Source: a bacterium | GTDB taxonomy: Bacteria; UBA10199; DSSB01 | Assembly: GCA_030426445.1 (NCBI GenBank) | Contig: JAUHYS010000001.1 | Span: forward strand, 1-29,326 | Length of the DNA stretch: 29,326 bases | Direction of reading: 5' to 3' | In this document: positions 1-29,326 of the stretch, piece after piece | How positions within the stretch are numbered: the stretch's first letter is position 1 | Layout of the letters: the number at the start of each line of letters is the position of its first letter | Translations under genes and position numbers: made by a program | Notes under the pieces: model-generated | Seen by the model: only the letters and a program-made list of their open reading frames with translations | What the model was told of the DNA's origin: nothing | Database searches by the model: none

Positions 1-9
1 TGTGGAAAA
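1..9 (-). promoter_or_regulatory. Possible DnaA box upstream of nrdJ
   Basis: TGTGGAAAA = TTTTCCACA on the minus strand, matching the consensus TTWTNCACA. It is a single 9-mer at the window edge. Confidence 0.25.
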
Positions 10-55
10 GAGGGGTGGTGTGCATATCATTTTTTAAGTCTTGGTGGAGGATCTC

Positions 56-3000
56 ATGACTGTCGACGCTCAATCAAAAAGCAATCTAGCTAAAAACAAA
101 ATCACTCAACAGGGAAAAGGCCTTAAAATTTCCCGCTTACATAGCAAAAAAGGCCAGAATCCCTTAGATAATATCGAGTACGAATACCGGAGATCCGTGA
201 TTACCAACCCTGATGGTAGCATTGTTTTTGAAATGGACAAAGTCGAAGTCCCCCGCGACTGGAGCCAATTAGCCACCGATATTATCGTTTCTAAATATTT
301 CCGCAAGGCGGGTGTTCCCGAAACAGGGTCTGAAACCTCTGCTCGCCAAGTCGTCCACCGTGTGGCCCATACCATTCGTCAGGCTGGAGAGAAACTACGC
401 GGCTATTTTGCAAGTAGCGAAGACGCTCAGGCCTTTGAAGATGAACTCAAATATTTACTCATCACGCAACGGGGAGCTTTTAACTCACCCGTTTGGTTCA
501 ATTGTGGGCTTTACCACCAATATGGCATCGAAGGATCCGGAGGCAATTATTATTGGGATCCAGACAAAGATGCAATCCTCCAAACGACTAACTCTTATGA
601 ACAACCGCAATGCTCGGCCTGTTTTATCCAATCAGCTAATGATGACCTCATGAGCATCTTTGAGCTTGCCAAAAATGAAGCGCGACTTTTTAAATACGGA
701 TCGGGAACCGGAACCAATTTTTCTAAAGTTCGTGGTCGCCAAGAAAAGCTCTCCGGCGGAGGGACTTCCTCTGGTTTGATGAGCTTTCTTGAGGTCCTCG
801 ATCGTGGAGCAGGGGCAACAAAGTCAGGTGGAACCACCCGACGGGCTGCTAAAATGGTCTGTTTGGATATGGACCATCCCGAAATTGTCGATTTTATTAA
901 TTGGAAGGTCCGCGAAGAAAAAAAGGTCCAGGCCTTAATCGATGCCGGTTATTCCAGTGATTTCAACGGAGAGGCTTACCACACCGTCAGTGGACAAAAT
1001 TCTAACAACTCGGTTCGCATTAGCGACGAATTTATGAAGGCCGTTAATCAAGAAAGCGAGTGGAAGACCTATTTTCGCACCACGGGTGAAGTCTGCGATG
1101 TCTTCCAAGCCAAGGATCTTTTTAACCAGATTGCTAGTGCCGCTTGGGGTTGCGCCGACCCCGGAGTTCAATATGACAGCACGATTAATCGTTGGCATAC
1201 TTGTAAAAACACCGACCGCATCAATGCTAGCAACCCTTGTTCCGAATACATGTTTTTAGATGACAGTGCTTGCAACCTTTCTTCGATTAATCTGACAAAA
1301 TATCTTAAAAAAGATGGTTCTTGGGATATCAAAGCCTATCGCCATGCTATTCGCATCTTATTTATTGCTCAAGAAATTCTGGTAGACTTTTGTTCTTACC
1401 CCACTCAATCCATTGCCCAAAACAGTCACGACTACCGACCATTGGGTTTGGGTTATGCTAATCTAGGTTCGGCTTTAATGATCAAAGGAGTGCCCTATGA
1501 CTCCGAAGAAGGCCGACAAAGCGCAGCAGCGCTCACCGGTATTCTTTGCGGACATGCCTATGTGACCTCTGCAGAGATGGCAGCCAGCAAAGGCCCTTTC
1601 CCCGGTTATGCTCAAAACAGTGAACCCATGCTAGAAGTCATCGACATGCATCGTAAGGCCTCGCAAAAAATTGACGCCAAACACTGCGCCGCTGATCTCA
1701 TTGAAGCCGCTCAAGAAGATTGGGAACATGCCCTCACATTAGGAAAAAAACACGGCTATCGAAATGCACAAGCCACGGTCTTAGCCCCCACTGGAACCAT
1801 TGGTTTATTAATGGACTGCGACACCACTGGCATTGAGCCCGACTTTGCCCTAGTCAAATTTAAAAAACTGGCTGGAGGAGGCTATTTTAAGATTATCAAT
1901 CAGTCGGTCCCCAAAGCCTTGCAACGCCTGGGCTACAAAGCCGAAGAAATTACAGATATCGTCACTTATATTCGTGGAACCTCAAGCTTTAGTGGGGCTC
2001 CCTATATTAATCACGAAACACTTAAGGCAAAAGGACTTGGCATTGAAGAAATCGAAAGAATCGAAACCAGCCTCGAAGCCGTTTTTGATATCTCGCAAGC
2101 CTTCTCAACTTGGAATATCGGAACCGAGGCCATGAACCGCCTAGGTTTTGAAAAAAGCCAGTATTCAGCACCTGATTTTAATCTTCTTAAGGAGCTAGGT
2201 TTTACACCGGGGCAAATTCAGGAAGCCAATGATGTCATCTGCGGACGCATGACAATTGAAGGTGCCCCTCACCTTAGCCCTGATCATTTACCCGTCTTTG
2301 ATTGCGCCAATAAATGTGGCCAATACGGTAAACGCTTTTTAGTGCCCATGAGCCATGTTCGCATGATGGCAGCTGTCCAACCTTTTATTTCTGGAGCGAT
2401 CAGCAAAACTGTTAATCTCCCTCATGAAAGCACGGTACAAGATATCAAAGAGATTTATTTTGAGGCCTGGAAGCTTGGACTTAAAGCCGTGGCTCTTTAT
2501 CGGGACGGCTGCAAACTCTCTCAACCGCTTTCTTCCAAAAAAGAATCTAAGAAAGAAGCCAGTACAACAGAAAATACAGCAACAAATCAAGAAATTGTAG
2601 GTCTCCCCTTACAAAGAAGGCGCTTACCACGAAAACGACGCGGACATACCCAAGAAGCACGTGTGGGCGGCCAAAAGGTTTATCTGCGCACGGGTGAATA
2701 CGAAGATGGTACACTTGGAGAAATTTTTATTGATATGCATAAGGAAGGCGCCGCTTATCGCAGTATGATGAACTGTTTTGCCATTGCGGTGTCACTAGGC
2801 TTACAATACGGTGTGCCACTCGAAGAGTTCGTCGAGGTCTTTACCTTTACCCGCTTTGAGCCTCAAGGGCCCGTCGATCACCCTAATATTAAATTTGCTA
2901 CTTCGGTCATCGACTATATCTTTCGTAACTTGGGACTCGAGTATCTCAACCGCAGTGATTTAGTTCAGGTCAAACCTGAAGAACTGATTCATACCGGTGA

Positions 3001-3250
3001 CAACAAAACAGACGAGCCCCAAAAAGAAAACAATCTGCCTCAGGCTTTGCATACTAGCCAAACCGAAACTCCGAAAAATCTACAGTCCTCAAACTCGAAT
3101 CAAATGGCGGGCCACCAAGACAGTCTCAGTGGTCAGCTCTCCACGATGATGGGAGATGCACCTTTCTGCGATCAATGTGGCCACATTACTGTGCGCAATG
3201 GAGCTTGTTATAAATGTCTTAACTGTGGAAACTCGATGGGTTGTTCTTAA
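56..3250 (+). CDS. nrdJ: Vitamin B12-dependent (class II) ribonucleoside-diphosphate reductase with C-terminal TSCPD domain and Zn-ribbon
   Basis: NPCSEY thiyl-radical motif, [29 protein letters not shown], and C-terminal [24 protein letters not shown] at 46-50 favours ATG 56 over the track's TTG 41. No N-terminal ATP cone and no intein seen. Confidence 0.95.
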
Positions 3251-3283
3251 ACCCTGACAAATTCTAAAGTGAATAATAGAAGC

Positions 3284-3886
3284 TTAGGTCTTTAAAAGGC
3301 GATCCAGCAGGCGGTTGGTGGTTCCAAAATAACCATTGGGATTTTTATAATGATGAGCTAAGTGATGCTGTTGCAGCTTTTTTAACCACAATGATTTGGG
3401 TTTAAAGCAATGCGCTCCATAATGCATCCATTCATAAAAAATATAAAAAAAGTTATAACCCGCGGAAATCAACATCGCAACCGCCATATCTTGAATGACT
3501 AAATACAAAAATAAAAACACCACTCCAGAAAGAAAGAGACTAATCACTGGAGGAATTTGCATAAAATAAACATCGTTGGGATTTTGATGATGCACCATAT
3601 GAAACTCTGCAATATCTCTTAAACGTCGCTTTGTTGCCAGAAAATGTTCAAAACGGTGAATGCTATAGTCTGATATATTGAGTAGAACTACACCTACTAA
3701 AAAATAAAATAAAATATGCAATCCACTCATGTTTGTGTGTAAGTAAGCATAGACAAAGAAAAAAAGACTCAACCCTAAAAAAACCAAAGTGTGAAACGCA
3801 GGATGGGAAACACGGAAAAAAATTTTTTCTCGAAAGCGCCCCCCTAATCGAATCCCAAAATATTTCCTTATAAAAGAAGTTTCCAT
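3284..3886 (-). CDS. Sterol desaturase / fatty acid hydroxylase family membrane di-metal enzyme (paralog 2)
   Basis: His boxes HRFEH, HMVHH, WMHYGAH and HHLAHH; hydrophobic helices; YFGTT..LDRL tail. Confidence 0.88.
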   Translation of the reverse strand: METSFIRKYFGIRLGGRFREKIFFRVSHPAFHTLVFLGLSLFFFVYAYLHTNMSGLHILFYFLVGVVLLNISDYSIHRFEHFLATKRRLRDIAEFHMVHHQNPNDVYFMQIPPVISLFLSGVVFLFLYLVIQDMAVAMLISAGYNFFYIFYEWMHYGAHCFKPKSLWLKKLQQHHLAHHYKNPNGYFGTTNRLLDRLLKT

Positions 3887-3944
3887 ATTATACCTCTTAT
3901 CGGTTTAGGTCCCTCCCCTGATTTTATTTTATCACATATTTTAG

Positions 3945-4565
3945 TTATTTTTTATTTTTATTAAATTTCATATGAGTCCCAAATAACATATCCCAAAAAG
4001 GATTGGTGACACCAAAACATTTTTTAGGCTGTTTGAAATGATGAGCCAGGTGATATTTACGTAAATATTTATACATGGGCTGATGAGTCTTAAAATGATG
4101 GGCCCCATAGTGTAGCCACTCGTAGTAAGTGTAGCCAACTGTCAACCCTGACATCATCAAGGCACCGGCACTCCAACTTTGTGTCACCGCAAAAAAAACT
4201 AAATAAAGCACCGAAGAAAGGAGTAAGCTAACGGTTAAGGGAGAAAAAATCAGATACTTATCATCGGTATCTCGATGATGTGCTAAGTGCAACATCGAAA
4301 CCATAGATTTAAAAGGCTCCCTACGAGTGTTCCAATGGTACACAAAACGGTGCAATACATACTCAATAAAAGTCCAAGCAATAATACCTAACAGAACAAA
4401 AACTATCATTCCTAGTACACTGTGATTTCCCCACAACCAGGCAAGGTAAAAAAGAGCCATCGCAACAGGTGCAAAAGCCACCGTAGGATGCCAAGGGCTC
4501 GACATCTTAAAAAAAATCTTACCCGAGAACGAAGGGCCTGTTTTTAAGCCTATTTTTTCTATCAT
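3945..4565 (-). CDS. Sterol desaturase / fatty acid hydroxylase family enzyme, FA2H/Scs7-like, without a cytochrome b5 domain (paralog 1)
   Basis: WTFIEYVLHRFVYH, HLAHH, YEWLHYGAHH, HLAHHF..FGVTNPFWDMLFGT. Confidence 0.9.
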   Translation of the reverse strand: MIEKIGLKTGPSFSGKIFFKMSSPWHPTVAFAPVAMALFYLAWLWGNHSVLGMIVFVLLGIIAWTFIEYVLHRFVYHWNTRREPFKSMVSMLHLAHHRDTDDKYLIFSPLTVSLLLSSVLYLVFFAVTQSWSAGALMMSGLTVGYTYYEWLHYGAHHFKTHQPMYKYLRKYHLAHHFKQPKKCFGVTNPFWDMLFGTHMKFNKNKK

Positions 4566-4587
4566 ATAAATCGGTCTCCCTTTTAAG

Positions 4588-4601
4588 TAACCACATGGTT
4601 A
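4588..4601. promoter_or_regulatory. Candidate TetR operator TAACCA-CA-TGGTTA
   Basis: Perfect 6-2-6 palindrome abutting the -10 of the hydroxylase promoter, in the intergenic region divergent from the tetR gene. Confidence 0.6.
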
Positions 4602-4630
4602 TTATAATAAAAAACAATTAATTTTGTCAA
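4601..4630 (-). promoter_or_regulatory. Sigma70 promoter for the hydroxylase pair
   Basis: Minus strand TTGACA (4630-4625), 18 nt spacer, TATAAT (4606-4601). Confidence 0.7.
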
Positions 4631-4700
4631 TAGCTGAAATAAACAACTGCGCCTAAATAAAAAGTTTCCAGACTAAACCAAATAATGTTATTAGATATAC

Positions 4701-5369
4701 ATGAAAACAAAAAAAAATCAAAATACTGAAAAAAAACCTCAAAAAAGAGATGCTCAAAAAACCCGTGCTAAAATCCTCAGTTGCGCAACCGAATGCTTTT
4801 CTGGCTCGGGATATGAAGGAACATCCTTAAAAGATATTTTAGATAAAGCAAAAGTCAATAAACGCATGGTTTATCACTACTATGGCAGTAAAGAAAGTCT
4901 CTACCGGTCAGTGCACCTCCACCAATGGAAAATGCTGAACGAGTGGCTAACGCAAAGACTATTAAAAACTCAGTTAGAAAGTAATACGGTTTGGACTGCA
5001 AAAACATTACTACTGAAATCAACTGAAATTTTTCATGATTTTTGCGCGAGTCATCAAGAGTTTATCCGCCTTTTATTATGGGATGGTTTAGAGGGAGGCG
5101 CTGTTTCTCGAAGTATTTGGGAAGAAGGTCGGGCCCCCTTATATGAACAAATAGTCAGTTTAGTAAAAGGGGTACAATCTAAAGGACTAAAATTAGGAGA
5201 AATCCAGGCAGACCACCTTGTGGTGAGCTTTTTAGGTTCCATGCTGTTTTACTTTGCTTATGCAAATAGTCTCAGCGATATTTTTGGAAATGACCCTCTT
5301 GACAAGAATATACTTGAAACCCGTAAAGATCAAATACTGAAGCAATTAAATAAGATTCTTACTTCATAA
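4701..5369 (+). CDS. TetR/AcrR family transcriptional regulator
   Basis: N-terminal HTH: ILSCATECFSGSGYEGTSLKDILDKAKVNKRMVYHYYGSKESLY. Confidence 0.93.
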   Translation: MKTKKNQNTEKKPQKRDAQKTRAKILSCATECFSGSGYEGTSLKDILDKAKVNKRMVYHYYGSKESLYRSVHLHQWKMLNEWLTQRLLKTQLESNTVWTAKTLLLKSTEIFHDFCASHQEFIRLLLWDGLEGGAVSRSIWEEGRAPLYEQIVSLVKGVQSKGLKLGEIQADHLVVSFLGSMLFYFAYANSLSDIFGNDPLDKNILETRKDQILKQLNKILTS

Positions 5370-5408
5370 AAAAAAGCCAGAGTGATACTCTGGCATTTCT
5401 ATTTTTTT
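5368..5408. terminator. Intrinsic terminator between convergent tetR and PPIase genes, probably bidirectional
   Basis: GCCAGAGT-GAT-ACTCTGGC stem at 5376-5394, an A8 tract on the left (U-tract for the minus strand) and a T-rich tract on the right. Confidence 0.75.
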
Positions 5409-5427
5409 TAATCAAAAAATACTTTAT

Positions 5428-5483
5428 TAAACTTCTTTCCTAACCGTAGGAGCAGGTTCTAAGCCTGCCCCTACAAATTCATT
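5428..5483. repeat. GTAG-family REP element, collapsed single-hairpin form
   Basis: GTAG-GAGCAGGTTCTAAGCCTGCCC-CTAC at 5446-5474. Its flanks match those of the 27137-27238 copy (17/18 nt left, 9/9 nt right). Confidence 0.8.
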
Positions 5484-5545
5484 CTTTTAAAAAATCATTG
5501 CGTTATATCAAATCAAAGAACAGCTTAGGAAATAAGTCTATTCAC

Positions 5546-6589
5546 TTAATGAGCACTTTTAGCCTTACTCGCGGGCTCTTTTTTAGCATCTGTTTTGGCT
5601 TTAATGTCTAGTTTTGGCTTAGGCTGAGTTGTTCTGACTTGAATTGGTGAGTTACCTTTAGGAGCCACTTTACTGTCAGCTTTCTCACTTAATTTTTTAA
5701 GATCTTCGTCTTCATAAACAGTTTCTTTGCTATCTATCAGACTTGTCATGAGTTCCTTTTGAATCTCTGACCGCAAAGTCATTTTGATTTCTTCTTCAAC
5801 TTCTTCAAAACTAGCTACTTTAGGAGCCTCTAAAACTTTAATAATATGATAACCTTGGCGGGTTTTAATGGGATCGCTGATTTCCCCTACTTTGAGACTA
5901 AAGGCCTTATCTACTAGATCTTCCATCTGCAGGGGTTTCACTCGACGGTCCTCTTTACCGATCAAGCCAAAATCACCGCCTTTTTTCTTAGTTCGCACAT
6001 CATCTGAATATTCCTTCACAATGTCTTCCCATTTACTGCCTGCATCTAGTTTCTGTTTGGCTTCCTTTGCCTTAACAAGCGCTGCCGCTTCTAAAGCACT
6101 TTGGTCTTGTTTTGGATTTTTATCTCCAGGCTTAGCCCTTTGGGGTCGAACTAATATGTGTGCTAAATGAACTTTATTATATTTTTTTTCTTTATTCTTT
6201 TCATAATCCGCTTTAGCTTGTTTTTCGATTTCCTCCATCATCAAGGCCTGAATAAAAGTGCGGCGATTATTTAGGATCACTCGGTTCTGGTATTTATCCA
6301 TTTCAGTGATTCCTCGCTTCACGCTTTCTTTATATAAAATCTCCTGAGTCAACAAACCATCAACAAGTTGCTTTTTACTTGCTGGATCATTGAGGCGCTC
6401 TTTAATCTTGGGTTCAAAGCTAGCAATATAATCTAAATAACCTTGATGTATGGAAACACCATTTTTTGTAGCTAATTTCTTTCCCGAATTAATCTTAGCT
6501 TCAAAGGCAGATTCCGAAGCACTTCCACCACCACAACTAGCCAAAAATAAAAGACCGAGTAAACTGACACTTAATATTTTGTTCTTCAT
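5546..6589 (-). CDS. PpiC/parvulin-type peptidyl-prolyl isomerase lipoprotein (PrsA/SurA-like)
   Basis: Lipobox FLAS-C, HLAHILV, YSDD..TKKKGGDFG, ISDPIKTRQGYHIIKV. A GGAGGAG RBS supports ATG 6589 rather than 6622. Confidence 0.9.
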   Translation of the reverse strand: MKNKILSVSLLGLLFLASCGGGSASESAFEAKINSGKKLATKNGVSIHQGYLDYIASFEPKIKERLNDPASKKQLVDGLLTQEILYKESVKRGITEMDKYQNRVILNNRRTFIQALMMEEIEKQAKADYEKNKEKKYNKVHLAHILVRPQRAKPGDKNPKQDQSALEAAALVKAKEAKQKLDAGSKWEDIVKEYSDDVRTKKKGGDFGLIGKEDRRVKPLQMEDLVDKAFSLKVGEISDPIKTRQGYHIIKVLEAPKVASFEEVEEEIKMTLRSEIQKELMTSLIDSKETVYEDEDLKKLSEKADSKVAPKGNSPIQVRTTQPKPKLDIKAKTDAKKEPASKAKSAH

Positions 6590-6646
6590 AAAAACTCCTC
6601 CACAAAACTGATAGAACTTCATGGATACAAAAATTTTAAAATTAAT

Positions 6647-6680
6647 TTCTAAAACTTAAATAAATTTTTAAGTTTTAGAA
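6647..6680. repeat. Perfect 14-bp inverted repeat in the PPIase/pgpA divergent intergenic region
   Basis: TTCTAAAACTTAAA, 6 nt spacer, TTTAAGTTTTAGAA. Confidence 0.7.
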
Positions 6681-6807
6681 TATAAATAAAAATATGAGCT
6701 ATTTTTTGTAAATACTTTTATAAGTAAAAGTCAGCTTTCGTCAATTCTTTCCTACTTTTATTTAAAAAAGAAAGTTGATGCCTTTCACGGACTGAGTTAT
6801 CCCAAGC

Positions 6808-7263
6808 ATGATGAATAAGCTCTCACTTATTTTAGCTTCTGGGTTTGGAGTCGGATACTCTCCTTGGGCAAGTGGTACCTTTGGAAGTCTTTGGGGTATC
6901 TTGTTTTTTTACTGGTGGCGAAATTTAAGTCCATTATATTTTTCTCTCTCTCTTATAGCATTCTTCATAATTTCCATGCCGATTGTTCAGTCTGCTGAAA
7001 AACAACTTGGCACCCATGACAGTGGAGTCATTATCCTAGATGAAATATTGGGATACTTAGTGGCAGTTTGGGCAATGCCCTTTAATTTTTGGACAGTCGC
7101 GATTGGTTTTGGACTTTTCCGGCTTTTTGATATCTGGAAACCCTTTCCTATCTCCTATTTAGATAAAAAAATAAAAGGAGCTTTGGGTGTCATTGTTGAC
7201 GATCTTGCAGCAGGAATTTTCGCTCATGTTATCTTAAGAGGGCTTTATCTGGTCTTCTTTTAA
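6808..7263 (+). CDS. pgpA: Phosphatidylglycerophosphatase A
   Basis: GFGVGYSPWASGTFGS, DSGVIILDE, FRLFDIWKPFPI, GVIVDDLAAG. Confidence 0.95.
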   Translation: MMNKLSLILASGFGVGYSPWASGTFGSLWGILFFYWWRNLSPLYFSLSLIAFFIISMPIVQSAEKQLGTHDSGVIILDEILGYLVAVWAMPFNFWTVAIGFGLFRLFDIWKPFPISYLDKKIKGALGVIVDDLAAGIFAHVILRGLYLVFF

Positions 7264-7305
7264 GACCTCTCTAACTTGTAAAAAAAGAAAGTAAATCACA
7301 TTAAT

Positions 7306-8562
7306 ATGCGAGCAGAAATCATCAGTATTGGAAATGAAGTAGTTGACGGTTCTGTCATCAACACAAACGCCAGCTGGCTATCCGAACAACTAAGTTCATT
7401 AGGCGTTCAAGTGTGCTTTCACTCTGCTGTACCTGACGACGAATCCCTAATATTGGATGTTCTGCAAAGGGCTCAGCAGCGCGCTCAACTTATCTTAATA
7501 ACAGGAGGCTTAGGGCCTACGGTCGATGATTTTACTATAGAAGTGGCTGCGAAATTTTTTAACAAGCCTCTAGTCATGGATTCAACGAGTCTAAAAAAAA
7601 TTCATGATTTTTTTGAAAAACTGGGCCGCAAAGCCAGTTCCAATCAAAAAAAACAAGCCCTCTTTCCTCAAGGCGCTACCGTTTTAGCCAATACAGTGGG
7701 AACAGCTCCTGGCATCTACTATCTATTTAAAGAAGTCCATTTCGCCTTTTTTCCGGGAGTCCCTTCAGAAATGAAGTCCATGTTCACTGATGAATTCTTG
7801 CCTATCTTAAAACAGGCCCCTGGCCGTAACCACGAAAGACAGCTTAAAGTCTTGCGTTGTTTTGGCATCCCTGAAGGACAAATGGATCATGAGCTCCGCA
7901 AAGAAATTAAGGGCCGCGTGGGGCTACTCCAGACTCAACTGGGTTTTCGGGTACGTTTCCCTTATATTGATGTACGGCTTTACAACTATGAAAGTGACCC
8001 TAAGAAAGCCGAAACCCAGCTCGAATCTTCTGCTCAGGTGATTCGCAATCATCTAAAAAATTATATTATTAGTGAAAGAGACGAGTTTCTTCCTAAAATT
8101 GTAGGCGATTTGCTGATATCAAAAAATAAAACGTTGGCCTGTGCAGAATCGTGCACTGGGGGGCTGATTGCGAACCTAATAACGGATGTTCCAGGAGCCA
8201 GTGCTTACTTTATAGAAGGTCTGGTCACTTATGCCAACCAAGCCAAAATCGATCTGCTGAAGGTCGACCCCCAAATAATAGAACAACAGGGTGCAGTTAG
8301 TGAACCCGTTGCTTTGATCATGGCTCAAGAGGTCCGTAGACGTGCAAAATCCGATTTTGGCATCGCAACCACTGGAATTGCCGGCCCTAGTGGAGGCACC
8401 CAAGAAAAACCTGTAGGTACAGTCTATATTGCTGTCGTGGATGAAAAACAACAATGGGTCAAAAAATTTCGTTTTCCTTTTGGCAGAGAGCGTTTCAAAC
8501 AGGTTGTGGCTGCAACCGCTTTAGACCGACTGCGAAGAAATTTACTGAGCTTTTCTGACTAA
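7306..8562 (+). CDS. cinA: Competence/damage-inducible protein A (MoCF-like N-terminus plus PncC nicotinamide mononucleotide deamidase domain)
   Basis: IISIGNEVVDGSVINTNA, ITGGLGPTVDD, PGVPSEM, ACAESCTGG, TGIAGPSGG..KPVGTVYI. Confidence 0.95.
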   Translation: MRAEIISIGNEVVDGSVINTNASWLSEQLSSLGVQVCFHSAVPDDESLILDVLQRAQQRAQLILITGGLGPTVDDFTIEVAAKFFNKPLVMDSTSLKKIHDFFEKLGRKASSNQKKQALFPQGATVLANTVGTAPGIYYLFKEVHFAFFPGVPSEMKSMFTDEFLPILKQAPGRNHERQLKVLRCFGIPEGQMDHELRKEIKGRVGLLQTQLGFRVRFPYIDVRLYNYESDPKKAETQLESSAQVIRNHLKNYIISERDEFLPKIVGDLLISKNKTLACAESCTGGLIANLITDVPGASAYFIEGLVTYANQAKIDLLKVDPQIIEQQGAVSEPVALIMAQEVRRRAKSDFGIATTGIAGPSGGTQEKPVGTVYIAVVDEKQQWVKKFRFPFGRERFKQVVAATALDRLRRNLLSFSD

Positions 8563-9210
8563 AAGTAAGACGACATCTTCTCCTACTTCGATTAATTGAA
8601 TCCTGTAACCATGAATTTCTGCTATTACAGGTTGAAGAGGCTTTCGCGTTTCTTGTGAGGTCAACAAAATTTCGTTCTTTTCTCCATTTTTACTGACTTC
8701 CAGACGCATGCCGATGTCACCGGTTCCAGCGCAATCAAAACCTCCATCTTTACAAAAGGTGTTCACAAATTCCTTTGAAAAAATTTCGAGTTCCGCTTTG
8801 TTATTTTTTGTCAAAACGGCGGTTTGGCCAACACCCAATAAAAAACGCTGGCCATCTTTAATTTGAATACGATTCTTATCTAAAACGACTTTTTCTTCGA
8901 AATGCTCTAAAAAAGAAACCTTATTTGCAATATAAGTCCCATTCGGCATTTTACTCACTTTAACGACAATCCGGTCTCCCTTTTTAAACTCTGCAAAGGC
9001 ACTCTTATTTTGATAACTTGTCCCGGAATTGACATAAATACGAATTAGAGGGGGGACATCCAGCCCCATACTGTGACTTTTTGGGTTAATATCGTGAATA
9101 ATACCTTTGAATTCTTCCCCATGAACCTGCAAACTACCCAAGAGAAAAAAGGGCAGTGTAAAAAACAAACTTCTTAGCATTTTTTTAAATATCATTTTTT
9201 TTTGTAACAT
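8542..9210 (-). CDS. Hypothetical secreted protein with an N-terminal DUF5666-like beta domain
   Basis: Signal-peptide-like N-terminus, a G.I..I....F.KGDRIVVKV......YIANKV pattern, and an AAGGAG RBS. Its 3' end overlaps cinA by 21 nt (convergent). Confidence 0.6.
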   Translation of the reverse strand: MLQKKMIFKKMLRSLFFTLPFFLLGSLQVHGEEFKGIIHDINPKSHSMGLDVPPLIRIYVNSGTSYQNKSAFAEFKKGDRIVVKVSKMPNGTYIANKVSFLEHFEEKVVLDKNRIQIKDGQRFLLGVGQTAVLTKNNKAELEIFSKEFVNTFCKDGGFDCAGTGDIGMRLEVSKNGEKNEILLTSQETRKPLQPVIAEIHGYRIQLIEVGEDVVLLLVRKAQ

Positions 9211-9344
9211 TTTATGATCTCCTTACTAAAAAACGCCTGATGATATCAAAAAGTTTTTTCTAACACACTTTAAAGACCCCATATTTTAATCCATGTAAAC
9301 GTATTTCTCTAGAAAGAACAAAGCATTTATGACATGAGGGCTTT

Positions 9345-10772
9345 ATGAGAATTCATTTACTCGGTATTGGAGGCACCGGAATGGCCTCCTTAGCAGGGAT
9401 GTTACAAGCCAGCGGCCACGAAGTTACTGGAAGCGACCAGGGGGTTTACCCTCCTATGAGTACTTTATTAGAAAAATGGAAAATCCCTGTTAATTGCCCC
9501 TATGATGCAAAAAATATCCAGCACAAACCCGATTTAGTGATTATTGGTAATGTTATCTCACGTGACAACTCAGAAGCCCAAGCAGTTTTAGCTCAGAAAC
9601 TAACCTATCTTTCGATGCCACAAGCGATTCAGCGTTTTTTTTTAGAAGGCAAAAAATCACTTGTTGTTGCTGGGACGCATGGAAAAACTACCACCACTTC
9701 ATTGCTTGCTTGGCTCTTAGAAGCCTGTAAAAAAGAACCCAGTTTTTTTGTTGGAGGAAAACCTCAAAACTTTCCTCAAAACTTTCAGCTCAAACCAGGC
9801 CCCTACTTTGTGCTGGAAGGGGACGAATATGATACTGCCTTTTTTGATAAAGGCCCTAAGTTCTTACACTATCAACCTCATGCAGTCATATTGACCAGTG
9901 TAGAATTTGACCATGCAGATATTTATCGCGACTTAGAACACGTTCGTTCTTCCTTTAGAAAACTCTTGGCCATTATTCCCCAGGATGGGTTTTTGGTGGC
10001 TAACATCGATGACCCAGAGGTGCGCGCTCTTATTCAAGATTTTTCTGGTCGAGTCATTCGTTATGCCACTCTTCCAGAAAATCGAACGCAATGTGATTAT
10101 TTTGCTGAACTTCAAAGTTTAGAAAACAGTACTCAATTTACCCTATACGAAAAAGGAGAAAAAAAGCTCGGTGAATTTAATTTAAAAATTCCAGGACGTC
10201 ATAACTTAAGTAACGCCTTGGCCGTCTTGGCCTTGCTAACAACTTTAGAGCTAGATGTAAAATCCCTGCAAGAAGCCTTACCCTCTTTTAAGGGAGTCAA
10301 GCGCCGCCAAGAAATTTTAGGCAATCCAAAAGGCATCCTTGTAATGGATGATTTTGCCCACCACCCGACTGCGGTACGAGAAACCATTTTGGCTATCCGT
10401 GAACAATACCCTTCACGAAGACTCTGGGCTATTTTTGAACCCCGCAGTAATACCAGTAAACGAGATACTTTTCAAAACGCCTACCCTTTTAGTTTTTTAC
10501 AAGCTCATAAAGTCATTTTAGCTAGCGTATTCCAACCAGAGAAAGTCAAGTCAGGACAAACCCTTAATGTAAAACAGATCGTTGAAGATATTAACCATAA
10601 TATAAAAAACTATGAAACAGCGTCTGAAAAAAAAGCTTTGTATTTAAAAAACTATGAAGAACTTGTCGATTACGTTGTTCAGGAAAGTCGCCATGGAGAC
10701 ATCTTATTATTTATGAGTAATGGAGATTTTGGTGGTGTCGCTAGGAAAACTCTTGAAAAACTGAAAGCCTAG
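9345..10772 (+). CDS. mpl: Murein peptide ligase (UDP-MurNAc:L-Ala-gamma-D-Glu-mDAP ligase)
   Basis: IHLLGIGGTGMASLA, SDQGVYPPMS, VAGTHGKTTT, EGDEYDTAFFDKGPKFLHY, DDFAHHPTAV, FEPRSNT. Confidence 0.93.
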   Translation: MRIHLLGIGGTGMASLAGMLQASGHEVTGSDQGVYPPMSTLLEKWKIPVNCPYDAKNIQHKPDLVIIGNVISRDNSEAQAVLAQKLTYLSMPQAIQRFFLEGKKSLVVAGTHGKTTTTSLLAWLLEACKKEPSFFVGGKPQNFPQNFQLKPGPYFVLEGDEYDTAFFDKGPKFLHYQPHAVILTSVEFDHADIYRDLEHVRSSFRKLLAIIPQDGFLVANIDDPEVRALIQDFSGRVIRYATLPENRTQCDYFAELQSLENSTQFTLYEKGEKKLGEFNLKIPGRHNLSNALAVLALLTTLELDVKSLQEALPSFKGVKRRQEILGNPKGILVMDDFAHHPTAVRETILAIREQYPSRRLWAIFEPRSNTSKRDTFQNAYPFSFLQAHKVILASVFQPEKVKSGQTLNVKQIVEDINHNIKNYETASEKKALYLKNYEELVDYVVQESRHGDILLFMSNGDFGGVARKTLEKLKA

Positions 10773-10877
10773 TAAAGTATGTAAAAATAATCTGCCATGC
10801 TCCCATCATTAAAAGGCTATTGACCTAAGTAACCCAACAGAGTTATGGCTAAACTCCAACTAAGAAAGGAAACATAC

Positions 10878-11291
10878 ATGAAACATTTCATTATTGGATT
10901 AATCAGCGTACTATTTTTAGGAACCTCTTTTTCAGCTTATACCCAATCCGTTGTCTCGGCCAATGGTTTTCAGTGTGGAAAAGAAAATGATCTGGTAACC
11001 TGTAAAGGCCCTCTCCCCAATGGAAAAGACAGTATTATGGGGTCCGGTAAGGATGTCGTTTATCTTACAATCAACACAAATGTAGGAGGGGTCCCTTCTC
11101 GTTATAGCTATTTTAGTGATACTGGCTGTATGGTAGGGTATACTTTTAATGCTGCAGGAAACCCAGCTATGGCTGTCGCTTCACACCGTAGTGGAGAAAA
11201 AAAGAAAATCGATCTTGGTAAACAAGGCATTGAAACAGTCAGCCAGTTTTGTGCTAGCAATCCAAGTGCTGCAGCAAGTACACAAAAATAA
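10878..11291 (+). CDS. Small secreted hypothetical protein with 4 Cys
   Basis: Signal peptide MKHFIIGLISVLFLGTSFSA and an AGGA RBS before ATG 10878. No family recognised. Confidence 0.7.
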   Translation: MKHFIIGLISVLFLGTSFSAYTQSVVSANGFQCGKENDLVTCKGPLPNGKDSIMGSGKDVVYLTINTNVGGVPSRYSYFSDTGCMVGYTFNAAGNPAMAVASHRSGEKKKIDLGKQGIETVSQFCASNPSAAASTQK

Positions 11292-11359
11292 TATTGTAAT
11301 TTAGAAAGCCATCTTTGGAATACTAGCTTATTGTAAATAATTCGTGCTATAGTTTAAGA

Positions 11360-12229
11360 ATGGCCATTTATAAACAACGCGTTGAAAAAAATGTGCCAGG
11401 CAATTTTTTTGTCGATAAGACTTGCATCAACTGTGATGTCTGCCGTCAACTCGCTCCAAAGTTTTTTGCCGAAGATGATGACTGTTCCTATGTCTTCGCT
11501 CAACCTCAGGATGAACTTGGTGAAGAGCAAGCCCTCCAAGCCCTTTTAGCATGCCCTACTCATTCGATAGGCGTTCTCAATAGTCATAAAAAAGCTCGGG
11601 ATGTTATGCAGGGTTTCCCTCAGTGGATTGCAGAAAATGTCTACTACTTAGGTTTTCATTCCAAAAAATCCTATGGAGCAAGCAGTTATTTTATCGAGGA
11701 CAATCAGGGAAACTGGATGATTGACTCTCCTCGTTATCAACCTTTTCTTTATCAAAAAATTAAAGAAAAAGGAGGGTTAAAATATATTTTTTTAACTCAC
11801 CGTGATGATATTGCAGATGCAGAAAAGTATGCACAAATGTTTGGTGCCCAACGCATCTTACATCAAAAAGATGCCTCTGATAAAACAAAAGCAGAAATTA
11901 TACTTAACGCGACTCAAGCTTTTACCTTTGGACATAATTTTTTAATTATTCCCACTCCAGGGCATACCCAAGGACATTGTGTTTTATTATACAAAAATAA
12001 ATTTTTATTTACTGGAGACCATCTATCCTGGAGCCGACGACTTCACTCACTAGGGGCTTCAAAAAAAACTTGTTGGTACTCATGGGAAGAACAAATAAAG
12101 TCCTTAAGAAGACTCTTAGATTATAGCTTTAGTTATGTTCTACCTGGCCATGGACGTCGTGTACATTATCCAGAAACAAAGATGCACCAAGAGCTTGAAA
12201 ATGCTATTTTTCGCTTAGAATCCATCTAG
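11360..12229 (+). CDS. Ferredoxin-metallo-beta-lactamase-fold fusion protein
   Basis: N-terminal CINCDVC...CP ferredoxin motif. MBL motifs LTHRDD, PTPGHTQGH, FTGDH and LPGHG. Confidence 0.88.
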   Translation: MAIYKQRVEKNVPGNFFVDKTCINCDVCRQLAPKFFAEDDDCSYVFAQPQDELGEEQALQALLACPTHSIGVLNSHKKARDVMQGFPQWIAENVYYLGFHSKKSYGASSYFIEDNQGNWMIDSPRYQPFLYQKIKEKGGLKYIFLTHRDDIADAEKYAQMFGAQRILHQKDASDKTKAEIILNATQAFTFGHNFLIIPTPGHTQGHCVLLYKNKFLFTGDHLSWSRRLHSLGASKKTCWYSWEEQIKSLRRLLDYSFSYVLPGHGRRVHYPETKMHQELENAIFRLESI

Positions 12230-12544
12230 CAGTGGCACTATAATGATTCTAAAAAGCGCCTGAGGCTACTATTAGATATTCTATTCGAAGAAATCAACTT
12301 GAAACAACTTTGACGTAATGCGGCATTTCGAAAACAAAAAATGCATAAAAAACTCAATTCTTGCATTATTTCCTTCAATATTTGTCATTTTATTCTTACA
12401 ATAGAAAAATAAGAATAAGTAATTAATTTTAATACACAACAGCAATTTTAAAAATCCGTTTTTTCGTATGAGCCAGCATTGACTTTGAGCGTAGAAGGCA
12501 AAAATTAAAATTATATAATAGGTTAGTTTTCTGGGAGGGTTTGA

Positions 12545-13039
12545 GTGAAAGTTTTGAGTGTGTTATCAACACCAGTCTATCAATCTAAAAAAATAATAAA
12601 GCATTCGCAACTATTATTAAAAAGTTATCAAAGATGGAAACGCGAACCTCTAATTGAACCAGAAGAAGACCCCAAAAAACTAGCAGAAAAATTATATCTA
12701 GCTCCCTTTGTCGTACTCTCACATGATGGAGCAGAAGACCCTATTTTATCTTATGGCAACCAAGCTGCTTTGGATTTGTGGGGCATGACTTGGGATTCCT
12801 TCATTCATACTCCTTCCAGGCTTACCGCAGAGCCCATTCATCGAGACGAAAGAAAGAGTCTACTTAATGAGGTATCAAAAATAGGCTTTTGTCAAAATTA
12901 CTCAGGTATCAGGATTTCAAACAATGGCAAAAGATTTCGTATCGAGGGCACATTTCTTTGGACACTTTTAAATGAAAAAAATCAACCTTGCGGTCAAGCC
13001 GCTACTTTTAAACATTGGAACTTTATAGACCCCGTCTGA
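12545..13039 (+). CDS. Stand-alone MEKHLA (PAS-like) domain protein
   Basis: APFVVLSH...DPILSYGNQAALDLW, PSRLTAE, YSGIRIS..GKRFRIE..LW, GQAATF. GGAGG RBS before the GTG start. Confidence 0.9.
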   Translation: MKVLSVLSTPVYQSKKIIKHSQLLLKSYQRWKREPLIEPEEDPKKLAEKLYLAPFVVLSHDGAEDPILSYGNQAALDLWGMTWDSFIHTPSRLTAEPIHRDERKSLLNEVSKIGFCQNYSGIRISNNGKRFRIEGTFLWTLLNEKNQPCGQAATFKHWNFIDPV

Positions 13040-13044
13040 AATCA

Positions 13045-13596
13045 ATGAAAAAATCTATCCATACAATTTGTGTTTTCTGCGGTTCAAGAGTTGGAGCAGG
13101 TGAAACTTACACCAAGGTAGCAAAAGAAATGGGAAAGCTGCTTGCAAAAAATAATTTTAAATTGGTATTTGGTGGCACTACTATTGGTTTAATGGGATGT
13201 ATTGCCGATGCTGTTTTAGAACATGGAGGGAAAGTCGAAGGAGTGATTCCTCAACTTTTATTTCCTATGGAAGCCCCTCACCCCAAAATTAACCGGCTGC
13301 ATATCACCCATTCTATGCATGCCCGAAAACAAAAGATGTACGATCTTTCGGATGCCTTTGTAGCCCTACCCGGAGGCCTAGGTACACTCGACGAACTTTT
13401 CGAAATTCTAACTTGGTCACAAATCAATCTGCATCAAAAACCGATTGGTATAATTAATACAGAAGGGTATTTTGATGGAATCATCCAATTTTTAGATCAT
13501 GCTTTAAAAGAAGAATTCCTTCGCCCCAAACACCGCCAACTCTTAATCAAGGCTCAAAACCCAAAAGAGATGATCAACAAATTAAAAAGAAGATGA
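13045..13596 (+). CDS. LOG family nucleotide 5'-monophosphate phosphoribohydrolase (TIGR00730 type)
   Basis: ICVFCGS, GLMG, MHARK, PGGLGTLDELFE. ATG 13045 avoids overlap with the MEKHLA gene. Confidence 0.92.
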   Translation: MKKSIHTICVFCGSRVGAGETYTKVAKEMGKLLAKNNFKLVFGGTTIGLMGCIADAVLEHGGKVEGVIPQLLFPMEAPHPKINRLHITHSMHARKQKMYDLSDAFVALPGGLGTLDELFEILTWSQINLHQKPIGIINTEGYFDGIIQFLDHALKEEFLRPKHRQLLIKAQNPKEMINKLKRR

Positions 13597-13888
13597 CCCC
13601 GAGCAATATCTGTCGTCTCCACTTGGGCGAATACGGTATTATTGCGAAATACAGCACTTTTTAATTAACTCATGCTTTTTTCATGTTCCTCTTTATCATT
13701 TTATCGAGGAATGTCTTGTGTGTCTTCAACAACCGTCGTCTCTCAAGCTGGTCTTTTCTCTTTCTCCGTCTGTCTAATTTCAGACTCGAAAAAAAACCCA
13801 ACAACTCGACTTAACTCGAGATCATCTCCGTTAAGTACTTTCTCTTTTTATAATGCCTAAAATAAAACGCGTATGCAAGAGGGAGGAA

Positions 13889-14803
13889 TTAGTTTTGATT
13901 GAAACTTGCTTTTAGCCAATTTAAATCAAGACTCTTCGGTCGCAATAATAATATTGAAGTCGGAGCATGACGGAGTAAGTCTAATGCAATTGAGCCTAAA
14001 AGTTTAGGGCTGAGATCGGTTTGACCACGAGAACCCAATGCCATTAAAGCTATTTTCTTATCTTTAATAAAACGCATGACTTCGCTAACAGGGTCCCCTT
14101 CTCTAAAGTGAATCTCATAATCCACCTTATCCAAAGGTAATTTTTCAATAAAAGATTGGAAGTGCTCCTTACCCAAGCTACGTAGGCTTTTATCAAAACG
14201 CTCTGCACTCACTAAACTATAAGAGGGTAAATAAGGCATTTGCATAACATGTAGAAGGTGAAGCTTTAGCTGAAAGCTCTTTGCCCATTTAATGGCTTCC
14301 TCCACGGTTTCATGAGAAAGCCGGGAAAGATCTACAGGAACCAAAATCTCTTTTAGGTTTGCGGGAGTCTTGGAACGCTCAATCCAAACAGGGTGCCAAA
14401 AATTACGCGCAATACTCTCTGCTGTCTTACCTAATAATAAACTCGAAATCCCTTTCCGTTCTTCTGTACCAATAAGAATAAGATCCGCCGCTATCTCATT
14501 AGCATAGTATAGAGTCTCTTTAAAAGGTGATCCTACTCTCACTTCGCTATGAACTTCGACCTGATCGCTGACTACCTTGATAATTTTTTGATTAAGCTTG
14601 TTGGCCGCCTCTTCTTCCCATTGATTGACCCATCCAACAATTTCGTCATTTTGCGTTGCGGCTTCATAAGGTAAATCTGGAACCACATGCAAGACATGCA
14701 GTTCAGCTTGACTGGACTGAGTCAAATGAATAGCTCGTTGCAAGACCACATCACCATGCTTAGAAAAATCAATAGCAGCAATGATTTTTTTTATGAGTGT
14801 CAT
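13889..14803 (-). CDS. Universal stress protein with two tandem USP domains
   Basis: IIAAIDFS..HVLHV..ADLILIGT...LLGKTAE and ILVPVDLS..LHV..LMALGSRG...LLGSIA. Confidence 0.92.
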   Translation of the reverse strand: MTLIKKIIAAIDFSKHGDVVLQRAIHLTQSSQAELHVLHVVPDLPYEAATQNDEIVGWVNQWEEEAANKLNQKIIKVVSDQVEVHSEVRVGSPFKETLYYANEIAADLILIGTEERKGISSLLLGKTAESIARNFWHPVWIERSKTPANLKEILVPVDLSRLSHETVEEAIKWAKSFQLKLHLLHVMQMPYLPSYSLVSAERFDKSLRSLGKEHFQSFIEKLPLDKVDYEIHFREGDPVSEVMRFIKDKKIALMALGSRGQTDLSPKLLGSIALDLLRHAPTSILLLRPKSLDLNWLKASFNQN

Positions 14804-14886
14804 CTTTAAAATCCCCTCTGTATCATCACAAATTAATAAACGGCTTTAATTATTTCAACTAGAAACTTACTTAGCAATCTAAAAAT

Positions 14887-16437
14887 TTAATTAATTCTAA
14901 AGTTAAGATTCGCTCTTATTTGTGGTGTTTCTATTTGTGCTAATTGTAGTTTTTGACTTAAGTCCCAATTAACTGCCTGCCAACGGGTAAATTGATCTAA
15001 AACCCAAATACCCGATTGCCTTGATCCATTACCGGATTTTCCGTTACCACCAAAAGGTAAGTGGGCTTCTGCTCCGGTAGTAGAGTTATTAATACTCGTC
15101 ATTCCAGAGCTAATCTTTTCTTTCCAGTGATAAATATAAAATGTATTTTGAGTGTAAATTGCTGAAGAAAGCCCATAACCCGTTCCGTTTGCTAAATGAA
15201 TTGCTTGCTCAAAATCTTGACAGGTCATCACATTAAATAAAGGTCCAAAAGTTTCTGTTGAATAAATTTCATCTCCAGGCTTGACTTGATCCACCACAGT
15301 AGGGTGGCAAAAATAACCCGCTTCGGGAGATCTTTTTCCTACCCAATGTGGCCAAGGATTTTCTTTACTCATTCTGCCTTGAGTTAGTACACGGTGGTGT
15401 TTTTTAACAAGTTTCTCTAAGTTAGACAAATGGTCACTCATAAACTTTTCACTCATCATAGGGCCATACATAACTTGCTTATTCATTGGGTCGCCGATTT
15501 TAATCTGAGCAATTTTTTTCAAAAGCTTGTCCAGAAATGGCTTTTTAATCTTTTTATGTAGAATCAAATTACCTAAAGAAGTACAACGTTGCCCTGCTGT
15601 ACCTAAACCTGACCAAAGTGCTCCTTCGACAGCCAGATCAAGGTTTGCATCCTCCATCACCACTAAAGGATTTTTTCCACCTAGCTCTAAACAAGCGCTT
15701 ATTAAATGGCGGCCACAAATTTCACCAATACGACGTCCCACTTCAGTGGAACCGGTAAAACCAAATTTGTCGATACCCCCCTCCTCAATCGCTTCTACTA
15801 ACCATTGTCCTGTAGAGCCTGCCCCTCCTCCAAATAACACTTGAAAGACACCTTCTGGACAACCTGCAGCATGAAGCAATTTAGCAAAATAATAAGAAGT
15901 TAACGGAGCATCTTCTGGTGCTTTCCAGAGGCAAACGTTCCCACAAACTAAAGCTGGGACAAAATACCAAGAAGGCACTGCAACAGGAAAATTCCCTGCT
16001 GTGATACAAGCAAACACCCCAACGGGGCGGCGGTAAGTACTGAGTTCTTTTTGTGGCATTTCGGAAGGTACCGTCATACCATATAGCCTGCGTCCTTCAC
16101 TCGCAAAGAACTGGCAAGTATCGATGGCTTCTTGTACGTCACCCAAAGCTTCCTTGAGAGGTTTACCCATCTCACTTGTCATGATTCTGGAGAGTTCTGT
16201 CTTATTTTGTCTGAGTAATTCTCCAAAATGGGCAATCATGTTTGCTCTAACTGGCGCAGGAGTTTGTTTCCAGGAAAGATAACTTTTTTGGGCTTTCTGA
16301 ATAGCTTCGCGGATCTGCAGTGGAGTCGCTGCAGCAAAACTCCTAAGCTCTTTTTGAAAGTTTGCAGGATTTTTTGAGATAAAAATGTTTGAACTGGTTT
16401 TTTCCTTTTTGCCGCATACCCAAGAGAGAGCTTGCAT
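14887..16437 (-). CDS. NAD(P)-dependent aldehyde dehydrogenase
   Basis: ITAGNFP, FTGSTEVG, LELGGKNP, GQRCTS (catalytic Cys), ETFGP, PFGG. Confidence 0.93.
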   Translation of the reverse strand: MQALSWVCGKKEKTSSNIFISKNPANFQKELRSFAAATPLQIREAIQKAQKSYLSWKQTPAPVRANMIAHFGELLRQNKTELSRIMTSEMGKPLKEALGDVQEAIDTCQFFASEGRRLYGMTVPSEMPQKELSTYRRPVGVFACITAGNFPVAVPSWYFVPALVCGNVCLWKAPEDAPLTSYYFAKLLHAAGCPEGVFQVLFGGGAGSTGQWLVEAIEEGGIDKFGFTGSTEVGRRIGEICGRHLISACLELGGKNPLVVMEDANLDLAVEGALWSGLGTAGQRCTSLGNLILHKKIKKPFLDKLLKKIAQIKIGDPMNKQVMYGPMMSEKFMSDHLSNLEKLVKKHHRVLTQGRMSKENPWPHWVGKRSPEAGYFCHPTVVDQVKPGDEIYSTETFGPLFNVMTCQDFEQAIHLANGTGYGLSSAIYTQNTFYIYHWKEKISSGMTSINNSTTGAEAHLPFGGNGKSGNGSRQSGIWVLDQFTRWQAVNWDLSQKLQLAQIETPQIRANLNFRIN

Positions 16438-16634
16438 ATTTTAGACCTCCTCAGAATTCCTTTAAAGTTTAACAACAAGTTTAACTTAACTTTCCAATAT
16501 TTTGGAGGATTTTAATTCTAATCTCTAAAAAAGCTATAGCGAATAGGGTAAAAAAAGAGTATTCTAAGAATAATCAGGGCATAAATAAATATGATCTCCC
16601 CAAATAGAAGGTTCCGGGCAGACAATGTTCCGCA

Positions 16635-18002
16635 TTAAGGGACGGCAGAGTAAATAAAAGGCATGATCCATTTTTTATGGTGAAAGCCCCGCTTTTCTTG
16701 GGCTAAATCGACAGAAGGGTCAACAAGCTTTTGATTTAAGCGCCCATTAAGAGAAGTATTTGCATCCGCATATACTTGAACTTGGTTCACACCTCTTGCT
16801 GTAAAATCTTGAGCAATATGGTGAGCCATCTGCAAAATCATATCCGGTTGAGTCGACATTTGCTTTTGTTGATAAGGCAGGAGATATTGATTGGGATTGA
16901 CTAACCAGCGCTTCCCAGTACTGGGTTCGACCACTCTAAAATCAATGCTACCATTTTTTTCCATGAGCATAACACGCCAGGAAAAACGAAAGCCTTCTTC
17001 ACCCCACATCACATTTCCCGGATAAAAATAATGTCTTAAAGGCAAGAAAATTTGTAGCGCAAAATACATTCCTAAAAATCCATACAACATATTTGTTTTT
17101 TTGGAGACCACAGTTTGTAAAACATGAGGGGGCTGATCTGAAATTAAAGATCGCGAAGTTTTACTCAATTTTTTATAAAGCTTTTCTGGCCAATCGCTTG
17201 CAAAAAATAAAGTAGTGCTGACAATCATTATCCAAGGAAACATCCCAATACGAAAAAGCTTCCAGGTAAAAATATGAAAAACAATAACCACTAAATAAGC
17301 AAAGGGTCTAAGACGACGATGCAGTAAAAAAAAGGGGACTGTCAAATCAAAAAAAGCCCCTATCCAACTCATCGCATAGGCTAACCAAGCTTGATTAAAC
17401 CACCCTCCAATAACAGGGAAGTCAACATTCATGGAAAGCCAGGTACGCAATGGCTGGGCATGAAAGAACCAATCCGAATTAAGTTTGGCAACTCCTGCAA
17501 AAAAATAAACTAAACCTATTTGTAACCTTAATGTATAAAGAGGCCAAGCAGGAATTTTTGAAGCGTATAGTTTTGGATTTCTCCAAGCATCCAAAGACCA
17601 CTTACAATGCAAAGGCATCAAAATCATCAAACCTGAAATGAGAGAGATAAAATAATAATGATTGAGGTAATTTGATTTATCGATGAGCTCAACGTAGGTA
17701 AAACCTAAGAAGAAAAATAGCATGCTCAGACGGTAATAAAAACCTAATGCAATGAAAATAGCCAGAATAAAGAGAAGAATAAAATGAGCGTACATTCCCC
17801 AATCTGGCCAGGGTTTGACCCAATCAAAACCATAAAAAGTAAAAAAGAATTTGGGGCGAATATAAAGATCGTAAACCCAGCCTTTTAGCATAAATCTCAT
17901 CATGCTAAAAGCCATCATCAATCCAAAAAAAATACGGAATACAGCTAAGGAACTGACATTAATGGGTTGGGAAAGAAATTTCTTAATCGCCGTCATTATC
18001 AC
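16635..18002 (-). CDS. HTTM-domain, vitamin K-dependent gamma-carboxylase-like membrane protein
   Basis: SLAVFRIFFG, DKSNYLNHYY, WSLD, LRLQIGLVYFFAGVAKLNSDW, IGMFPWIM, FSWRVM, PDMILQMAH and SLNGR...VDPSVDL, collinear with my recollection of GGCX. The start (GTG 18002 or ATG 17996) overlaps the upstream imelysin stop. Confidence 0.9.
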   Translation of the reverse strand: MIMTAIKKFLSQPINVSSLAVFRIFFGLMMAFSMMRFMLKGWVYDLYIRPKFFFTFYGFDWVKPWPDWGMYAHFILLFILAIFIALGFYYRLSMLFFFLGFTYVELIDKSNYLNHYYFISLISGLMILMPLHCKWSLDAWRNPKLYASKIPAWPLYTLRLQIGLVYFFAGVAKLNSDWFFHAQPLRTWLSMNVDFPVIGGWFNQAWLAYAMSWIGAFFDLTVPFFLLHRRLRPFAYLVVIVFHIFTWKLFRIGMFPWIMIVSTTLFFASDWPEKLYKKLSKTSRSLISDQPPHVLQTVVSKKTNMLYGFLGMYFALQIFLPLRHYFYPGNVMWGEEGFRFSWRVMLMEKNGSIDFRVVEPSTGKRWLVNPNQYLLPYQQKQMSTQPDMILQMAHHIAQDFTARGVNQVQVYADANTSLNGRLNQKLVDPSVDLAQEKRGFHHKKWIMPFIYSAVP

Positions 18003-19173
18003 TAAACTTAGTGGTCACTCCCAGCAAACTTGCTAATGGACCATAAAGATAATCACGAAGTGTTTTTATTTTTTCATAAGCCGTTTCTACGCTAGCGGGA
18101 TTTTGTGTGAGGGCACCATGTAAAGAGCCCGGAATCGCTTCGGTCGCTGTGATCGCATCGACAATAAGTTGATCTAATACTTCAGAGGCATTGGCATTTT
18201 TGTCTTTGACTAAGTCTTTCAAGCCTAGACCCTGATTAGACACATAAGTACCGCGATATAAACTTTGCATTCCTTTGAGCTCTGTCAAAATACTTTCTTT
18301 AGAATAATGTGCATAGGGACTTTCGACTGTCTCGGGTAAAGGTGTTTCGCTGCCTGATTTAAGCCCCATAGGCCGCGCAAGTTTCATGTCCCGAATAAAA
18401 TCGACACTAAAGGCCCACTCATTTACCACCATATTAATCGCGTCGTGTAAGGTCGCAAAGCTACTTCCACTTTGTCCGGCTGTATATAATTGCTCGGCAT
18501 AGTTAGACCCATTTACTGTCCAGGCAAGGTGCAGGGCCGCACTTTGTTCTTGTAAGACATTGCCTACAGCGGTTAGAAAGTTGCAGCGGCGAACTGCATT
18601 TTCGTTTTGAGTATAGTTATCCAGTATTTTTTGAGAATCGCCTTCACTATCAAATAATAAATACTCAATAGCTGGAAGTCCGCGAGTGCTAACGCCTCCT
18701 TCAATCCCCGCAAGGATTTCTGGGGTAAATTCTTCATAAGTTGCAATAGCCGCTTCAATAAAATCGGGTTCGCTTGGCCAAAAATGGATTTCATTATCAA
18801 AGCTCTCCATTTGATAAGGCCCAAAGCCAAAGCTCTCAGTCGCGGTAAGTTTCCCTTGAGTGTTTTGCCACTTTGTCTGAGCTGTATTGAGTTTGCCTAA
18901 ATCAGGATCCTCACAAAAAATCAGCAAACTTGTTTGTAGCTCTGTAGCAGCCGTACTTAAATTTGCATAACTGGGAATAATCACGTTTTCGCTGAGCTCT
19001 TTGAGCATTTGATTTTGATCTAAACTACCGGATGGAGTTGGGTCTCCGCCTCCAGATCCAGAGCTACCACAAGCAAGATAAAGCACAGGAAATAAACTGA
19101 TCAAAGCGATAAGCAGTGTTTTCTTGAATCGAAGTTTTTTAATCTGAAAATCGAATTTAGAAACAAACATCAA
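17983..19173 (-). CDS. Imelysin-family (peptidase M75-like) lipoprotein, second copy
   Basis: Lipobox LYLA-C, IIPSY..L, FGP....I.FWP, RGLPAIEYLL, C-terminal LGVT..FSDNDGD. Confidence 0.88.
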   Translation of the reverse strand: MMFVSKFDFQIKKLRFKKTLLIALISLFPVLYLACGSSGSGGGDPTPSGSLDQNQMLKELSENVIIPSYANLSTAATELQTSLLIFCEDPDLGKLNTAQTKWQNTQGKLTATESFGFGPYQMESFDNEIHFWPSEPDFIEAAIATYEEFTPEILAGIEGGVSTRGLPAIEYLLFDSEGDSQKILDNYTQNENAVRRCNFLTAVGNVLQEQSAALHLAWTVNGSNYAEQLYTAGQSGSSFATLHDAINMVVNEWAFSVDFIRDMKLARPMGLKSGSETPLPETVESPYAHYSKESILTELKGMQSLYRGTYVSNQGLGLKDLVKDKNANASEVLDQLIVDAITATEAIPGSLHGALTQNPASVETAYEKIKTLRDYLYGPLASLLGVTTKFSDNDGD

Positions 19174-19196
19174 GGTTCCTTTCTTTTTTTAAAAAT

Positions 19197-20648
19197 CTAA
19201 AGTGAAGACAAAAATTTTAATAATGCTTCTCTTTCTGCTTTATTTAAATGACGAAATTTTTCTTTTGCCACCTCTGCCTCTCCACCATGCCATAAAATAG
19301 CTTCTGCAAAACCTCGAGCGCGTCCGTCATGTAAAAGATGATTATGGCCATTGACTGTTTCAATGAGCCCAATCCCCCATAAAGGTGGGGTTCTCCATTC
19401 GCTTCCATTGGCTTCAAAATCTGGACGATTATCGGCTAATGCTGGTCCCATATCATGTAACAGCAGATCGGTATAAGGTCGAATCGTTTGTCCTGCCAAT
19501 TGTGGAATGGAATATTCTGTTGCGGTAATATGTTGCGGAGTGTGGCATTGCGTACAACCGATATTTTTAAATAACACTTTTCCATCTAAAACTTGGGAGT
19601 CTTCCCAGTTTCTGCGTGCTGGTACCGCAAGGGTCTGACTGTAAAAAGTCACCAGATCAAAAACGTCTTCTTGCAGCTCTGGATTGCCTCCATTGGGTGC
19701 ATCCAAACAGTCTGTTTGAGTAGCCGGGCAATTTTCCTCAGAAAAGAGACTCGAAGTAATCCCAACATCTCCTAAAAAAGCCCCCGCAACTTGTTGACGA
19801 ACATTGGGCTGGTTGGCTTTCCAGCCAAATCGACCAACTTGATGAGTTTGTGAAAGTTCATCCCAAACATAATTGAGACGCCCCGAAATTCCATCGCCAT
19901 TGTCGTCATTAGGATCCGACAGAGCTAATAAAGTTTCTTCGGGAATGGCTTCCAAAAGCCCCATACCAATCATTTGTGGAGCAATACGCGGAGAAACCAT
20001 AATCTCGGAATCAAGTTCTCCAAAATTGAGATTATTAATATGATAAGTGGGTTGACGGAGACTATAAGCTTCACCATCAGCATAGCTTCCAGGAATTTCC
20101 TCGTAAGTCACTGCAATAGAGGCTTCTGGCATGACATCTAAAATAGCACGGTTTTGAATCTGGTCCCCATAATTTGGGTCAGGTAGGGGTTCTCCATGCA
20201 CGGATTCACCAGGGATACTGATTCGCAAAAGTAAAGCAATGGGTTCCTCTTCTGAGTTAAGAGGCGCTGCACCCCGCCCGTCTTTAGCATGACAAGAAGC
20301 ACAGCTATTGGCATTGAAGGTAGGGCCTAAACCGTCTCTAGCCATTGTACTGGCAGGTGCCGTTACCCAGTCCTGTTCAAAAAAGGAGTTCCCCAGTTTA
20401 AAATCGGATTGCTGTGCCAAAGTTAAGTTTTTAGCAAACTTTGAAAAGGCCTCGTTGGTATTAATAAAGACCGTAGTGTCTCCGCCTGAAAGCTCTTCTC
20501 CTACTTCAACACGTGGGTCTATACTAGGATTAGGCTCCGGAAACTCTTCTGAACCTCCGCAAGAATGAAGAACTACACCTATGAAACCTAGTAGAGAAAA
20601 GTAAAAGGACCTGGCTAACCAGGTCCGATGAAAGTACTTTAGAAACAT
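19197..20648 (-). CDS. Di-heme oxidoreductase (DHOR; di-heme cytochrome c) lipoprotein
   Basis: Two heme-binding motifs (CASCH, CTQCH), DGLGPTFNA, GRFGWKA, YTDLLLHDMG, WRTPPLWG, LHDGRAR, EAILWHGGEA. Lipobox VLHS-C. Confidence 0.93.
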   Translation of the reverse strand: MFLKYFHRTWLARSFYFSLLGFIGVVLHSCGGSEEFPEPNPSIDPRVEVGEELSGGDTTVFINTNEAFSKFAKNLTLAQQSDFKLGNSFFEQDWVTAPASTMARDGLGPTFNANSCASCHAKDGRGAAPLNSEEEPIALLLRISIPGESVHGEPLPDPNYGDQIQNRAILDVMPEASIAVTYEEIPGSYADGEAYSLRQPTYHINNLNFGELDSEIMVSPRIAPQMIGMGLLEAIPEETLLALSDPNDDNGDGISGRLNYVWDELSQTHQVGRFGWKANQPNVRQQVAGAFLGDVGITSSLFSEENCPATQTDCLDAPNGGNPELQEDVFDLVTFYSQTLAVPARRNWEDSQVLDGKVLFKNIGCTQCHTPQHITATEYSIPQLAGQTIRPYTDLLLHDMGPALADNRPDFEANGSEWRTPPLWGIGLIETVNGHNHLLHDGRARGFAEAILWHGGEAEVAKEKFRHLNKAEREALLKFLSSL

Positions 20649-20657
20649 AAAAATTTC

Positions 20658-21887
20658 TTATTCAGCAGGAGCTAAGTTAATATTGATTCCAAGGGTTGTG
20701 GCCGCTTCAGGAAGTAGATCACCAAAAGCAACTAAGGCATCAATGGCTGCTTGGATATTGGCTCGTGATTCATCTTCTAAAATCTGTTGATCAAAAGGCA
20801 TGCCATTTTTAGTCATTTGATCAATAGTATTGATCGCAGTTTCGGCTTTTTGTAGTTCTGCTAACATTTTAGCATTCAGGTCAGAAGCACTTATAGCGAA
20901 AAGATCTTTTAACCCTTTGCCTTGAACCTTTGTAGCATCGAGTCTAAGGTATTCACCTAAATAGACATTTTTGATCCCTTGAAAATTAGTCACAATATCA
21001 CGGTGTGTGTTATCGCTAAAACAGGAATGCTCGTCTTCTTGATCTTTTTTAAGTAAAGCGACTTCCATGCGCTCACCAGAAAGTTCAGAACGAGCTAGTG
21101 ACCCAATACCGACGATGATGCGACGGATTGCTTCATCACTGTTAAGTGCTAAGAAGCTCTCGCGATAATTTCCCGAAGTTTCGTCTCCCCAGGCTTCGGT
21201 CACAGCACCTAAGTCCTCTATGAGTAAACTTGAAACTACGTTTAGATAAGTTCCACGACGCTCTTGATTTGCAGCGGTCCCCTCATTTCCTGATACATAA
21301 TCCGTGTAAGGACGCAGCCCTGCATCTTCGGGATTTTCATTGAGGTCTTGTCCCCAAAGTAAAAACTCTATGGCATGATAACCCGTTGTCACAGCATCTT
21401 CAGCATCTTGCGTATTTAATCCTGTTAGAGTTTCTGCATTGATTTCGATATCCAGGTTATTAATAATCCCCGCTGTTTCATCTAAGTTTACATAATCAAT
21501 TGTTGCTTCATCTAAGGGCCAAGCATTGAGCTGCCCTTCGGGTCCTGTATTTGGGTCATCGATGGGGCCATCATAAAAACGGTAGGCCTCCGTCTGACCA
21601 TAAGGTTCTCGGGAATTTAACCAGGCCGTTTTTGCAGCTGCAAAGTTTGCTTGTGTAGGTTCATCAACAAAGACATTCACTGCAGTTTCTAAGGCAAGGG
21701 CTGCTTGCAAGGAGTCCTCATAACTTGCTAATACGATATCAGCATAATTGGCAACGACTTGTTGTTTAAGTTGAGGAAGTTCATTTCCACTGCCATCTGG
21801 GGACACTGTATCACTACTTGAGCAGGCGTTCAGAGCACCCACGGATAAAAGAATTAACGACCACTTTTTTATACTTGTCATATTCAT
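20658..21887 (-). CDS. Imelysin-family iron-regulated lipoprotein (IcmP/LruB/IrpA-like)
   Basis: Lipobox ALNA-C, AW..SREPYGQTEAYRF, LNAWPLDE..IDY, TGYHAIEFLLWGQD, EDEHSCFSDNT. Confidence 0.92.
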   Translation of the reverse strand: MNMTSIKKWSLILLSVGALNACSSSDTVSPDGSGNELPQLKQQVVANYADIVLASYEDSLQAALALETAVNVFVDEPTQANFAAAKTAWLNSREPYGQTEAYRFYDGPIDDPNTGPEGQLNAWPLDEATIDYVNLDETAGIINNLDIEINAETLTGLNTQDAEDAVTTGYHAIEFLLWGQDLNENPEDAGLRPYTDYVSGNEGTAANQERRGTYLNVVSSLLIEDLGAVTEAWGDETSGNYRESFLALNSDEAIRRIIVGIGSLARSELSGERMEVALLKKDQEDEHSCFSDNTHRDIVTNFQGIKNVYLGEYLRLDATKVQGKGLKDLFAISASDLNAKMLAELQKAETAINTIDQMTKNGMPFDQQILEDESRANIQAAIDALVAFGDLLPEAATTLGININLAPAE

Positions 21888-21951
21888 GCAAAACGACTCC
21901 TTAGCTATTTAACTATTTAATTGGTAACAGCACACTACTACGAAATACTTT

Positions 21952-21970
21952 ATTGAAAGTTAATTTCAAT
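21952..21970. promoter_or_regulatory. Fur-like box 1
   Basis: 19-bp ATTGAAA-GTTAA-TTTCAAT, 65 bp upstream of the imelysin start. Confidence 0.7.
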
Positions 21971-22057
21971 TGAATTAATAACAAAAAAAATAATTAATTA
22001 ATTAATAATATATTTTTGTCAATAAAATTTTCAATTAGAATGCTTAACTTAATCTTT

Positions 22058-22076
22058 ATTGAAAAATACTTTCAAT
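22058..22076. promoter_or_regulatory. Fur-like box 2
   Basis: 19-bp ATTGAAA-AATAC-TTTCAAT, with the same CTTT left flank and T right flank as box 1. Confidence 0.7.
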
Positions 22077-22227
22077 TAGAAGCTGCTATTAAAAGACTGG
22101 GTTGTTGATTATAAAATCCAAGTTGGGAAGAATATTCTATGCTATTTGAGAGTTACGCATGCAAAAAATATTCAATTTAAATAACTTTTCACCTAAAGTA
22201 GTTTATGAAAACCTTCGACTACCTTTT

Positions 22228-23430
22228 TTACTCTTTTATCGCTTTAATCACTTGGTCAACCCCCAGCTTAACATCAAAGCGGTTTGAAAAAGTTTTTGGC
22301 AAATTGTGACCCCACTTCAAAATATCTCCTCGCTTACTTTGATCGAGGTCACGATTTTTTGTAGAACGGTTCCGGTCTAAACGCGTTAAGCGCACCCCCC
22401 CTGCGGGGCCACATAGAGCCACTTCGGTTTTTCCCCGCGTGGCCATTCGATTGCTGACCATACGAAAGTAGTCATGGGGATATTTAGACAGATAAGCATC
22501 TTTCCTAGATAAAATGAGATAAGCTAATTTAAGGTAGCGATTATTGTTGCCAATCATACGGTCGAGTTTTTTTAAATAGGCGGGCTCCTCCCAATTGGCA
22601 TAAAAATGACACCAATCGTTCAGCGTGCTGGCCAACATAGGACAAGTCTGCTGATGAAGACAAGGCGCCAAAACTTGAAAGTTTTCTTCGATCAAATGAT
22701 TACGCAAAGCCATCATTTCGCGGGTCGGTCTTTTAAGTGCTGGTTCTATAATTGCTACTAAGCCTTTTTCGGACAAGTATTGGAATAAGAAGGGACTCAA
22801 CCAACGTGCGCGCTCTACAGCTCCCAAAGCGGTCATTTCATTAATGACGTGATGAAAAATAATCAGATCAAATTTTTTATTGAAGCGAGTACTGATGAGC
22901 TTTTTTGAATCTGATTGAAAAGAAAAGTTTTTCAGGGACTTTTCGTTTTGCCAGGCCTTGAGTAAAAACTCTGCATCTCCCAAAATTTTTTTATTTTGAT
23001 CCACCAGTTGGATTTCTAGTTTCGCTTTTTTATTTTTTCGTTCAAGTACATATAAAAAAGCCAAACTTGCAGAAGCAGGCCCACAACCTAAATCTAAAAC
23101 CTTGAACTCAGATTGCTCCCAAAAAGTTTGGGGCAATTTCTCAAAGGCAAAACAGGCCTTAGCAAAATTGATGGGTAAAAAGTAAAGCAAATAAGCAATA
23201 CGCCACGGTAAATGATTGAGATAACCCGAAGGCAGGCCTGCTCTCTCTTTGGTAAAAAGATCGGATAGTTCCCTGACCGCCCTCGAAAAAAATTTGAGGT
23301 CTTTTTCATTGATTTGTTGGGGAGCCAATGCAAAGACAGGTTTCTTTTTAGCGGCTAAAGCTTTAATATAGGGCAAAAGAATTTTTTCTAATGTTTGAGA
23401 AAATGTTAACACAAAGCGAAACAAACTCAT
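22228..23430 (-). CDS. Rsm22/METTL17-family SAM-dependent methyltransferase
   Basis: AYLLYFLP.N, VLDLGCGPASA, IIEPA, APCLHQQTCPM...WCHF, and a later LCGP. Confidence 0.85.
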   Translation of the reverse strand: MSLFRFVLTFSQTLEKILLPYIKALAAKKKPVFALAPQQINEKDLKFFSRAVRELSDLFTKERAGLPSGYLNHLPWRIAYLLYFLPINFAKACFAFEKLPQTFWEQSEFKVLDLGCGPASASLAFLYVLERKNKKAKLEIQLVDQNKKILGDAEFLLKAWQNEKSLKNFSFQSDSKKLISTRFNKKFDLIIFHHVINEMTALGAVERARWLSPFLFQYLSEKGLVAIIEPALKRPTREMMALRNHLIEENFQVLAPCLHQQTCPMLASTLNDWCHFYANWEEPAYLKKLDRMIGNNNRYLKLAYLILSRKDAYLSKYPHDYFRMVSNRMATRGKTEVALCGPAGGVRLTRLDRNRSTKNRDLDQSKRGDILKWGHNLPKTFSNRFDVKLGVDQVIKAIKE

Positions 23431-23465
23431 TCATGAACAGGAGTCAATAAGATTAAGGACGTAAA

Positions 23466-24221
23466 ATGCTAACGAAGAGAATCATCCCTTGTTTAGACGT
23501 CGACGCGGGTCGTGTAGTTAAAGGGACAAAGTTTTTAAACCTAGTCGATGCCGGTGACCCGGTTGTCGTTGCTGAAGAATACGAGCGCCAAGGCGCTGAT
23601 GAACTCACCTTTTTGGATATCACGGCAAGCTCGGATAATCGCAACACCCTCCTGGAGATTGTCGAAAAAACCGCTGAAAAGTGTATGATGCCGGTCACTG
23701 TAGGTGGAGGTGTTCGCAGCTTAGAGGACATTCGTCGTCTACTAATGGCAGGGGCAGACAAGGTGGGCATCAACACTGCGGCCGTGCATCGACCCGAGTT
23801 TGTCGAAGAAGCAAGCCAAAAATTTGGCAGTCAATGTATTGTGGTTGCAGTCGATGCCAAGCGCGCTGGGGACTCTTGGGAGATTTTTACACATGGTGGC
23901 CGAAAAGCCACCGGACTCAATGCCCTGGATTGGTGCGAAAAAATGGAAAAATTAGGGGCGGGAGAAATTCTTCTCACCAGCATGGATCAAGATGGCACCC
24001 AAGAAGGCTATGACTTGGCTCTTTTGCAAAGCGTTAACGAACGTCTATCCATTCCAGTAATTGCCTCTGGAGGCGTTGGTAATTTAGAACATCTCCACGA
24101 AGGACTTACCACGGGACATGCCGATGCTGTTTTAGCTGCCTCTATTTTTCACTTTGGAAAATATTCTGTTCAACAAGCAAAAGACTACTTGAGTAAAAGA
24201 GGCGTGTTAGTTAGAAAGTAA
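23466..24221 (+). CDS. hisF: Imidazole glycerol phosphate synthase cyclase subunit
   Basis: [52 protein letters not shown]. Confidence 0.97.
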
Positions 24222-24223
24222 AC

Positions 24224-24619
24224 ATGATGGAAAAAGAAAAATTAAAAGAACTGATCTCACAACTTAAATACGATGCCAACGGCTTGATTCCTGCAATCAT
24301 TCAAGATGCAGAAAACGGCCAAGTCTTAATGTTTGCTTTTATGAACCAAGAATCCTTGGAGCAAACCATTCAAAGTGGTTTTGCTACCTACTGGTCGCGC
24401 TCTCGTCAAAAATTTTGGGTCAAGGGAGAAAGCTCTGGTCATACTCAGAAAGTCAAAAATATTTACTACGATTGTGACAAGGATTGCCTGCTCGTTAAAA
24501 TCGAACAAAAAGTTGCCGCCTGCCATAAAGGCTACCGCACTTGTTTTTTTACTGAACTGACAGAAGAGGGCCCTAAGATTATTGCAGAAAAAGTCTTTGA
24601 CGAAAGCGAAGTCTATTAG
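24224..24619 (+). CDS. hisI: Phosphoribosyl-AMP cyclohydrolase
   Basis: GLIPAIIQD, YWSRSRQKFWVKGESSGH, DCDKD, ACHKGYRTCF. Confidence 0.96.
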   Translation: MMEKEKLKELISQLKYDANGLIPAIIQDAENGQVLMFAFMNQESLEQTIQSGFATYWSRSRQKFWVKGESSGHTQKVKNIYYDCDKDCLLVKIEQKVAACHKGYRTCFFTELTEEGPKIIAEKVFDESEVY

Positions 24620-24650
24620 ATCTTTTTTTTATTTATTACGCAAATACTTA

Positions 24651-24772
24651 AAGCCTTTAAAAAATATTCAAATGCAAGACGCTCGAAAAAAACATGACCG
24701 AGCTGTACAAAAAGTACGTTGCAGGAAAAGTCTTTGAGAGCAACAAAGCAGATGGATGTTTTTTAAAGGCTT
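24651..24772 (+). repeat. 122-nt structured intergenic element (MITE-like or ncRNA-like), copy A
   Basis: Perfect 15-bp terminal inverted repeat AAAGCCTTTAAAAAA/TTTTTTAAAGGCTTT (24650-24664 / 24759-24773). Core motifs ATGCAAGACG, GTAC-N5-GTACGT and CAACAAAGCAGA are shared with copy B. Confidence 0.8.
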
Positions 24773-24776
24773 TTAA

Positions 24777-25262
24777 TTAATCTCTAAAGTTTTTAAATTG
24801 CAATGCAAGCCCCCAGTCTTTAGCCTTAAGAAGCCCCATGACCTCCTGCAAATCATCGCGTTTTTTACCGGTAACCCGCAATTGAGCATCCTGGATTTGC
24901 GCCTGCACTTTTAATTTAAAGGACTTAATTTCCTGTACCATTTTTTTTGCGATTTCGGTGGAGATCCCCTCTTGCACTTCTACTTGAGTCTTGATTCGGC
25001 CCCCAGACGCAGCTTCCGGACTGCCCATTTTGAGCGCCTTTGCATCAATACCGCGCTTTATCGCTTTGGAAAGAATAATATCCTGCACGGCTTTGGCTTT
25101 ATAATCATCCTCACTCACAATATGGATTAAATTTTTATCCTGATTAATTTCGGTTTGAGAACCTTTAAAATCATAGCGCGTGGTAATTTCCTTACGGGCC
25201 TGATTAAGTGCGTTGTCAATTTCCTGGTGATCGACTTCACTCACAACATCAAAAGACGGCAT
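24777..25262 (-). CDS. yajQ: YajQ family nucleotide/c-di-GMP-binding protein
   Basis: MPSFDVVSEVD.QE..NA..Q..KEI..RYDFKG, RVTGKKRDDLQ, LQFKNFRD. Confidence 0.96.
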   Translation of the reverse strand: MPSFDVVSEVDHQEIDNALNQARKEITTRYDFKGSQTEINQDKNLIHIVSEDDYKAKAVQDIILSKAIKRGIDAKALKMGSPEAASGGRIKTQVEVQEGISTEIAKKMVQEIKSFKLKVQAQIQDAQLRVTGKKRDDLQEVMGLLKAKDWGLALQFKNFRD

Positions 25263-25402
25263 AATAGCTTCCTCCTTAAGTCTAACGATTTAAAATGATT
25301 AAAGTTTGACAGAGCTACGCGGTGACAGTATTCTATAAATATAAGTGTAAATTGCAACGAGATTATTTTTTAATCTTAAAAGATTTTGAGGGGTCCAAAA
25401 AT

Positions 25403-25897
25403 ATGAAAGCATCCAACTCTTTCCAAAGTTTTTTATTACTTGCTTTATTGACTTTCTTATTAATTCCATTTCAACTTTCGGCGAATGGTGACACCGAAGC
25501 CGCATTAGACGAAATTGTTCCCCCTCCTCCAGTATGCAGTTCTCAATCTCCCGAGCCCAAAGTCAAAATCATGACCTGGGAGCCTCGACAAAAACTGGCC
25601 AAATTTTTAGGCTCCATTACCGAATGCCAAAGCAATCAATTAGACATTTTAGAATTATTAGGCGGCCCCAATGTCATTGGTTATGACTATCGTACCGGCA
25701 AAGAAAAATGGGGCTATACTCAAATGTGGAATTACAAATTACAAAACCCCAAAGAGGAAACCATTATTTTAATGAGCAAGCCAGGTAAAAGGCTTAAAAA
25801 AGCCAAAAAACGCATGGTCGAACTCAATCTTATTTTTACCGAAGATGATCTGGTAGAAAGCCTAGAAGTCCTACTCGTAAAATATAACCAAAAGTAA
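25403..25897 (+). CDS. Secreted hypothetical protein with a possible BamE/SmpA-like alpha/beta domain
   Basis: Signal peptide, ILELLGGPN...EKWGY...LNLIF.EDDLVE pattern, and a GAGGGG RBS before ATG 25403. Confidence 0.55.
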   Translation: MKASNSFQSFLLLALLTFLLIPFQLSANGDTEAALDEIVPPPPVCSSQSPEPKVKIMTWEPRQKLAKFLGSITECQSNQLDILELLGGPNVIGYDYRTGKEKWGYTQMWNYKLQNPKEETIILMSKPGKRLKKAKKRMVELNLIFTEDDLVESLEVLLVKYNQK

Positions 25898-25902
25898 AAA
25901 AT

Positions 25903-26373
25903 ATGCCCTTACTACCCTTAGTCGGAGTCATTGGAGTTAGCCAGCCTAAAGAAAAAGAAGCCTTAATGGCCTTCGAAGTCGGCAAACTCATTGGTGCCAT
26001 GGATTTAGCCATGGTATGTGGAGGCTTGGGCGGTGTTATGGAAGAAGCCAGTCGGGGCTGCCAACAAGCCGGTGGGATCGTTATCGGCATTTTACCTTCT
26101 GGCCGTAAGGAAGACGCTAATGCTTATGTCACCTATGCGGTTCCCACTAACATGGGGCACTCACGAAATAATCTTATTGCGCATGCCGCGGATATTTTAG
26201 TGGCTGTTGGTATTGGCTATGGCACCTTAAGCGAAATTGCCATTGCACTCAAATTAGGAAAAGTCGTTTTAAGTTATCATAGCTGGGAAATCAAAGGGGT
26301 CAAACACTGTAAAAACTTAAGAGAGATCGAAGAAAATCTTCGGCACTTTTTTTGCCAACCTGCTGTTGGGTAA
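25903..26373 (+). CDS. TIGR00725 / SLOG (LOG-like) family protein
   Basis: VGVIG, CGGLGGVMEEASRG, GGIVIGILP, TNMGHSRN, GYGTLSEIAIALK. Confidence 0.9.
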   Translation: MPLLPLVGVIGVSQPKEKEALMAFEVGKLIGAMDLAMVCGGLGGVMEEASRGCQQAGGIVIGILPSGRKEDANAYVTYAVPTNMGHSRNNLIAHAADILVAVGIGYGTLSEIAIALKLGKVVLSYHSWEIKGVKHCKNLREIEENLRHFFCQPAVG

Positions 26374-26404
26374 ACACAAAGTTAAAAAAATGATGAAATA
26401 TTTA

Positions 26405-26526
26405 AGAACGATCAGAAATAGTTAGATGCGAGGCGGAGAAAAAATTTAATCAGGAGGCGCACCTTGAGTACGTCGAGTGATTGGATTTTTTCTACAACAA
26501 AGCAGACAGCTATTTATCATCGTTCA
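26405..26526 (+). repeat. 122-nt structured intergenic element, copy B
   Basis: Terminal inverted repeat GAACGATCAGAAATAGTT vs AGCTATTTATCATCGTTC (15/18 complementary). Inner 15-bp stem GAAAAAATTTAATCA/TGATTGGATTTTTTC with two U.G pairs. Same core motifs and spacing as copy A. Confidence 0.8.
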
Positions 26527-26534
26527 GGTTAGAT

Positions 26535-27125
26535 ATGTTGCAAGACTTTTACAACTGGACCTTAGCCTGGGCAGCAAGCCCCTATGCCGAATGGGCTTTG
26601 TCGATTATTGCATTTACGGAGGCTTCTTTTTTTCCAATCCCACCTGACTTGCTGATGATTCCCATGGCGGCGTCTCGTCCTAGCATGTCTTTTTTCTTTG
26701 CTTTTCTTTGTACTTTATTTTCTCTCACCGGAGGAGTCTTTGGCTATTGGATTGGACAAAAGGGTGGACAACCTTTACTCAACCGCTTTGTAAAAGAGGA
26801 AAACATACTCAAAGTAGAAAAGCTTTTTAACCGTTATGATGCTTGGGCCATTGGAATTGCCGGCTTTACGCCCATTCCCTTTAAAGTATTTACCATCGCC
26901 TCGGGAGCCTTTCGCATTAACTTTAAGACCTTTCTAATAGCTTCTCTTATTGGAAGAGCCGGTCGTTTCTTTATTGTCGGCACTTTATTTTATTTTTGGG
27001 GAGCCCAAATCCAGACCTTTATAGAAAAATACCTTAACTGGATTTCAATCGCTCTAGTCTTTTTATTAGTTTTAGGAGCTTTCTTAATGCATTGGAATAA
27101 GAAAAAGAGGGCACCGGCAACTTAA
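26535..27125 (+). CDS. yqaA: YqaA family (DedA/SNARE-associated) membrane protein
   Basis: AFTEASFFPIPPDLLMIPM, GGVFGYWIG, AGFTPIPFKVFTIASG, GRAGRFF. The track's TTG 26481 lies inside the repeat, so ATG 26535 is preferred. Confidence 0.9.
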   Translation: MLQDFYNWTLAWAASPYAEWALSIIAFTEASFFPIPPDLLMIPMAASRPSMSFFFAFLCTLFSLTGGVFGYWIGQKGGQPLLNRFVKEENILKVEKLFNRYDAWAIGIAGFTPIPFKVFTIASGAFRINFKTFLIASLIGRAGRFFIVGTLFYFWGAQIQTFIEKYLNWISIALVFLLVLGAFLMHWNKKKRAPAT

Positions 27126-27136
27126 ATAAAATCAAG

Positions 27137-27238
27137 TAAACTTCCTTCCTAACCGTAGGAGCGGGGTCTAAACCCGCCCATGATAGAGGTAGTTATAAAG
27201 TAAAGGGCAGGTTTAGAACCTGCCCCTACAAATTCATT
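27137..27238. repeat. GTAG-family REP doublet (REPIN-like)
   Basis: REP1 GTAGGAGCGGGGTCTAAACCCGCCC (27155-27179), 25-nt spacer, inverted REP2 GGGCAGGTTTAGAACCTGCCCCTAC (27205-27229). Confidence 0.85.
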
Positions 27239-27497
27239 TTACAGGCTCAAGTAAAATCAAAAAATTACTTAGTAATTTCTAGTATGTAATTTCTATTATT
27301 GACTTTGCACTTTGCTAAACTTACCACATATGCTTTGAGTCAATGGGTCCGTTGCTAAGAGATACCGAAAACTCATCAAGAAAATATGCTGCCAATGATA
27401 AAAAAGTCGCAACCTTATCTTCCTAGCTTTCGATAATAGTCCTGTATTGACCTATGACTTTAACTTAAAGGTTTCGATTTATTTAGGAGGCTTTCCC

Positions 27498-28343
27498 ATG
27501 ACCGTTTCAACTATTAACACAAACTCTCAGGTTCCAAACGAACAAAATACAAATCAAAGCACAACGCACACTCAAAACCAACAAGCGACCCCTACTCAGA
27601 ATGAGCTTCAAAATAATGAAGCCTCTCGAAACTCACATCACGGACTTCAAAACCTACAAAATGTAAATAGTATAGCATCTACTCAAGAAGGAGACACTTA
27701 CACTTTAAGTGATTTACAAATAGCAGAGCAAAGACAAGTCGCTAATGATAATTCGTTTGATTACTATAGAGGCTTAATCGAAGAAAACGGTGGAACTTTT
27801 TTAGAGTCTTCTGACCAACGCAATATTCTTGGTTTACGTTGTGAAACAAATACCACCGAAAATGATAACCAAGGTGCATATGATGATAAAATGATCATGT
27901 TATGGTTAGACGAAGACGGCAAGAAACAAATAAGATACTATGAATCTACTAATACTGAACCCAGCGCTCGTTATGAAGGCAAATACGGTGTAGATGCAGA
28001 CGGCGATGGTAAAAAAGATTTAGGGCGCATGCCTGTAGGCTACCAAGAATATACAGTGGGTAAAAGCGCTAAATTTGGAGATGTGCTCCGACCTACCAGC
28101 GATACTCATGCCGAAAGAGACACTGACCATGATGGGGACTTTGACGACGAAGAGTTTGCTTCGGCTGGAAAATCTATGATTTTTCACCCAGGTGGAAACA
28201 ACATGACCGGAAGCGCTGGATGCCAAACCCTTCCTCCTGACGAATATGACACTTTTTGGGAAGACCTTACTCAAGATGGAAGCCCTAGTCTAGTAGGCTA
28301 TACCTTAATGAACACAAATACTTTGGACGAAAACTCTGATTAG
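27498..28343 (+). CDS. Putative YkuD/L,D-transpeptidase-like (Tlde1-like) peptidoglycan-active protein with an N/Q/T-rich leader and DxDxDG motifs
   Basis: IFHPGG...GSAGCQT (His..SxGC), DADGDGKKD, DTDHDGDFD, no signal peptide, AGGAGG RBS before ATG 27498. Confidence 0.55.
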   Translation: MTVSTINTNSQVPNEQNTNQSTTHTQNQQATPTQNELQNNEASRNSHHGLQNLQNVNSIASTQEGDTYTLSDLQIAEQRQVANDNSFDYYRGLIEENGGTFLESSDQRNILGLRCETNTTENDNQGAYDDKMIMLWLDEDGKKQIRYYESTNTEPSARYEGKYGVDADGDGKKDLGRMPVGYQEYTVGKSAKFGDVLRPTSDTHAERDTDHDGDFDDEEFASAGKSMIFHPGGNNMTGSAGCQTLPPDEYDTFWEDLTQDGSPSLVGYTLMNTNTLDENSD

Positions 28344-28391
28344 CATAGCAACAGCGTGCTCTCTGCTGCGCTTTTTTCTTTACAATCGACT

Positions 28392-28439
28392 CCCCCTCAC
28401 CCGCCCTACGGGCGACCTCTCCCTCCAGGGGAGAAGTGA
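28392..28439. repeat. GC-rich double-hairpin intergenic palindromic element
   Basis: CCCCTCAC-CCGCCC-TAC-GGGCG-ACC-TCTCCC-TCCAG-GGGAGA-AGTGA. Two hairpins are closed by TCAC/GTGA, in AT-rich surroundings. Confidence 0.6.
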
Positions 28440-28679
28440 CAAGTATAGAAATATTTAAAATGATCTAAATATTTTTTTTCTTTACACATGACTATTAGTC
28501 ATTTGTTTTTTTTAAATAATTCTATTTTTTATAAAATTACAAATTATCTTATAAATAAATTCATTTTTTAAATTAAAATCAATTATTTACAAGGCTGGGA
28601 GTATATGCGAGATGGTTTTATATTAAATACCCTCTAAAAATACCCTCTCATTTATAAATTAAATAACAGGAGATAAACT

Positions 28680-29326
28680 ATGGCTCGAGTTGAAGGCAAG
28701 GCACTCACGTCTCAATGGGAAAATGATTCTACAAACACATCCAATCAATCAATAAATGATTTGGTTAATCCATCGACCCCCGATGATTCCGCATATATGT
28801 CGATAGATGAATCAGTAATCGACGCAGATATTAACCTCACAGAAATTCCAGACGAAACTCAAGACGCTTATGTGAGCATAGATGATATTCCTATGGCTCC
28901 AACAGCCGCTCCAGCACAAGCTCCCCAGCAGCCAGAACTTAACCTTGTTCAACTCCGTCGCATTGCCGAAGAATCCGAAATCTTTGCCAGCGAAATCGTC
29001 ATCGAGGCCGGACCCGTGGACAAAGCAGACGAAGACCGTCTGGTTAAGCTGGAACAAAAAGTTCAAGCCTTAGAAATCGCCGCCACCAACTACGCAGTTA
29101 TTGGAGACGAAGTCGCCCTGGAGCGCGTGAATACGGAGCTAGAAAACCTTTACGCCCAAACCAATAACGAAGCTGGCTTGATCTTCATGTCCGCTAAAGA
29201 AGCTCTACGCAATAACGAACTTGCTGAAGCCGTTGGACAATTTGCTTTATTAAAAGATGTTATCGCAGACCCTAATAATGGTATTAGCGCCGAAGACCGC
29301 ATGGTCTCGGGTGTGCAACTCAATGG
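28680..29326 (+). CDS. Hypothetical acidic protein, 3'-truncated by the window edge and absent from the ORF track
   Basis: AGGAG RBS, then ATG 28680 and an uninterrupted frame MARVEGKALTSQWENDSTNTSNQS...RMVSGVQLN to the window end. Disordered N-terminus followed by predicted helices. Confidence 0.85.
   Translation, partial: MARVEGKALTSQWENDSTNTSNQSINDLVNPSTPDDSAYMSIDESVIDADINLTEIPDETQDAYVSIDDIPMAPTAAPAQAPQQPELNLVQLRRIAEESEIFASEIVIEAGPVDKADEDRLVKLEQKVQALEIAATNYAVIGDEVALERVNTELENLYAQTNNEAGLIFMSAKEALRNNELAEAVGQFALLKDVIADPNNGISAEDRMVSGVQLN

What the first reader, a model, noticed from the sequence alone, without database searches (positions are those of the whole stretch)
16635..21887. Iron-uptake-type operon whose only integral membrane component is a vitamin K carboxylase-like protein
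Seen: four tightly packed genes (gaps of 9 and 23 nt, then an overlap) behind Fur-like boxes: imelysin, di-heme cytochrome c, imelysin and HTTM/GGCX-like. The first three are lipoproteins. No permease, TonB-dependent receptor or DUF1513 gene is present in the unit. Known: imelysin-DHOR-imelysin cores are iron-regulated (Pseudomonas icmP locus, Leptospira lruB locus), and EfeUOB pairs an imelysin-fold protein with a heme enzyme and a permease. GGCX uses reduced vitamin K (a menaquinol-type cofactor) and O2. As I recall, the Leptospira GGCX ortholog showed epoxidase but not carboxylase activity, so the bacterial role is unresolved. Inference, best candidate for an undescribed system: the GGCX-like protein either (a) links the menaquinol pool to the di-heme protein for Fe redox cycling at the envelope, or (b) post-translationally modifies the acidic imelysins (Glu to Gla) or another substrate to create metal-binding sites. 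Similar clusters may already be noted in other phyla.
Basis: partly seen in the sequence, partly recalled or inferred. Interest (0 to 1): 0.8.

Follow-up and report, generated by a model that had tools for sequence, protein, structure and literature searches.

The report
Iron operon with carboxylase-like enzyme
A four-gene operon that appears to be switched on by iron shortage pairs a stripped-down bacterial relative of the human vitamin-K-dependent carboxylase with an iron-uptake lipoprotein whose conserved acidic tail is predicted to reach the enzyme's active site. This gives a testable protein partner for an enzyme family with no known protein target in bacteria.

Summary
Four minus-strand genes (imelysin A, di-haem DHOR, imelysin B, HTTM/GGCX-like) lie 9 nt apart, 23 nt apart and 20 nt overlapping, behind two exact palindromes ATTGAAA-N5-TTTCAAT.

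That palindrome occurs only four times in the 2.2-Mb genome. A one-mismatch copy lies 17 nt upstream of fur-feoAB, and weaker copies precede two TonB-receptor genes, so it is most likely the Fur box.

The conserved core is imelysin B plus HTTM. They are adjacent in about 71 of 76 informative loci from several phyla, either in this arrangement or as DUF4856-imelysin-HTTM-TonB receptor.

All 67 HTTM orthologues keep the human GGCX catalytic residues. All imelysin B proteins carry a C-terminal DxDGD motif, mostly as the very last residues. A co-fold scored 0.82 against 0.01 for the best control, with the tail and the catalytic residues in the interface.

My best reading is that HTTM acts on this tail, probably by menaquinol-dependent carboxylation. 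Chemistry, binding and regulation are all untested.

A DHOR-specific redox link is unlikely to be the general role, because three genomes that carry the pair have no DHOR.

This scan has noted the imelysin-HTTM pairing before, in at least 40 other genomes. I found no paper that discusses it.

The parts
22058..22076 (.). Distal Fur-box-like palindrome ATTGAAA-N5-TTTCAAT
   Evidence: This is an exact match, one of only 4 in the 2.2-Mb genome. The same palindrome lies upstream of the orthologous operon in L003 and L013. A 1-mismatch copy lies 17 nt upstream of fur-feoAB.
22007..22034 (-). Promoter-like site (-35 TTGAAA, 16 nt, -10 TATATT) between the two palindromes; the -35 overlaps a third ATTGAAA half-site
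   Evidence: Consensus scan, 10 of 12 matches. The number of such sites in the region is no higher than in shuffles, so this is a position only, not evidence of function.
21952..21970 (.). Proximal Fur-box-like palindrome, downstream of the promoter-like site and 65 nt upstream of the imelysin A start codon
   Evidence: Exact match.
20658..21887 (-). Imelysin A: lipoprotein with the canonical GxHxxE motif (GYHAIE)
   Evidence: Pfam PF09375, 1.4e-73. Sequence. Cys22 is invariant in 22 orthologues. It has no DGD tail.
19197..20648 (-). DHOR (DUF1111) di-haem cytochrome c, putative peroxidase, probably a lipoprotein
   Evidence: Pfam PF06537, 1.1e-109. It has two CxxCH motifs. A Cys after the signal peptide is present in nearly all orthologues.
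17983..19173 (-). Imelysin B: IPPA-type imelysin lipoprotein (GxPxxE, with the His replaced by Pro as in IPPA)
   Evidence: Pfam PF09375, 6.6e-43. A profile of the family matches IPPA (3pf0) end to end. AF2 model pLDDT is 90. It is adjacent to HTTM in about 71 of 76 informative related loci.
17986..18006 (-). Codons for the C-terminal tail FSDNDGD of imelysin B; they overlap the HTTM start codon
   Evidence: D394, G395 and D396 are invariant in 67 sequences. The tail is present in every HTTM-adjacent imelysin and in all 57 true homologues found. Residues 391-396 average pLDDT 58 in the monomer model. The equivalent residues are disordered in the IPPA crystal. Residues 393-396 are in the confident co-fold interface.
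16635..18002 (-). [quoted passage not shown]
   Evidence: Pfam matches. Match to human GGCX E 9e-45, residues 9-452 against 54-508. AF2 pLDDT 92.5 and Foldseek TM 0.86 to GGCX, with no other fold matching. Catalytic residues are invariant in the family.

Best explanation
This is a Fur-repressed envelope operon.

Shown by computation:
- Four tightly packed genes lie behind two copies of a palindrome that marks a fur-feoAB, TonB-receptor regulon.
- The HTTM protein is a minimal GGCX fold that keeps every residue used by the human enzyme for quinol deprotonation, for holding the substrate carboxylate and for trapping CO2.
- Its gene is coupled across phyla to one kind of imelysin, the IPPA type. 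This imelysin carries a flexible, near-invariant C-terminal DxDGD motif, which in most lineages forms the very last residues.
- A structure predictor places that imelysin, tail included, against the catalytic residues.

Inferred: HTTM sits in the inner membrane with its 'lumenal' domain in the periplasm, by homology with GGCX. There it binds imelysin B after Sec export. It then uses menaquinol, O2 and CO2 or bicarbonate to carboxylate one or more Asp residues of the tail. This would be the beta-carboxylation analogue of Gla formation, and it would produce a malonate-like metal chelator. The matured lipoprotein would then work with imelysin A and the di-haem DHOR in iron acquisition, or with DUF4856 and a TonB receptor in Bacteroidota.

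HTTM is thus read as a maturation enzyme acting on a client in transit, as GGCX does in the ER, and not as a permease.
For: Regulation:
- The exact palindrome occurs 4 times in the genome against 0.045 expected, and 0 times in 20 shuffles.
- A 1-mismatch copy lies 17 nt upstream of fur-feoA-feoB.
- 2-mismatch copies lie upstream of two TonB-receptor genes.
- The same exact box lies upstream of the orthologous operon in two other assemblies.
- In Riemerella, the homologous TBDR, 'vitamin K-dependent gamma-carboxylase', imelysin and hypothetical genes RAYM_09779-09794 are listed as iron- and Fur-regulated (PMC5609570).

Enzyme:
- N114, H115, K173, W178, D219 and F255 correspond to human N159, H160, K218, W223, D263 and F299. 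All are invariant in 67 orthologues. Their roles are taken from PMC12647623.
- The model matches GGCX with TM 0.86.
- The genome holds two MqnA/MqnD-family genes of the futalosine route to menaquinone and a VKOR fragment.

Linkage:
- Imelysin B is adjacent to HTTM in about 71 of 76 informative loci, from Bacteroidota, Balneolaceae, Rhodothermaceae, Chloroflexota, Acidobacteriota and the window's own phylum.
- In the own phylum, 9 of 9 genuine DHOR genes lie 2-3 kb from an HTTM gene.
- Adjacency survives a change of orientation in Dehalococcoidia.
- In G362 the two are 1.75 Mb apart but both are kept. Three of four tested genomes whose imelysin lacks the tail have no HTTM-lumenal gene, and the fourth has only a weak hit.

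Contact:
- Co-fold ipSAE 0.82 against a best control of 0.01. That mark was reached by 58 of 80 solved complexes and 2 of 110 mismatched pairs. My own alignments were used, so these counts hold only roughly.
- The interface includes HTTM 113-116, 250-255 and 348-352, and imelysin B 373-396.
- The tail is low-confidence in the monomer model and disordered in the IPPA crystal.
- A bacterial HTTM enzyme that carboxylates an aspartyl group is known: MloH (cited in PMC12647623).
Against: - No chemistry has been measured.
- The DGD tail is not specific to HTTM systems. IPPA itself ends in the DGD tail. Separately, in one fetched context the gene after a tailed imelysin B encodes DUF1513, not HTTM. 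The tail may therefore be a general docking peptide.
- Residues that hold Glu/Gla for processive carboxylation in the human enzyme are changed: Y395 is F in this protein (Y in 53 of 67 orthologues), H404 is M here (M in 49 of 67, otherwise T, V or I), R406 is K in all, and H440 is Q in 64 of 67.
- The human propeptide-binding C-terminal region is absent.
- Residue pairs of the co-fold were not given, so 'tail in the pocket' is inferred from two residue lists. A predictor that knows GGCX-peptide complexes may favour an acidic peptide there.
- Most bacterial VKOR homologues lack epoxide reductase activity (PMC4555120), so recycling of a menaquinone epoxide is unexplained.
- From my own memory, the Leptospira orthologue had epoxidase but no carboxylase activity.
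- No RNA data exist for this organism.
Confidence: 0.4

Rival explanations
1. Redox partner. HTTM oxidises menaquinol without carboxylating anything and passes reducing power to iron held by imelysin B. This could be Fe(III) chelated by the DxDGD tail in the pocket, or transfer to the di-haem DHOR. In this reading HTTM is the membrane electron entry point of an Efe-like iron redox cycle.
For: HTTM is the only membrane protein of the unit. The organism has menaquinone-pathway genes. The tail is shared with DUF1513-type operons, where the fourth protein cannot be a carboxylase. This suggests one common non-modifying role for the fourth component. One such operon also holds a multicopper oxidase. 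The co-fold is equally compatible with a stable complex. From memory, the Leptospira enzyme showed epoxidase activity only.
Against: Three genomes that carry the imelysin-HTTM pair have no DHOR, so DHOR cannot be the general acceptor. The CO2-stacking Phe and the Asn-His pair that holds the substrate carboxylate are invariant, which a simple quinol oxidase would not need. No metal or haem site is evident in HTTM.
Confidence: 0.25
2. Non-protein substrate. HTTM carboxylates or oxygenates a small molecule or lipid, for example a chelator. Imelysin B only receives, presents or senses that product.
For: MloH, the one characterised bacterial carboxylase of this family, works in antibiotic biosynthesis. 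Other HTTM-plus-lumenal paralogues in the same phylum lie next to an acyl reductase/acyltransferase gene or next to SecDF, not next to imelysins. The human propeptide-binding region is missing.
Against: No biosynthetic genes accompany the pair in either conserved arrangement. The predicted protein-protein interface is large (about 140 contacts) and reaches the catalytic residues. The pairing with one imelysin type holds across phyla.
Confidence: 0.15
3. No catalysis. HTTM is only a membrane anchor or assembly scaffold for imelysin B, or the adjacency has no functional meaning.
For: The processivity residues and the C-terminal domain of the human enzyme are lost.
Against: Six catalytic residues are invariant in 67 orthologues that share only 45-55% identity with the window's protein. 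Adjacency is kept in several phyla and in two orientations.
Confidence: 0.05

Closest known systems
[quoted passage not shown]
   Same: Same fold over the whole bacterial protein (TM 0.86, 27% identity). Same HTTM and lumenal domains. The residues for quinol deprotonation, substrate-carboxylate binding and CO2 trapping are all kept. By homology, the active site faces the extracytoplasmic side, where secreted clients pass.
   Different: Only 455 aa; the equivalent of human residues 509-758 is absent. Y395, H404, R406 and H440 are changed. The candidate client has no propeptide or Gla domain, only an Asp-rich C-terminal tail. The quinol would be menaquinol. Activity is untested.
[quoted passage not shown] 2011, PMC3143127); Leptospira LruB operon LIMLP_14170-14180 (PMC7567364)
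   Same: Same order: GxHxxE imelysin, DUF1111/DHOR di-haem protein, IPPA-type imelysin with the His lost and a C-terminal DGD tail. All are iron-regulated.
   Different: The fourth gene here is HTTM. In one fetched classical context it is DUF1513.
DUF4856 - imelysin - HTTM - TonB-dependent receptor cassette of Bacteroidota
   Same: Same imelysin B (DGD tail) plus HTTM core, with iron/Fur control.
   Different: The window has no DUF4856 and no adjacent TonB receptor. It has imelysin A and DHOR instead. L043 and L080 carry both modules side by side.
EfeUOB / EfeM ferrous-iron system
   Same: It pairs an M75/imelysin-fold periplasmic protein with a haem enzyme in an iron-regulated operon.
   Different: There is no EfeU/FTR1 permease in the operon or in the 83%-complete genome. 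There is no DyP-type EfeB and no cupredoxin domain.
MloH, the HTTM-family carboxylase of malonomycin biosynthesis in Streptomyces (cited in PMC12647623)
   Same: It is a bacterial GGCX orthologue that carboxylates an aspartyl rather than a glutamyl group. This is the chemistry proposed here for the tail.
   Different: It belongs to an antibiotic pathway and does not act on a lipoprotein.

Membership tests
GGCX / VKGC carboxylase family (PF05090 + PF22777) | HTTM transmembrane domain followed by the lumenal domain | tested here: met
   PF05090 2.1e-84 and PF22777 7e-56. Foldseek TM 0.86 to human GGCX, with no other fold matching.
GGCX / VKGC carboxylase family (PF05090 + PF22777) | Catalytic base Lys218 and the Asp263 network for quinol deprotonation | tested here: met
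   K173 and D219 align to these residues and are invariant in 67 orthologues.
GGCX / VKGC carboxylase family (PF05090 + PF22777) | Asn159-His160 (substrate carboxylate) and Phe299 (CO2 pocket) | tested here: met
   N114, H115 and F255 are invariant.
GGCX / VKGC carboxylase family (PF05090 + PF22777) | Tyr395, Arg406 and His440, which anchor Glu/Gla for processive carboxylation | tested here: not met
   These are F338 (Y in 53 of 67), K349 (all) and Q385 (64 of 67).
GGCX / VKGC carboxylase family (PF05090 + PF22777) | Propeptide-binding region and C-terminal domain (human residues from about 495 to 758) | tested here: not met
   The alignment ends at human residue 508 and the protein ends 3 residues later.
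GGCX / VKGC carboxylase family (PF05090 + PF22777) | Quinol- and O2-dependent carboxylase or epoxidase activity | not testable with these tools
   This needs an enzyme assay.
Imelysin - DHOR - imelysin iron operon (PA4370-PA4373 type) | First imelysin with GxHxxE; di-haem DUF1111/DHOR; second imelysin of IPPA type | tested here: met
   GYHAIE in imelysin A, two CxxCH in DHOR and GLPAIE in imelysin B. A profile of the imelysin B family matches IPPA 3pf0 to its last residue.
Imelysin - DHOR - imelysin iron operon (PA4370-PA4373 type) | Fourth gene encodes DUF1513 | tested here: not met
   The fourth gene is HTTM. No DUF1513 hit in the genome or in 92 genomes of the phylum, but no control genome rang either.
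Imelysin - DHOR - imelysin iron operon (PA4370-PA4373 type) | Control by Fur and iron | tested here: inconclusive
   The in-silico regulon is convincing. There are no expression or binding data for this organism.
Bacteroidota DUF4856-imelysin-HTTM-TonB receptor cassette | DUF4856 lipoprotein upstream and CarboxypepD_reg-Plug-barrel receptor downstream | tested here: not met
   Neither is in the window. Only the imelysin B plus HTTM core is shared.
EfeUOB | FTR1-type permease EfeU and DyP peroxidase EfeB | tested here: not met
   No FTR1 hit in the 83%-complete genome. The haem protein is DHOR, not DyP.

The most novel reading that the evidence does not exclude
Bacterial GGCX homologues of this clade are true protein carboxylases. 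Their natural substrate would be the C-terminal DxDGD tail of IPPA-type imelysin lipoproteins. Menaquinol-driven beta-carboxylation of Asp would build a Gla-like metal claw needed for iron acquisition. That would make it the first vitamin-K-type protein modification described in bacteria, with an ancestral role in metal binding.
Probability: 0.3. Interest if true: 0.9.

Novelty: new variant of a known kind. Interest (0 to 1): 0.75.

Why it matters
- What bacterial homologues of the vitamin-K-dependent carboxylase do has been open since they were found in Leptospira. Only one bacterial member, in an antibiotic pathway, has an assigned reaction.
- This work gives a specific, widely conserved candidate partner and a seven-residue tail. 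Both can be tested by mass spectrometry, by a peptide-stimulated epoxidase or 14C assay, and by simple mutants in culturable relatives that carry the pair, such as Riemerella, Fulvivirga and Pontibacter.
- It also bears on the unknown biochemical role of imelysin-like proteins in iron uptake.
- It offers a possible origin for Gla-type metal-binding chemistry.

Tried and rejected
1. DUF4856 as a hidden imelysin: profile-profile comparison gave only 15% and 44% probability, and the aligned part was the signal peptide or a short stretch. Rejected.
2. Exact look-up of the window's HTTM in public contigs found no record. The same held for P0051.
3. Expression evidence: only two DNA metagenome runs hold the stretch (one is a biofloc metagenome) and no RNA run does.
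4. Mutual exclusion with DUF1513: there were no hits in the own genome, in five HTTM-holding genomes, or in 92 genomes of the phylum. The family rang in no control genome, so this absence is weak. The one positive example came from gene context. One search also turned out to re-sample the window's own phylum.
5. Terminator after HTTM: none was found in the 197-nt gap before the aldehyde dehydrogenase gene. Whether that gene is co-transcribed is therefore open.
6. HTTM as part of every DHOR locus: rejected. In a 251-genome sample of another phylum, only 4 of 13 full-length DHOR loci adjoin HTTM.
7. All GGCX-like genes being imelysin-linked: rejected, because paralogues occur in other contexts.
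8. Literature: no paper holds both 'imelysin' and 'HTTM', and none mentions DUF4856. The preprint on DUF5819-HTTM concerns a different subfamily.


Full report
**Anatomy.** The window carries four co-directional genes on the minus strand:
- imelysin A, 20658-21887
- DHOR, 19197-20648
- imelysin B, 17983-19173
- an HTTM protein, 16635-18002

They are separated by 9 nt and 23 nt, and the last two overlap by 20 nt. Pfam assigns them clearly.
- Imelysin A has the canonical GxHxxE motif.
- DHOR has two CxxCH motifs.
- Imelysin B has GxPxxE, the same loss of the His as in the crystallised IPPA protein.
- A Cys after the signal peptide is invariant in both imelysin families and present in nearly all DHOR orthologues. 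The lipoprotein reading is therefore reasonable.
- The flanking genes are unrelated: an Rsm22-like methyltransferase upstream, and an aldehyde dehydrogenase and Usp downstream.

**Regulation.** The 340-nt upstream region holds two exact palindromes ATTGAAA-N5-TTTCAAT. They flank a promoter-like site.
- In the whole 2.2-Mb assembly the exact palindrome occurs four times, against 0.045 expected and none in 20 shuffles.
- The other two copies precede an operon of unknown secreted proteins on contig C270.
- A one-mismatch copy lies 17 nt upstream of a fur-feoA-feoB operon.
- Two-mismatch intergenic copies precede two TonB-dependent receptor genes.
- The identical palindrome precedes the orthologous operon in two other assemblies of the same phylum.

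This is the pattern expected of an autoregulated Fur regulon, but it is an inference from sequence. Experimental support exists only for a relative. In Riemerella anatipestifer the consecutive genes for a TonB receptor, a 'vitamin K-dependent gamma-carboxylase', an imelysin lipoprotein and a hypothetical protein appear in the table of genes regulated by Fur under iron restriction. The paper's discussion mentions only the receptor gene (PMC5609570).

**The enzyme.**
- The HTTM protein aligns with human GGCX over residues 54-508 (E 9e-45).
- Its AF2 model (pLDDT 92.5) superposes on GGCX cryo-EM structures with TM 0.86. No other fold matches.
- Residue roles were taken from the 2025 structure paper. 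The base Lys218, Asp263, Trp223, the Asn159-His160 pair that holds the substrate carboxylate, and the CO2-stacking Phe299 are all present. All are invariant in 67 orthologues that share only 45-55% identity with the window's protein.
- Residues that anchor Glu and Gla for processive carboxylation are changed. The human C-terminal 250 residues are missing.
- The genome holds two MqnA/MqnD-family genes of the futalosine route to menaquinone and a VKOR fragment at a contig end. A naphthoquinol cofactor is therefore plausible.
- Bacterial VKOR homologues mostly lack epoxide reductase activity.

**What is conserved.** I fetched 80 loci that encode the closest relatives of the HTTM protein and clustered their ORFs.
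- About 48 loci read DUF4856 - imelysin - HTTM - TonB receptor. These come from Bacteroidota, Balneolaceae and Rhodothermaceae.
- About 25 loci read imelysin - DHOR - imelysin - HTTM, as in the window. These come from the window's own small phylum, Acidobacteriota and Chloroflexota. In most of the Dehalococcoidia and other Chloroflexota loci (three are co-directional) HTTM is convergent with the triplet yet still adjacent.
- Two loci carry both modules.

The invariant core is one imelysin plus HTTM.
- In the window's phylum (93 species genomes), 15 genomes have an HTTM-lumenal gene.
- All 9 genuine DHOR genes in that phylum lie 2-3 kb from an HTTM gene.
- Three genomes that carry the pair have no DHOR at all.
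- In a 251-genome sample of another phylum, only 4 of 13 full-length DHOR loci adjoin HTTM.

DHOR and HTTM are thus frequent neighbours, but neither depends on the other.

**The tail.**
- Every HTTM-adjacent imelysin ends in [FY]xDxDGD. In Dehalococcoidia three more residues follow.
- D394, G395 and D396 are invariant in 67 sequences that otherwise share about 32% column identity.
- All 57 true homologues found in a 5.8-billion-protein search end the same way.
- Imelysin A proteins and the imelysins of two-gene imelysin-DHOR loci lack the tail. Three of four such genomes tested have no HTTM-lumenal gene, and the fourth has only a weak hit.
- Genome G362 has a tailed imelysin B in a DHOR triplet with no HTTM nearby. 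It keeps a solitary, high-scoring HTTM gene 1.75 Mb away.
- The tail is low-confidence in the monomer model. The corresponding residues are disordered in the IPPA crystal.
- Against specificity: IPPA itself has the tail. In one fetched context the gene after a tailed imelysin B encodes DUF1513 in exactly the slot HTTM has here.

**Predicted contact.**
- A co-fold of HTTM with mature imelysin B used my paired alignments. It scored ipSAE 0.82 in three runs against 0.01 for the best of three controls.
- That mark was reached by 58 of 80 solved complexes and 2 of 110 mismatched pairs in the tool's calibration. The counts hold only roughly for my own alignments.
- The confident interface lists HTTM 113-116 (including N114 and H115), 250-255 (including F255), 344-352, 364-369 and 415-423.
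- On imelysin B it lists 232-276 and 373-396, including the last four residues.
- Residue pairs are not given. That the tail lies in the catalytic pocket is therefore my inference.
- This supports binding. It does not show it.

**Mechanism.** The most economical reading is that HTTM is a maturation enzyme. It would act on the tail of imelysin B in the periplasm, most likely by carboxylating Asp, with menaquinol, O2 and CO2.
- This fits the invariant carboxylase residues.
- It fits the Bacteroidota cassette, where the receptor is an outer-membrane protein and the two lipoproteins may also be outer-membrane-associated (not tested).
- It fits the survival of the pair when the two genes are unlinked.
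- It fits the precedent of MloH.

I give this reading 0.4. The rivals are a menaquinol-driven redox role (0.25), a non-protein substrate (0.15) and no catalysis (0.05).

**Novelty.**
- No paper in the library holds both 'imelysin' and 'HTTM', and none mentions DUF4856.
- The 2011 imelysin paper does not mention the carboxylase in its text.
- A 2026 preprint treats a different HTTM subfamily.
- Notes of this scan record the imelysin-HTTM pairing in at least 40 other genomes. Most are the Bacteroidota arrangement and at least one is the DHOR arrangement. My results agree with those notes.

Noticed in passing
own genome contig C270 (L086) 4233-7840: Two more exact copies of the Fur-box palindrome (7737, 7822) precede a minus-strand operon of proteins with no Pfam match (77, 441 and 183 aa) plus a 456-aa protein with a thrombospondin type 3 (calcium-binding) repeat. 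It may be a second, undescribed iron-regulated envelope system.
   Followed up: partly
window 20607-20626 (minus strand): An 8-bp, GC-rich hairpin followed by a T-rich run lies inside the first 15 codons of the DHOR gene, just after imelysin A. It could lower read-through into the distal genes, or it could be chance.
   Followed up: no
L088 (G035:C5) and L090 (G069:C2): Other HTTM-plus-lumenal paralogues in the same phylum lie in different contexts. One follows a fatty-acyl reductase/acyltransferase fusion and an epimerase. A shortened one (346 aa) follows secDF.
   Followed up: partly
protein P0062: A 700-aa protein fuses a fatty-acid hydroxylase domain (PF04116) to an imelysin domain. It lacks the DGD tail.
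   Followed up: no
context of P0061: A classical operon reads hemP - ABM monooxygenase - imelysin - multicopper oxidase - DHOR - imelysin B - DUF1513. The multicopper oxidase points to iron or copper redox chemistry in this system.
   Followed up: no
window 16438-16634 and 14887-16437: An aldehyde dehydrogenase gene follows HTTM on the same strand after 197 nt, with no recognisable terminator. It has its own ribosome-binding site and a weak promoter-like match. Aldehyde dehydrogenase genes also occur a few genes from the cassette in several Balneolaceae loci.
   Followed up: partly
window 17986-18006: The codons for the invariant DNDGD tail overlap the first codons of the HTTM gene, so the two conserved features constrain the same bases.
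   Followed up: no

Follow-up and report, generated by a model that had tools for sequence, protein, structure and literature searches.

A family of rod-shaped intergenic repeats in at least two bacterial lineages, probably MITEs mobilised by an IS1182-like element

We find that two structured intergenic repeats (rods) in a 29,326-nt stretch of DNA from a UBA10199-lineage bacterium (hereafter the window) are members of a large uncatalogued family that spans at least two bacterial lineages and has no entry in Rfam or in the literature searched. The rods are most likely MITEs moved in trans by an IS1182-like element, with the window copies as relics, a reading to which we assign a probability of roughly 0.78. 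It is drawn from the observations that the unit termini and 6-bp duplications of the rods equal those of an IS1182-like IS and that one such IS abuts a rod.

The two rods lie on the plus strand at 24650-24773 (copy A; covariance-model match of 110.5 bits, E = 8e-25) and 26404-26527 (copy B; 106.8 bits, E = 7.5e-24), each 124 nt long with its ends as set by the covariance model, and both belong to subfamily 1. The original prediction had placed two rods here with a gapless alignment of 122 columns, and both the positions and the alignment proved right, with 65/122 columns identical. Both copies fold into a rod, copy A at -41.9 kcal/mol (z = -7.0) and copy B at -43.3 kcal/mol (z = -7.3) with 0/200 shuffles as good in either case, and the plus strand is more stable than the minus strand by 5.6 kcal/mol in copy A and 9.9 kcal/mol in copy B. 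Pattern matching on the plus strand located the conserved 5' loop motif of copy A (ATGCAAGACG, 24672-24681) and of copy B (ATGCGAGGCG, 26426-26435) as well as the 3' loop motif CAACAAAGCAGA common to both (24741-24752 and 26495-26506). The apical hairpins, also on the plus strand, read GTAC-N5-GTACGT in copy A (24705-24719) and GCAC-N5-GTACGT in copy B (26459-26473). The combined pattern ATGCRAGRCG-N59-CAACAAAGCAGA has exactly 2 matches in the window and 0 in 100 shuffles. In both copies tandem purine mismatches adjoin the TGC/GCA helix and the G.U pairs form on the plus strand only, features that had been described from the letters alone together with the apical GYAC-N5-GTACGT hairpin and that were all found in the copies. 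The proposed comparison with Rfam returned no family matching copies A or B at gathering thresholds over the whole window, and no match overlapping either rod at E up to 10 between 24400 and 26800.

Copy A sits between two convergent genes, 30 nt past the stop codon of hisI (PRA-CH; 24224-24619, plus strand; Pfam PF01502, E = 9e-35) and 3 nt from the stop codon of a yajQ-like DUF520 gene (24777-25262, minus strand; PF04461, E = 2e-62). A U-rich tract follows copy A. Copy B lies between two co-directional plus-strand genes, an upstream SLOG cluster4 (TIGR00725-like) gene (25903-26373; PF18306, E = 9e-38) and a downstream DedA/VTT-domain gene (26535-27125; PF09335, E = 8e-16), and it has the sense orientation that is rare in the family. 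Its end is separated by 7 nt from the DedA ATG at 26535, a start codon that is kept in the syntenic same-genus sister species (G001).

Searching with a covariance model for further copies, as had been suggested, recovered many in the window's own genome and in others. The 2.2-Mb UBA10199-lineage genome that contains the window (G000) carries about 23 rods, and rod matches were found in 57/93 genomes of its phylum and in 27/41 relatives of a 'Desulfobacterales' MAG (G093). Rod length varies between 121 and 126 nt across copies, and close relatives differ widely in copy number, with values between 0 and about 90. The largest bursts are in G116, in which more than 86 near-identical copies break contigs, and in G014, with about 25 near-identical copies. 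A check for empty sites in relatives, also part of the original prediction, revealed that sites A and B are both empty in the sister species, which in turn has a rod nearby (C1:109832-109956) that is missing from G000.

The boundaries of the mobile unit could be read in recently amplified lineages, in which it consists of a 26-nt extra arm plus the rod, about 151 nt in all. The extra arm is a direct copy of the terminal arm and lies on the 5' side of the rod in these recently active lineages, while the outer arms act as terminal repeats with a conserved TAAAAAG block. Units of the G116 type end in GATGGTCTCGTAAAAAGTCC and GACGGTTTCGTAAAAAGTCC, and exact 6-7-bp direct repeats flank 6/10 distinct units of this type; a clean 5-bp duplication was seen in only 2/9 of the long-form units of G014. 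Insertion into pre-existing terminator hairpins was considered as a source of the variable arms and rejected as a general explanation, the arms belonging to the unit itself in the burst lineages; it may still apply to the copy-specific palindromic flanks of C164 and C112. Neither the extra arm nor a target duplication is detectable in copies A and B or in the other G000 copies. Given the lack of a detectable duplication and the diverged arms, the window copies appear to be old relics. The suggestion that they are not freshly copied is thus upheld by the missing duplication, the diverged arms and the sites that are empty in the sister species. The further suggestion that the rods are something other than a recently copied MITE does not hold for the family, which elsewhere has near-identical bursts, terminal inverted repeats, 6-7-bp duplications and an IS1182-like IS with the same termini.

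That IS, from the Desulfobacterota-type lineage, answers the call in the original prediction for a transposase gene flanked by the ends of the element. It was found as a 1869-bp contig (L172) that has inverted repeats of 21 nt and an ORF of 561 aa. The ORF contains DUF772 (PF05598), DDE_Tnp_1 (PF01609) and DDE_Tnp_1_6 (PF13751) domains, each above its Pfam cut-off, an architecture in common with the IS1182 family of the IS5/IS1182 DDE superfamily. The best NCBIfam model for this ORF is IS1182 (NF033551) at 195 bits, under NCBI's equivalog cut-off of 270, so on its sequence the candidate helper is a divergent IS1182-like clade and not a certified IS1182 member. Among ISNCY models, NF033594 gave nothing useful and NF033593 weakly cross-matched the L172 candidate. 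The terminal repeat of the rod units, GATGnnnTCGTAAAAAGTC, is the inverted repeat of homologous IS copies at seven loci in six genomes, and an eighth IS locus in a seventh genome (L174) has a variant of it. Two IS copies, L175 and L176, are flanked by 6-bp duplications of the A-NNNN-T form seen in rod units, and at L175 the IS directly abuts a rod MITE with the duplication AATTTT common to both. The interior of the IS does not contain any rod core sequence.

Within the window's phylum, IS1182-type matches occur in 14/93 genomes, rod-bearing and rod-free alike, and no clear helper with matching termini was found among the 93 genomes; the sole relative of the L172 clade there is 26% identical and belongs to a genome without rods. 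Transposases of the L172 or IS1182 type were not found in G000, and an autonomous IS with the terminal repeats of the rods was not found in G000, G001, G094, G023 or G049. Nor do the assemblies of G116 and G014, which have the largest bursts, contain the helper, an absence that is weak counter-evidence given how often IS copies are lost from MAGs. A search with the terminal-arm pattern in G095, G113 and G093 returned no IS-sized inverted pairs. Other helpers were also considered and rejected: generic DDE_Tnp_1 genes in five high-copy genomes have neither rods nor arms in their flanks, and for rve-type transposases (IS3/IS21/IS481/Tn7), which the ends of TG...CA-like form had suggested, G116 and G014 have no PF00665 match and the matches in other genomes have no rods beside them. 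What the Desulfobacterota-type lineage shows for helper-driven mobilisation, we infer for the UBA10199 lineage of the window.

In the mechanism that we propose, the IS1182-like IS would supply in trans a DDE transposase that recognises these terminal repeats, which read GATGnnnTCGTAAAAAGTC in the lineage resolved best, and the unit would enter AT-rich DNA between genes and duplicate 6-7 bp of the target. Insertions persist almost exclusively in intergenic positions, in many cases right beside stop codons and even within ribosomal-protein operons, and almost exclusively in the orientation that gives the mRNA the weaker-folding strand, a bias that we infer to be the work of purifying selection. 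In the window's own genome the copies would be relics, at least some of them kept intact by constraint. The original prediction had offered a non-autonomous mobile element recognised by shape as one possibility; the mobile part of this stands, while recognition by shape finds no support, the feature shared with the helper being a sequence-specific terminal repeat.

Three traits of the rods are left unexplained by a DDE transposase that works on double-stranded ends: stems that covary, asymmetric loops that are conserved, and a consistent single-strand polarity. The outer arms pair in every copy, and over the alignment 92% of cells are paired versus 35-42% in slid controls, with change on both sides in 34/38 pairs; this massive compensatory change bears out the earlier view that structure is conserved over sequence. 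While the arms vary, a core of the form CAGATGC-RAGGCG ... GAGnCGTAC-loop-GTACGYnGAG ... CAAC-RMA-GCAGATGG is kept in both lineages, its 5' loop having the family-wide consensus CAGATGC-RAGGCG and its apical hairpin columns being almost invariant across 65 copies. The strand given here folds better in 68/69 copies, with a mean advantage of 10.8 kcal/mol, and on it G.U pairs outnumber A.C by 167 to 40 and the loops are 67% purine. Mutational strand bias was rejected, by reasoning, as the cause of the G.U excess, since deamination would give the reverse polarity if it acted on the coding strand or on the leading strand. Rod sites are intergenic and near gene ends, scattered among housekeeping loci that include hisI, rpmE and genes for ribosomal proteins, with five rods inside the S10/spc ribosomal-protein operon of G014. 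Between co-directional genes the given strand is antisense in 36 cases and sense in 2. In one orthologous pair (C217a/L022) the rods are 81% identical and keep 37/38 and 35/38 pairs, three of them through compensatory change on both sides, in contrast to the scrambled spacer upstream.

Since the IS lacks the core, and since both lineages conserve it with covarying stems, it appears to be selected as a folded single strand of given polarity. We tentatively suggest, as a possibility that we regard as somewhat doubtful, that the core is a conserved strand-specific folded module, either ssDNA or antisense RNA in the given polarity, whose loops are rich in purines and whose apex is a GTAC palindrome. 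The MITE would carry this module between lineages, and it would either be needed for a hairpin-dependent transposition step or have been domesticated by the host, perhaps for punctuation or processing in a form compatible with operons. Such a module could account for the upkeep of rods at orthologous sites and for their near-exclusive antisense orientation. Some of the covariation could stem from template-switch 'perfection' of quasi-palindromes and not from selection.

The same observations can be taken further, to a family of genes for functional structured RNA (or ssDNA) whose loops and apical hairpin would be bound by a host factor or would serve termination, antisense control or the processing of mRNA, with mobility secondary or ancestral and the window copies domesticated. 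The very strong covariation, the purine-rich loops with G.U pairs on one strand only, the core common to both lineages despite variable arms and the orthologous copy that retains its structure while the adjacent spacer decays are all in keeping with this explanation, as is the location of copy A between convergent genes and ahead of a U-rich tract. However, the better-folding strand is antisense by 36 to 2, which leaves the weaker strand in the operon mRNA, and promoter searches and inspection revealed no consistent promoter at the rods. Further, neither window site is occupied in the sister species, a copy number between 0 and about 90 in close relatives is typical of selfish repeats, and quasi-palindrome correction could mimic selection. 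We therefore consider it unlikely that the rods are primarily structured RNA or ssDNA genes.

A strand-specific fold, a strong orientation bias and intergenic sites near gene ends are also properties of REP/BIME-like or IS200/IS605-like repeats moved as folded ssDNA by an HUH (Y1) transposase such as RAYT, and REP-like GTAG...CTAC hairpins are present in G000 too. HUH enzymes do not make target-site duplications. Rod units, however, have them, and their termini are common to a DDE-type IS; moreover, the rods lack the conserved GTAG head, measure 124 nt compared with 20-40 nt for REPs, and show a 95% bias relative to transcription that would exceed the expectation for a replication-linked mechanism, making an HUH origin very improbable. 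REP/BIME and integron attC sites do resemble the rods in being imperfect palindromes of which one strand folds better, in their biased orientation relative to genes and in keeping shape while sequence varies. Rods differ from both in their target duplications and their DDE-type IS ends, and from attC in being dispersed in housekeeping operons and not in cassette arrays, with no R'/R'' core sites by inspection.

It is also very improbable that the rods are TIMEs, miniature elements derived from Tn3 and moved by a transposase of the Tn3 family. In favour of this, the G014 arms (GGGG[GC]ACCTC.AAAA.GG) are similar to the outermost 20 nt of the inverted repeat of Tn21, a sequence confirmed by its 100% match to the mer end of Tn21 as carried on R100, and TIMEs produce AT-rich duplications of 5-6 bp (PMC4133298). 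Against it, arms in other lineages lack the GGGG start, and PF01526, the domain of Tn3 transposases, was found in none of five burst genomes and in 1/93 genomes of the phylum, that one being rod-free. We therefore rejected a Tn3/TIME origin, the similarity of the ends being real and the co-occurrence with a Tn3 transposase failing. TIMEs are like rods in being miniature, in having a core unrelated to the parent transposon and in folding into a long stem-loop (PMC4133298), and unlike them in their 262-bp length and 38-bp repeats.

As probable MITEs, the rods have counterparts in other bacteria. Correia/NEMIS, ERIC, RUP, Nezha and Chunjie are likewise short, non-coding and present in many copies, with terminal inverted repeats, target-site duplications such as those seen in G116-type units, a rod-like fold, intergenic or intra-operon sites and a patchy distribution among relatives (PMC3184786, PMC10969869). 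The rods differ from these MITEs in sequence, with Chunjie compared by size and duplication length: Chunjie of Geobacter uraniireducens has 178-235 bp, 21-bp terminal repeats and 9-bp duplications, whereas the rod has about 124 nt (about 151 with the extra arm) and 6-7-bp duplications. Rods are also unusual among MITEs in having a core conserved in two lineages with covarying stems, a strongly strand-asymmetric fold and a third, direct copy of the terminal arm. Their link to a helper IS clade makes transposition assays possible, and the hundreds of diverged copies are a natural data set for asking what makes some MITEs retain a fold specific to one strand and persist in essential operons in antisense orientation only.

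The family is now named and delimited in many uncultured 'delta-proteobacterial' genomes, whose assemblies it breaks and in which it can be miscalled as short ORFs. Two subfamilies found no match among PLSDB plasmids in distant mode, and a scan of IMG/VR for the apical palindrome returned ten loci, only one of which the covariance model matched, weakly (23 bits), which argues against carriage of the family by phages. In full-text papers the motif words turned up chance primer matches only, and the rod motifs, searched on both strands, have no occurrence in the multicopy-sequence supplements of two Geobacter genome papers. The intergenic repeat pattern given in the original prediction, AGATGCAAGGCG...GAGGCGTAC..GTACG...CAACGCAGCAGATG, closely matches rod copies in other genomes, for instance those at L025 and L024.

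The original prediction placed two rod-shaped elements in this window, and both were found as described; a covariance model bounds rod A at 24650-24773 and rod B at 26404-26527, each on the plus strand. They align without gaps and are identical at 65 of 122 positions, and their shared pattern, ATGCRAGRCG-N59-CAACAAAGCAGA, has exactly 2 matches in the window and 0 in shuffles. The predicted folds reach -41.9 and -43.3 kcal/mol (z ~ -7; 0 of 200 shuffles as stable), and in both copies the plus strand folds more strongly than the minus strand. Rod A lies between hisF-hisI and a convergent yajQ (DUF520), while rod B follows a lipoprotein gene and an SLOG-cluster4 gene and precedes a DedA/VTT gene. 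The rods matched no Rfam family, whether hits were taken at the gathering score or up to E = 10.

A search with nhmmer and R1, a covariance model built from 20 copies, returned ~23 rods in the 2.2-Mb, 343-contig genome of the window, all intergenic, so that A and B belong to a family rather than forming a pair. Subfamily 1, which includes both window copies, is defined by AGATGCGAGGCG...CAACAAAGCAGAT and variable outer arms, and subfamily 2 by GGCAAGGCG...CAACACAGCC with CCTAAGCG/CGCTTAGG arms; the two share the core RAGGCG ... GAGTCGTAC-N5-GTACGTCGAG ... CAACAMAGC. Fragments also occur in this genome. In a partial rod at C174:4366-4512, a REP-like hairpin with GTAG...CTAC feet (GTAGGGGCAAATAATGATTTGCCCCTAC) replaces the 5' half, with the junction at the apical GTAC, and at C273:6767-6806 a 40-nt piece of the 5' part (CTCAGATGCGAGGCG...) overlaps the region around the stop codon of the L31 ribosomal protein gene, which runs on the other strand. 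Within the phylum of the window's UBA10199 lineage, R1 matched 57 of 93 genomes with 1 to ~80 copies each. Further matches came from a 'Desulfobacterales bacterium' MAG of 4.8 Mb and from 27 of its 41 relatives; these genomes probably lie outside the phylum.

The rod family is mobile. The syntenic region of a same-genus sister genome (G001) provides the empty sites that had been sought for both window copies, with intergenic gaps of 68 nt versus 159 nt and 57 nt versus 179 nt when filled; nearby, G001 carries a rod and ~1.2 kb of extra sequence, neither of which is present there in the window's genome. Bursts were seen in the genome G014, with ~25 near-identical copies whose outer arms belong to the repeated unit, and in the Desulfobacterota-type genome G116, whose near-identical copies number >86 and in many cases lie precisely at the end of a contig. 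The unit repeated in G116 and related genomes measures ~151 nt: first comes an additional 26-nt arm (GATGGTCTCGTAAAAAGTCCGAATTA) that repeats the left arm of the rod in direct orientation, then the rod itself. Among ten distinct units of this type with both flanks, six are bordered by perfect AT-rich direct repeats of 6-7 bp (ATTTTT, ATCCTT, AAAGTT, AATTTT, ATTAAT, AAGTAAT). Support is weaker for G014, where a 5-bp repeat flanks 2 of 9 units versus 0 of 72 swapped controls. At G095:C1:867232-867295 and G113:C81:11207-11250, two inverted copies of the terminal arm stand face to face at a distance of only 26-46 nt, with the core absent; these collapsed pairs may be excision or deletion products. 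Three rods in direct tandem were found at L044:3002-3389 (contig DAOVKH010000116.1), at 3002-3125, 3137-3261 and 3265-3389.

The main burst genomes lack two of the candidate helpers, rve-type and Tn3-type transposases, and the Tn3 type is also missing from 92 of the 93 genomes of the phylum, even though the resemblance of the G014 arms to the inverted repeat of Tn21 is real. L172, which came to light through a weak cross-match with an ISNCY model, is an entire 1869-bp contig of the Desulfobacterota-type genome G126. It carries inverted repeats of 21 nt (TTGATTAATTCGTAAAAACCC and TTGATGGTCTCGTAAAAAGCC) together with a ribosome-binding site and a single 561-aa ORF with DUF772, DDE_Tnp_1 and DDE_Tnp_1_6 domains, for which the best NCBIfam model is IS1182 (195 bits versus a cut-off of 270). 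Within the Desulfobacterales-MAG set, 8 of 41 genomes encode homologs at 34-38% identity. Seven IS copies, drawn from six genomes, have the rod-unit terminus (T)TGAT(G/A)nnnTCGTAAAAAGTC at their ends, and a copy in G121 (L174) has a variant of it; a transposase gene flanked by the ends of the rod unit, proposed as a check, is present in the Desulfobacterota-type lineage. Two IS copies, L175 and L176, have 6-bp duplications (AATTTT and AAGACT) that match those of rod units in length and A-NNNN-T form, and at L175 the order is IS, AATTTT, rod-bearing MITE, AATTTT, with the rod confirmed by R1 at 50.9 bits. No rod core was found inside the IS interiors. Among the arms of the rod unit, the extra one is similar to the left repeat of the IS and both rod arms are similar to its right repeat (GACGGTTTCGTAAAAAGTC in L180). 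L180 and L173 carry a 9-bp stem-loop ~20-30 nt inside the right repeat, e.g. GTAGTTATG...CATAACTAC, and the rod may have evolved from such a right repeat with its subterminal hairpin.

IS1182-type matches occur in 14 of the 93 genomes of the window's phylum, both rod-bearing and rod-free ones. Two of the phylum's IS1182-type loci (L199 and L209) have ...CCTG.AAAAAGT(C) termini yet belong to another transposase clade, and the sole L172-clade relative in the phylum has 26% identity and lies in a rod-free genome. No L172-type gene was found in the window's genome, G001, G094, G023 or G049, and copies in the window's genome showed neither extra arm nor duplication; this is why we regard rods A and B as old. 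The original prediction had set them apart from a recently copied MITE, which holds for their age and fails for their membership in a MITE family. Bacterial MITEs (Correia, ERIC, RUP, Nezha, Chunjie, TIMEs) are the closest known kind. Chunjie has another size and makes duplications of another length, and the transposase co-occurrence test failed for TIMEs. No description of the rods was found in Rfam, the full-text literature searched or two Geobacter supplements. We conclude that the rods belong to a new and widespread family of MITEs whose helper is IS1182-like; this helper is shown in one lineage and, for the window's lineage, inferred from rod homology.

Structure is conserved over sequence, as originally claimed: in an alignment of 65 copies including both lineages, 92% of cells hold standard pairs, versus 35-42% with partners slid and 65% in shuffles, and 34 of 38 pairs have changed on both sides. 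Across copies the unpaired motifs and apical hairpin are invariant and the stems variable. Between the orthologs C217a, in the window's genome, and L022, in G001, identity is 81%, close to that of neighboring genes. They retain 37/38 and 35/38 pairs, three of them through double compensatory changes, while the spacer upstream cannot be aligned. By this comparison the old copy appears to be under constraint beyond a plain MITE model. Template-switch correction of quasi-palindromes may contribute to the 'compensatory' changes, as suggested by copy-specific palindromic flanks that reach past the arms of the C164 and C112 rods. At C164:2902-3023 and C112:2991-3111 of the window's genome the palindrome extends ~10 nt beyond the subfamily 2 arms, differing in sequence per copy, and reflects either insertion into pre-existing palindromes or outward growth by template switching.

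A plain MITE model leaves polarity, orientation, placement in essential operons and constraint on the old copy unexplained. In 68 of 69 distinct copies the given strand forms a more stable fold than its complement (mean difference 10.8 kcal/mol; Wilcoxon p = 6e-13), with 167 G.U versus 40 A.C pairs and 67% purine at unpaired positions. Between co-directional genes it is antisense in 36 cases and sense in 2, copy B being the only sense case in its genome. A replication-linked mechanism for this orientation is disfavored, as a tie to gene direction weaker than 95% would be expected, and deamination bias is not the cause of the polarity because it predicts the opposite one. The given-strand fold was probably selected, either during transposition or for host function, and insertions putting the strong-folding strand into mRNA were presumably purged. 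The conserved core, which is strand-specific, may serve in either. Five rods, four of them antisense, are wedged within the essential S10/spc ribosomal-protein operon of G014 (L140, C12:1-12000), at rplW/rplB (2295-2415, plus), rpmC/rpsQ (5241-5363, minus), rplN/rplX (6052-6173, minus), rpsH/rplF (7610-7732, minus) and rplF/rplR (8320-8442, minus), and therefore neither terminate nor silence it. These rods sit tight against stop codons. Long-form G014 units (L083, L088, L094, L070, L073) carry an extension, GGGCACCTCTAATAACTTGGATTTGGG, in the 25 nt 5' of the rod, whose reverse complement, TTATTAGAGGTG, contains stop codons and a Shine-Dalgarno-like GAGGT. In some copies the extension directly precedes the start codon of the following gene, encoded on the opposite strand, and the element may supply a ribosome-binding site.
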